Position numbers and translations under genes: made by a program
Part shown: positions 1 through 64,000 of the stretch, piece after piece
How the letters are laid out: the number at the start of each line of letters is the position of its first letter
How positions within the stretch are numbered: the first letter of the stretch is position 1
The notes under the pieces: generated by a model
Told to the model about the DNA's origin: nothing
The model's database searches: none
Seen by the model: only the letters and a program-made list of their open reading frames with translations
Assembly: GCA_951406725.2 (NCBI GenBank)
Contig: OX597817.1
Coordinates: 13,578,001-13,642,000 of the forward strand
Direction of reading: 5' to 3'
Source: Octopus vulgaris
Lineage: Eukaryota
Length of the DNA stretch: 64,000 bases

Positions 1-890
1 GCTGCTAAATGTCATAACCCATTGGAGCATCTCTGAATATGTTTGTGTTGTGCTTCAAGTAAAGATACACTTGAATGGCTTCATTTGTTGGCTTTCTCCT
101 GATTCATGGAATAATTTGAACTCAGGTTTTGTTAATTGCACCTCATAGCTTTAAATGGCAAACTGTCCTCTCCAAGGTGGCAAGCTTGCAGAAACATTAG
201 CACGCCGGGCGAAATGCTTAGTGATATTTCGTCTGCTGCTACGTTAGATCATCGGAAAAATTGCTTTGCAATATTTTTGTTCCAGTTGGAATATTTTGTT
301 CTGGCTGCAATATTTGTTCTGGTTGCAGGGCGGCAAGCTGGCAGAAACATTAGCACACCGGGCGAAATGCGTAGCCATATTTCGTCTGCCGTTACGTTCT
401 GAGTTCAAATTTCGCTGAGGTCGACTTTGCCTTTCATCTTTTCGGGGTCAATTAAATAAGTACCAGTTATGCACTGGGGTCGATGTAATCGACTTAATCC
501 CTTTGTCTGTCCTTGTTTGTCCCCTCTGTGTGTAGCCCCTTGTGGGTAGTAAAGAAATAGGTATTTCATCTGCCATTACGTTCTTAGTTCAAATTCCGCC
601 GAGGTCAACTTTGCCTTTCATCCTTTCGGGGTCAATTAAATAAGTACCAGTTATGCACTGGGGTTGATATAATCGACTTAATCCCTTTGTCTGTCCTTGT
701 TTGTCCCCTCTGTGTGTAGCCCCTTGTGGGCAGTAAAGAAATAAGGTACCTATTTACAGCTCTTTGGTTAAGAAATTTAACTAGACAGTTCAACTGTGAG
801 TAATAGCACCTACATTTTACGTGACTAAGAGGATGATTAAACTATTGAAATCTGCTAACTTTATAAAATGTATAACAGTAAAGAAAACCT

Positions 891-1275
891 AGGTGCAGGT
901 GTGGTTGTGTGGTAAGAAGCTTGCTTCACAACCACAAGGTTCTGGGTTCATTCCCACTGTGTGGCACCTTGGGCAAGTGTCTTCTACTGTAGTCTTGGGC
1001 TGACCACAGCTTTGTGAGTGGATTTGGTGGACGGAAACTGAAAGAAGCCCATTGTATATATACCACTGATGCATGTGTGTCTGTTCGTCCCCCACCACTA
1101 CTTGACAACCAGTGTTAGTGTGTTTACATCCCGATAACCTAGCGGTTTGGCAACAGAGATCAATAGAATAAGTACCAAGCTTAAATAAAAAGTACTGGGT
1201 TCAATTATTTTGACTAAAAATTCTTCAAAGGCATTGCCCCAGCATGACCACAGTCAAATGACTGAAACAAGTATT
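891..1275 (+). mobile_element. SINE family A, diverged
   Basis: homology to family consensus. Confidence 0.75.
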
Positions 1276-1895
1276 AAAAAAGAGAAGAGGAATGTCTCCA
1301 AATATTTATGAAGCCCGAGAGAGTTGGCACTTAGTCCTGATTTTATGCTGTCTAATGGATGTGAGATATGTGTACTCTTGGACTTCATGTGTGTTTCTCA
1401 TAGATAACATCCCCAGATGATTTCGTGTCTCTTCCCAATGTTTATATGAACTGAGGCAATGTCAGATAACATGCTGGTCTTAAAAATCACTGCCTTGTTC
1501 GTTTGTACTACTTCATCGTGTTTTGTCTCTTCATTGTGAGGAGATAATGGTTCCTACCTTTTCTTCTTTACTTGCTGAGTCTGGAGCAGTGAATAATGTC
1601 CCTGGCCTTTTTAGACCCTCTGAGACCAGTGAGGTTGATGCCATTGATGTTCCATCGAAACTGTTGCAGATGAACAGCTGCAGGGAATTCATGAGGAGGG
1701 AGGAGATTTCAGGAAACTAATATTCTGGCGAGGAAGGACTGACCATAACATTTAGTGTGAGGGTTAGATGTATCAATAGTGACATGAGGTGGAGGTACAA
1801 TTAGAGCCAGCTCCAAAGAAAAGAAGCTATAATAGAAGTGATAGAGGCGATAGCATACCTATGGGCCAGAGGCTGGAGTATATCTGTTAGTTAGA

Positions 1896-2127
1896 AGGCG
1901 GTGAGCTGGCAGAAACGTTAGCACGCCGGGCGAAATGCGTAGCCGTACTTCGTCCGCCGTTACGTTCTGAGTTCAAATTCCGCCGAGGTCGACTTTGCCT
2001 TTCATCCTTTCAGGGTCGATAAATAAAGTACCAGTTACGCAATGGGGTCGATGTAATCGACTTAATCCCTTTGTCTGTCCTTGTTTGTCCTCTCTGTGTT
2101 TAGCCCCTTGTGGGCAGTAAAGAAATG
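1896..2127 (+). mobile_element. tRNA-derived SINE family B (~230 bp; copies at ~175-745, 7093-7320, 35122-35352, 36425-36653, 37508-37858, 42026-42258, 63097-63310)
   Basis: GGCGGTGAGCTGGCAGAAACGTTAGC...GAGTTCAAATTCCGCC head; 15-bp TSD GTATATCTGTTAGTT. Confidence 0.85.
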
Positions 2128-2307
2128 TATATCTGTTAGTTTGTTGTAGAAACAAGAGAGAGAGATTGCCAGTGGGTTAGAGACTGGAGTGCATCTGTTA
2201 AAAAAAAATACAGTTTTCTGATATTACTATCAGAAAAACTATACAACACAATTTCTGCTACAGAGCTCATATTTATGACTTACATTGTATTTGGAATAAG
2301 GAATAAC

Positions 2308-2714
2308 TCTTTTACTCTTTTACTTGTTTCAGTCATTTGACTGCGGCCATGCTGGAGCACCGCCTTTAGTCGAGCAAATCGACCCCAGGACTTATTCTTT
2401 GTAAGCCCAGTACTTATTCTATTGGTCTCTTTTGCCGAACCGCTAAGTGATGGGGACGTAAACACAACAGCATCGGTTGTCAAGCAATGCTAGGGGGACA
2501 AACACAGACACACAAACACATACACGCACACATATATATATATATATATATATACAACAGGCTTCTTTCAGTTTCCGTCTACCAAATCCACTCACAAGGC
2601 ATTGGTCGGCCCGGGGCTATAGCAGAAGACACTTGCCCAAGCTGCCACGCAGTGGGACTGAACCCGGAACCATGTGGTTGGTTAGCAAGCTACTTACCAC
2701 ACAGCCACTCCTGC
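2308..2714 (-). mobile_element. tRNA-derived SINE family A (~410 bp, internal (TA)n(TG)n, GAGTAAAA tail)
   Basis: A/B-box head GGCGCAGGAGTGGCTGTGTGGTAAG...GGTTCAGTCCC; many near-identical copies. Confidence 0.85.
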
Positions 2715-3655
2715 TTTTACAGTTAGATTTTATTTTTTCACTGTGCTATTGTTTGTCTTGCATGACCCTGCCAGTGCTGGTGCCGCTTAGAAAGCATCCA
2801 GTCCAATGCCATTTAAAAAGCTTCCAGTCCACACTGTAGAGTGGTTGGTGTTTGGAAGGACATCCAACCGTGAAAATCATGCCAAAACTGACCTTGCCTG
2901 TGCTTGTGCCACGTAAAAAGCTCTCAGTCCACCCTGCTGGGTGGTTAGTGTTAGGAAGGGCAACCAGCTGTAAAAACCTGGCAAAAACAGACACAGAAGT
3001 CTGGTGCAGGCTCCTGTCTGGCCAGCCCCTTGTCAAACAGTGCAACCCATGCCAACATAGAAGGCAGACGTTAGATTATGATGATATCATCATTGTTTAA
3101 TGTCCGTTTTCTGCGCTAGCACGGGTTGAACAGTTCGACCGGGGTCTGAGAAACCAGGGGCTGCACCAGGCTCGTCTGATCTGGCAGTGTTTCTACAGCT
3201 TGATGCCCTTCGTAACGCCAACCACTCTGCGAGTGTAGTGGGTGCTTTTTACGTGCCACCTGCACAGGTGCCAGGGGGGTCCGGCATCGGCCACGATCGG
3301 TTGGTGCTTTTAACGTGCCACCGGCACGGAAGCCAGCCAAGGCGGCGCTGGCATTATAATAACTGCAATGTGACATTCTGATCAATACCTTTGAAAACAT
3401 TTTGCAGGCAGAAATAGCCGAGCATTAGACTAAGTACCTTACGCCAGTATTTGACTGTATACTTTTACAGACTAAGTTCAGATGTTGAATCAACTTTGCT
3501 TTTATACCTTCAGGGTTGATAAGATAAGTACTAAACGTGCACTTGAGTAGATTCAGATGATGAGATCCCTCAAATACAAATTAATGACCTTGTGTCAACG
3601 TAAGAAATCAAAATTATTATTATTATTATTATTTTTTCTCCTTTTTTACTTTCAG

Positions 3656-3771
3656 TTGTGGGATTTAAAAGCAGGTAAATTATTAGCAGATTTGAAAGGA
3701 CATAAATCTGGTGTCAACGTAGTTGACTTTCATCCTGGTGAACTATTATTGGCCTCAGGCAGTTCTGATAG
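3656..3771 (+). CDS. KATNB1: Katanin p80 WD40 subunit B1, first exon visible in window ([39 protein letters not shown])
   Basis: ttcag/gtaag splice sites; WD40 repeat resembling vertebrate KATNB1 [39 protein letters not shown]; upstream exons lie outside the window. Confidence 0.95.
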
Positions 3772-4138
3772 GTAAGCCCTTAAATTCTTTGTTTAGACTT
3801 GCAGTTTTTTCACTGTCAGAATTTTACTATAATTTTAAAATCCTGTTTCAATTTTTTCTTCTCTTCAGAGATGACAAATCTTAGTTTATTGGTGTATTAC
3901 TCTTTTTTACCTTTAATTAATTTTAAGGTCTGTGCATACTTTTGTATTAAATAAATTTGTATATATTAGAAATATTGCTGGGATAATTTGTACCATAACT
4001 TAATAAATTACTTGTTAAAATTTAATACCATTTTACAAAAAGAAAGTAAAAATAATAAAAATGTCCCTTGTATCTTTAATTAAAATAAGATTTAATTGCG
4101 TAGATGATGTAATTCATTCATGTATATTTTTCTTCCAG

Positions 4139-4210
4139 GACTGTTAAATTTTGGGATTTAGAAAATTTTCACTTAGTTAGCTCTACTCCAGAAATATCAC
4201 ATGGTGTTGA
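4139..4210 (+). CDS. KATNB1: KATNB1 exon (TVKFWDLENFHLVSSTPEISHGV)
   Basis: ccag/gtaag; phase compatible with flanking exons; WD motif FWDLE. Confidence 0.93.
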
Positions 4211-5246
4211 GTAAGTTTATCTTTGATTTAATTTTAAGAATTCTATTTCAAAGCTTGCATTATTTCATCTTCATTTTTCATATTTCTTTATTCAGTGTTG
4301 ACACAAGTTTGATAGGTGTGCTTTCAATAACTCTTGATACTTATTTTGAATCCTTAGACAAGATTATCTGTTTAAGTTTGTGACATTGGTGCAAATAAAT
4401 ATTGGTATTGCTTAAGAATAAATATTGGTATTGCTTATTGAGTCAAGTGAAATCGCAGGTGTGGCAGATACTAGTGTCACACAAATGGCACCTGTGCTGG
4501 TGGCACATAAAAGCACTCATTACACTCTCGGAGTGGTTGGCATTAGGAAGGGCATCCAGACATAGAAACCATGCCAAATCAGACTGGAGTCTGGTGCAGC
4601 CTTCCAGCTTGCCAGCATGGACAACAGACATTAAATGATGATGGCGTTAGGAAGGGCATCCAGCTGTAGAAACACTGCCAGATCAGACTGGAGTCTGGTG
4701 CAGCCTTCCTGGCTTCCCAGACCCCAGTTGAACCATCCAACCCATGCTAGCATGGAAAGCAGACGTTAAACGATGATGATGATGATTATTCACACTATAT
4801 GTTAACCAACTTCTCAATTTCTATGTTTACCTTGAACTCATTGCTACCTATCTTTAGTCAGGTCAGATCATATCTGAAGCCTGTCTACATTCCGTTTGTG
4901 GTGGGGCTTGCCTTGATGACCTTTTTTTAATTTCATGCATTAATGAATAAGAACCTCATTGGATGATGAGCACAAAGAAAATCCAACAGGATAATCAAAT
5001 GCTTATTGCAGGCATAGGTGGATAATAAGGAATCTTGGCTCATTTATCTGCAGCCTTTTTATTTATACCTCTCCTGTATATTTTGCTACCAAACTTTTCT
5101 GCATATTAGAAACGATCATTTACCTGGTGCTTGTCATTTTTTATTTACTAATTATTAATACTAGAACCTAATGTTATCCATATTCATCCTGATTCATCAT
5201 CATCATCATCTTGGTTGAAGTCTCCTCTTCCAGGCTTTGAACTTCT

Positions 5247-5490
5247 CAAAACGACGATTTCATCTCAATCGAAGGAGAGGAGCTTTCTCCGTCCGGGTTG
5301 CGGATCCGTGGAACAAGCTGTCAGACGAGATGGTGAAGATGCCAACGACCGCTTTGTTCAAAGTCTCCCTTGACCTCAAGTGGCCTGAACTCTTTACATG
5401 AACACCACCCTGTACATAACTCCATGTCCCCCTACATGGCGTTGCTCTTTGCTTTTTGAGCCAAAAAATTAACTTAACTAACTAACTAAC
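5247..5490 (+). mobile_element. 5'-truncated CR1/L2-group LINE 3' end
   Basis: RRGAFSVRVADPWNKLSDEMVKMPTTALFKVSLD RT C-terminus; (TAAC)n tail; TSD AACTTCT. Confidence 0.8.
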
Positions 5491-5915
5491 AACTTCTTGA
5501 GGGATTTTGCAATTAGAGCACTGCCATTAATTTATAGTAAAGACCTACGGGCACTCCAGAGCAAAGAACAAAGTTGAGAATAGTTTTATTATCATTCATC
5601 TCTTGAAATGTTGGGGAGGCTTCATTCGTACTCTATTATGATACATAAAAAGCATTTTAGTTTTAGAAAGACTTTTCTGTTTGTTTAACTGTTTTGTATC
5701 AGTTTCCATTTCACCTCTAACAATCCAACCACTCGTTCATAGCTATCACAGCTATTGAACTTCATTTTAATTTTACATACAAAATTTAAAGGACTGACCA
5801 CTAAAAGTGGACGGTCAACATGCTAGATATAGACATCAAATCACTATTTTCCACAAAGAATAGGTTCTTGTATTTATTGGTCTAATAATGTCTGTTTCAT
5901 TTGCTTTTTTTTTAG

Positions 5916-6066
5916 CAACATACTCTTCCATCCATCTGGGTCCTGTTTATTTGCTACCAGTGCAAACATGCTACGTGTGTACGGATGGGAGCCATATCAA
6001 TGTTTTGATGAAATTCGAACTAATTGGGGCAACGCAGCATCTATTTGCTTCACAAACACCCAGTTA
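5916..6066 (+). CDS. KATNB1: KATNB1 exon (NILFHPSGSCLFATSANMLRVYGWEPYQCFDEIRTNWGNAASICFTNTQL)
   Basis: tttag/gtaag; conserved LRVYGWEP..CFD motif. Confidence 0.95.
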
Positions 6067-6188
6067 GTAAGTGATTGGTTTTATGCTATTTTTTATACAA
6101 TTGTCTTTTTATCTTTTTAATCTTTCTGAGAATTGTTGTAAAAATACCTAACTGTTGTTATTTATTTGGAGAAAAAAAAACTGTGTAT

Positions 6189-6351
6189 AGGCGCAGGAGT
6201 GGCTGTGTGGTAAGTAGCTTGCTAACCAACCACATGGTTCCGGGTTCAGTCCCACTGCGTGGCACCTTGGGCAAGTGTCTTCTGCTATAGCCCCGGGCTG
6301 ACCAAAGCCTTGTGAGTGGATTTGGTAGACAGAAACTGAAAGAAGCCTGTC

Positions 6352-6403
<52 letters not shown>

Positions 6404-6590
6404 TCCCCTAGCATTGCTTGACAACCGATGCTGGTGTGTTTACGTCCCCGTCACTTAGCAGTTCGACAAAAGAGACCGATAGAATAAGTACTGGGTTAAC
6501 AAAAAGAATAAGTCCCGGGGTCGATTTGCTCGACTAAAGGCGGTGCTCCAGCATGGCAGCAGTCAAATGACTGAAACAAGTAAAAGAGAG
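6189..6590 (+). mobile_element. SINE family A
   Basis: full-length copy. Confidence 0.85.
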
Positions 6591-7536
6591 TGTATGTGTA
6601 TGAGAAAAATGCTCAGTGACAGCTGAGTAAAGAATTAAATTTAGATATTTTAGCTTAATTCTGTGTCACCTCTGATTAAGCAAACCTTTGATTACAGATG
6701 ACCCACTCATGACCATCCTGTCTTACTTTCAGACTTTGTTATCCAATGTGTCCTTTTTCTCAGAAAAACAAAAGAATAAGAGAAGAAGTGGGTTTGGTTG
6801 CTATCTCTGGTTGGTTAAGCAACCCTGTAAAGGTTCATTTATTGGTTCCTAATTATATTTCAGAATTTATTTAGATTAAATAGAGAATTGGTGATGTAAA
6901 CTGTACCATTAACCTGTATTTCATCAAATTAATTTAAATAATAAGACCCTGGAAGTGAAATATTTTAATAAATGCAATTTGTTTAGGATCACTTTTTGTT
7001 TCTATCTCTTCGTACACGTACCTACACTTATATGTATATGTGCATGAGAGAGAGAGGTGGGTGGGATTGAATTTATGTATGAGAATTTTACTCGGCGAGC
7101 TGGCAGAAACGTTAGCATGCTGGGCGAAATGCTTCGCGGTATTTCGTCTGCCGCTACGTTCTGAGTTCAAATTCCGCCGAGGTCTACTTTGCCTATCATC
7201 CTTTCGGGGTCGATTAAATAAGTACCAGTTACGTACTGGGGTCGATGTAATCGACTTAATCTGTTTGTCTGTCATTGTTGTCCTCTCTGTGTTTAGCCCC
7301 TTGTGGGTAGTAAAGAAATATGTATAATTCTACATTGAAGCTATAAAGATTTTGAGTTAAACTTTTTGTGCATTCAAAGTTTTTATAAATTAATCTACAT
7401 GTATTTTTCTTATTCATTAAAAAATCTCAGATATCTGCGTTGTATTTTCCATAAATGACTTCTATTTAACACGAAGCTTTAACACTTAAACCACATTTAA
7501 GCATATTTAACAAAATAATGTTTTGTTTTTTTTCAG

Positions 7537-7590
7537 CTTGCTGCATCTTATATGGAAACGTTTGTTTTTCCTTATCTTGTTTTTCTTCAG
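7537..7590 (+). CDS. KATNB1: KATNB1 exon (LAASYMETFVFPYLVFLQ)
   Basis: tttcag/gtaaat; phase 0-0; aligns loosely to the end of the last WD blade. Confidence 0.8.
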
Positions 7591-7767
7591 GTAAATTACT
7601 TTTTAATTTATTGTGCAAATAATTTCATTAAAGCAAAATATTAAATGAATACTTTTTAATACAAAAACAAGGATTTTTCAAAACTCAATGTTTAAGTTAC
7701 TACTTTGAAGGAACTATTTTGAAGATGAAATATATGTTGAATAAAGGGAGACTATTTGTTGTATAGA

Positions 7768-8018
7768 ATAAACTGCCGGCATCAGTTGTTAGTTGTCGGA
7801 GCACTGCATCCTTCAAAACTTCCATGCTTTCTGAGATTCGCCAACACTACACCTGATTTTCTCCCCTCCATACACACACAAGCATGTATCTGACTCATGC
7901 ATTGTTCGCTTTCCAGACATTTGTACATTACTGCATACACTTTATACGCACTTTCTGACAAGTTGTGGTGCACCTGAACACTGTATACAATAATTTCATT
8001 ATCATTATTATTATTATT
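7768..8018 (+). mobile_element. LINE 3' end (copies at ~14886-15170 on - strand, ~50996-51232, diverged ~21190-21410)
   Basis: WNKLPASVVSCRSTASFK RT C-terminus; (ATT)n tail. Confidence 0.75.
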
Positions 8019-8770
8019 TAAAACTATTTTAAAGATGGAAGTTATATGTCGAATAAAGGGAGACTATTTGTTGTCTACTCAATGCAAATGCTACTTGCAT
8101 AATTTTAAACAGCAATTAATATTAGTTATGTGTAAGGGTGGGGAGTTGGTCGAAAAGTTGATATCTGGCACAAATGTTTTATACATTTGTAAGTTTTGGG
8201 TTCAAATCCTCTGAGATCAACTTTTACGAAGGACTCTAGCTTCAATAAAACAAATAACATAAACCAAATTCAAGTAATTCTATCGCCTTCACTTACAAAC
8301 TTTGGCCTGGTACATTATTCCTAACAGTGAATTCTTTTATTAGAGTAGATAGAACATTTAATTATGTAACTACGTCTTAGCATTTCAGTACTGGGTACTT
8401 TATTGTCATGACACATGGTACCAGTGAGGTTGCCAAGTAACTTGCAAGACGGTAAAGAATGGAAAGGGAAAAGCCTCTTTAACTAAGTAGGAATATATTT
8501 GAGAGAGAGGAAGGTGACTTTATGCCAGATGTTGAAGGCTAAAGTATGATAGAAGGACAAGCACAGGTGTCTTGCTATAGAGGAGATACCTGGCTGTCCC
8601 ACAGTGTGAGGGTGGGTAGGAGTAGATAGGAAAATAAAGAGGGTGGTGACTGAGTGCCAAATCATGTTTAATTTTTTTTTCTTTTACATGATGAATAATT
8701 ATTAGTTAAATCAAATATGTAAAATATTGTTCATAAAATTCTATATTGAATTCCTTTTTTTTTTTTCCAG

Positions 8771-8826
8771 AGAGTTAAACCAATTATGGATACCTGTTAT
8801 GGTAATGATCCAAAGAGTATTTCCAG
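8771..8826 (+). CDS. KATNB1: KATNB1 exon (RVKPIMDTCYGNDPKSIS)
   Basis: long pyrimidine tract + ccag / gtgaat; frame-compatible. Confidence 0.8.
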
Positions 8827-8940
8827 GTGAATCTGCTATTATCTAATATCCATGGAAATTGTAATTGCCATTACTGATTTCAGTTAATTATCATATCTCA
8901 TGATATCAACTTATGGAAAACTGTAGGCAAGACTGTTTAA

Positions 8941-9159
8941 CCCTTTAGTGTTCAGATTATTCTATCAAACATAATGCTTATTGATTCCCATTGATTTGAA
9001 TTAATCATGAATTATCTCATATCTTCAAGATCTTGATGGTGTAATTACTTAATGTAGAATAACATTGTAGGGTAGGTGTGAGAGCCTGGATCTGGTCAGT
9101 TTGAACATAAAACAGATTAGCTATTTTGGCCGGATATGGCCGGTTTAAATACTAAAGGG
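8941..9159. mobile_element. piggyBac-type MITE (other copies ~21973-22174, 22179-22387, ~24825-25450 interrupted, 32886-33107)
   Basis: TTAA|CCCTTTAG...CTAAAGGG|TTAA. Confidence 0.8.
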
Positions 9160-9286
9160 TTAAAGTTCAAATGTCATGCACTGTGTTGTCTCCTTGAATT
9201 TCAGCTTCTTGATTTTGAAATTAGAGGGAAAAAAACCAAAACAAAATGTCACTTTTTCCAAGTCATAATGTGATAGTGAATATTTA

Positions 9287-9859
9287 CCGTAAATCCTCGA
9301 GTATAGTCCGCCCTTGAGTATAATACGCAGGGGATTTTTAGGGGGCTGTACCTCTGAAAAACTTAAACCTTGTGTATAATACATACCCCTTCTCTAACTT
9401 GAGTCAAGGAGGTCTATATAATGTCCTTGGTTTGTAAAAATGTATACGGTAATGTCCTTTATTATTATTGTATGTTTTTTATAAATGGCGGTGCCCCAGC
9501 ATGGCCACAGCTAGTGAGCTGAAACTAGATAAATAAATAAATAATGCAAACGTGTAGCCTTTTTGTGCATTTTGTTTGCAGAAAATAAAGAAATGACAGT
9601 AATAACGTTTAATAAATATTGCTTACTGCAAGTTATGGATGATTCTTTTATGACTTCATTGCTTTCAGGCTTAGCTTAAGGTATTTTCGCACCCAACATC
9701 ACAAAATGCGTCTGAATAAACATTGCCAGACAGCAAATAGAGACTCAGACATTGCTTAGAAAATAATTTTCATTTTTAACCTCGTATATAGTAGGCACTA
9801 GGGATTTTGACCTTTAAATTTTTTGGGAAAAAATGCAGATTATACTCGAGGATTTATGG
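9287..9859. mobile_element. Tc1/mariner-superfamily (Tc2/pogo-like) MITE
   Basis: TA|CCGTAAATCCTCGAGTATA...TATACTCGAGGATTTATGG|TA. Confidence 0.75.
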
Positions 9860-10033
9860 TAAATATTTAGTCATATCTAACTCATAGAAAAATAGATTTT
9901 GAGTTAGTGTTTAAAAAGATTTACAAAAACGAAGTTAAAAATTGCATTAAAATCTTGTTTGATTGGAAATATTTAAATGTTGATGTTGTTGAAGATGAGG
10001 ATGATAAAACTGTCATTTTTTTATTTATTCTAG

Positions 10034-10233
10034 TCCTGCCTTAGATAGGAAAAAACCTTTCAGTCATGGCACCCCAGATACTGCAGCTGTAATGCCACAC
10101 AGAAGAGAAAGTAACTCTTCAGCCTTTGAGTTGGAACACAGGAATATTGACCATAATCACCAAGCTGCAAACTTGCCCAGAACCCACTTCCAAAACAATC
10201 TTGGAGAAATATCTGACCAAAAATGCAACAATA
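10034..10233 (+). CDS. KATNB1: KATNB1 exon, low-conservation linker (PALDRKKPFSHG...QKCNN)
   Basis: tag/gtaagt; 200-nt open frame, phase 2 to phase 1. Confidence 0.8.
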
Positions 10234-11230
10234 GTAAGTTGAAATGTTAATGATGTTGATATCTTTTGAATAACTTAGTTACCTCAGACAGTGATACATT
10301 TAATTTGACTTTTGTTCATTCTCACTGATGGAAAATAGTTTGATACTCCAGTTTCTAAGTACTAAGTAATTAAGGAGTTAGCAGTAGCTTATATATTAAG
10401 TCATCCCATAAGTTCTATCCAATTTTACCTTTTATAAAATTGAATGAAATTTAATAGTATTTTAGAATGTCTAATGGAATTAAGAATTATTTTTATGCAT
10501 TTGAGTACATTTAAACTAATTAAATGTTATTTTACAGAATAATAGAATTAAAATTGCTCTGTATCATGAATGGTTATGTGGACCACTCCTAATGAAAGCC
10601 ACAGCTTCCTTTGACCACTACATAAAAAGCATTAAGAAAAAATGTTATTTAGATATACTTTTATTTTAGTTGTTTACACTATTTTACACTTGTTTATACT
10701 CTTATACATTCAAAGTTCACAGATTTCCTTATTTAAATTATGAACCATATTCCTTTCGATAATATCAATATGATAACAAAACTTCTTTGTAGACGATATT
10801 TTTCTGTTTGGTTGACACTAATCTTCAAATTACTGGAGTTCATTGCCCTACTCATAGCAACGTATAACAGGCTGTGTGTATACATCGGAATGGGGCCCTG
10901 TGCCTTGTTTGCTGTGAATGTGCAGGTGGAATCTTTAGGGTTGCAAAAAATCGAACTAAGACTTATCTCTCACTGTTCTATGCAAATAATGTCTGGAGTT
11001 TCTGTTACCATGGGTTATTTTGATTGGCAAAACTGAGATGTAAACAACAGCTTTTTTGAATACTACTCAAGACTGATACACTTCAATAACCTCTAAATAA
11101 TCACACTATGTACTGACACATACTTTTTCCATTTTATTTTTGCTATTAACTGTCCTTCTGACCCCCTTTGTATCTACAATGGGGCCACAAACTATACAGT
11201 GAAAACCCAGAGTTACTCGTGGTCGGTGAA

Positions 11231-11591
11231 TCTCTACATAGATAAACGGCAAAATGTCTGTGTGTGTCCTTTATACAAATCCACAATTTTTCAGTTAGAG
11301 GGCTCACACTTTTTATGGTCATTCAAAACTGTCCAAGAGTGGTTGGGCACATCTTTACATTTCCCTAGTCACCCGAAAAAGCCATTAAAAAATCAATAGA
11401 AGTGACTTTTTATGAATTTTATATCCAAAACCCAATCAAAATGCCCGAAACTTGATACGCCAATTGAATGCCAGCTAGCTGTATGCGATTGGTTGGAGAT
11501 TTGGACAGTACTCGCGTGTATGTGCGCATGCACGCAGCTGTATATGCATGCACTAGCACTATGACCTGGCAACGCCGGGTCATAGTGCTAG
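11231..11591 (+). mobile_element. Non-autonomous Helitron
   Basis: A|TC 5' end, 3' GC-rich hairpin GACCTGGC-AAC-GCCGGGTC, CTAG|T end. Confidence 0.8.
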
Positions 11592-12032
11592 TTTTTAATA
11601 AAAATGTGAAAGTGGTTTATCAACTCAAAAGTCGATATCCACGAAATAATCATACTTTCTGATTTTTCTTATGCTAAAAGCTTTCCTGAGGACTGTCTGT
11701 TCCCTCTTCACAGCAAGACCAATGGTTATGATATTTTTGGGGATTACAAAGATAAAGAGACGGACAGATAGATAGACATAATGCCCATTATAGTAAGGTA
11801 GCAAATCTGCCCATCTACAATGGAAAATAAAGGGATAGTATCGCAAATCTAAACCCTCTAAACCCTCACAAACAATATGGGGTGGAGGTGGGTCTTTGTC
11901 GCCAGAATTTCTTTCACATTTTTATCTCTAAAAACCTTCCTGATTACCAGTATTGCATCACTTTGTAAATTATTGAAACTTTGGACTTGTAAGTTGCTTA
12001 TCACTTACTGCTGTTACTTTTTTTATTTTTAG

Positions 12033-12100
12033 TTATTTCGAACAACAGAGAACATCTTAAGCCTCAGAGTAAAATATCCCCGAAATTATTAGGTGGCGGA
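12033..12100 (+). CDS. KATNB1: KATNB1 exon, linker (ISNNREHLKPQSKISPKLLGGG)
   Basis: tttttag/gtaagt; phase 1 to phase 0 restores the frame into the next exon. Confidence 0.75.
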
Positions 12101-12175
12101 GTAAGTTTGATAATACTTTCCTTTCTTTTTCATTCTTTCCTCTTTTTTTTTTTTTTTTTTGATAATACAACTTTT

Positions 12176-12431
12176 AAAAAAATCTTGGGGTGGAAGCTGA
12201 TGTCTTTAAAAATAAAGCTGGACCTCTTCCTGTCAGGTGTCCCAGATGAACCAACCTCACAGCAGGAGATGCAGATGAGGGCAGCTTCATCAAACTCTCT
12301 CATGCACCAAATGTCAATTGCTAAAAAGCATTCACGACGTAAAATCATGTAGCAACACCGAATGGCGGTGCCCCAGCATGGCCACAGCTCGTGAGCTGAA
12401 ACTAGATGAAAATGAAATGAAAATGAAAATG
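12176..12431 (+). mobile_element. LINE 3' end (CR1-Zenon-like C-terminus KLDLFLSGVPDEP...RAASSNSLMHQ) with a tail shared with SINE family A
   Basis: translated motif plus GGCGGTGCCCCAGCATGGCCACAGC...GAAAC tail and (AAATG)n. Confidence 0.65.
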
Positions 12432-13437
12432 TATATTTTTTTTACCTCAATATTTTGGAAGTCATGGAAAATACATCTTTTACATAAATTCTAATGTCAG
12501 TATTTTACTTTCAACTGGACAGTTACTGCACCTCGTTTATTTGGTAATTCTGAAATGTTTTTTTTATTCAAAGTCATTCCCAACAAGGCAACAAACAATC
12601 AACGACAGAACAGGCTTTAAGTAACCCATTTTTTTTTTTTGTTAGTTTGGTCCCATTGTGTGACACCTTGGAAAGTGTCTTCTACTAAAGCCTCAAGATC
12701 AACCAAAACTTTGTGAATGAAATCTCATGGTTGGAAGTGTGTAGAAGCCTCTGTTGGACCATTCCTGGTTTTGGATTGTTTAATTGCTTGGTTTAACACC
12801 AGCACTTGGTCCATGGATACTTCTAGTTGGATTACTGTAGTAGGTCAGGTCTGAAGACTGAACCTAACCCTAGTGTTCTTGTTTCTTCTCATCAGTCTTG
12901 CATTCCTTAAAAAAACTCAAAAAAACCCCATCAGAATCACTACCTTTCCTCCTTTGAATAAACTGATTGAGCAACATAATAATGAAAGGTGTTTCAGTTA
13001 TGACTGTCTCATCTGTCTGTGTATCAAGGATTGAATTGTCCAATGTATCATTTTTTTTTAATAGATAAGATTATAGGGTGTGATTAGAGGGACATTTGAA
13101 GTGGGTTTTTAAAAAAATTATTTCTTAACATGTTGAGCAGCCATGTAGGGCCCGTCCATTTGGCTTGCAGAGTTCAGGTCTTTTCTAAAGGTAGCATAAA
13201 TGAAGCAAAATGATTTTAGAAAGAATTAAACTGTGAAATGTTCACTGTGAATTCATTCTCATTCTGTGGTGCTTACCAGACTCACAGACAGACAATATGA
13301 GTAAAGAAATATGTAAAATGTATTATATTTATAATTTTTTTTTTTTAATCTGTTGATTGAAAAATGTAATTTTAAGTACAGCGGTAAAGTAATAAGGGTT
13401 CTTTTTTTAATTATTAATTAATGCAATTACTGTACAG

Positions 13438-13560
13438 GAGTTAGAAGCTGAGATATTCAACCAAATTGAAAAAGGACACAGTGCTGTAATCGAGAAATTA
13501 CACGAGAGAAGTGCAAATTTAATGAAAATTGAAGATAAATGGAAGTACGATAATGCCAGG
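13438..13560 (+). CDS. KATNB1: KATNB1 exon, start of C-terminal con80 domain (ELEAEIFNQIEKGHSAVIEKLHERSANLMKIEDKWKYDNAR)
   Basis: cag/gtagg; resembles the [20 protein letters not shown] motif. Confidence 0.9.
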
Positions 13561-13754
13561 GTAGGTTCTGATTCCAAAAATAATTTCATGTGCAAGAAAT
13601 AAATGTCTTGTTATTGTTGTTTATGCTCCAGGACATCACTGATCTTATGGTCAAAACATTCCAACTATGACATTCTCTCTTATTTTCAGACAAAATATCA
13701 AGGACTACAATATCAAATATTTTTGTTCTTTTTGTAAGATTTGGCTTAATAGAA

Positions 13755-14018
13755 ATCAGAAATACTAAATTTCTAAATCTCTCATAGAGACATGTACGGT
13801 GGTGGGGCGATAGAATGGTTGTATACTGTCAATCTAATGTGAACATGACAGTAGGGGGTTACACCACCGCTGTTTAGCCCTAGGAAGCATCGACGCCTCC
13901 TGATGGCTTTGACACATTTTTCCTGTGTCCTTATATACATTTACGAAGGGGAGACAAATACCCCCAGCCACCTGGGCTGCGTCTAGGGACACGTGTTTCA
14001 GGATGATTGTCCTTCGTC
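13755..14018 (-). mobile_element. Truncated copy of a related retrozyme family with a 5'-clipped hammerhead
   Basis: 12-bp TSD GGCTTAATAGAA (13743-13754, 14019-14030); minus strand GACGA-AGGA-CAAUCA-UCCU-GAAAC-ACGU-GUC; downstream sequence colinear with the 355-bp unit. Confidence 0.8.
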
Positions 14019-14246
14019 GGCTTAATAGAATTTGATTGTTATTTCCTGCAAGTCGAACAACCATGTAGGAGCTCTTTATTTTGTCGATCATTTAAATAAA
14101 CAAAAACAATATTGACCTTGATGTGATTCCATTTCGGAGCTGTAATCTTCAAAACGTGTAATTAGTTAATTTTTAATAGGTATTCTAATTCAGTTTAACT
14201 GAACCACTATCAGTTATGGTTTATAAGAATTAATTACTATGAATTT

Positions 14247-14605
14247 CTGTTGTGTTTGGGGAGAGCCATTTTCTTTTTGTGCCTTATAATTTAACACTCA
14301 CTGGTAAAATTTCCACTTATTTCTTATTGTTATTTTCCTAAAATTTTCATTGCGTCTTGCAACCTTTTCAATAGTCTTGACTCTGTCCGTTGCAGTGTAA
14401 ATAATGGACAGTCCAGACTATTGAAAAGGTTTCAAGACGCAATGAAAATTTTAGGAAAATAAAAATAAGAAATGTGGAAATTTTACCAGTGAGTGTGTTA
14501 AATTATAAGGCACAAAAAGAAAATGACTCTCCCCAGACACAACAGAATATGCTTCAACACACAAACTCACATAAAGAATCTTGCAAACCAAATCCAAAAA
14601 CTAAA
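14247..14605. mobile_element. Long foldback element (~135-bp inverted arms plus ~60-bp tail), Penelope-like architecture
   Basis: arms ~14247-14382 / ~14412-14545; 12-bp TSD TACTATGAATTT (14235-14246, 14606-14617). Confidence 0.65.
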
Positions 14606-14634
14606 TACTATGAATTTGTTTGTTTTGTTTTCAG

Positions 14635-14711
14635 GCTGCCCTAAAACTATGCATTGATCTCGGAGACCCAGCTCTTGTGATTGATATGTTAAGTGTTATG
14701 AATAGTAAAAA
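14635..14711 (+). CDS. KATNB1: KATNB1 exon (AALKLCIDLGDPALVIDMLSVMNSK)
   Basis: tcag/gtaag; con80 similarity. Confidence 0.92.
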
Positions 14712-14745
14712 GTAAGTAATTGCAAACTGGTTATTTTTATACAGT

Positions 14746-15242
14746 TCTATATTTAAGAGATGAGGAATTATGTACATTATTTATATTATTTACATTATTT
14801 ACATTTGACGGATATTTGTCCTCTTCTTGTTTGTTCCTAACGCAACGTTTCGGCTGATATACCCCGATGAAGGCTGGAGGGTATATAAATAATAATGAAA
14901 TTATTGTATACAGTGCTCAGGTGCACCACAACTTGTCAGAAAGCGCGTATAAAGTGTATGCAGTAATGTACAAATGTCTGGAAAGCGAACAATGCATGAG
15001 TCAGATACATGCTTGTGTGTGTATGGAGGGGAGAAAATCAGGTGTAGTGTTGGCGAATCTCAGAAAGCATGGAAGTTTTGAAGGATGCAGTGCTCCGACA
15101 ACTAACAACCGATGCCGGCAGTTTGTTCCATGCTTCAGCAACTCTCAGCATGAAAAAATGTTTCCTAGCCGAAACATATTAGCTGAAACGTTGTGTTAAC
15201 AACAAACGAGATGAGGACAAATATCTGTCAAATCTAAATAAT
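14746..15242. mobile_element. Penelope-like inverted pLTR remnant with degenerate minimal hammerhead, interrupted by a LINE end
   Basis: inverted arms; (C)YGATGA-AGGCTG-loop-CAGCC-GAAAC motif split by the insertion. Confidence 0.6.
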
Positions 15243-15979
15243 ACTTATTCCTATGTTATCGACATCAAAACTTACATTTTCGGTTTAAATCATCTCATAT
15301 CTTATACTGTCTTTCGAAAAGACAATGTTTTTGCACTACCAAACTGGGAAAATGTTGGGGTTAGGGTTAGAAGTTCTAATCTGAGATTTGATTTAAAAGG
15401 CTGGATGTTTCTCCAACTGGGTTACTTGCTGGCACAGAAAAATGTAATTGAAATTAAATATAGTTTATTGAATTAGCCAAAAGTTCCGGTCTTACTCTGG
15501 GTATTGTTTAAGTAAGGTACATAACTCTTACCATAGCTGTTTTTGTTTTGTGTGAATGAATGAGGAAAATTAATGTATATAAGGATTCCAGTTTATGTTA
15601 ATTAAAATAGGATCTGCTGGTTGTAAAGCAGTTATAAAAATGAAATAGAAATTCAAATAAAAGTAGGCTCACATTGAAGTATTTGTTGCAAATTATACAG
15701 ACAGAAACATAAACTTTTTATGCTTTTGCATTGTAATTATATTTAAGCTTTATAATTACTCTCTTTTACTTGTTTCAGTCATTTGACTGCAGCCATGCTG
15801 GAGCACCTAATTGTTTAAAATATAAATATTATAAATTCTTATCTACAGCCTTGAGAAAAGCTTCCTGAAAAACTTCTTTTATACTTTATTTTATTTTTTT
15901 TTGTGACAAGATTTATTGTTTTATTCAAACCACAAAAACTTTTGCTTCAGTTTTTAATTTCACTTGTAATTCATTTCAG

Positions 15980-16054
15980 AGATTTATGGAATTTAGATCT
16001 GTGTACATTACTCAGTCCCAAATTAGTTGACCTCATCACCAGTCCACACAAACG
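15980..16054 (+). CDS. KATNB1: KATNB1 exon (DLWNLDLCTLLSPKLVDLITSPHK)
   Basis: ttcag/gtaaat; conserved LWxLDLCT motif. Confidence 0.95.
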
Positions 16055-16241
16055 GTAAATACTTTTCTGCTAATATTCTGTTAAGTGGTTGGCATTAGCA
16101 AGAGCATCCAAGCAGAGCCCTTTGCCTTGTCTGCTCTTGACTAACTCTCCAACCCGTGCTAAGCATGGGAAAAGGGGTGATGATGATGTTTCTGTTTATT
16201 TGAAAATATCATCTTGATAATTCATTTAAAATTTATTACAG

Positions 16242-16358
16242 GTATGTTGAAACTGTATGTGGTACTCTAAAGTTGATACTGGAAACATTTGGGCCTTTAC
16301 TAAAATCTTGTCTAAATCCATCTGCTGGAATCGGTGTTGATATCACTGCGGAAGAAAG
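16242..16358 (+). CDS. KATNB1: KATNB1 exon (YVETVCGTLKLILETFGPLLKSCLNPSAGIGVDITAEE)
   Basis: acag/gtacag; conserved LKLIL..F and GVDIxxEER. Confidence 0.95.
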
Positions 16359-16450
16359 GTACAGATTGATATTACTGCCATTATGTATTTTGTAATTCAG
16401 TGTCACTTTCTTTTCTTTGCATGTAAAGAATATTCTTGCTTTCTTTCCAG

Positions 16451-16577
16451 AATGAATAAATGTGAAGTCATTAATGGAAATCTGGACCAGATTAAAGTGA
16501 TCCTAGACAAAATGCAGGTTACGGGTCAATTAGATGATGGATTAAAAGAAGTTCAAATTTTGGTAGAGACACTGTGA
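16451..16577 (+). CDS. KATNB1: KATNB1 last coding exon (MNKCEVINGNLDQIKVILDKMQVTGQLDDGLKEVQILVETL*)
   Basis: ttccag acceptor; TGA at 16575-16577. Confidence 0.9.
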
Positions 16578-19500
16578 TGGCAAGGCATTAATCCTTGTGG
16601 GAGATTACACTTAATGAATGAAAAAATGCAACGTAAGACTGAAAACTTGCTCTTGGTCTCCACTTGAAAGATGAAGTGGAATTATTATTTTTTTTTTTGC
16701 TCCACTTGAAAGAGAGAAAGAGGAAATGAGTTTTGTTATTTTAAATTTAAAGAATGGACAAAGTCATTATATAATTGGATTGACAAGTGCTTTAAAAAAT
16801 TTACATCTTTCCTCTGTCTTTGGTCTGGAAAATGTTCCTTTGAAAGGACAATCACTTTGTGAGTGTACAGTGTTGTAGTTACTGTGACCAAATTCCATCT
16901 TTGATAACTATTTACACAGTCCTTTCAAAGAGATTGCCAAAATACACTGTAACTGCTACATTGTCAATATCTCACCTCCTGTTTTTTTTTCTTATTAAAC
17001 ATGCAAGCAAATTCCTTTTTCTTGTGTAATGACAGATGGGAGTCGATTATCACTTAGGTTTCATTAAAATTAAAACCAAAAGAATTCTGTTAAATAATCA
17101 AATCTGTAATGCAGTAATGAAGATGTGCAGCAAATAATTGTAGCCAGAGCCCTTGTTATTTGTGTACAAATAACCAAGGAAGCCGGTCCTGCCACAATTG
17201 GTGATTTCATTCCAGTAGTTTTCTGTGGCCTTTTAAGCTATGAATTTGCAGATCTAAATTGGGGTGGCTTGGATGGAGGCTAAACCCACCAGATCAACCA
17301 GTTTTTGATTCAGTGTAAATTCAGTCACAAGAACATTTAATAATAATAATAATAATAATAATAATATGCTTTTTCTCTCCATCAGATAAACCTCTTATTT
17401 AAGAAATTAGGATGTTTTTTTTTTTTAATATTGATCTTAGCAAAGCAATCAAATTATCTGCAGAGCACGAGGGTAAATAGACCCCCCCTCCCCCACTTCC
17501 GAAAATAGAAAAAAAGAAGAAGCAAAACACTGTTGGTTCTACATTCTCTTTGATCTCAGTAAGAGGAAGTTGCACTTGTTAATGCCAATCCTTGATTATG
17601 AGAAGGAATTTCAGATTTATCAGTTTTTTTAGTACAGAAATAAATGTATAATACAAACAAAGAGAAAAAAAAAATCAATAAATAAATGTAAATCAGGTAA
17701 AAACTATTAAAAAACAATAACAAACAGAACTGTGTGTGTTCAACTTTATTTCCGTGTTTTAACTTTGTACAAAGCAAATGTTGACATTTTTATCAATATG
17801 CTGAGTAATTGAAGTGAATTCAATAAATAAATAAAACAAGACTATTTCACTCATACACTGACTAGACTGAAAATTTTGAACCTATTATCACCTGCCCTTA
17901 GTTAAAATTTTGTATACACTTGAAAGCTTGTGTGTGTGTGTGTGTATATATGTATATATATATATACATATATACACTCAATGTTTGATATTTTTCTATA
18001 GAAATTGAATTCACAGTTTTCAAGTCTTAAGAAATATCTACATTTAACTTTACATCAACTTGGAATCAGCCTCGATACAGAAAAAAAATCCCCATATTTT
18101 TTGGGGGTTATTACATCCTGGTAGTTTTGGTATTTCAGTTGAAGATGCAGTAGAGTTCCGTTTTATGATGGAGGTGCAATGCCTGTGATCAGATAGGAGG
18201 TAGTAGCGGAAAGGCTGATACTATTTGATCAGTGCATTTAAAAAAATTTTTTTTTTCACAACACTCACTTGAGGGTTTAATTTAATAGCTTGCTGAAAGC
18301 TCTTGACTTCTAATGTCAGTAAAGCATGCCTTATACAAATATAGTAAGCTTAAATTATAAAATATAGAAAACACAAGACTGTTGAAAATGCATAGTCAGC
18401 TCTATCTTTTATAAATGATAAAATGAAAGAAATTACTTTGAATATTTTTCTGAAATATTTAATCTGAAAATATTTTGTAAGCTATCTTATTTCAAATTTA
18501 TCTGCAATGTAATTAGAATTTCAGCAGTATGAGTGCATTCTCTTTTCTCAATGTTTATTATCACAAGCCAAATGAATGTGGCAATTGAGAGATTGTAGAA
18601 ATAGTTTTTAAAGGTAAATCAATAAGTTTCAGAAAAAAAAAAAAAAATTTCATTTCATTTTCTTTTTTTCATGTTTCATGGAAAGAGATCTTTAAAATAA
18701 TTTTAAAATTTAGTTTCTTCAACATAATTTCAATTATTTGAGATGAAAATTATCAAAATTTTGTGTTTGGGAATTTTAGGTAAGTGAAAAAGTGAAAGCA
18801 AATATATATATATATATTTTTTTTTATATTGCAGCATTGACTGGCATGGCTTCATTTGTTTTTTTTTTGTTTTGTTTCGTTTATTTTTAAAAAGAAAGGA
18901 AAATATCAAAGCCACTTCAAATTCTTCAACTTGAAATCTGTAATCACTTTTACAATCAAAATGTATTGGTACTGTTAAGTCATACCCTGAAATACTGAGG
19001 ATAAGTTTTAATAAAAAAAATTTCATTAGAAATTTATATAATGTATAAAGGCTACCATGAAACTTAAAAGAAAAAAAAAATATTGAAATGATGTGTTATA
19101 ACAGAAAAAAAAACCCTTAATGAAGAGCAAAGAAAAACAAAATTCACCTGTAAATTTGTAAATACAGGTCAAATGTTTAAAAATCACTAGAATTGTGACA
19201 TGATTAATTAAATTCTCAATGAAATACAAATTTTTCTGCTTCATTGAATTCTATCTTCAGTCATATATTGATATTTTAATGAGATTGACAAGGAAAGAAA
19301 GGTTCTAGTTAGACAGAAATTTAAGAATTTCTCATCTAATCACTCCCATTTAAATCGACATTTTGGGTTTATAAGGGTCAGGTAACAAGAAAGTCATCAT
19401 AACCACTGACTTCAAATGAACCTAAAACTAATAAACCAGATAGGGTGAAGGGGAAGCATTTGAATGATTTTTTTTTTTTTTCCTCTAAATATTCACAAAG

Positions 19501-19677
19501 TGATACACAATTTTTCAGTTTTACATTCGTTAGGGTGGAAACCAAAATAGAGCAGCAGAATTTTTCCTCAATTCTTGTCTGAAAGGAAAGCAAAGCTATC
19601 CTCAAAACAAGTTTATATATATATATAATATGTATATAGGGGTGGGGGTCTTTGTTTCTGAAAGATGGCAGTTCACC

Positions 19678-19764
19678 TCAGCACATTGGAATGTCATTTG
19701 TGGGTGAGGACACATTGGAAGGTTGATACAAGGTAATTGATGCGATGTGATGGTTCTGCATGGT
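19678..19764 (-). CDS. PHAF1: PHAF1 last coding exon (TMQNHHIASITLYQPSNVSSPTNDIPMC*)
   Basis: tttcag acceptor; resembles human VMQNNHIASVTLY; TGA stop. Confidence 0.93.
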   Translation of the reverse strand, partial: TMQNHHIASITLYQPSNVSSPTNDIPMC

Positions 19765-19990
19765 CTGAAAGAAACAAAAAGTTAACATTAAATCAATGAG
19801 TGCCAATTCAACCGAACAAAAATTAATTACAAGTTTTTATATTTGCTAAGAATCTGTTTCAATTTAATATAGCAGGTATTCATCATCTGAAACTGCATCT
19901 TATATCTAATCTGCAACAATACATGGGGTACCTGTAAACTTTAACATCAGAGTATTAAATTGTGGTAGTTATTTCAGCTTCTACTACTAT

Positions 19991-20162
19991 AAGCGTAGGA
20001 GTGGCTGTGTGGTAAGTAGCTTGCTAACTAACCACATGGTTCCGGGTTCAGTCCCACTGCATGGCATCTTGGGCAAATGTCTTCTGCTATAGCCCCGGGC
20101 CGACCAATGCCTTGTGAGTGGATTTGGTAGACGGAAACTGAAAGAAGCCTGTCGTATATATG

Positions 20163-20195
<33 letters not shown>

Positions 20196-20398
20196 TTGTG
20201 TTTGTCCCCCTAGCATTGCTTGACAACCGATGTTGCTGTGTTTACGTCCCCGTCACTTAGCAGTTCGGCAAAAAGAGACCGATAGAATAAGTACTGGGCT
20301 TACAAAGAATAAGTCCCGGGGTCGATTTGCTCGACTAAAAGGCGGTGCTCCAGCATGGCCGCAGTCAAATGACTGAAACAAGTAAAAGAGTAAAGAGT
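19991..20398 (+). mobile_element. SINE family A
   Basis: full-length copy. Confidence 0.85.
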
Positions 20399-20695
20399 AT
20401 ACAGGAAGATCTTTTCTGATGCATATTTCAAACAATCACATCACTAGTTCTTTTAACAGTTCCCAACGAGGGTGTGAAAAATGGCATTTTAAGGGGTGCA
20501 ACAAAGTGGGGAAGTATATACTTTTTGATTTGTTTGCAGATATTTTTTTTCCAAATTGTTCAGTTTACTTTTGTGTTTTATCCACTGAGTCAAAAGCATA
20601 TATTGTTCAGTACTGTACATGGTTCAGTTTTAGATAAAGATTTTTTTTTAAAAAACCCCAACACTTTTGCTTTTAGGACCTTCTTCATCTTCGAA

Positions 20696-21082
20696 TACTC
20701 CTTTACTTGTTTCAGTCATTTGACTGCGGCCAGGCTGGAGCACCGCCTTTTAGTCGAGCAAATCGACCCCAGGACTTATTCTTTGTAAACCCAGTACTTA
20801 TTTTATCGGTCTCTTTTGCCGAACCGCTAAGTGACGGGGACGTAAACACACCAGCATCGGTTGTCAAGCAATGCTAGGGGGACAAACACAGACACACAAA
20901 CGCATATATATATATATACATATATACGACAGGCTTCTTTCCGTTTCCGTCTACCAAATCCACTCACAAGGCATTGGTCGGCCCGGGGCTATAGCAGAAG
21001 ACACTTGCCCAAGATGCCACGCAGTAGGACTGAACCCGGAACCATGTGGTTGGTAAGCAAGCTACTTACCACACAGCCACTC
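20696..21082 (-). mobile_element. SINE family A
   Basis: near full-length, inverted relative to 19991-20398. Confidence 0.85.
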
Positions 21083-21414
21083 CATACATCTAACATTTGT
21101 GGACATGTTTACAAAATCAAGACAACACAGCACCCATGACTTTCAGACTCATTTTTTCACAGAACTGCTGATGCAGGTAGTTTGTTACATGAACAAACTA
21201 CCTGCATTAGTTGTCAGCTGTTGAGACACTACATCCTTCAAAACTTCTATGCGAATAGTACACCTGATGCTCCCCACCCCCATTTCTTTCTTTTTTTTCC
21301 CCCCCATACTTTTAAAGACTTTCGCTGTTCACTTCCTGTGCATATTCTATGTATGGTTCATGCAGTTTTGGTTACTTTTTCTGATTAGTTGTAGTGCAAC
21401 AAGTTCTTTACTAT

Positions 21415-21740
21415 TACGTGCCAGTGGCATGTAAAAAGCACCATCCGTTCATGGCCGTTGCCAGCCTCGCCTGGCTCCCGTGCCGGTGGCACATAAAAAA
21501 GCACCATCTGATCGTGGCCGTTTGCCAGACTCGTCTGGCACCTGTGCTGGTGGCACGTAAAAAGCACCCACTACACTCATGGAGTGGTTGGCATTAGGAA
21601 GGACATCCAGCCGTAGAAACATTGCCAGATCAAACTGGGCCTGGTGCAGCCCCTGGCTTCCCAGACCCCAGTTGAACCGTCCAACCCATGCTAGCATGGA
21701 AAGCGGACGCTAAACGATGATGATGATGATGATGATGATG
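21415..21740 (+). mobile_element. SINE/RTE-tail family C with (GAT)n tail (other copies near 2760-3355, 4445-4785, 23925-24270, 27040-27312, 39421-39727, 50175-50500, 61473-61785)
   Basis: GGAGTGGTTGGCGTTAGGAAGGGCATCCAGC...CATGCTAGCATGGAAAGCGGACGTTAAACGATGATG. Confidence 0.75.
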
Positions 21741-22178
21741 TAGGGGGTGCGAAAATTAATGAAATATTCCCTAAGAGAGCAGGGCACTGAAAGGGTTAAG
21801 AACCATTGGCCTATGCAGATCATAATTACAGATATGATAACAGAAACACTGAATGTTAAGAGCATTGGTTAGTGATACAATGGGGATTCTTTTAATTAGT
21901 TACAAAGAACGGTCCTTAAAAACCACTGAACTGAACAAATTACGACCCCTGTATTGTACAATATGGCTTAACCTTTTAGCGTTCAGATTATTTTGTCACA
22001 TGTAAAGCTTTTTTATTCACATAGCTTTGAATTAATCATGCATTATCTCATTGCTTTGAAGTTTTGCTGATGTGATTAGCTACTTTTAGAATGTCAGTGT
22101 GGGTTAGGTGTAAGCGGTTTGGTACGACCAGTTAGAATGTAAAATGTAGAATATTCAGGTCAGATACAGCCAGTTTAA

Positions 22179-22387
22179 CCCTTTGGTGTTCAGATTATTC
22201 TATCAAACGTAATGCTTATTGATTCCCATTGATTTGAATTAATCATGCATTATCTCATATCTTCAAGATCTTGATGGTGTAATTACCTAATGTAGAATAA
22301 CAATGTAGGGTAGGTGTGAGAGCCTGGATCTGGTCAGTTTGAACATAAAACAGATTAAATATTTTGGCCGGTTTAAATACTAAAGGG
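22179..22387. mobile_element. piggyBac-type MITE (in tandem with an older copy upstream)
   Basis: TTAA TSD, CCCTTT termini, near-identical to 8941-9159. Confidence 0.8.
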
Positions 22388-22675
22388 TTAAATGCTAATG
22401 TGTTAATAATTTTTAAGTTCTCATTTTTATTGTTAACTATCACTCACCTCTTTGGAATAGTAGAGAATGGTACTGAGTAATTTCCATTATTTCAAGTACT
22501 ACAAGCATGCATAAAGACAACAGGTTACAACACATCATTGTGATGGTGTGTTGTAATCTGTTGAAGTTCCAATAATATTTTTTTTTCTTTTTGCATAAAT
22601 TTCAATATTATAAAAAGAGTGGTACGAGAAAAAGGTTTGTATAGAAGCTAGAATAGATTTGTGGTGAATATTTAC

Positions 22676-22807
22676 TTCAAATATCATATCGTGAACACCA
22701 TAGCAGAGAGTTGATCCAAAAGGGTTACTGGTATTAGTTGAAGATGATCGGGTCAGAATAACAGGTCTCTGTTCTGGTTTCAGCAGGTATTTCTGCACTT
22801 TGTCCCA
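22676..22807 (-). CDS. PHAF1: PHAF1 exon (WDKVQKYLLKPEQRPVILTRSSSTNTSNPFGSTLCYGVHDMIFE)
   Basis: aag/gtaaat; RSSS..NPFGST conserved. Confidence 0.94.
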
Positions 22808-22878
22808 CTTCAATTAGAAAAACAAATATTTTAGCAAGTTGAAATGTAATTTCCTAAAATATTACAATTCTTTTAAAA

Positions 22879-22909
<31 letters not shown>

Positions 22910-24657
22910 CATAAAACCATGTAATGCAAACACACTCAACTTTAACAAATATTTTAGCAAAAATGATTTTAATGTGATTTTTTTTATCATCCCTTTTTAT
23001 AAATTATGATTGCTTGAAAGACAATAATAAATTTATGTCATATAAGATTAATTGGATTTATATGCTAAGTACCAATAATCTGTTGATAATAACAAGGTGC
23101 ATTATACAGATCAAATTTCAGTAAAGCTTTTACATATTTTTATGAATATATACACTGCAGTTAAATTACAAAAGATTACCATTAGGATAGGGTACCGTTT
23201 GTTTGCAGCTGAAATTAATCTAGGCGCAGGTGTGACTGTGTGGTAAGAAGTTTGCTTCCTGATCTCATGGTTCCAGGTTCAGTCCCACTGCGTAGCACTT
23301 TGGGCAAGTGTCCTTTACTATAGCTTTGGGCCTACCAAAGATTTGTGAATGGATTTGGAAGATGGAAACTGAAGGAAGCCTACTGTGTATGTAAAAAAAG
23401 AAAAAGGAAAAGACCCCACTTCAGTCATGAATGAATGACCATGGGATTGCACTGAGAATGTTATCCTCTGAGGCACAAGTCCAGGCAAGGTTGTTAAAGG
23501 AAGACTAGCAGTCACCCATGCATACAAGCCTATCCTGTCCCCGTCACTGATGTTATCCAAGGGAAAGGCATAGGCCGATACAGCTTGCCATGAGTGACAT
23601 CACAACTCATTTCTACAGCTGAGTGAACAGGAGTAATGTGAAATAAAGTGTCTTGCTCAAGAACACAACACGCAGCCCAGACCGGGATTCGAACTCACTA
23701 CCTCATGATTGTGAACCCAATGCACTGAGGCTTGCACCTTCATTGTATATCTATGCATATATATATGTATGAATGTGTGTGTGTTTGTCCACCACCACTG
23801 CTTGACAACTGGTGTTGGTGTGTTTATGTCCCTATAACTTAACAGTTTGGGCCAACCAAAGCTTTGTGAATGGATTTGGCAGACAGAAACTGAAAGCAGC
23901 CCAATATATATATAAATATATATATCATCATCATCATCATCATTTAACGTCCGCTTTCCATGCTAGCATGGGTTGGACGGTTTGACTGAGAACTGGCGAG
24001 CCAGATGGCTGCACCAGACTCCAATCTGATCTGGCAGAGTTTCTACAGCTGGATGTCATTCCTAATGCCAACCACTCCGAAAGTGTAGTGGGTGCTTTTA
24101 CATGCCATTGGCATGAGGGCAGTCAGGCAGTACTGGCAACGGCCACGCTCAAATGGTGTTTTTTTACATGCGACCTGCACAGGAGTCAGTCCAGCGGCAC
24201 TGGCAACGACCTTCTCGAATGTTTTGTCCGTGTGCCACCGGCACCAGTGCCAGTAAGGCGACGCTGGTAACAATTATATATATTATGTGTGTGTGTGTGT
24301 GTGTCTGTGTCTGTATCTCACTACTGCTTGACAACTGATGTTGGTGTGCTTACGTCCCCATAACTTAGCAGTTCAGCAAAGGAGAACGATGGTATAATAA
24401 CCAGGTTTAAAAAATTAAGTACTAGGATTGATTCATTCAACTAAAAAAATTTTCAAGGTTGTGCTCCAGCATGGCCACAGCCTAATGACTGAAACAAGTA
24501 AAGAGATAAAGATGAAAGATATACTGTGTACTAAATAAACACAGAATGGTCTGAAATTCCTATTGGAAACGGACAATAATTTAAAATCCTACAACATGTT
24601 TTCATAAAAAGCAATCAATAACCAAAAAACTAAAAAAACTGGATCAATTTAACCAAC

Positions 24658-24760
24658 CTTGGAATATGCTGTGATAATCAATGGCTCTTCCTCAGATAAT
24701 CCAGTTTCTAATTCTGGTTTATCTATATGGATAGGGATTTTAAATTCACATCTATAATAC
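24658..24760 (-). CDS. PHAF1: PHAF1 exon (YYRCEFKIPIHIDKPELETGLSEEEPLIITAYSK)
   Basis: ttag/gttgg; RCEFKIP conserved. Confidence 0.94.
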
Positions 24761-24960
24761 CTAAGAAATAAAGGAAACAATAAAGTAGAAATCCATCTGT
24801 AGTAATAGCATAATTTATATTTAACCCTTTAACATTCCAATTACTCTGTCAAATGTAATGTTTATTTGTTCACATTGTTTTGAATTAATGATGCATTATC
24901 TTATAGCTCTGAGATTTTGATAATGTGACTGTTTATTCTGAATGACATCGTAAGGTATAG

Positions 24961-25366
24961 TTCTATATTTAAGAGATGAGGAATTATGTACATTGTTTAC
25001 ATTTGACGGATATTTCTCCTCATCTTGTTTGTTGTTAACACAACGTTTTGGCTGATATACCTCCCAGCCTTCATTAGGTATTTTAAGGAAATTTTGAACC
25101 TGGGTTCTCATTCCTAAGGTATTTTTCAATGTTATTATTATTATTATTATTATTATTATCATCATCATCATTATTATTATTATTCGGGTCACTGCCTGGA
25201 ATCGAACTTGGAATCTTGTGGTTAGTAGCCCGTGCTCTTAACCACTACACTATACGCCCATGTTCGAAATTTCCCCAAGACACTTGATGAAGGCTGGAAG
25301 GTATATCAGCCAAAACGTGTTAACAACAAACAAGATGAGGACAAATATCTGTCAAATGTAAATAAT
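24961..25366. mobile_element. Penelope-like inverted pLTR remnant, same family as 14746-15242
   Basis: arms ~24995-25100 / ~25262-25366; TTGATGA-AGGCTG-GAAGGTATAT-CAGCC-AAAAC degenerate hammerhead. Confidence 0.6.
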
Positions 25367-26640
25367 GATTGTAGGGTATGTGTGAGAGGTCGAATCTGGT
25401 TAGTTTCAAAATAAAACAAGGTAGAGTATTTAAGCTGGGTATTGTCAGTTTAAATCCTAATTGGTTGAACATAATTACATCTGAATTATTCAGTAAATCG
25501 TCAGAACTATAATCTCTGCTTTATATTTTATGTCATGTTCAAGTCTTTACGGCAACATTTTTGTTGTATTCTCTATAGATAAATACTGCTAAAATTCATG
25601 CTGTTTCCATCAGATTTAACTTTTTTGTCATCAATCATATGATTACAGTCTGAATAGGAATTTTCTACATTGATTTCTTTCAGTTATGTATAACACAAAC
25701 ATAACATGTTTAATGCATGTTGAATTAAAAGAAATCTTATGAGAAATAAAACAATATAAACTAATTGCTAATAGGCCTTGCTACTACAATAGGCAACACA
25801 TCAGTCTCAGGAACCAAATAAGTTTTTTTTTTTTTTACCCCAGCAAATGGAGGCAGTAATTGTAGACATGTTTTAGACTTATTCTAACCTTGTCATTGCA
25901 GCACAGACTTCACTTTACTTGCTGAATTAGTGCCGAAAGCAACACTAAGTAAATATTATAAACAGGTTGGTATAGGAAACTATAATAGTGTCGACAATAA
26001 ATAACTCAGAAATATCAGTCAATAACCAATATTGTTTATTATATGGAATTGACTTCCATATTTGTCAGAAAAATGAAAACAATATTAGTCAGTCTGTTCA
26101 TCTCCTCACAACTCCATAATTATTTCTAATTAACTTTTTAATATATTGACTCTAACTTAATTATTGTTATTAATATAGGTAATGTTTCTGAATTATATAT
26201 TCTCTAAACACTTAGTGACCTGGAATATAACAGTCAACTGTTGTAAGTGCTGCTAGATCGGTGGTAAATCCCAAATACTTGGGAATGAAGATTTGGTAGT
26301 TGGTTGAGACATTTTAATTCAATGCGATCTAGTGCCTGTTTGAGCTATGTTAGGGGATTTTCTCTTGTCCCAATGACCTAATTAAAGCTATGGGTTGTTT
26401 TTATTTCATTACAGAGCTAGCTGTTTTCCTAAAGTATAAAATGAAATACTTTCAATAAAGGAAATTGGTTTGAAGTGCTAGCTAAAGCATACGATCCTTC
26501 TTCAGCACTTTATTTGAAAAACAGAATTAATTAAAGAAACATGTTTGTGTTATAAAAGAAAAAAATGTATTTTTGTATATATCATAGCAATATTTTTAGA
26601 AAAACAGAGAGATAATTTCTTCCAGATGTTGCATACTTAC

Positions 26641-26723
26641 ATATTAAAGTTGTAATGACCTGGATAGTTTGTATGCAAAATGAATTTTTTCACTACGTGG
26701 GTGTTTGCATCAAAAAGTATGTC
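26641..26723 (-). CDS. PHAF1: PHAF1 exon (DILFDANTHVVKKFILHTNYPGHYNFN)
   Basis: tag/gtaagt; LHTNYPGHYNFN signature. Confidence 0.97.
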
Positions 26724-28362
26724 CTAAAACAAAAGACAAAATAAAATTACAAAAAAAAAACATAGGCAGGGTTCAATTAAAATGAATTTTTTTTTTATTA
26801 TTTGTTTATATATGATAAATTAAATAAAAAGTGGGACTTTAATCAAAGTACAAATTAACATTCTGTTTAATATTCATCTAATGGCTGGTGAGAGCAAAAA
26901 CAGTGAGAGTAAACAAAATCTGCATATAACAATTTAGGAAAATACTCAGCAAAACAGTAAAATGTACTTAGTACATAACATAGAATTTGTAGGTCATGTG
27001 TGTATGTGTATATATATATATATATATATATCTATGTGTGCTGGTGAAACGTAAAAAAAAAAAAAACAAAAAAAAAACACGATATTTCCGTGACCGCTGC
27101 CAGTACCGCCTGACTGGCCCTCGTGCCAGTGGCACATAAAAGCACCCACTACATTCTTGGAGTGGTTGGCGTTAGGAAGGGCATCCAGCTGTAGAAACAC
27201 TGCCAAATCAAGATTGGAGCCTGGTGCAGCCATCTGGTTCACCAGTCCTCTGTCAAATCGTCCAACTCATGCTAGCATGGAAAGCGGACATTAAACGATG
27301 ATGATGATGATGATATATATATATATATATATATGTGTTGTCGTGGCTATTCGGTAAGAAGTCTGCTTCCCAGCCACATACGGTTTCATGTTCAGTCCCA
27401 TTGCACAACACCTTTAGCAAGTGTCGTCTAGTAAAGCCTTGGGTCAACCAAAAGCTTTACAGTGAGTCTTGTAGATGGAAACTAAAAGATACCTGTTTCA
27501 CGTGTGTGTACCTGTTTCACATGTGTGCATGAGTGTAGGTGTGTTTACACACACACACATATATGTATAATGATAGGCTGCTTTTCAATTTCCACTGATC
27601 CACTTTCAAGCTTTGGTCAGTCAGAGGCTATAGAAGACACTTATCCAAAGTGCCATGCAATGAGATTGAACCTGAAGCAAACTTCTTAAACACACAGCCT
27701 ATTGCTTATCGACATTAATTAGTCAAAAAAGTAATATGTTGCAAAGGTAAAATTAGATAAATGAAAATATGACAATATAGTTTGATGTTGTAGAGAAGAG
27801 AGCTGTTATAGCAAAGGTAGTTAAGGTCAGAACAGAGAATGTTACAACTGGCCAAATAGGGAATGGCTTATCAAAGGGCTGACAGTTTGTGTCTCTTTAC
27901 TAGCCTCTGTATATGTCTTCGGATAACATTAAACTTGTAATAGTCAAGCTCATTTATCAGTGAAATAAGAACTACAGACAAACAAGTACAGACCCTCCTT
28001 TGTTGCAAGAAGTGATGGACTGTGTAACTGGTGTTTTATCAGCTTTTATGCCAAATTGAACTCATCCACTAAATAAAACATTCTAACTAAACTCAGTTTA
28101 TCAAAGCACTGCACTGACAGAGAGAATACCAAAGCCTCTTTTATCACTGCCTGGTGCTCCAGCAAACATCCATACAAAATTGTGCAATGGTGCAATTTAC
28201 TCATGCAAGTTACAGCTGATCAGCTAAAATATATTTGACAGAGACAGAGAAGAAATTATGTAAGCTTGCCTGATGTAATTCAGGATAGAAAAATAAACAC
28301 ACATGGTGATGTTGGAGTTGATGGAAAATATAAAAATTTTTTTTTGAAAATATTTTCCCAAT

Positions 28363-28790
28363 AGGCGCAGGAGTGGCTGTGTGGTAAGTAGCTTGCCTAC
28401 CAACCACATGGTTCCGGGTTCAGTCCCACTGCGTGGCACCTTGGGCAAGTGTCTTCTGCTATAGCCTCGGGCCGACCAAAGCCTTGTGAGTGGATTTGGT
28501 AGACGGAAACTGAAAGAAGCCTGTCGTATATATGTATATATATATATATAAGTGTGTGTGTGTACATGTGTTTGTGTGTCTGTGTTTGTCCCGCTAGCAT
28601 TGCTTGACAACCGATGCTGGTGTGTTTACGTCCCCGTTACTTAGCGGTTCGGCAAAAGAGACCGATAGAATAAGTACTGGGCTTACAAAAGAATAAGTCC
28701 CGGGGTCGATTTGCTCGACTAAAAGCGGTGCTCCAGCATGGCCGCAGTCAAATGACTGAAACAACTAAAAGAGTAAAAGAGTAAAAGAGT
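28363..28790 (+). mobile_element. SINE family A
   Basis: full-length copy. Confidence 0.85.
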
Positions 28791-28811
28791 AACAAAATAT
28801 CAGATTTCTTA

Positions 28812-29027
<216 letters not shown>

Positions 29028-29446
29028 TTACAAAATGATTACATAACATTAACTCAATGGTGTCATTATTTTGACAGTTTTTTTTTTGCATAACAATTTT
29101 CAGACATGACTGTAACATTAATAACTAAAAAGGATACATTGGACAACTTTCTGATTAGCTGCTCCAAATAGGTATGACATCTGAGATTATCTTGTGAAAG
29201 CTGGAAGTATCTATCTTTACAACTCTAAAACAGCTTATAATGCTATTGAATTGTACAATAATCTATTAACACTCCTCACTCCTTCATTCAATAATTTCAT
29301 GCTAAATGTTGATCTTCTCAGCACTAATGTCTTGCTATCTTCAACTCATCATGCTTTTTTGTCTTTTATGAGGGGGTGCTGAGAAGTTCCTAGCTTTGGG
29401 TAGAAGAAAATACAGGAGGATCAGTTAATTATGATTTTATTCAACA

Positions 29447-29841
29447 CTAGCAGTATCGCCTGGCGTTGCTCGGGTTTGTAAGGGAAATAACTATATAAGC
29501 ATTTTTAGAGATGTAAAGTATAATAGCCATCTCAATATGGCTAACCACAAAGGGGGTGTTACTGTAGCTTTTTACGTTCTGAGATTTAATAATACATTTT
29601 TAGCGAGTTACTTCCCTTATATAATAGTAAAAAAAATGCATTCAAAATGGGAAAAAATGATGGTAAATTTTTTTTTAAATCGTAGACTCATCGTAGACGC
29701 GCGCTAATATCCAGAAGGGCTCGATATGAATCACGACTATAAGATACCCGGTTTTGGTTAAACTGCACCGCAAAATGTGGGAGTAGTTAGGAATCTAAAT
29801 TGTAGGAGACAGACACACAACTTCACTTTTATATATAAAGA
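29447..29841 (-). mobile_element. Non-autonomous Helitron carrying a retrozyme fragment, nested in a mariner-like MITE (~29368-29982)
   Basis: TC...hairpin-CTAG termini at an A|T site; near-identical to 33427-33822. Confidence 0.82.
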
Positions 29842-31801
29842 TATTCCCCTCTCAGGTTCACAGACTTATTGCGGCAGTCCTTCAAATTTTCTAAGCCCTG
29901 TAAATGAACTCAGAAGTTTGGGCCTCCAACTAGGCCTTTTGTGATAGCCTTAAAGCCAGGGACATTTTAGCACTCCACCGTACAAAGTTCAAGTTACTCT
30001 ATATAAGAAGTTCTGCAATTACTGAATCCTTAATCACTACCTCTTAGATAGGAATGTTCTTAAAAAAAATAAACTTTTTAAAAATCAACAAGAAAAATAA
30101 AGATGGGGTTTTAATATTGTATTACTACTTAATAGCCTATATTCTGATAATCATGACTCATAACTTATTTAACAACTGTTATTTCATTAAGTCAAACTGT
30201 GCTACTACTGTTTGGAAGCACTCCATTGGTTATGACGATGAGGGTTCCGGTTGATCCGAATCAGCGGAACAGCCTGCTCGTGAAATTAACGTGTAAGTGG
30301 CTGAGCACTCCACAGACACGTGTACCCTTAACGTAGTTCTCAGGGATATTCAGCGTGACACAGAGAGTGACAAGGCCGGCCCTTGAAATACAGGTACAAC
30401 AGAAACAGGAAGTAAGAGTGAGAGAAAGTTGTGGTGAAAGAGTACAGCAGGGATCACCACCATCCCCTGCTGGAGCCTCGTGGAGCTTTTAGGTGTTTTC
30501 GCTCAATAAACACTCACAACGCCCGGTCTGGAAATCGAAACCGCGATCCTATGACTGTGAGTCCGCTGCCCTAACCACTGGGCCATTGCGCCTCCTTGTG
30601 CTACTACTATATAGTATCTCTATAAAATATTTATCTTTTTTTTTTGTCATTGCTTCAACACAATTCTCAATTACAGTAAACCTACATATAATCAAAACAG
30701 CAAAGAAGGTGCTTAATTATCCTTCACATTACTTTAAACCCCACCACCCCAAAAAAAGTATCCCAGCATGGCCACAGCCTCTGGGTAACAGATTACGGCA
30801 AATGTTGTGATTCCACTTTCATAACTATATTATATCAATGGCGATTTTTTCCTCCCTTATTTATTTAAGCCAGATATTAATTTGTAAGCCAATTCATTGA
30901 ATAAAGTCCTGGTAATACAAATCCATTAACCCTACCTTTTACAACAGTTTATTCAATAAAGTAAACAGGAACAAAGATTTACATACATCTTCACAACAAC
31001 TCAACATAATTCTTCCTCAACAGCTGCCTGTCTCTTCTACATTCAAACACAAGATAATCAGGTTTGAAAATTTCCTTGCTTGGAATCCAGATTTCAATAA
31101 TTTACACATCACAAACTTCATGTCTTATAAAATATACAAATTTATATAAGTTTGTGACAACTAACAATACATGATGAATTGTCTTAAGGATATTTATATT
31201 AAACCAACGAACTTCAACTTGTAACTTGCAGGCAAGTCAACAGAATCCCCCAACCAATTTCTACTCCTAGTTGAAGAATCTAATATTTCTCTTATGGTAA
31301 AAAGGTATGAAAACACACAATATCTGTTCAGTGTTGCCACCTATCAGGTCTCTCAGACAAGCTAGTTGGCTTTTATCAATGGGAGGTACCTAAGAGAGGC
31401 AACTCTGAACAGACCTTGCACAGCTATAGCTTTTTGTAAAATGCAGTCAACAATGTTGACAGATTTGCACTGGTAGATCATCCAACTATGGAAATAACTG
31501 AAATATTAACACCAAATAGTGTTTAGGCACACACATACACACACACATATACATATATATGTAATTGATAATGGATGTTTGTATTTCAAGAATTAAGTAG
31601 TCAAGTATAAGGCTTTGATTACTTAAAAATAATCAGTGGACTTAGAAAGAATATTTCAAACCAGAGCATTAGTTTAGCTCAAAAAAAATATTAGGGTTCG
31701 AAAATGCCCCTTAATATAGTTAGAAAGAAGAAAACACACAGGAAACTATTCTAGCAGTTGTTTCTTAGGAGTGTTTATTTATTTATTTTCCTGGGAAGTA
31801 T

Positions 31802-32170
31802 ACTCTTTTACTTGTTTCAGTCATTTGACTGCGGCCATGCTGGAGCACCGCCTTTAGTCGAGCAAATCGACCCCAGGACATATTCCTTGTAAGCCCAGTA
31901 CTTATTCTATCGGTCTCTTTTGCCGAACCGCTAAGTGACGTAAACACACCAGCATCGGTTGTTAAGCAATGCTAGGGGGACAAACACAGACACACGAACA
32001 TATATACGACAGGCTTCTTTCAGTTTCCGTCTACCAAATCCACTCACAAGGCATTGGTCGGCCCGGGGCTATAGCAGAAGACACTTGCCCAAGATGCCAC
32101 GCAGTGGGACTGAACCCAGAACCATGTGGTTGGTTAGCAAGCTACTTACCACACAGCCACTCGTGCGCCT
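31802..32170 (-). mobile_element. SINE family A
   Basis: full-length copy. Confidence 0.85.
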
Positions 32171-32885
32171 ATAGTCATGATCAGAGAGAATGTCCAACAA
32201 AAGATACCCCATACCACAAATGTCAAATTAAAGGGCATTTTTGCTGGGTCAGCAAATCCAACAGCCAACACATTAATTTCTTTGAGCATATTAAGTTTAT
32301 CAACTTTACTGGAATATCCTTTCTTTTATGCATCATCATAGTGATTAATAACCACTCAACATCATAGCTGACAGTGGAAGCACTGATAATTTTATTTCAC
32401 CAAACAGTGCTAAGCAGAATGGTTTAGTCAATAAACCATTCAGAAATGATTTTGTGTTGGCCTCAATAAAGCTTAGTTCCCAAATTACATGAACATTCAA
32501 AGTTGATATTTAAGAATACTGAATAGTTGTACTCAGCCGCTAGTGTTTGCTATGCCCAGTCTCTGCTCAGATATAATAATTAACCAGAATCCCATCCTTA
32601 GCATTCTTCAGTTGTATTTAAATTTAATAAGCAAGATTAGTTATGACAAACACTCTTCATTACTTTAACTCTGAATGCCAAATCTATTGCTAAACTAACT
32701 CCAAAGTATACTGTGGATGATTGCAAATTTGTAAAACAAAAATGTAAACTACTCAATCAAAAGACATCATCACAAAACTGAATAACTTAACATGGGGCAA
32801 CTCAAGTTTTTGTTGTGACAGAATGTCAAAATCACAAAGAATACTTTGCCATTAATTTCTTTACCACCATTCAAACCCTTCTTAA

Positions 32886-33107
32886 CCCTTTAGCATTTAA
32901 ACTGGCCTTATCCGGCCAAAAGTATTCTGCCTGTTTTATGTTCAAACTAGTCAGATCTGGTCTCTCACACCAACCCTACAATATCATCTTAAAAGTTAAC
33001 AGCTACCTCATCAAAATCTCAAGGCTACAAGATAATGCATGATTAATTCAAGACAATGTGGATAAAAAATGCATTTATTTTGGCAGAATAATGTGAACAC
33101 TAAAGGG
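32886..33107. mobile_element. piggyBac-type MITE, inverted orientation
   Basis: TTAA TSD and CCCTTTAG TIRs. Confidence 0.8.
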
Positions 33108-33426
33108 TTAAAGCATTTCCAATGCAAATCGTTGAGAGTCACTACATGCTGTATCTCAATAGTCATATTTTGGAAAGACTGATATTAAACATAGCTTTTA
33201 TCAGCTACCAATGACAACTAACAACTTTTGACTATCCTTGCACTGTATTTTAAGCTTTGGGATAACTGTATCAATATACAAGACTTCAGTGTTACTGCAT
33301 GAATGCAGTGGTATGTTTTCAATGAGTGATTAATTGAATTATCACACAGAATAACCTTAAATCTACTTACTCATATTTAGATGGCATTACTGAATGTGGT
33401 AACTCTTTTGAAGATCATGACAGAAA

Positions 33427-33822
33427 TCTTTATATATAAAAGTGAAGTTGTGTGTGTCTGTCTCCTACGATTTAGATTCCTAACTACTCCCACATTTTGT
33501 GGTGCAGTTTAACCAAAAGCGGATATCTTATAGTCGTGATTCATATCGAGCCCTTCTGGGTATTAGCGCGTGTCTATGATGAGTCTACGATTTAAAAAAA
33601 ATATTACCATCATTTTCCCCCATTTTTAATGAATTTTTTTGCTATTATATAAGGGAAGTAACTCTCTAAAAATGTATTATTAAATCTCAGAACGTAAAAA
33701 GCTACAGTAACACCCCCTTTGTGGTTAGCCATATTGAGATGGCTATTATACTTTACATCTCTAAAAATGCTTATATAGTTATTTCCCTTACAAACCCAAG
33801 CAACGCCGGGCGATACTGCTAG
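33427..33822 (+). mobile_element. Non-autonomous Helitron carrying a retrozyme fragment
   Basis: A|TCTTTATATATAAAA...CCCAAGCAACGCCGGGCGATACTGCTAG|T. Confidence 0.85.
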
Positions 33823-34247
33823 TTTAGATATATTTCTATCATGTGCAACTCTGTTCAGTAGAAAAAAATGTGTGTTTTGGTAAGAGAAGCATCAATTTTC
33901 TAGGTTACTGTATTCAAGATCACTAAATAAAGTAAAATCCTGATCAAAAGTTTTGTTTTAAAATTCTTAATTCTGAAAAAGGAACTTGATTTGTTGACAA
34001 GGAAAATACCAACATTACAGCTTGTAGCCGAACAATTTTCTGAGAAGTGCATGCATAAACACACACGTGCACACCAGGTATCATTCAGTTTCGTGTCCCA
34101 AATCCATTTACAAGGCTTTGGTCAATCAAGGTGCCATGCAGTAGGACTAAACACGAAGCTATGTGGTTAGGAAGCGAACTTCTCAGCCACACAGCTATGC
34201 CAGTAAATATAAACATAAAATCTGATTCCAGATTGGTGTTACTACAA

Positions 34248-34640
34248 CTCTTTACTCTTTTACTTGTTGCAGTCATTTGACTGCGGCCATGCTGGAGCAC
34301 CGCCTTTAGTCGAGCAAATCGACCCTGGGACTAATACTTTGTAAGCCCAGTACTTATTCTATCGGTCTCTTTTGACAAACCGCTAAGTGACGGGGACGTA
34401 AACACACCAGCATTGGTTGTCAAGCAATGCTAGGGGGACAAACACAGACACACAAACACACACACATACATATATACGACAGGCTTCTTTCAGTTTCCGT
34501 CTACCAAATCCACTCACAAGGCATTGGTCGGCCCAGGGCTATAGCAGAAGACACTTGCCCAAGGTGCCACGCAGTGGGACTGAACCCGGAACCATGTGGT
34601 TGGTTAGCAAGCTACTTACCACACAGCCACTCCAGTGCCT
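34248..34640 (-). mobile_element. SINE family A
   Basis: full-length copy. Confidence 0.85.
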
Positions 34641-34956
34641 ATTGTTAATTTTTGGTCATTTTAATCTCAACATTCATAGTTTTTCTTAAAGGAAGATGAA
34701 TGTTGTAACTCTACTTCCATTTGAGAATGTAACAGGGAATGGGCGAGTTCAGTTCCATACTTGAAACAGATTCTGGCATTAGACAATGTATCATGTAGTA
34801 AATTAAATTCTCTCCCTTCCTTAAGCTATTACTATGTAAACCTACTCGTTGAAGGAAGTTTTGGTATGCAGATCTTATATCGTTACTTCTGGATATGGCA
34901 TCAATCCTACCGCATATTTGAATTAAAAAATAACATATTCAAGAACGCTTACTTAC

Positions 34957-35033
34957 TTGACAAGAATCTGAGAATCTAACAATTCTGTCTACTGTTTTCT
35001 TTCTTGTGTCTAATAGTTTGCTGGAACCATTAC
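34957..35033 (-). CDS. PHAF1: PHAF1 exon (GNGSSKLLDTRKKTVDRIVRFSDSCQ)
   Basis: ttag/gtaagt; ends in conserved FxDSCQ. Confidence 0.92.
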
Positions 35034-36729
35034 CTAAGATGAAAAAAAAAAAATATTTCTATCAAAAAGACAAATGTTATACACATAACACTGCATTTAT
35101 TTAAAATCATCAAAGCAACCTATTTCTTTATTACCCACAAGGGGCTAAACATAGAGGGGACAAACATGGACAGACATAGGTATTAAGTCGATTATATCGA
35201 CCCCAGTGCTTAACTGGTACTTAATTTATCGACCCCGAAAGGATGAAAGGCAAAATCGGCCTTGGCGGAATTTGAACTCACAACGTAACGACAGACGAAA
35301 TACCGCTAAGCATTTCGCCCGACGTGCTAACGATTCTGCCAGCTCACCGCCTTATTCATCAAAGCAACCTCTCTACTGCAGTATTTCTAAATCTCTGTCA
35401 TCAATAAGCAAACAGAGGCTGCGACCATGCTGGAGCTCATTAATGACAGTTCCCCAGAATAGCTACAGCTTCTGACTAAAATAAGAATATGCTCATTATT
35501 AAATCATATATTGCTACAAATATTTAAATAAACAATTAGAATACATCTGACAGACTTCTAGTTTTACTTTTGTCTTGCAGATATTTTCGGTTCTCAATTT
35601 CAATTTCTTCACATTCTGATTCTGAAAAAGTTGTGATCTGGAAATATTTAAGAGTTTTCAGGAAATATTCATTTAACTTCTTAAATGTGTCTTATATCAG
35701 ATGTAATAAATGTGGTAAATGGCTATAACCAAGGAAATTCAATTTCTGAAGCTCAGAAGCACTTTAATCTCGTGAGTTACAAAGTGACCTCACTAGTGCT
35801 GGTGCCATGTCATGAAAAAATGAACCCAGTATAGTGTAAAATTGTTGGCATGAGGCTATAGAAACATATAAATGAAACATGGACTATACAAGTGGCATTA
35901 TAGGCTACTTGTCTATATAAGAACTGATAAAATGGAAGATGGGATTCTTTAGTTATGTCCCAGACTGTCTCTCCAATGCTAGTGGTATCATAAAATGGAT
36001 CCACTAAATGGTGTAAAGTGGATGGTGATAGAAAAGGTATCCAGCAATAGAAACTGTGTCAAATATGGAATGTACAATTAAGGTGGAATGCTATATAATT
36101 ACTGATAAAGGGGAGAGTACATCTTTACTCCTGCTATATTCAACTTCTGTAGTGTCAGTGGTACAACCCAATTTACACTGTAAGATATGTACAACCAACT
36201 TGGTCAGTTTTCTCAAGTCCCTAGTTTTGTATCAGATGATGTAATGAGACTGCGAGACACATCCATTTCAAGCCAGCATGTAAAAAAAGGGTTCAAATTG
36301 ATGATGCTTAGATCTATGTAAGACAAGTAAACAAAATTTGAAGCAAGCTAAACAGGATATTTGGGCTAAATTTGATGATTTTTTTTTATACCTCCTTTTT
36401 TGAAGAAAATCTTCATGTATTTAATTCTTTATTGCCCACAAGGGGCTAAACATAGAGGGGACAAACAAGGACAAACAAAGGGACTAAATCGATTACATCG
36501 ACCCCCAGTGCGTATCTGGTATTTATTTAATCGACCTCGAAAGGATGAAAGGCAAAGTCGACCTCGGCGGAATTTGAACTCAGAACGTAGCGGCAGACGA
36601 AATACGGCTACGCATTTCGCCCGGCGTGCTAACGTTTCTGCCAGCTCGCCGCCTTCATGTATTGGTAAACAGTAAACAGCATTGGAGAGCATAATAATTT
36701 AAGTTTCAGTTGAGAAAAAAATTAGCTGA

Positions 36730-37477
36730 CATGGCCAAGTGGAAGCCAACTGAATACGGGAAAAGAGTTACCTGTATTCTGTTAAAAGTATCAAAATGCC
36801 AAGATTGTGACTGCTGCTCAGTGGTCTGTGAACATTGTAAAGGCTGTAAAATGTGACACAGACAGCTGCAATGGAGACTACAAAGCCTAGGCCAGCAGGA
36901 AAGGACACACCAAGCATTCTAACTGCATGTTCTAGCAGAAATTCACCCTAAGACCTTTGAACAGGGCCTTAGGCTCAATTCAGTTGGTTATGTAAAGTTG
37001 TTGGAAACTGTAATCAATCCCTGGCTGGCGAGGGTTGCTGTTGGAAGTCCATATGTGAGGCAGCTGGATTTGGCCCTTTGCCGTACCTCCAGGAAGATCA
37101 GAAGCAGTATTCGGAGAGTATCTATGACTGCGCAAGCCCCAATTTTGGGCATCCTAATTCCCTTGATTGTAATCCCATGGATTACTATGTGTGGGGTGTG
37201 ATTGAAAATGAAACCAACCACTTTGCTAGTAAAATGAAGATCAAGGATGTGTTTGAAAACCTTCCTAAGGACACAGTGAGGAACACATGTGCCAGGTTCC
37301 ATAGCCGTCTTGAGGCTGTAGTGGAAACTAAGGGCAGTTCTTTTGAGTAAACTGTTATCTCCCAGCCATAATCTGGTCGATATTTTCGTTTCTTTTACAA
37401 TTGCTTTTATTTTTGGATGGAATATTGTGTTTTCTTTACCTTTTATGCAAACTGTCAAATTTAGCCCAAACACCCTG
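36730..37477 (+). mobile_element. Degenerate Tc1/mariner transposase remnant (C-terminal ..PNSLDCNPMDYYVWG...RLEAVVETKGSSFE)
   Basis: variant of the SPDLNPxD-W motif in ORF 37078-37350; ends CACCCTG|TA; left boundary approximate. Confidence 0.75.
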
Positions 37478-38005
37478 TAACGTATTAATTTATTTGTAAA
37501 TGTTCAAAGGCGGTGAGCTGGCAGAAACGTTAGCACGCGGGGCGAAATGCGTTGCCGTATTTCGTCTACTGTACGTTCCGAGTTCAAATTCAGCCGAGGT
37601 CGACTTTGCCTTTCATCCTTTCGGGATCCATTTGTCTGTCCCCTCTGTGTTTAGCCCCTTGTGGGTAATAAAGAAATAGGTATTTCGTCTGCCACTCCGT
37701 TCTGAGTTCAAATTCCGCCGATGTCGACTTTACCTTTCATCCTTTCGGGGTCAATAAATTAAGTACCAGTTACGCACTGGGGTCGATGTAAACGACTTAA
37801 TCCCTTTGTCTGTCCTTGTTTGTCCCCTCTGTGTTTAGCCCCTTGTGGGTAGTAATGAAAAAAAAAATATTTGTAAATGTTTTCAACATGATCTGATTCT
37901 CATTCTTAACGAGTTTCTTTCTTTTATTTATTTATTGGTCAACATAAGCCCACTAGTTATGGACATATTTAATGGAAAACACTACTTTAAATCCAAGTCC
38001 CTCAC

Positions 38006-38118
38006 CTTCAGTTACAAGAATGAACTTTAATCCTTTCGTAGAGTTGTAATCTCTCAGCACTTCAACACAATCGACAAAACAGTCTCCATGGAAACATGTG
38101 ATTGGTAGTGGAGGTGAT
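38006..38118 (-). CDS. PHAF1: PHAF1 exon (SPPLPITCFHGDCFVDCVEVLRDYNSTKGLKFILVTE)
   Basis: gcag/gtgag; phases compatible. Confidence 0.92.
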
Positions 38119-39884
38119 CTGCACATAAAGAGTAAAATAACAAAATCAGGTGACAAATATTTTCCAGTTGTCAGCAAAACATAAATAATAACAATTAAGG
38201 ATTTTCTTTGACACAAACAAACAGAGAGAGACAATAGGACTAAACTGTATGCTTTATGAATAGCTGTTTCAGACATTTCAAAGAGGTGAGTGCCAAATGT
38301 CAAACATGGAAGGGAAAAATGAGTTTAATGTAAACAATTTGTCTGTCTGTTTGTCTCTCTACTCCACCACTCTCTACTTGTCATATAATCTCTATCTAAC
38401 TTCTAGCAAGCATGATTGTCATACAAACATTGTTGTTCATTTCCAGTCTTTTGTGAAACATGACTGGCTATGGTTAATATTATCTTGCTTAGAAATAGGT
38501 GAAAGTTGGTGACAAGAAAACTGTAGAAAATCTCACTCAACAAATTCTGTCAGACCGAAGCAAGTATGAAAAGGTGGATGCCAAATGACTATGATAATGA
38601 TGACATTTAATTGAGCTGAGTTGAGACCCCCTTTGGTCATGACTGACTGTGATATTGCACCTAGAAAGTTACCCTCCCAGGCACAAGTCCAGGCAAGATT
38701 GTTTATTGAAGACCAGCAGTCGCCCATGCATACAAGCTTCCCCTCTCCACGCCACTGATGTTATCCAAGGGAAAGGCAAAGGTCGATACAGCTTGGCACC
38801 AGTGACGTCGCAACTCATTTCTACAGCTGAGTGAACTGGAGCAACGTGAAATAAAGTGTCTTGCTCAAGAACACAACACACAACCCAGTCCATGATTCCG
38901 ACTCACAACCTCACAATCATAAGCTTGACGCTCTAACTACTGAGCCATGTGCCTTCACGGAGCATTAAACAGCTAATGAGAAATCAATTAAGCAATGAGA
39001 GAAAAACAATATCGATCACTGACCAATATAAAATTTCAGTGCCTTAGCAAATATGGGAGACGATAAATTACATGCTTATATTGGCATCATCAGTAAAGAA
39101 AACTCTTCACTGTACTTTTGGACCAGAGTTGCCATCAATGCCATTTTATGATTTTTGCCATGCTGGCTAATATTGGAGGTGAATGGGTCATCACAGCAAG
39201 AGTTACTACCCTCTTAGATGTGTTGGGGACTGTCTTATTTGTACATTTCTTTTTTTGTATGTTTTCTATAGCTGGATGTCCTACCTAACACCAGCCACTT
39301 GATAGAATGTACTGGATACATTCTATTATGGCACCAGCACTAAAGAGGTAGTCATGTTATTGGAAAGACTAAAAGAATCTAAGTACATTTTATCATGAAC
39401 ACTACAAAGGTTGTCTTTATCATCATTGTTTAACGTCCGCTTTCCATGCTAGCATGGGCTGGACGATTTGACTGGGGACTGGCGAACCAAATGGCTGCGC
39501 AGGCTCCAATCTGATCTGACAGAGTTTCTACAGCTGGATGCCCTTCTTAATGCCAACCACTCCAAGAGTGTAGTAGGTGCTTTTAAAGTGTCACCGGCAT
39601 GAGGGCCAGTCAGGTGGTACTGGCAACGGCCACACTCGAAAATGGTGATTTTTACGTGCCACTTGCACGGGAGCCAGTCCAGCGGCACTGGCAATGACCT
39701 CGCTCGAATGTTTTGTTCACGTGGCACGTGAGGCTGTCAATGATCACATCTTGTCCCCTGCAAGTTTAAAGATTCTTCTCTACCTTAAAATGTGTTTGTT
39801 TTGTCCTTGTCAGATAGAAGAGAGAGAGAGAGTGATGAAAGAGGAATAGTGGAAGGGTAAAGAGGAGGAAATAACAGAAGCAAA

Positions 39885-40047
39885 GAGTGGCTGTGTTGTA
39901 AGTAGCTTGCTAACCAACCACATGGTTCCGGGTTCAGTCCCACTGCGTGGCATCTTGGGCAAGTGTTTTCTGCTATAGCCCCGGGCCGACCAAAGCCTTG
40001 TGAGTGGATTTGGTAGACGGAAACTGAAAGAAGCCTGTCGTATATAT

Positions 40048-40087
<40 letters not shown>

Positions 40088-40298
40088 TTGTGTGTCTGTG
40101 TTTGTCCCCGCAACGTCGCTTGACAACCGATGCTGGTGTGTTTACGTCCCCGTCACTTAGCGGTTCGGCAAAAGAGACTGATAGAATAAGTACTGGGCTT
40201 ACAAAGAATAAGTCCCGGGGTCGATTTGCTCGACTGAAGGCGGTGCTCCAGCATGGCCACTGTCAAATGACTGAAACAAGTAAAAGAGTAAAAGAGTA
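39885..40298 (+). mobile_element. SINE family A followed by (GA)n
   Basis: full-length copy. Confidence 0.85.
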
Positions 40299-40316
40299 AA
40301 GAGAGAGAAGGTAGAG

Positions 40317-40363
<47 letters not shown>

Positions 40364-40463
40364 AAGAGAGATAGAGGGAGAGAGATACACAGTGACTGTT
40401 GGAAAGGAGATTCAATAAAAGAATAAACATTTAAAGATGAGCTTTCGGCTAAGGGTTTACTTA

Positions 40464-40706
<243 letters not shown>

Positions 40707-40937
40707 TTATGATCTAGAATAAGTGTTGACAGGTAACATTGATGTAATTGTTATCAAAACAAATTTAAGGATATAAATAAGGTAATTCTGTAATTACGGT
40801 TTGGTAGATACAATACGAATATAAAATGAAGTATTATTAGAGTAACTCAAGAAAGATAATTTTTTAAGGTTTAGACAAAGGAGATAGAAAGAGCAATGCC
40901 CATGACCTAAAATCTGTGAGAAAAGTGAAGAAGGAAT

Positions 40938-41380
40938 AGGCGCAGGAGTGGCTGTGTGGTAAGTAGCTTGCGAACCAACCACATGGTTCCGGGTTCAGTC
41001 CCACTGCGTGGCATCTTGGGCAAGTGTCTTCTACTATAGCCCCGGGCCGACCAATGCCTTGTGAGTGGATTTGGTAGACGGAAACTGAAAGAAGCCTGTC
41101 GTATATATGTATATATATATATATATATATATGTGTGCGTGTGTGTTTGTGTGTCTGTGTTTGTGTGTCTGTGTTTGTCCCCCTAGCATCGCTTGACAAC
41201 CGATGCTGGTGTGTTTACATCCCCGTCACTTAGCGGTTCGGCATAAGAGACCGATAGAATAAGTACTGGGCTTACAAAGAATAAGTCCCGGGGTCGATTT
41301 GCTCGACTAAAGGCGGTGCTCCAGCATGGCCGCAGTCAAATGACTGAAACAAGTAAAAGAGTAAAAGAGAGTAAAGAGTA
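40938..41380 (+). mobile_element. SINE family A
   Basis: full-length copy. Confidence 0.85.
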
Positions 41381-41921
41381 AGGAACCACAATTTATGGAT
41401 GGGGTTCTTGAGATCCTGTGTTTGCCAGGAGACCAGCCACAAAAGAGATGGAAGTGAGGGTACAGGATCAAACTCCAGCCAATGGAGCAACCTCTGCTGG
41501 AAAACTACTTCCATCTTGTAACAAATTGTGCTATTTTGAAGGTGCCGAAGGAAGCCATACATCAAGGTATCAGGTTTCTTGGGAGAACAGTTACTTACAG
41601 TGACAACTGTAGTATAAATGCTTCCTATAGTTGCTTTTAATTTCTATATACTAATGACCTTCATAACCTGTAAACAAGGTACCAAGAGACATCAGTACAT
41701 TTGTGGTCAACTGAGTCTAAGCTTCCTAATTGGAAATTCTTCTCTAAAGCTGAAAAGGGCATGAATGACACAACTTCCTACTCTCTCTCAATAAATATAA
41801 CTAAAGATTCAGACATATGTAATTCATTATTGTATTTATTTGGTTAGAGTAAGCTATTTTTAATGTTTTGATAATTAAAAAACAAAAAAAATGAAATCAA
41901 ATATTTAAAAAGCATACAAAC

Positions 41922-42001
41922 CTCAAATTTGGATTCAATTGGAAAATCAAAGGAAAGCCCACGGAAATTTAAAACAAAAAGTTGTTTCTCGGAATTATAC
42001 A
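41922..42001 (-). CDS. PHAF1: PHAF1 exon (VYNSEKQLFVLNFRGLSFDFPIESKFE)
   Basis: tttcag/gtttgt; LNFRGLSF conserved. Confidence 0.95.
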
Positions 42002-42025
42002 CTGAAAATTTAAAGAGGAGATATG

Positions 42026-42258
42026 TATTTCTTTATTACCCACAAGGGGCTAAACATAGAGGGGATAAACAAGGACAGACAAAGGTATTAAGTCGATTAC
42101 ATCAACCCCAGTGCGTAACTGGTACTTAATTTAATCGACCCTGAAAGGATGAAAGGCAAAGTCGACCTCGGCGGAATTTGAACTCAGAACGTAACGGCAG
42201 ACGAAATACGGCTACGCATTTCGCCCGGCGTGCTAACGATTCTGCCAGCTCGCCGCCT
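42026..42258 (-). mobile_element. SINE family B
   Basis: TSD TAAAGAGGAGATATG. Confidence 0.85.
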
Positions 42259-42908
42259 TGTAAAGAGGAGATATGAAGTATTAACACAACTTGAACGTGG
42301 CATAAAAAATAACAACAAATCAACTTTTAGATGAAGTCATTTGATTATTACAGGCAGCTACAGTTTCCACAAAGATTGAGGACTGGATTCAGATGTTCCA
42401 ATCGATTAGAAAGCAAAAGGGAATTACTGCTAATCAATCAATCAATCAATAAGAATCAAGAGAATCCAACAGGCCATACAATAATGAATGATATCAATAG
42501 AAAGAAAATATAATGAGCAGTCAATGGTTGGGTTTGTCTGAGTTTGAACCTTGCTGAAAATCAAAGCTTTTATAACTTTGTAGTTAGAGTGCATTTAATA
42601 CATTTAATAAACTATTTATGAGATCTTTTACACTGGGCCAGTCTAGACCAGTGTTTCTCAAACTATTTGATGGGGCGTACTGGCAGTTTTTTCCCCAATG
42701 TACCAGGAACCGGTAATATTTCTTAGTAATATTAATTTATACCAGAAACAATATATATAATGTAAACTATACTAGCCATCTCAATATGGCTAACCACAAA
42801 GGGTGGGTGTTACTGTAGCTTTTAGCCCCAGGAGATCATCGTCTCCAGCTGGCTTTAGACACACTTTCTGTGCCCTTATGGTATTTGCAAAGGGAGGTCA
42901 TCCCTCTC

Positions 42909-42990
42909 TCGTAAACCTAAGTGATACGCACGGACTGCAGTTTCGAGGTAATTTGCCTCTTGTCAACGTACGGTAATCACCGGTTTACGA
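42909..42990 (-). ncRNA. Type I hammerhead ribozyme, unit 1 (U3-A8 core variant; predicted cleavage 3' of the GUC at 42935-42933)
   Basis: minus strand reads UCGUAAACC-G-GUGAU-UAC-CGUACG-UUGACAA-GAGG-CAAAUUA-CCUC-GAAA-C-UGCA-GUC-CGUGCG-U-AUCAC-UUA-GGUUUACGA; stems I, II and minimal III all pair. Confidence 0.88.
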
Positions 42991-43263
42991 TGAAAGGAAG
43001 ACCTGTTTGCAAATACTTATGGGTTTTTCTAGTAACTTCCGTCATTGATTTCGAAAAACTGTCTGCAAGCAATAATAAATCTCTGAATGAGATGTAAACA
43101 GTAAGCGCTCGACAATGTAAAGTATACTCAGCCATCTCAATATGGCTAACCACTAAGGGTGGGTGTTACTGTAGCTTTTAGCCCCAGGAGATCATCGTCT
43201 CCAGCTGGCTTTAGACACACTTTCTGTGCCCTTATGGTATTTGCAAAGGAGGTCATCCCTCTC

Positions 43264-43345
43264 TCGTAAGCCTAAGTGATACGCACGGACTGCAGTTTCG
43301 AGGTAATTTGCCTCTTGTCAACGTACGGTAATCACCGGTTTACGA
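43264..43345 (-). ncRNA. Hammerhead ribozyme, unit 2
   Basis: same core as unit 1; GUC at 43290-43288. Confidence 0.86.
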
Positions 43346-43618
43346 TGAAAGGAAGACCTGTTTGCAAATACTTATGGGTTTTTCTAGTAACTTCCGTCAT
43401 TGATTTCGAAAAACTGTCTGCAAGCAATAATAAATCTCTGAATGAGATGTAAACAGTAAGCGCTCGACAATGTAAACTATACTAGCCATCTCAATATGGC
43501 TAACCACTAAGGGTGGGTGTTACTGTAGCTTTTAGCCCCAGGAGATCATCGTCTCCAGCTGGCTTTAGACACACTTTCTGTGCCCTTATGGTATTTGCAA
43601 AGGGAGGTCATCCCTCTC

Positions 43619-43699
43619 TCGTAAGCCTAAGTGATACGCACGGACTGCAGTTTCGAGGTATTTGCCTCTTGTCAACGTACGGTAATCACCGGTTTACGA
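43619..43699 (-). ncRNA. Hammerhead ribozyme, unit 3 (loop II 1 nt shorter)
   Basis: same core; GUC at 43645-43643. Confidence 0.84.
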
Positions 43700-43973
43700 T
43701 GAAAGGAAGACCTGTTTGCAAATACTTATGGGTTTTTCTAGTAACTTCCGTCACTGATTTCGAAAAACTGTCTGCAAGCAATAATAAATCTCTGAATGAG
43801 ATGTAAACAGTAAGCGCTCGACAATGTAAAGTATACTCAGCCATCTCAATATGGCTAACCACTAAGGGTGGGTGTTACTGTAGCTTTTAGCCCCAGGAGA
43901 TCATCGTCTCCAGCTGGCTTTAGACACACTTTCTGTGCCCTTATGGTATTTGCAAAGGGAGGTCATCCCTCTC

Positions 43974-44055
43974 TCGTAAGCCTAAGTGATACGCACGGAC
44001 TGCAGTTTCGAGGTAATTTGCCTCTTGTCAACGTACGGTAATCACCGGTTTACGA
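43974..44055 (-). ncRNA. Hammerhead ribozyme, unit 4
   Basis: same core; GUC at 44000-43998. Confidence 0.86.
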
Positions 44056-44328
44056 TGAAAGGAAGACCTGTTTGCAAATACTTATGGGTTTTTCTAGTAA
44101 CTTCCGTCATTGATTTCGAAAAACTGTCTGCAAGCAATAATAAATCTCTGAATGAGATGTAAACAGTAAGCGCTCGACAATGTAAACTATACTAGCCATC
44201 TCAATATGGCTAACCACTAAGGGTGGGTGTTACTGTAGCTTTTAGCCCCAGGAGATCATCGTCTCCAGCTGGCTTTAGACACACTTTCTGTGCCCTTATG
44301 GTATTTGCAAAGGGAGGTCATCCCTCTC

Positions 44329-44410
44329 TCGTAAGCCTAAGTGATACGCACGGACTGCAGTTTCGAGGTAATTTGCCTCTTGTCAACGTACGGTAATCAC
44401 CGGTTTACGA
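44329..44410 (-). ncRNA. Hammerhead ribozyme, unit 5
   Basis: same core; GUC at 44355-44353. Confidence 0.86.
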
Positions 44411-44683
44411 TGAAAGGAAGACCTGTTTGCAAATACTTATGGGTTTTTCTAGTAACTTCCGTCATTGATTTCGAAAAACTGTCTGCAAGCAATAATAAAT
44501 CTCTGAATGAGATGTAAACAGTAAGCGCTCGACAATGTAAACTATACTAGCCATCTCAATATGGCTAACCACTAAGGGTGGGTGTTACTGTAGCTTTTAG
44601 CCCCAGGAGATCATCGTCTCCAGCTGGCTTTAGACACACTTTCTGTGCCCTTATGGTATTTGCAAAGGGAGGTCATCCCTCTC

Positions 44684-44765
44684 TCGTAAGCCTAAGTGAT
44701 ACGCACGGACTGCAGTTTCGAGGTAATTTGCCTCTTGTCAACGTACGGTAATCACCGGTTTACGA
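44684..44765 (-). ncRNA. Hammerhead ribozyme, unit 6
   Basis: same core; GUC at 44710-44708. Confidence 0.86.
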
Positions 44766-45038
44766 TGAAAGGAAGACCTGTTTGCAAATACTTATGGGTT
44801 TTTCTAGTAACTTCCGTCATTGATTTCGAAAAACTGTCTGCAAGCAATAATAAATCTCTGAATGAGATGTAAACAGTAAGCGCTCGACAATGTAAACTAT
44901 ACTAGCCATCTCAATATGGCTAACCACTAAGGGTGGGTGTTACTGTAGCTTTTAGCCCCAGGAGATCATCGTCTCCAGCTGGCTTTAGACACACTTTCTG
45001 TGCCCTTATGGTATTTGCAAAGGGAGGTCATCCCTCTC

Positions 45039-45120
45039 TCGTAAGCCTAAGTGATACGCACGGACTGCAGTTTCGAGGTAATTTGCCTCTTGTCAACGTA
45101 CGGTAATCACCGGTTTACGA
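45039..45120 (-). ncRNA. Hammerhead ribozyme, unit 7
   Basis: same core; GUC at 45065-45063. Confidence 0.86.
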
Positions 45121-45395
45121 TGAAAGGAAGACCTGTTTGCAAATACTTATGGGTTTTTCTAGTAACTTCCGTCATTGATTTCGAAAAACTGTCTGCAAGC
45201 AATAATAAATCTCTGAATGAGATGTAAACAGTAACCGCTCGACAACGTAAAGTATACTCAGCCATCTCAATATGGCTTAACCACTAAGGGTGGGTGTTAC
45301 TGTAGCTTTTAGCCCCAGGAGATCATCGTCTCCAGCTGGCTTTAGACACACTTTCTGTGCCCTTATGGTATTTGCAAAGGGAGGTCATCCCTCTC

Positions 45396-45477
45396 TCGTA
45401 AGCCTAAGTGATACGCACGGACTGCAGTTTCGAGGTAATTTGCCTCTTGTCAACGTACGGTAATCACCGGTTTACGA
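45396..45477 (-). ncRNA. Hammerhead ribozyme, unit 8
   Basis: same core; GUC at 45422-45420. Confidence 0.86.
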
Positions 45478-45750
45478 TGAAAGGAAGACCTGTTTGCAAA
45501 TACTTATGGGTTTTTCTAGTAACTTCCGTCATTGATTTCGAAAAACTGTCTGCAAGCAATAATAAATCTCTGAATGAGATGTAAACAGTAAGCGCTCGAC
45601 AATGTAAACTATACTAGCCATCTCAATATGGCTAACCACTAAGGGTGGGTGTTACTGTAGCTTTTAGCCCCAGGAGATCATCGTCTCCAGCTGGCTTTAG
45701 ACACACTTTCTGTGCCCTTATGGTATTTGCAAAGGGAGGTCATCCCTCTC

Positions 45751-45832
45751 TCGTAAGCCTAAGTGATACGCACGGACTGCAGTTTCGAGGTAATTTGCCT
45801 CTTGTCAACGTACGGTAATCACCGGTTTACGA
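45751..45832 (-). ncRNA. Hammerhead ribozyme, unit 9
   Basis: same core; GUC at 45777-45775. Confidence 0.86.
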
Positions 45833-46107
45833 TGAAAGGAAGACCTGTTTGCAAATACTTATGGGTTTTTCTAGTAACTTCCGTCATTGATTTCGAAAAA
45901 CTGTCTGCAAGCAATAATAAATCTCTGAATGAGATGTAAACAGTAACCGCTCGACAACGTAAAGTATACTCAGCCATCTCAATATGGCTTAACCACTAAG
46001 GGTGGGTGTTACTGTAGCTTTTAGCCCCAGGAGATCATCGTCTCCAGCTGGCTTTAGACACACTTTCTGTGCCCTTATGGTATTTGCAAAGGGAGGTCAT
46101 CCCTCTC

Positions 46108-46189
46108 TCGTAAGCCTAAGTGATACGCACGGACTGCAGTTTCGAGGTAATTTGCCTCTTGTCAACGTACGGTAATCACCGGTTTACGA
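46108..46189 (-). ncRNA. Hammerhead ribozyme, unit 10
   Basis: same core; GUC at 46134-46132. Confidence 0.86.
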
Positions 46190-46736
46190 TGAAAGGAAGA
46201 CCTGTTTGCAAATACTTATGGGTTTTTCTAGTAACTTCCGTCATTGATTTCGAAAAACTGTCTGCAAGCAATAATAAATCTCTGAATGAGATGTAAACAG
46301 TAACCGCTCGACAACGTAAAGTATACTCAGCCATCTCAATATGGCTTAACCACTAAGGGTGGGTGTTACTGTAGCTTTTTCATATATATAATGAATGTAA
46401 TAAAAGTTGACAATTTTTATCTTATATTTATTTTGTAAACAAATAATACAATATTACATAAGCATTTTATATTGTCTCTTTCTTTTTTGGAAACTCACTG
46501 CATACCAGCAGCTGATGACTCATGGACCGGCACCGACTCAGAGACCACCACTTTGAGTAGCACTGGTCTAGACAATAATAATTCTCCTGTTACCAGCATC
46601 TATACCCGCTATGTTTCAGAATTTACCAAAATGGCTAATTTAGATTTATTTCTCCATGATCACGAAAGGATTACAGTGCATTTAATATATTTAATAAACT
46701 ATTCATGAGATCTTTTATACTGGGCTTAGTCTAGAC

Positions 46737-46955
46737 CAGTGCTTTTCAAACTTTTTGCTGGAGCGGAACCCCAAGGAAACATTCCACTGGCTCGAGGAAC
46801 CCCTGTGCAATAATTTAATAGTCTTATGCACACATATCTGCACAGGAGAATTAAAAATTACTGTCGATTTTAGCAGTTTTGTAACTTCTTGTGGAACCCC
46901 TGGACTGTACTGGCGGAACCCTAAGGTTCCGCGGAACCCTGGTTGAAAACTACTG
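46737..46955. mobile_element. Second, different hAT (Charlie-like) MITE
   Basis: TIRs CAGTGCTTTTCAA / TTGAAAACTACTG; 8-bp TSD GTCTAGAC at 46729-46736 and 46956-46963; GGAACCC subterminal repeats. Confidence 0.85.
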
Positions 46956-47689
46956 GTCTAGACAATAATTATTCTATAGTTATCACCATCTATACCCACC
47001 ATGTTTAAGAATCTTCCAAAATGCCAGTTTAAACAACCTCTCTACAGTAATAAGAGTTAGAATTAACTTATTTAATGTAGCGGGTATCACAAATCTAAAC
47101 AATTTTGTTTGTTTTATGTCTGTTGTTTTCATGGGTTAGACAAATATGTTATTGAGACAGTGTTTTCACAATCAGATGCCCTTTCAAAGGAAAAGACAAC
47201 AACATTATTAATAAATATTATTTTAATCATTTAGGTAAGTACAGGAGGCAATATTCTGGACATGTTCCAATCTTATTAAACCTCCTCAGTAGAACACAGA
47301 GTTCAATGTATTTGCCAAAATAATTTTGAGAAAATCACTAAGCAAACATACTACACTGTACGTCAGTAGGCAAGAAATATTAACATACTGGCCTAGTGGT
47401 TAGGGTGTTGCGCTCATTCTCACTAGATGGTGAGTTTGATTCCCAGACCAAGTGGCTATTGTGTTCTTGAGCAAAATACTTCAATTCACATAGTTCCAGT
47501 TCACTCAGCTTTAACCCTGTGATGGACTGGCCTTCTAATCAAGAGGAAGTGTTGGCCTGCCTGCCTAGCCTGCAGAGTGGCATCATTCAAAAGCCAAAAT
47601 GATGCAAAGCACATTGTGACCAGTGATGCATAACAACACCTGGCAGTCTGGTCAAACACATGATCATGTGATACTTATCCTCATTATCG

Positions 47690-48480
47690 TCATTTAGCAT
47701 CGGTTTCCCATGGGTTGGATGGTTTGACTTGGACTGGTAAGCTGGAGAGCTGTACCAAGCTCCATGTCCGACTTAGCTTGGTTTCTATGACTGGATGCCC
47801 TTCCTAATGTCAACCACTCTAAGGGTGTAGTCAGCGCTTTTTATGCGTCACAGGCTCTGGCTATGACTATGATTTCACTTGGCTTGATCTGTCTTCTCAA
47901 GCACAGAAAAATCACCAAAGGTCTTGATCACTTGTCATTGTCTCTCTGAGACTACATTTGAAGATCATGCTTCACCACTTTGTCCTGTGTCTTCCTATAT
48001 CGAACTCTTCCGCAGGTTCCCTCCACAGTTTGAGATCAGCACTTTTTTACACAGATGTCCAAATCCATACGCATCACATGACCATACCAGCACAGCCTTC
48101 TCTTTTGCACATCACATCTAATACCTCTTATACCCAATTTTTCTCTCAAGACACTAACATTCAGTCATACATGCACACTGACATTGCACATCCAACAGAG
48201 CTTCATTTCTTTCAAGCCATCTCGTTTCACTGCCATGTAGCAAGGCTATTTGCGATCAGACATCATACAATCTGCCTTTCACTCCGAGGTAGAGGTCCTC
48301 TGTTACCAACAAAGGTAGAAGCTCTTTGAACTTTACCTGGCCTATTTTTATTCTAGCAGCTACACTCTTGGGGCATCCACCTCCACTGCCGACTTAGTCA
48401 CCCAGATAATGGAAGCTATCTACTACATCTAAGTATTCCCTCTGACATTTGACAAAATCTATTTTCTGTGCATTTCTAGT
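47690..48480 (-). mobile_element. Degenerate RTE-clade LINE 3' portion
   Basis: minus-strand YLGD..GGG..SVAARIKIG..KFKELLPLL..VKGRLY RT-downstream motif; tail matches SINE family C. Confidence 0.7.
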
Positions 48481-49206
48481 GTTCTGAGGTTAAATACTCA
48501 GACCCCATCCCCAACTCTACATCTACATAATAAAGAATAATTAAGTAAGTATTATCAGCATATCTAATGAAGTGAGCATGAAAAATCTATTTGGAAATAA
48601 CCATGTTGTGTAGCAAAGACAAAATATCAATTATATATCAGTAAACTGATATTGATTGGTATATCATATTTCATGTTGTCATGGAAACTATCCTTTGACC
48701 CATATTTAACTAAAAAAATGTCCATCTGGTGTCAATGATCTAAATAATATATTCTTATCATTCAATTAATCCAAATTGACAACTTTGTCAAAACAGCTTT
48801 CTGTTAGTATTAAATATTTACATTCCTTATATTAATAAATGGACTTCAAAATATTGATATCAAAGACAGCCACAAGGTCTCAGGTTTTGGTAGGAACAGT
48901 GACGGGGGTCTGATATAATCAATTATATCAATTCCAGTACTTAGTAAGTGTCAATTTTTACAATCCTACTAATGGATGAAAGGTGAAGTTGACCTAGGCA
49001 GGAAACAGGTTAGTTCAGAACGTAAAAGAGTACAACTTAATATGTCAAATAACTTTTTTTGATGCTCTGCTGGTTTTATTACCTTAACACTCCAATACAC
49101 TTCAAAATATTATTACAATACAAAAACTGGAGTGTGTGAACACAATGGAAACTTTAAAGCCGTTTCATTCTGCTAAAACACGAACAACTGGAATACTAAG
49201 TGACTA

Positions 49207-49512
<306 letters not shown>

Positions 49513-49712
49513 TTAGAAAAAACACTTAACAGGTAACAGTAAATTTTTATAGGACTCGAGTTAGACGAAATAAAATCCAGCCAGAAACAAACTTCATGTA
49601 AAACTATTTATCGCTAATGACAAACAATGAATAAAGAGTAAAGAATATATGTATAATTGTGAATTTAGCAAAATAAGATTTTTTATTAACAAGATCTGAA
49701 ATGGATACTCAC

Positions 49713-49756
49713 CAATATTTTAATTTAACTTTATTCATACAAAATACTTCAATGAT
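49713..49756 (-). CDS. PHAF1: PHAF1 exon (IIEVFCMNKVKLKYC)
   Basis: AG/GTGAG; KVKLKYC conserved. Confidence 0.93.
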
Positions 49757-50743
49757 CTGAATAAAGAAATATCAAATAGAAACATTTATTAATGATAAAT
49801 AAGAATATATTTAAAAGAAAATATTAGCAGTTCATTATCATTATCATCATCATCAACGTCCGTTTTCCATACTGGTTTGACAGGAGATGGTAAGGCCAGG
49901 GCCAATACCAGGTTCCATAGAGTGTTTTGGCTTGGTTTCCACAGCCCTTCCTAACAGCAGTCTCCCTTGACCACAAGTGGACTGAACTCATAAATCATTT
50001 TACCTTTGCCCATATAATACAGTAAATGAATTGATTGCACCGCAATCATTAACATTTATGTATTAACTTTGTTGGGTACTTCACTAGCAGTATTTTGGAT
50101 ATATATTATCCCATGGAGGGTTGCATTTACAACCCCTATCTCAATTTGTATATATATATATATACATAGCAGCTATCTGGCCTCCGTGCCGGTGGCACGT
50201 AAAAGACACCATTCGAGCATGATCGTTACCAGCATCGCCTTACTGGCACCTGTGCCAGTGGCATGTGTAAAAGATTCGAGTGAGGTCGTTGCCAGTACCG
50301 CCTGACTGGCCCTCATGCAGGTGGCACGTAAAAGCACCCACAGCACTACAGCACTCTTGGAGTGGTTGGCGTTAGGAAGGGCATCCGGCCGTAGAAGCAC
50401 TGCCAGATCAAGATTGAGGCCTGGTGCAGCCATCTGGTTCGCCAACCCTCAGTCAATCGTCCAACCCATGCTAGCATGGAAAGCGGACGTTAAACGATGA
50501 TATATATAATGATGGTTGCTCACTTACCAAAAAGTTATAAGCAAACGTGTGAGACTATAGGCAAGAAAAATAAGCTCCTTCCTCTAACCTAATAATTGTG
50601 TTCTTTGATAATAAATATATCACCTCTAAATTTTTTTCTTTGTTTTGATGGTTTACTGAAATTACTTGCTAATAAAAACAAATGGAAAAAAAAAGCAAAA
50701 ATGGAAATTTAGAAGAAAAAACAAAGAAAAGAAGACTGCTTAC

Positions 50744-50827
50744 TTTTAACCGTTGACATACTGGATCGAAGATCAGTTTGATTCCATCCTGGGATAAACT
50801 TACAACCAGATCCATCTGTAAAGGTTG
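50744..50827 (-). CDS. PHAF1: PHAF1 exon (QPLQMDLVVSLSQDGIKLIFDPVCQRLK)
   Basis: AG/GT; QDGIKLxFD..QRLK conserved. Confidence 0.95.
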
Positions 50828-51699
50828 CTGTATTAGAGACGAGAAATAAAGATGCGGATATTTAGGGGAAAAGAAAGACAAAAGAAGAATGACATGAAGA
50901 AGATCGGATAATGAACTAAAAAAAGTTATAAATAATTCTATATAATCAAATTCAAAAGATGGTATTTAGCACATCACTCGTTAACTTAATTACACAAACT
51001 GCCAGCATCAGTTGTTAGTTGTCGGAGCACTGCATCCTTCAAAACTTCCATGCTTTCCGAGATTCGCCAACACTACACCTGATTTTCTCCCCTCCATACA
51101 CACACAGGCATGTATCTGACTCATGCATTGTTCGCTTTCCAGACATTCGTACACTACTGCATGTGCTTTATATGCACTTTCTGACAAGTTGTGGTGCACC
51201 TGAGCACTGTATACAATCATTTCATTATATATTATAAAAGCTTTGAGAAATGGCTCTTTTTTTACTCTTGTGCTGGTGCCATGTAAAAAAAAATACCTAG
51301 TACACTCTGTAAAGTGGTTGGCATTAGGAAAGTCATCCACCTGTAAAAACTTTGCTAGAGTGGACACTAGAGCTTGGGGCAGTCATCTGGCTCCTGTTAA
51401 ACTTTCCAACCCTTACCAGTATAGAAAGTAGATGCTAAATGATAAATTCATTTTAGTTATACAATTTTTACTGGCCAAAAATAATTTATAACTCATTTTC
51501 AAAATCTATAAAACCCTAACAACTGATCAGTTAGATTTGAGTAGATTACATATGCTGATGAAGTAAAATAGGCCAAAGCCTGTCTCCTGTTGTCCCTTGT
51601 CTGAAAGCAAAGCTCAAATTTTCAATCCCTATGAGAGATTAATTCTTAAAATTATCTCCCTTTCTCTTTGAGAGACACTTAACAATTTCTGCAAGGGTT

Positions 51700-52083
51700 A
51701 CTCTCTTTACTCTTTTACTTGTTTCAGTCATTTGACTGCAGCCATGCTGGAGCACCGCCTTTAGTCGAGCAAATCGACCCTGGGACTTATTCTTTGTAAG
51801 CCCAGTACTTATTCTATCGGTCTCTTTTTGCCGAACCGCTAAGTGACGGGGACGTAAACACACCAGCATCGGTTGTCAAGCAATGCTAGGGGTACAAACA
51901 CAGACACACAAACACATATATACGACAGGCTTCTTTCAGTTTCCGTCTACCAAATCCACTCACAAGGCATTGGTCGGCCTGGGGCTATAGCAGAAGACAC
52001 TTGCCCAAGATGCCACGCAGTGGGACTGAACCCGGAACCATGTGGTTGGTTAGCAAGCTACTTACCACACAGCCACTCCTGCG
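51700..52083 (-). mobile_element. SINE family A
   Basis: full-length copy. Confidence 0.85.
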
Positions 52084-52443
52084 TTATGAATTTTTTACTC
52101 CAAATCAAAGGGAAATACCAATTAAACAATTTTTTGCAAGCATTTTGAACATAATCTGAAATTTGGCTATTATCATTTTCGAAACTGTCAACAAAATAAC
52201 TTCCATACTTCCATTTAACAGGGGAGTCATTGAAAACAGAAAGTTGCAAACTGGATCAACAAATGCTCAAATGAACAGCATTCTGATATAAAATTGTTTC
52301 CTTTGGCTTTGATCATCAAATCTTGACAAAACTGTAATGGTTTCATCGTGATATAAGGGGTAGTTTTTAAACCTGACAGAAACCCATTCTTCTTCAGGCA
52401 TAGCCACAACTGATTTCTTCTTTTTCTTATATATATATATATA

Positions 52444-52474
<31 letters not shown>

Positions 52475-52475
52475 C

Positions 52476-52866
52476 TTTTACTTGTTTCAGTCATTTGACT
52501 GCGGCCATGCTGGAGCACCGCCTTTAATCGAGCAACTCGACCCCGGGACTTATTCTTTTGTAAGCCCAGTACTTATTCTATCGATCTCTTTTGCCGAACC
52601 GCTAAGTAACGGGGACATAAACACACCAGCATCGGTTGTCAAGCAATGCTAGGAGGACAAACACAGACACAAACACACACACATACATATATATATATAC
52701 ATATATACGACGGGCTTCTTTCAGTTTCCGCCTACCAAATCCACTCACAAGGCTTTGGTCGGCCCGAGGCTATAGTAGAAGACACTTTCCCAGGTGCCAC
52801 GCAGTGGGACTGAACCCGGAACCATGTGGTTGGTAAACAAGCTACCTACCACACAGCCACTCCTGC

Positions 52867-52869
<3 letters not shown>
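52476..52869 (-). mobile_element. SINE family A
   Basis: full-length copy. Confidence 0.85.
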
Positions 52870-52926
<57 letters not shown>

Positions 52927-53832
52927 ATTTATTCCCCGCACAAGTTTGGTACTTTATTTATTAATCCCCAAATAGATGAAAGGCAAAGTTGGGAGCCTCT
53001 CTATGGTTGTACAATCTACTAAAAGATCTCTTTTGGCAAGATGTGAACTCAGAGTACAGAGTACCATAACACACTGTATCTGATACTTTAACAACCCAGA
53101 GTACCACCAATAAATAGGCTAAAAGTGATCAACTGTTTATTAATATTTGAACTGTTATTTCCATTAATAGTAGCTTTGTAGGTTTATATTCCCTTTTAAA
53201 TTTAGCCATAATTTTAGTTTAATTTACATTATTGGGTTCAACCGAACTAAATCCATACCCATAAGTTATTACAGCTGTTGTTTTAACCCCGGGTTAGCTC
53301 AAACCAAACAAACCTGTGATCAAAGGTATTCAAGTTGTAAACATACCAACAGTTTTTAAATTTACGACTACCCTTATCCATATGTCACTTTACTCTCTCT
53401 CTCTCTTTTTACTCTTTTACTTGTTTCAGTCATTTGACTGTGGCCATGCTGGAGCACCGCCTTTAGTCGAGCAAGTCGACCCCAGGACTTATTCTTTGTA
53501 AGCCCAGTACTTATCCTATCGGTCTCTTTTGCCGAACCGCTAAGTTACGGGGACCTAAACACACCAGCATTGGTTGTCAAGCAATGTTGGGAGGACAAAC
53601 ACAGACACACAAACATATATATATACACACACATACATACTTATATATATATATATATACAACAAGCTTCTATGGGTGTATATATATATATATATATATA
53701 TATTTTAGTTGTGAAATAAGAATATAACCTATTTTTCATTTAGCTTAGCAGATTAAGGTAAACAGAATAAAGGGCTTTGTTAAGGAGTGCAACACATCAA
53801 ATATGTGTGTGTGTGTGAGTATATGTGAATGT

Positions 53833-54213
53833 GGAGGCGCAATGGCCCAGTGGTTAGGGCAGCGGACTCGCGGTCATAGGATTGCGGTTTCGATTCCCAG
53901 ACCAGGCATTGTGAGTGTTTATTGAGCGAAAACACCTAAAGCTCCACGAGGCTCCGGCAGGGGATGGTGGTGATTCCTGCTGTACTCTTTCACCACAACT
54001 TTCTCTCACTCTTACTTCCTGTTTCTGTTGTACCTGTATTTCAAGGGGCCGGCCTTGTCACTCTCTGTGTCACGCTGAATATCCCCGAGAACTACGTTAA
54101 GGGTGCACGTGTCTGTGGAGTGCTCAGCCACTTACACGTTAATTTCACGAGCAGGCTGTTCCGTTGATTCGGATCAACCGGAACCCTCATCGTCGTAACC
54201 GACGGAGTGCTTC
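53833..54213 (+). mobile_element. tRNA-derived SINE family D (inverted copy ~30213-30596)
   Basis: GGAGGCGCAATGGCCCAGTGGTTAGGGCAGCGG...GGTTTCGATTCCC tRNA-like head. Confidence 0.8.
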
Positions 54214-54312
54214 CCCCCATATGTGAATGAAGTGAATAATTGCCCCTGCAGTAATCCTGCATTTAGAACAGTCCCATGAAATGAAGAGAATAAGCAAATT
54301 GTATTAACTTAC

Positions 54313-54395
54313 AGTATTACTGTATCGAATTTGAACAGCTTTTATCACACGGTCTTGACGTTTTAAGATATTTACAGTTTGGTAGAATGGCATAC
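54313..54395 (-). CDS. PHAF1: PHAF1/C16orf70 (UPF0183) presumed exon 2 (GMPFYQTVNILKRQDRVIKAVQIRYSNT)
   Basis: canonical splice sites on - strand; resembles human [28 protein letters not shown]; exon 1 (MLDLEVVPER...) not found in window. Confidence 0.92.
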
Positions 54396-54841
54396 CTGAG
54401 AAAATAAAGAGATTAATTGGAAATTAGACAAAATTTTACTGCTACAGCAATGAAGGTTGAATTTCTTTGATTTAGACAGTTTATACATTTGGAAGGAAAG
54501 TGAAATTGGATTTGCAATAAATGAGATGGATTATACAAATTACTACTGAATTATGTAGGAAAAGTTTACTTATGACTGCGTGTGAGTGGTCTAGGCACGT
54601 GTGTATTCATATATGTACAAAAGTATACACATACACACACACACACGTGTGGGTGGATGTGTATAGAGATAAGGCAAGGAGCTAGCCACTTTTTACCCTG
54701 CAGACTTAGTCCTCGGTAAAGATTTTGGAGTGTAAGTTCAAATCATTTGACTGCTGCTAAATGTTTTCTATATTGAGCATCTCCGGATCTCATCTGTTGT
54801 CTCTTTATGTACATACATATATCCACACACATATATATATA

Positions 54842-55332
54842 CTAGCAATGCACCCCAGCATTGCCTGGGTGTTATGACCTACAGATATATTGTGTTATTT
54901 GTTCCTTTCTATTGTACAGAATCAGCACATGAGGAGTATGAAGCAAACAACTCTCCTTTACGAACATGTTTTTCAGTCATTTTCTTGTGAACAACACAGC
55001 AGCTTCCATCTACCAAATTCAGTCACAAGTCTGTAGTTGGCCTAGGGCTATAGTAGAAAACACTTGCCCAATGTACCATACAGACGGACTGAACATAGTT
55101 TGGAAGCAAACTTCTGAACCTAACATGTGTGTGTGTGTTTACATTTTTTGTTAAATCAAGTTTGGTGTCAGGCAGAGTTGCCTCCCTTAGCTAAAAAACC
55201 TCAAAATTGTGCAACCTGACCTCGTTTTTGAGGTTATTTTTGTAGTAAATTCGAAAATTGGCAATGCAGCTTTCGAATCCATAAGGAACATATGCACACA
55301 TACACACACAAAGTCTATTTTATATATTAAGA
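54842..55332 (-). mobile_element. Diverged non-autonomous Helitron
   Basis: CTAG end with hairpin at 54842-54872; TCTTAATATATAAAA 5' end. Confidence 0.6.
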
Positions 55333-56184
55333 CATATATATATATATATATGCAAGGTGGTGACTTTAAGTCAACACCTCGTATAAAGGTGTACCAAGAG
55401 ATTCAAACAAATTGTAAATGAAGCTAGGATGAATATCACCAATAACAGCTTATTTAATTTAATTTAACAAACTGAGAGAAGCCTAGTTAATGAGACAGCC
55501 ACAATGCGTTCACTTAGCCTACAAGAAACAGTAGTCAAATAACCTCCAATTTCACCCCCTATTGTCTTCGACATAGTACTTTGTAAACATAAACTAACCA
55601 ACCAGTTAGGGATATTCTCTGAGTCATGGTATTGTGGTAACACAAATTAATGCCAGGTGGCAAGTCAACTATAAAGAATCATCAACTTATCAACAAGGTA
55701 TCACTTTCATGATTTTGTAACAAGAATCATACAATATCATGTAAGAGAAGATTGCCTCCAATGATAAGGATTAAATGGTACACATGGCCTCAAATTTTGG
55801 GATAGAGAACAGTTAATTAACTGTGAAAGTGCAAAGATGAAAGACAAAGTTGTCTCCACAGAGATTTGGAGTCAAAGTAAATAAATACCATAAGTTATTT
55901 TGTCCATTCCTCAACCAAAACTGCCAATCTACAACACTCATAGAATCTTGATAGAACATGCAAGTTAAAGCTTCTGATTAAAGAGTAATGAACTTCTGTC
56001 TCTGTCACTGCTATCATAACAGTCTTTTATCTCGAAAGTTGATGGGTATATACCAACCCTGTCTGAATCCATCAACTGCATGTATGCTACCTCCAAAGTT
56101 TTGGCACAAGGGCCCTTAGCCTACAATGTCCTTTCTAGAAACACATTTTCTCTCTCTCAATAACATAACAAACAGAATTCAAAC

Positions 56185-56248
56185 TGAACAATATATATAT
56201 ATTGTATTGCAGATAAGATACACTTTAGAACAATATATACTGTGGATA

Positions 56249-56295
<47 letters not shown>

Positions 56296-56328
56296 ATTAC
56301 AGATAAGACACACTTTAGAACAATATAT
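56185..56328. repeat. Short tandem duplication with (TA)n spacer
   Basis: ATTGTATTRCAGATAAGAYACACTTTAGAACAATATATA occurs twice. Confidence 0.7.
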
Positions 56329-57640
56329 CAAAATGCATACTGATATGGATTCCAGTTCTTCAGTAGATGTAGATATTAAATCAAGTCAGTAAAAATAACA
56401 TAAATAGCTAAATTAGTCAAAACAAGAATTTATTAGAGTGCTGGAAGGTGAAGGTACTGGACTATTGATTACATAATCAATACAACGCAACCCAATCTCA
56501 ATCGGTTTCATCCAAGGTGTGAGGATATGAAGATATTGGTTCAAGAGGTTTCAACCAATATCTTAAAAGATTCCTAGAAATATTTCTTCAGGCCACCACA
56601 AAAATGGTTTCCAAGAAGCATTATATCATACAAGCTTTTTTGTAACTAATGGTCTAATATACAAGTCACAAGATCTGCACAATACCCAGGGTTGCTAAAG
56701 TAATGCTATTTTCAGCAGGTACTAGAACCATGTAACACAAAAGAGATAGGTATAAGCCTATCACTTCTGTTCTTCCAACACTTACCTGTTTTTGAAACAC
56801 ATACAAAGTATAGTTTATCATGCAAAGAAGCTGATTGGCTTCAAGGCTATCTACTTTAAATCTATTTGACAATGTGAAAATAAGATCCTTGATAATGAGG
56901 GTCTTTTAAGGACAATCTTACCAAACAACACTTACAAACGTGATTTGATATAAAAACTGATACTAGTTATCTAAAACAAAACAATTCCAATCTAGTCCTA
57001 GGTTCATTACCAAACTATTAACAAAATTAAGTGATAAGCAGTAAAATATTATGAACCCATCAGGTTTAGTTTCAACAGTCAAAACTTAACTGCTGATATA
57101 CAATGTTAATAGAGATATTTTCCTGAAACTAATTAGGACTCTTTGATATCAATAATGTAATGTTTGTTATACTTCAATGTTGATCTTTGGTTAGATATAG
57201 TTTTGCTCCTTATCTGTGTTCTATTTCCTACAGAAGATTGGTTTGTAGCCAAAACAACTGAAGAAAGCCAACAAGGATATAGCCATGGTGGCTGAAACAA
57301 GCTTAGAGTGGTTGTGGTTGCTAAGAGACTAGATGGAGACCTTCTTCAGGCAAAGGCTAATTCAATCCTTGCAGCCCCTCTCATGCAAAAGATACAGGGT
57401 AGCGGGTGAAACGGCTGTGATCCAGAGATACTGCTGATGATACAGAAGGGTTTCTGACATTGTGATGATCATAGTCACCACCAGAAGAAATTGCAATATT
57501 TTAAAGCAATTCCTGCATTTTCTGCATGAAGCAAAGCATCTCTGATGTTTATTTCACCAATAAACATAAGATTATTGTATAAATGAGGGTTTTTTTCTTT
57601 CATTTATAAGTACAAAATTTCTATGAAGTGTAATGTTACT

Positions 57641-58034
57641 ACTCTTTACTCTTTTACTTGTTTCAGTCATTTGACTGCGGCCATGCTGGAGCACCGCCTT
57701 TAGTCGAGCAAATCGACCCCGGGACTCATTCTTTGTAAGCCCAGTACTTATTCTATCGGTATCTTTTGCCGAACCGCTAACTGACGGTGACGTAAACACA
57801 CCAGCATCGGTTGTCAAGCAATGCTAGGGAGACAAACACACACACACATATATATATATATACATATATACGACAGGCTTCTTTCAATTTCCATCTACCA
57901 AATCCACTCACAAGGCATTGGTTGGCCCGGGGCTATAGCAGAAGACACTTGCCCAAGATGCCACGCAGTGGGACTGAACCCGGAACCATGTGGTTGGTTA
58001 GCAAGCTACTTACCACACAGCCACTCCTGCGCCT
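57641..58034 (-). mobile_element. SINE family A
   Basis: full-length copy. Confidence 0.85.
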
Positions 58035-61000
58035 AAACATTGTTTTAAAGTTATATCATCATCATTTTCATTATGCTTTCTCAGTTACCCTTTTCACACC
58101 AACAAGATTACAACAAACTTTTGTTTAAACCCACATTTATGTTTACAAGTGGATGTCAGTCTCAAGTAATTTGGCGGGTACTTACTCTTCAGGAATGGTG
58201 ACTAGGATAATCACAATGACTAATTTTTAAATAGCTTTACTACCACTGCCTTTTTGGTGAAACACATACCACTATCAGAGTTTCAGTAGCTGATCTACAT
58301 TTCAAACTTGAATCATTAATGAAATAATCTATTACTGATCAGTATTTCTTCTGAATAAGCATTATTTATCTGAAAAGACCTTTAGCAAACAACAGTAAAA
58401 AGGATTTATCATAGTGATTTGATATAAAGACAGTAACTCGTTATCTAAAACAGTCAATGCATGTAAAATGTCAAATTTCTGTATTTTCTGTTTGACTGTT
58501 CATAATCAGAAGTGCCAATAGGTAATTAGCCTAATTAACTTCACAAAAGGCATTAAGCAATGTAAGTAAATAAAGTGTAATGGGAATAGGAATGGATTAC
58601 AGACTTAGCTTGCCTTACAGTATCACCGACTGCCTGAAGAATAAATATAATTAATTTAGAGTACCTTATCTGAAAACTATATCAACTTCATTACTTTAGA
58701 TCACATAGGACTGACTGCAAATGGAAATTGTAGATGTTGATATTATGACATTGATCCTCAGCAAACCCTCTTCCCTTACAAAAACTTGTTACAAAGCCTT
58801 TACGTTTTTCTTTTTATTCGTTATCTAAAAACAAATCTTGAATTCCTATCAAACTATTCGGTAATGCTGAGATATTGAGGAGTTATCCTAGGTAGCTACA
58901 TGTGAAAAGGCTACATGTGAAAGAAAACTAAAAGTATTTTAATTAGATACGAAATGGTTTTTTTTTTTTTTTTTCGCAAAGAGATTTGAAAATTAATTAG
59001 AAAATGCTTTCTTAGAAAAGCAATCTAAAAATTAATTAGAAAATCCACTCTATATTGGTGGAAAAGAAAATTACTTTTTTCCTACTGCTACTCATTTAAT
59101 GAAACCATGCACTGTGCAGTATTATGTTTCCTACCAACCACCCTGAAGACTATCTCACTTGAAAACAAGGAGAATGTTTCTAACAGTGAAACAGGCAGGT
59201 CTCCGAACTTCTTCAAGCTAAACAAATTCTGCAATGAAATAACGACTTGTCCTACTTTTAACGTTGGGAAAGTCTCCTCACAAACAACTTGCTTTTCATT
59301 GTTGTTGTTTGTGATTTAAACATATTGTTCAAAGACTGCTTTGCTCCACTTGTTTATTTTTAACATTTGAAAAAAAAAAAAAGAAAAGAAAAAAAAGGCA
59401 ATATTTCTTATTGTCATATTCCATGGCAAAAACCTGAACTATAGCCATGTGGTTGCTGGTGTTGTTGTTGACATATTGTCCATAAAAGAAGTGAATTATA
59501 GTCATGTTGTTGTCACAGTGCCTATGAAAGAAGTGAACTCTAGCCATATGGTTGTTGTTGTTGTTGTTGCTATTTAGTCCAAGGTCAGTTGTGACTCAAC
59601 AACACCTTTTATGAAAGTTGCTCAAGTCACACCTTTCCAACATTTTATTTATCAGGTATTGCATTACTCAATGTATCTTACTTTATCTAAGGCAATAGGA
59701 TATGGTTTGAAGGAGATTTGGGTGCTATTTCTAGCAGGTCAAGCAACCAGAGAGAGGCTCTCAATCGTCTTTGATGATGCTGGCTATTTTGAACAAGCAT
59801 CTGTAGTTGCTTCCTTGCACGTCTCCTCTTCATCTTATTCTTCCAAACATGTTTTTGAAAATCTAGAACATGTTCTATCTTTGACCTGATCAATTAATGG
59901 TACAGCACAGATATACAGTGAAACACCTGTAATAGATTTAACCCAAAACCCAATGAGATGGTAGTTCAATGCATTCTTCAGTTAGTAATTTTGTATTGAT
60001 ATATAACACGAAAGACTGACGGCATCTAAAATGACAAAGTGGTTGGACATTTATAGGAAATATTAACAGTAGAGAAGAAACTTAGGTATAGGTATGGATG
60101 CTTGGTTAAGAAGCTTGCTTTGCAACCATGTAGTTTCAGGTTCAGTCCTGCTATGTGGCACCTTGAGCAAGTGCCTTCTACTATAACCCTGATTGACCAA
60201 TGCCTTGTGTGTGAATTTGGTAGTAAACAGAAATTATGTGGAAAACTGCGTGAGCATGTGTGTGTGTTTGTGTCCCCCACCCACACTGTTTGACAGCCGG
60301 TGTTGGTTCATTCACATCCTCAAGACTTAATGGTTTGGCAAAAGAGACTGCCAGAATAAGTACCAAACATAAGAATAAAAATACTGGTGTTGATTTGTTC
60401 CATTAAACTCTCAAGACAGTGCACCAGCATGGCCACAGTCTAATGACTGAAACAAATAGAAAGAGAAAATAAGGATAGATGTTTGCAGGAAATATATTCC
60501 TTTAGTGGTAAGGACATGGAACAGAATGATTCTGTTCCATTATTTTTACATCTATTTTTTTTTTACCATTCTAGCATGGTTTAGACAAAAATGTTATTGA
60601 AGCATTGTTTTACAGCTGGATGCCCTTCCTGCTGCTAACCCTTACTTGTTATCTTTTAAGTAAAGAGTCTCTTATTCCACACATCTTCAAAGGCGAAGAA
60701 CCAGTAAAGGATTTGTTGACAGGAGAAATGACAAAAATGTTAACACTTAGAGCTTGGTAATTCTTGAAGAAGCTTGAATGTAAACAAACATCCCACCTCA
60801 CACACATACTCATACAATGGGCTTTGTGCAGTTTCCATCTACCAAATTCAGTTAGAAAGCATTGGACAACCTGAGGCATTAGTAAAAGTTAACTTGCTCA
60901 AGGTTCTGAGCAGAGAGACTGAACTCAAAACTTAGTAGCTATGAAGCAAATGTCTTAAACACAAAGCCACGCCTATGATCTATGATGAAACTGTGTTGTT

Positions 61001-62481
61001 CTGACAGTTGAGACTAGCTCTGAGTGAAATAGATTAATTAAAGCTAGGGAGAAAAATAGTTTAATTAAAACTTAATATTTCAGACCTCACATTTCAGATG
61101 ATGTGGCACTGAAAGTATTGGAGACACTGCTGTGTTAATTCGAAAGCAAATAGATTCTAAAATAGTCTCACTGATGCTGTAAACATTAATACACACAAAC
61201 GTCAACAAATTTCACTGACAAAATCTTGTCACACATCTCTTTTGTCATTCGACCACCTAGAAATAGCAGCTAAATCTCCTTGAAATTACAACATACTGTC
61301 TATAAACAAAGGGGGGGGGGGGGCAATACAATGGTTAATGTGGTCCTAGGTACATTTTATGCCTAGAAATATTACAAAAAGTTAGGCTGGGTCGTAGAGA
61401 TCTACTCAATCAGGACTGATCTGGGGGCTAAGCAATGACAATAATACAGGAAATTTGGAGTGCTGGATGGAACATCATCATCACCATCATCATCGTTTAA
61501 CGTCCGTTTTCCATGCTAGCATGGGTTGGACGGTTCGACCGGGTATCTGGGAAGCCAGAAGGCTGCACCAGGCTCCAGTCTGATCTGGCAATATTTCTAC
61601 AGCTAGATGCCCTTCCTAATGCCAACCACTCCGTGAGTGTAGTGGGTGCTTTTTACGTGCCACCGGGAGTCTGGCATCGGCCACGATCGGTTGGTGCTTT
61701 TAACGTGCCACCGGCACGGAAGCCAGTCAAGGCGGCGCTGGCATCGGCCACGTTCGGATGGTGCTTTTTATGTGTCACCGGCACAAGAGACACATTACGA
61801 GATAATTTAAATATTCACTTGTGTGTTATGTACTGCAGATTAAATCTGCAAAAGTTATTTATTGTATTTAATCCATAAAGTATTTATTAAAAAAAAAAAA
61901 TTTTTTTTTTCCGAACACTTCCACAATTTATGAAATTTGAGAATTGTTCCCATTAAGCTGATATTCATGGTACGCGCCTATCATTTAAATATATCCATCT
62001 ATATAAATATATACGTGTGAAATTATACAAAGAGTATTTTTGATTTGAAGCCGAAAGCAGAAAAAAAAAAAATAAAGGAAAACGTAATAGAGGCAGGAAG
62101 ACAATGAACAAGGGAAATAATGCATGAATAAATATTACTACACAGTTCTTTCCCTTTACTTAAATTTTTTTTTCTATTGCAGTGTGATGTATTCCTAAAA
62201 TACTCGTTGACGAGATTGATTAGTTTTTAGACGTAATAAGTGACATTTAGAGAAAAAGTTCATAATCCACATCTAAATGTCATAATATAAAGTACATTCG
62301 ACACATACATTGAAACTGTATTAACGATTCTGTCAACAGATTGCAAAAAAAAAAAATAAAAAAATAAAAAGGACTTATTAATAATTTGCTAATGAATTTA
62401 CTGAGTAGTTAAGTAGTTGAAAATCATCAAGTACTATTTCCTTATAAAAAAAAAAAAAAAAAAAAAAAGAACTGCACTAAT

Positions 62482-62896
62482 AGGCGCAGGAGTGGCTGTG
62501 TGGTAAGTAGCTTGCTAACCAACCACATGGTTCCAGGTTCAGTCCCACTGCGTGGCATCTTGGGCAAGTGTCTTCTGCTATAGCCCCGGGCCGACCAATG
62601 CCTTGTGAGTGGATTTGGTAGACGGAAACTGAAAGAAGCCTGTCGTATATATGTATATATATACATGTGTGTGTGTGTTTGTGTGTCTGTGTTTGTCCCC
62701 CTAGCATTGCTTGACAACCGATGCTGGTGTGTTTACGTCCCCGTCACTTAGCGGTTCGGCAAAAGAGTCCGATAGAATAAGTACTGGGCTTACAAAAGAA
62801 TAAGTCCCGGGGTCGAGTTGCTTGATTAAAGGCGGTGCTCCAGCATGGCCGCAGTCAAATGACTGAAACAAGTAAAAGAGTAAAAGAGTAAGAGTA
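62482..62896 (+). mobile_element. SINE family A
   Basis: full-length copy. Confidence 0.85.
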
Positions 62897-64000
62897 ATAT
62901 TTAGTTCTGAGATAGAATAAGTTAAACCTAAGACATTCTAGTAATATTCTGGAACTCATTCAATTATCCATACTTTCTTCTATATAATTATTGATTTTAA
63001 ACATGCCTGTGTGTGGGGAGGGGGGCACAAGAACCATTATTATTATTATTATTATTATTGTTGTTGTTGCTGTTGTTGTCATTATTCAAAGATTAAAGCA
63101 GTGAGCTGGCATAATCGTTAGCACTGCAGGCCAAATGCTTAGTAGTATTTTGTTGGCCGCTACACTGTGAGTTCAAATTCAGCCGAGGCCAGCTTTACCT
63201 TTCATCCTTTCGAGGTCAATAAATTAAAGCATCCGTGAAACACTGGGGTCGAGGTAATCAACTAGTCCCCTTCCGCAAAATTTCAGGCTTTGTGCCTCTA
63301 GTAGAAAGTATTATCGTCATTATTATTATTATTATTTGCTAAAGGGTTAAAAAGAATCACTTTGTCTACCTATGCATTTCTCCAAGCATGTACACAGGAC
63401 AGAGAAACAGTAGAATGCTTGACTAAAATACCTTGTGGTAGGTACTTATTTAGATTTGTTCTGAGCTTAAATCCTGCACAGCTTGACTTTGCCCTTCATC
63501 TTTCTGGGGCCAATGGAATCAATTAAATCAACTACACTGTTCTCTCTCAAATAAACACAACTTCAAACTGGACTTCGATAGCATTATCTCCAAAGGCATA
63601 CACTTTCTAGGGGTAACGGAGAAAATAAAATGGGTCCCTAAAATAACCTGTACTAGGAAACTGTAGAAAACAGATTTTTTTACAGGGTATCAATAGTTGT
63701 AAGGAAGATTCTATTCACAGGAGAAAAATGACCCTGAATAATGTCAAGTACATCATTTCAAGACCTAACTTCTTTCCAAGCACATACAATATTCACATTA
63801 AGGGGGTACTACTTATCCATATGTTGCAGACACATAGCCACATCCTACGACGATTATAATAATTCAATATGGTATGCATAAAAGAAAAAAAATGCACAGG
63901 CTTTAAAACAATACCATAATATATATACATACATACATATATATCTGGTTAAACTGTCCAACCCATGCCAGCATGGACAACGAATGTTAAATGATGATGA

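Follow-up and report, generated by a model that had tools for sequence, protein, structure and literature searches.

The analyzed window, 64,000 nt of AT-rich DNA with a GC content of 0.29–0.43, contains two copies of a short Helitron-like element and a tandem array with a predicted hammerhead ribozyme, and a 63-bp piece of the array unit recurs within both Helitron-like copies. Dispersed repeats are dense among the matches listed, and they may resemble octopus repeats; with its AT-richness, its repeats and no long reading frame, the window reads as animal non-coding DNA. None of its 15 frames of at least 120 aa, judged by reading, was a Penelope or Helitron ORF or an autonomous Rep/helicase partner, one of the 15 also being covered by a Pfam scan, and no tRNA was found in the window.

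The first Helitron-like copy (33427–33822, plus strand) is a non-autonomous element of ~396 bp, and the second (29447–29841, minus strand; a span given in the first-pass annotation and recovered here) is 95% identical to it and has unrelated flanks. Both begin with TC, end with CTAG, which fits the CTRR consensus, and sit between A and T with no target duplication; judged by these sequence features, the two elements show the Helitron pattern. The homology between the copies ends at their termini with nothing common beyond, and we therefore rejected a local inverted duplication as their origin. A subterminal hairpin was weak (–4.3 kcal/mol, z = +0.75), 153 of 200 shuffled sequences being as stable. 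The alignment of the copies contains 18 difference events, one of them an end artefact of the coordinates used, and an identical run of 132 nt (33666–33797 against 29472–29603) covers the whole insert. A run of this length has a probability of about 1% by permutation and could reflect conversion, a subfamily mosaic or chance. Elsewhere in the window, a motif similar to the 3′ motif of these copies ends another element at 11564–11591. There, the Helitron-like 3′ end lies within a near-perfect 18-bp hairpin (11553–11592, –31.7 kcal/mol), so its CTAG end is readable on both strands. At 55298–55332 on the minus strand, 35 bp match the 5′ end of the Helitron at 83% and probably belong to another Helitron family.

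Within the first copy, the retrozyme-derived segment occupies 33696–33758 in the sense of the ribozyme RNA and spans positions +110 to about +173, counted from the predicted cleavage site; the segment of the second copy (29511–29573, minus strand) is identical. As the first-pass annotation had noticed, these ~63 bp match the array unit in both copies: against the first unit, copy 1 aligns at 33697–33758 and copy 2 at 29511–29572, each with 93.75% identity across 64 columns (E about 5e-22). An nhmmer search with the array masked returned exactly two matches in the window, the two Helitron segments, and a 16-nt probe gave 13 exact matches in the window (11 in the array and 2 in the Helitron copies) and one with three mismatches, with 0.42 expected. 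No third retrozyme fragment was found in the window, the remaining matches being weak and to other elements (E 0.7–4.6). The segment amounts to 0.18 of a 355-bp unit and contains a 7-bp hairpin and neither a hammerhead nor a full monomer. We therefore class it as a piece derived from a retrozyme and not as a retrozyme in its own right; with no ribozyme, it is most likely an inert passenger.

The segment is enclosed by 12-bp direct repeats (33663–33674 and 33758–33769, plus strand), likely a target-site duplication. The repeats are exact in copy 1, and a length of 12 was reached in 0 of 5,000 local shuffles and in 14 of 8,457 comparable genomic window pairs. The first-pass annotation had placed the fragment between these repeats, and they are real, although not flush with it: 21 bp separate the left repeat from the segment, the right repeat overlaps the segment by 1 or 4 nt depending on which of two 3′ end sites is used, and in copy 2 the left repeat matches at 11 of 12 positions (29595–29606). 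The placement of the segment in both copies agrees with nested retro-insertion and subsequent copying. Amplification of an insertion within a Helitron ancestor, also proposed earlier, is backed by the identical internal location of the fragment in two copies that inserted separately and by the 12-bp repeats, while the term "spread" rests on two copies. To call the fragment "captured" by the Helitron was an overstatement, as the element was most likely just the target. No Helitron-like copy with an empty site or a longer insert was found in the window. Stated in this way, the nesting of a retrozyme piece in a Helitron is very probably correct and an ordinary event: in bats, retroposition into Helitrons was followed by amplification (PMC4224331). 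The bat retrogenes likewise combine a retroposed piece and a target duplication within a non-autonomous Helitron that was later copied; their cargo is L1-retroposed mRNA, whereas the cargo here is a retrozyme fragment with no poly(A) and no empty site in the window (PMC4224331).

The array itself (42759–46380, with the ribozyme on the minus strand) consists of 10 units of 354–357 bp and a 68-bp terminal repeat, or 10.2 × 355 bp. A type I hammerhead motif was predicted in every full unit, in unit 1 at 42927–42972 (minus strand) with cleavage predicted after 42933. Its geometry comprises a 6-bp helix I, a 4-bp helix II and a 2-bp helix III within an 8-nt palindrome, and its core carries the U3–A8 variant; this geometry is the canonical one of animal hammerheads, and covariation of U3 and A8 is described in Schistosoma Penelope elements (PMC4209133). 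In our own descriptor scan, the motif was found in 10 of 10 full units, nowhere else in the window and in 1 of 2,000 shuffled units. Rfam gave no matches in the whole window at the gathering score and, at E up to 10 on 42700–43500, no hammerhead and three chance miRNA matches, and the ribozyme call thus rests on that descriptor. The monomer folds more stably than 100 of 100 shuffles (z = –5.95), while the minimum-energy fold of the motif misses the full hammerhead (–12.9 versus –8.0 kcal/mol). In vitro, eight of nine predicted Xenopus retrozymes failed to cleave (bioRxiv 10.64898/2026.07.22.740005).

These features support the earlier description of the array as a retrozyme, which we word as retrozyme-like with a predicted hammerhead. 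As listed for non-LTR retrozymes, it has tandem monomers, low GC (about 0.42), no coding sequence, a hammerhead motif in each unit and a target duplication of more than 4 bp. The metazoan members have, like the array, monomers of 150–450 bp, GC below 50%, one type I hammerhead per unit and a strong fold (PMC7229834; bioRxiv 10.64898/2026.07.22.740005); the differences here are the U3–A8 core, the two insertions with common ends and the 63-bp ribozyme-free terminal repeat. The array holds no stop-to-stop frame of 120 aa, and neither it nor the Helitron segment has a frame with reverse transcriptase plus GIY-YIG; it is at most a non-autonomous client of a Penelope-like element. Inspection of the array found no PPT and no TG..CA internal repeats. 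An identity as a TRIM or solo LTR, with TG..CA ends and a duplication of 4–6 bp, was rejected: the internal and Helitron copies are without the CA end, and the duplications are 12 bp long.

The insertion site of the array is independent of the Helitron-like elements. Its own 12-bp duplication (42751–42762 and 46382–46393, plus strand), although of low complexity, was equaled in 0 of 5,000 shuffles. The last 4 nt of the left copy are common to the unit, forming a microhomology, and one extra G (in RNA sense) and an extra A lie between the right copy and the array. The duplication is long, as is the 15-bp duplication of a Nematostella retrozyme (PMC4918200). One end of each 12-bp duplication, that of the array and that of the Helitron insert, carries the same 4-mer, which contains ATT and occurs at 0.7% of positions. 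The array lies within a MITE at 42649–46565 with 16-bp terminal inverted repeats (13/16) and an 8-bp duplication at 42641 and 46566. We take this MITE to be of hAT type from such termini and 8-bp duplications. The first-pass annotation had named arrays inside Helitron termini as the outcome that would speak for a Helitron-internal satellite; the array sits in a MITE, bounded by a 12-bp duplication of its own and with no Helitron termini nearby, and that reading therefore fails for it. As a separate observation, the surrounding DNA contains a duplicated segment with copies at 42584–42677 and 46671–46765 and at 46562–46633 and 46952–47023, and each copy holds a different hAT-type MITE (42649–46565 and 46737–46955) at the same 8-bp site.

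We compared the ends of the two insertions on the monomer. In RNA terms, both start at +110 with a run of five A, one more than the four of internal units; the array junction carries the one further G and the Helitron junction does not. At the 3′ end, identity stops at +174 in the array, with 4 nt common with the target, and at +173 in the Helitron copies. A second copy of the end motif lies 23 nt on, and there the identity with the Helitron junction is 10 nt, not 7, and extends to +199, which makes the 3′ end of the segment ambiguous. The first-pass annotation had assigned the fragment the same two endpoints as the array: the 5′ ends coincide, while the 3′ end allows two sites 23 nt apart. 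The segment may have ended at the second site in a donor without the 23 nt; coral retrozyme variants differ by an indel of ~20 nt (PMC7229834), comparable with the 23-nt difference we infer. The end motif occurs twice, 23 nt apart, in each unit (e.g., 44509–44541), like the scar of an earlier insertion or a template jump. In one unit, the second copy lies at 44509–44518 on the minus strand, within a region (44490–44518) that also includes the hairpin matched by the spacer (44490–44510).

With both ends located about 110 and 170–199 nt past the predicted cleavage site, the earlier statement that the insertions end away from it holds. A simple uniform model of a 355-nt circle puts the probability that both ends agree at about 2e-4 and that of a shared 5′ end alone at 0.008–0.03, these statistics resting on two independent insertions. 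A predicted helix ends right before position +110, a placement found for 16 of the 355 positions, and the 35 nt upstream of +110 rank sixth of 355 in stability. Of the fixed initiation and termination points proposed earlier, the coincidence of the ends stands, while two independent insertions do not establish that they are fixed.

The 21-bp spacer between the left repeat and the segment (33675–33695, read on the minus strand; identical in copy 2 at 29574–29594) was missed in the first reading of the sequence. Its best match, at 15 of 21 positions, is the inverted monomer at 44490–44510, corresponding to +198 to +218, and in RNA terms this stretch adjoins the 3′ end of the segment. The match was noticed by eye before testing, and all its tests are post hoc. 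Anywhere in the monomer, 15/21 was reached by 31 of 3,000 dinucleotide shuffles and 41 of 3,000 AT-matched genomic 21-mers, and the local score by 50 and 71 of 3,000, respectively; the collinear score was reached by 11 of 3,000, and within the 21 inverted registers abutting either end site, 17 of 16,875 AT-matched genomic 21-mers gave 15/21. The alignment score was 111 with the spacer inverted, 106.5 with it direct and 103.5 without it, the direct orientation adding no extension. Two unrelated places in the window also match the spacer at 15/21. It is more diverged from the monomer than the main piece (6/21 against 4/64; Fisher p = 0.013), a difference that is not significant for its core (2/15, p = 0.32), and a hairpin is predicted across the spacer–segment junction in both end-site versions. 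By eye, an 11-nt word of the spacer recurs in one abundant dispersed repeat and a word of 11–12 nt at its junction recurs in another, and we treated these as chance. On the strength of this alignment, the spacer is probably an inverted piece of the retrozyme monomer. It resembles the inverted "tail" of Penelope-like elements and points to Penelope-type priming from two strands.

Penelope-like elements are the favored candidates for mobilizing retrozymes, on co-occurrence and pLTR similarity only (PMC7229834, PMC7761336, bioRxiv 10.64898/2026.07.22.740005). The purified Poseidon_Ac protein of the anole nicks AT-rich DNA at ATT and cuts and extends both strands; its cDNA starts internally at two sites, one at either border of a ~34-nt tail that lies downstream of the hammerhead, and self-cleavage is not required (PMC11167929); by our arithmetic from that report, the starts lie about 55 and 90 nt past cleavage. 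Penelope insertions often show, besides duplications of 8–10 bp, an inverted truncated copy at their 5′ side and, at one end, a tail (PMC3846280, PMC8557442). By analogy, the Helitron insert reads as a Penelope insertion in miniature, with a duplication, an inverted tail, a short direct piece and a duplication. This layout and the 4-mer common to both target sites favor Penelope-type priming from both strands.

We consider it somewhat better than an even chance that target-primed reverse transcription, with a Penelope-like element as the probable source of the enzyme, gave rise to the sequence at 33663–33769 in a Helitron-like ancestor, and that this sequence was then passively copied. The process would have begun with staggered nicks 12 bp apart in AT-rich DNA of the ancestor. 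Retrozyme RNA, either uncleaved or circular, would have been the template. On it, one nicked strand would have primed cDNA synthesis from an internal site (+170 to +199, immediately 3′ of a hairpin), and the other about 20 nt further, at +218, copying back to the first start and leaving the inverted 21-bp spacer in the manner of a Penelope tail. The main cDNA would have stopped on its first pass at +110, the foot of a stable hairpin, and the cDNA of the array at the same position after one or more full rounds. The array would then likely have grown or been reshuffled in place, and the Helitron-like family would likely have copied the segment passively. Against this account count the small number of independent insertions (two), the absence of an empty Helitron copy and of a Penelope ORF from the window, the divergence and post hoc choice of the spacer match, the anole start sites, which lie closer to the cleavage site, and a ribozyme that Rfam does not recognize and that the minimum-energy fold does not fully form. 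Further, the array is without an inverted tail; the reading in which the spacer abuts the segment needs a donor without the 23 nt present in the array units; and, against a stall at +110, the extra G at the array 5′ junction fits a capped RNA end equally well.

The published model for metazoan non-LTR retrozymes is a multimeric cDNA copied from a circle (Cervera and de la Peña 2020, PMC7229834; Li et al., bioRxiv 10.64898/2026.07.22.740005). In our array, the variants common to several units all lie in or just beside the terminal 63-bp segment and alternate with a period of two units, the others being singletons, and the end unit keeps a base that is common with the Helitron segment and found in no other unit. 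From the alternation and this base, the length of the array likely reflects amplification in place or a mixed template and not a lone circle copied in one round. Single-pass copying of a uniform circle does not fit the alternating variants and was rejected, though an assembly error is possible.

The resemblance to Penelope-like elements such as Poseidon_Ac and the Adineta Penelopes comprises ends downstream of the hammerhead, an AT-rich target, a long duplication and, in the Helitron insert, an apparent inverted 5′ piece and a tail-like segment (PMC11167929, PMC3846280). Unlike these elements, the array and segment have no ORF, and the terminal repeat is without the ribozyme that pLTRs include. 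The putative start sites lie 170–218 nt past the cleavage site, in contrast to about 55–90 nt in Poseidon_Ac, and the junctions show microhomology of 1–4 nt, whereas the anole enzyme starts without homology (PMC11167929). A Penelope-like partner would be expected to initiate internally, and, since internal initiation downstream of the ribozyme has been shown for such an element (PMC11167929), the initiation half of the proposal is not new. Both internal initiation and retroposition into Helitrons are already published; the new part is a possible fixed stop and a possible inverted tail, from two insertions. Our literature search, which covered few subscription journals, returned nothing on retrozyme end positions or on retrozyme pieces in Helitrons.

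A closely related explanation keeps the same route and places the start of the template RNA itself at +110, set by an internal promoter in the monomer, so that the cDNA runs off its end and the segment and the array differ in the monomer used for initiation. The extra A in both junctions and the extra G at the array 5′ junction, as a cap-templated G would be, argue for it, although one base carries little weight and no such G is present at the Helitron junction. The hairpin directly upstream of +110 is left unexplained, and no pol III A or B box was found by consensus. Penelope pLTRs do contain the transcription start (PMC8557442), and we regard run-off as doubtful yet deserving of weight.

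Two further explanations retain parts of the proposal. In the first, a longer insertion of n + 0.18 units in the Helitron ancestor shrank when its 63-bp terminal repeats recombined or slipped against each other, as in the formation of solo LTRs. This would give exactly the structure seen, solo pLTRs are reported (PMC3846280), and the alternating variants and the outgroup state in the end unit make rearrangement in place likely; on the other side, the last step has only 63 bp of homology to act on and the window holds no longer-insert Helitron copy. We judge it unlikely, and as it still needs shared ends in two insertions, it alters only the step after integration. In the second, a set position exists for the 3′ start alone, a feature common to all target-primed elements; truncation would have given both insertions one 5′ end by chance, and the spacer would be filler DNA. 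Truncation at the 5′ end is the rule for Penelope-like elements (PMC8557442), only two insertions were compared, and the post hoc spacer tests reach 1–2% when unrestricted. Nevertheless, it requires a coincidence of 1–3% for the 5′ end and a separate one of 0.1–2% for the spacer, and we consider it improbable.

That the array is a Helitron- or Helentron-internal satellite, or the 63 bp native Helitron DNA or a rolling-circle capture, is very improbable: central repeats are common in Helentrons of the Pacific oyster (HINE) and tie a satellite-like repeat to a rolling-circle element (PMC7492417), and a hairpin ending in CTAG occurs at six array positions, but our array lies outside the Helitron with a hammerhead motif and a 12-bp duplication, which Helitrons do not make, and the Helitron holds 0.18 of a unit. 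On the same grounds of the duplication and the MITE, we rejected a Helentron central satellite, and likewise a rolling-circle origin at the hairpin–CTAG of the unit, which is not at the array end and is absent from other units and the Helitron segment.

Returning to integration by target-primed reverse transcription, a broader model may be proposed tentatively, at less than even probability: retrozymes would be integrated by the Penelope machinery between set sites, with two neighboring internal starts on both strands, an inverted tail and a set stop at +110, so that each product would consist of n + 0.18 monomers and bear a very short terminal repeat that excludes the ribozyme. The Helitron would have kept the n = 0 product, and cleavage would not set the insertion ends. 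The anatomy of the junctions is a direct test of the enzyme behind the mobility of animal retrozymes. Should ends cluster at +110 and +170–199 and inverted tails recur, retrozymes would carry a Penelope signature, and a 110-nt stretch of RNA would emerge as a defined candidate for the recognition and start signal. The value of the Helitron nesting is that it has frozen a minimal insertion product. If the Penelope route is true, it would provide a genomic footprint tying retrozymes to Penelope enzymes and a testable handle on their movement in animal genomes.

Apart from these elements, a 125-aa open frame at 36973–37350 showed no significant Pfam match; it looks like a remnant of a Tc1/mariner transposase. 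Among the matches listed, a palindromic repeat family lies near 2897–3354, and two SINE-like families are both very abundant, one of ~400 bp at 2305–2738 and more than 12 other places and one of ~250 bp at 303–748 and about seven more.

Follow-up and report, generated by a model that had tools for sequence, protein, structure and literature searches.

The window analysed here, a 64-kb stretch of octopus DNA, contains a tandem array of short non-coding units on its minus strand, each with one hammerhead ribozyme motif. The array and the parts of its leftmost hammerhead are laid out as follows:

42763..46381, minus strand: 355-bp non-LTR retrozyme unit repeated 10.2 times in tandem, the terminal unit being partial (TRF and unit comparison)
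42751..42762, plus strand: left target-site duplication ATATATATAATG, its final bases overlapping the unit end
46382..46393, plus strand: right target-site duplication ATATATATAATG
42927..42972, minus strand: type I hammerhead of the leftmost unit (descriptor scan)
43321, 43675, 44031, 44386, 44741, 45096, 45453, 45808 and 46165, minus strand: starts of the remaining nine hammerhead cores
42960..42966, minus strand: catalytic core U3 U4 G5 A6 C7 A8 A9
42934..42941, minus strand: palindrome ACUGCAGU, spanning stem III and loop III, through which adjacent units are predicted to pair in an 8-bp helix
42932..42933, minus strand: predicted cleavage site after GUC (hammerhead numbering applied to the descriptor match)
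42905..43000, minus strand: extended stem I, which has a UAC/U internal loop and whose arms also close the monomer into a rod

TRF called the array at 42759-46379 with a period of 355, 10.2 copies and 99% matches, and comparison of the units gave a mean identity of about 99.1%, so that a property of "all ten units" counts as one observation. Since ATATATATAATG flanks it on both sides, we regard the array as a single insertion, and its 12-bp target duplication exceeds the 4-bp threshold for non-LTR retrozymes. The other hallmarks of that class are found as well: a short tandem non-coding unit, one type I hammerhead in each and a dispersed multicopy distribution. There is no open reading frame of 120 aa or more within the array, no tRNA gene in the 64-kb window and no LINE insertion in the array. 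Positions within a unit are given below as q, counted from 43130 downwards, which places ATCG at q140, the core at q165, the cleavage site after q198 and the end of the array at about q16. Three junction haplotypes alternate along the array, and their interleaving does not fit a simple roll around one circle as its origin; it points to template switching or later exchange. Elsewhere in the window, a 63-bp match to the terminal partial unit lies inside another repeat at 29510-29573 and 33697-33758 and bears the hairpin AGCCAT-CTCAAT-ATGGCT; these pieces may be a truncated retrozyme insertion carried along by the host repeat. Copies of an abundant SINE-like repeat are present at 42085-42240, 378-748 and other window positions and presumably resemble octopus SINEs.

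A descriptor scan of both strands of the window returned 10 matches, one per unit and all on the minus strand. The initial annotation had described a UUGACAA core with U3 and A8 throughout ten units and an 8-nt palindrome in stem III, and both descriptions held: all 10 hammerheads have U3-A8, a stem I of 6 bp, a stem II of 4 bp and an identical stem III, with ACUGCAGU at 42934-42941. Read on the minus strand from 42972 to 42927, the leftmost motif consists of stem I CGUACG, core UUGACAA and stem II GAGG-CAAAUUA-CCUC, followed by GAAAC-UGCA-GUC, the predicted cut at 42933/42932 and stem I CGUGCG. The core boxes, 3-8 pair, GAAA, UH site, three helices and open helix I of a type I hammerhead are present in 10 of 10 units. 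Loop II reads CAAAUUA in nine units and CAAAUA in the unit with its core at 43675; the latter, together with the UAC/U internal loop, resembles what we take to be the canonical contact between loops I and II. Folding gave z-scores of -3.95 for the 96-nt region and -5.55 for the unit from cleavage site to cleavage site.

It had also been anticipated that such a motif would be invisible to CTGANGA searches. This is true by construction, but Rfam, which returned no hammerhead match at gathering score or at E up to 10, missed C3-G8 relatives as well, so that an Rfam match is not discriminating here. Weak Rfam matches to miRNAs were explained by hairpins and microsatellites. That U3-A8 is a known natural variant is already in print (PMC4209133, PMC3088659), and it was earlier shown to be active in vitro (PMC3088659). 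The anatomy of the window motif matches the canonical metazoan type I motif as given in PMC4209133, with 6 bp in helix I, 4 bp in helix II, 1-2 bp in helix III and a palindromic loop. A further hammerhead repeat with U3-A8, its stem III reading ACUAGU and its flanks unrelated, was seen at four loci of the genome (L052, L059, L060 and L077).

Such a short, palindromic stem III had led the initial annotation to propose cleavage as a double hammerhead, with only multimers processed efficiently. Folding of natural adjacent units supports the first proposal in silico, in a manner that depends on the ends of the RNA. The self-duplex of ACUGCAGU is calculated at -11.1 kcal/mol versus +2.9 for the 2-bp hairpin, and in the monomer stem III has a probability (P) of 0.001, with +4.3 kcal/mol needed to reach the hammerhead fold. 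Natural dimers of adjacent units, folded from ATCG in an unconstrained ensemble, adopt the double hammerhead in 9 of 9 cases with P 0.94 when the RNA ends 30 nt past the second site; an end at 60 nt gives P 0.85-0.94, and one at 120 nt gives 0.74-0.94. Longer dimer RNAs gave 0.95, 0.78 and, for a 633-nt dimer, 0.03, while 8 natural dimers of other subfamilies ranged from 0.00 to 0.93 (both dimers from locus L035 at 0.00); in these models, the double fold depends on RNA ends. It beats two single hammerheads by 5.8-12.5 kcal/mol in 3 of 3 dimers. The unstable monomer stem III, self-complementary loop and swapped stem I of a double hammerhead are thus all predicted, subject to the same dependence on ends. 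Covariation in loop III goes in the same direction. Among 107 distinct rows of family sequences, the loop is a strict palindrome in 86 and self-pairing in 98 once G.U is allowed; it takes six palindromic forms (TGCA, CG, TATA, TCGA, TA and CGCG), of which those of 2 nt cannot close a hairpin. The central bases change together (GC, CG, AT), for which a monomer would have no need.

The claim that only multimers are processed efficiently went too far, because similar invertebrate monomers cleave: retrozyme monomers with a short stem III do so at 0.8/min (coral) and 0.1/min (mussel), and an axolotl motif with a 2-bp stem III was cleaved to 22% as a monomer in 1 h and much more as a dimer (PMC7229834). 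A hammerhead that works adequately as a monomer through loop I-loop II contacts and proteins, with the palindrome only adding speed, would accommodate these rates as well as the P of 0.94 for local stem I in our monomer fold; this stem would form first during transcription, an order that equilibrium folding ignores. We nonetheless judge this account improbable, given that loop III self-complementarity was kept through several sequence changes, 2-nt loops included, and that the axolotl motif performs far better as a dimer (PMC7229834). Cleavage is therefore likely dimer-favoured rather than dimer-only, and the first reading, right in direction, was overstated in degree. A dimer model for canonical metazoan type I motifs is in print (PMC4209133).

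A search of the genome (2.8 Gb in 227 contigs) with the unit had 3,120 candidates at first look; 40 of them were scored. Exact patterns counted 1,345 cores in copies with the same stem II, that is, to the exclusion of relatives with other stems II: 583 C3-G8, 621 U3-A8, 104 U3-G8 and 37 C3-A8. Reversed-pattern controls had 0 matches in the genome. The 3-8 pair is Watson-Crick in 89.5% of these cores and in 97.2% once the U.G wobble is included, and mixed cores number 141 versus about 673 expected under independence, a count whose significance is overstated because the copies are not independent. U3-A8 is one of four coexisting 3-8 states, with Watson-Crick pairs dominant and the mixed states present as subfamilies. 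The original argument that the double change indicates selection draws support from these genome-wide figures and not from the ten near-identical units, which represent one event.

Since the copies are related, a tree was built for the 3-8 states from 212 candidate cores, of which 150 aligned over at least 170 nt and yielded the 107 distinct rows, the window unit included; it has no outgroup, so the direction of change is not readable, and the trait's own columns were kept in the alignment. On this tree the four states need 9 changes (U3-A8 6, C3-G8 4 and U3-G8 6), and the 7 C3-A8 rows group together in a single clade. Several amplified subfamilies, with TATA, TA and CTGG in loop III, are characterised by U3-G8. 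The C3-A8 loci that were fetched number 10, some of them in tandem, and all belong to one subfamily. This weakens the expectation that cores with a single change would be inactive or slow, for which we found no rates in the accessible literature. The spread of C3-A8 cores to at least 10 loci of one subfamily also means that amplification is no proof of an efficient core. From sequence comparison, the 3-8 pair is under constraint, yet single changes did not stop spread; mixed cores could have spread through slow but sufficient cleavage or with the help of a partner unit. Because the four natural 3-8 states sit on near-identical backbones, they allow the path of a compensatory change through its intermediates to be tested directly.

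Upstream of the hammerhead, the units carry a second set of short elements:

42988..42991, minus strand: ATCG, putative transcription start and the exact LINE insertion site in other copies
43346, 43700, 44056, 44411, 44766, 45121, 45478, 45833 and 46190, minus strand: the same ATCG site in the other units
43752..43758, minus strand: ATCAGTG, 58 nt upstream of the ATCG at 43700, in the sole unit with the motif intact
43043..43049, minus strand: ATCAATG, the altered motif, as in nine of the ten units

The same motif lies at nearly the same distance from the starts of small nuclear RNA (snRNA) genes in this genome. ATCAGT(G/C) occurs at -57 to -61 in 17 of 20 U2 loci, the others being one variant and two loci preceded by a LINE, and the U2 upstream regions belong to three otherwise different types. 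In U1 loci the motif is found at -57 to -59 in 15 of 15, all in one cluster. A motif near -58 is common to U1 and U2 genes and intact in 1 of 10 window units; by chance it is expected at about 0.0003 per 4-nt window. Related upstream stretches, 57 distinct ones selected by pattern, have ATCAGTG in 32 cases, GCCAGTG in 15, ATCAGCG in 6 and other forms in 4, and the ATCAATG of the window in none. A second hammerhead family served as a test of prediction: ATCAGTG lies at -56 to -60 of its LINE site in 12 of 25 loci, with 2 one-base variants and the rest truncated, inverted, preceded by a LINE or without a core; the two families look distantly related, so that this test is not fully independent. 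These data suggest an snRNA-type promoter in the retrozyme unit, and we infer from its position alone that the motif is a proximal sequence element. A literature report of an snRNA-type promoter of hammerhead repeats was found, within the accessible passages, for newt satellite 2 only. LINE insertions and the U1/U2 motif point to one and the same base as the retrozyme start, which makes the proposed promoter directly testable.

Nine of the ten window units combine ATCAATG with a 7-nt loop II, so that the array may be a weak source. It could even be a silent or catalytically weak copy in which the uniform U3-A8 reflects recent copying from an active source elsewhere, as the altered motif and the loop II longer by one base in the same nine units would fit; mismatched C3-A8 cores spread too. 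With all 10 cores and stems intact, however, and one motif-intact unit located upstream of three hammerheads, we find this unlikely; it would apply to this locus and leave room for the family to be active. None of the listed sequencing runs is on record as RNA; family sequences were found within contigs of four runs guessed to be RNA, contigs that carry no strand, ends or level; a read-depth dip over the putative promoter part in these four runs is not counted as evidence.

The ATCG at q140 stands out for a further reason. Four loci with two hammerheads 5.6-7.4 kb apart each hold a LINE at q140-156 in sense orientation, with target duplications of about 11-19 bp; inverted hammerhead pairs 6-7 kb apart as the flanks of a Penelope element were ruled out, since the pairs enclose LINEs. 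In other retrozyme copies, ATCG is the site at which L1/Tx1-like LINEs have inserted in sense orientation. These LINEs have the layout of target-specific Tx1-clade elements, with a zinc knuckle in ORF1 and an APE endonuclease and reverse transcriptase (RT) in ORF2 (Pfam domains: zinc knuckle, APE endonuclease, RT, zf-RVT), and fall into families A and B that are about 82% identical; homologues found by homologue search came without clade names. For a survey of their flanks, we used the last 200 nt of each family as query and read the best 30 loci each, among 40 (A) and 41 (B) matches listed from 169 and 238 candidates, respectively. At least 4 of these 60 flanks (L109, L115, L139, L141) lie in the seed loci, and a few overlap earlier loci or nested insertions.

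Of these best 60 LINE 3' ends, the retrozyme site accounts for 50, the second hammerhead family for 4, U2 base 1 for 4 and sites elsewhere for 2. Among the best 30 of family A, 27 continue into the retrozyme from q137-140 (2 with internal deletions), 1 into a target duplication and another LINE and 2 into the second hammerhead family. In the best 30 of family B, the flank is the retrozyme in 19, a target duplication and another LINE in 3 and the second hammerhead family in 2; a further 4 lie at U2 (base 1 or the duplicated start), and 2 lie elsewhere. A single target accounts for 28 of 30 (A) and 22 of 30 (B) flanks, well in line with the share of more than 20% that marks Tx1-type specificity in PMC4494074. 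Rfam places full U2 genes right after the LINE in three loci, and one full-length LINE sits between a U2 upstream region and the U2 gene with a 14-bp duplication; the U2 cases are confined to two clusters (C3 and C23) and so possibly reflect only two events.

The LINEs would settle at ATCG to sit under the promoter. That their site is chosen by endonuclease preference alone (approximately ATC-N6-YGG), with no targeting role for the -58 motif, has nearly even prospects in our estimate. ATC-N6-YGG is common to all three target classes, and U1 genes as well as two C3-G8 subfamilies sampled in L031-L050, all without ATCG at the corresponding place, do not occur among the 60 flanks; Tx1-type targeting is set mainly by the endonuclease (PMC4494074). 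Against this, all three target classes bear the motif at -58, and only 2 of 60 insertions lie outside hammerhead repeats and U2 although the shared sequence is short: YATCG-N5-YGG had 2 matches in 238 kb, extrapolating to about 23,000, a rough figure as both may be retrozyme relics. A LINE group inserting at ribozyme repeats and U2 base 1 is in any case a candidate for promoter-guided integration. No report of LINEs targeting retrozymes or snRNA starts was found in the literature searched, with most subscription papers, Repbase and supplements outside its scope; two sources with a possible bearing on this are the "satellite" targets shown in figure 3 of PMC4494074 and the lists that supplement the retrozyme papers. 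As far as we found, no LINE target of this type, a single base in ribozyme repeats together with base 1 of U2, has been in print before.

Some LINEs are stacked at the same target (L104, L110, L141, L143, L145, L165), the newer copy at its predecessor's duplicated start, and the 3' ends in L101-L104 stop shortly past AATAAAG with no poly(A) tail. A further type of LINE 3' end occurs at the ATCT start of the second hammerhead family (L258, L270, upstream of 1495). The core of this family (L249-L273, e.g. L264:1491-1600) is CCGAUGA, with C at position 4, in 23 of 23 cores read, and its stem III region, ACAUGCGUGU, is self-complementary.

Copy ends were mapped in 38 of the 50 loci L051-L100, the 12 overlapping ones being left out. 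They cluster at q58-64 (16 loci) and q12-16 (10 loci), in 22 of 38 loci in all; the other mapped loci were too divergent to place, 3 of them without a match. Copies ending at the cleavage site are thereby ruled out, and the clustering away from it fits priming inside a circular or multimeric RNA. Five loci combine an inverted piece with an 11-15 bp target duplication in AT-rich DNA. Tandem as well as inverted truncated copies, fixed 3' ends and AT-rich targets, the marks of Penelope mobilisation, were all found; tandem and inverted layouts and a microsatellite bias are Penelope traits (PMC8557442), and retrozymes derive from Penelope-like elements (bioRxiv 10.64898/2026.07.22.740005). The genome holds many intact 781-aa frames with RT and GIY-YIG, that is, young elements, and Penelope-like 3' repeats carry minimal U3-A8 hammerheads of their own with core UUGAUAA and palindrome ACAUGU, ending at (TA)n:

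L235:5166-5215, also L211, L213, L214, L217, L222 and L228: Penelope-like elements with minimal U3-A8 hammerheads near their 3' ends

No sequence common to retrozyme and Penelope-like element was found in 40 GIY-YIG loci (150 of 6,136 candidates scored); two matches in this partner search were ruled out as separate retrozyme relatives in the flanks, and a likeness of the 3' ends was discarded as too short. In two copies, a further frame of 479 aa, which has no clear family, is found at L235:581-2017 and L239:618-2054, upstream of the Penelope-like frame of 781 aa.

L1-type enzymes also yield target duplications of about 12 bp and 5' inversions, and the retrozyme could in principle be mobilised by the L1/Tx1-like LINE instead of a Penelope-like element. 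We consider this very improbable, as the LINEs are site-specific at ATCG whereas retrozymes lie in AT-rich DNA and (TA)n runs like Penelope-like elements, and tandem and inverted layouts are Penelope hallmarks (PMC8557442).

Taken together, the array is probably a single non-coding retrozyme insertion with a U3-A8 double hammerhead, a likely snRNA-type promoter and likely Penelope-like copying. With ATCAGTG at -58 as the directing element, in parallel to the U1 and U2 genes of the same genome, Pol II would start transcription at ATCG, which lies 25 nt ahead of the core. When transcription reads through into the next unit, the ACUGCAGU palindromes of both units are predicted to pair with each other and their stem I arms to exchange partners; the two full cores formed in this way would set free a monomer of 355 nt, which by analogy with published retrozymes would circularise. 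A Penelope-like RT/GIY-YIG protein may then prime at one of two fixed points and copy more than one unit into AT-rich DNA. In a broader reading that we hold as possible, if on balance somewhat doubtful, hammerhead retrozymes would be snRNA-promoter genes, and a LINE lineage guided by the promoter complex to +1 of retrozymes and U2 would take that promoter and may use the downstream hammerhead for its RNA end, while the family would record switching between C3-G8 and U3-A8 via viable U.G and C.A intermediates. The U3-A8 core and dimer cleavage are already published; the promoter motif, LINE targeting and four coexisting core states are, as far as we found, new.

We found no report of hammerheads in octopus in the literature, and octopus, molluscs and cephalopods do not appear in the accessible main text of bioRxiv 10.64898/2026.07.22.740005. 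The closest counterparts are the mussel, coral and axolotl non-LTR retrozymes (PMC7229834, Cervera and de la Pena 2020). Their non-coding units, 150-450 bp in length (350-390 bp in mussel), are likewise arranged in tandem and hold a single type I hammerhead each; low GC, long target duplications and a self-paired monomer are further common traits. The octopus family, known from DNA, differs in its U3-A8 core, four 3-8 states and located promoter-like motif. The same U3-A8 covariation is seen in the minimal hammerheads of Schistosoma Cercyon Penelope-like elements (Cervera and de la Pena 2014, PMC4209133; about 1,300 U3-A8 motifs); those motifs are minimal and mostly single, unlike the canonical 6/4/2-bp motif in a tandem retrozyme described here. 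Newt satellite 2, a hammerhead satellite of about 330 bp with dimer cleavage and an snRNA-type Pol II promoter, as cited in PMC2220036, resembles the octopus retrozyme in its hammerhead repeat, dimer cleavage (predicted here) and snRNA-type promoter (putative here). It differs in being from a vertebrate, in its 1-bp stem III and in that the accessible passages mention no LINE targeting. Among LINEs, Keno is an APE-endonuclease element specific for U2 genes; the targets of other Tx1 families are transposons, satellites and microsatellites (PMC4494074). Within U2, Keno and Utopia have their insertion point before nucleotide 39 (PMC4640811), in contrast to the octopus LINEs, which insert at U2 nucleotide 1 and mostly in hammerhead retrozymes.
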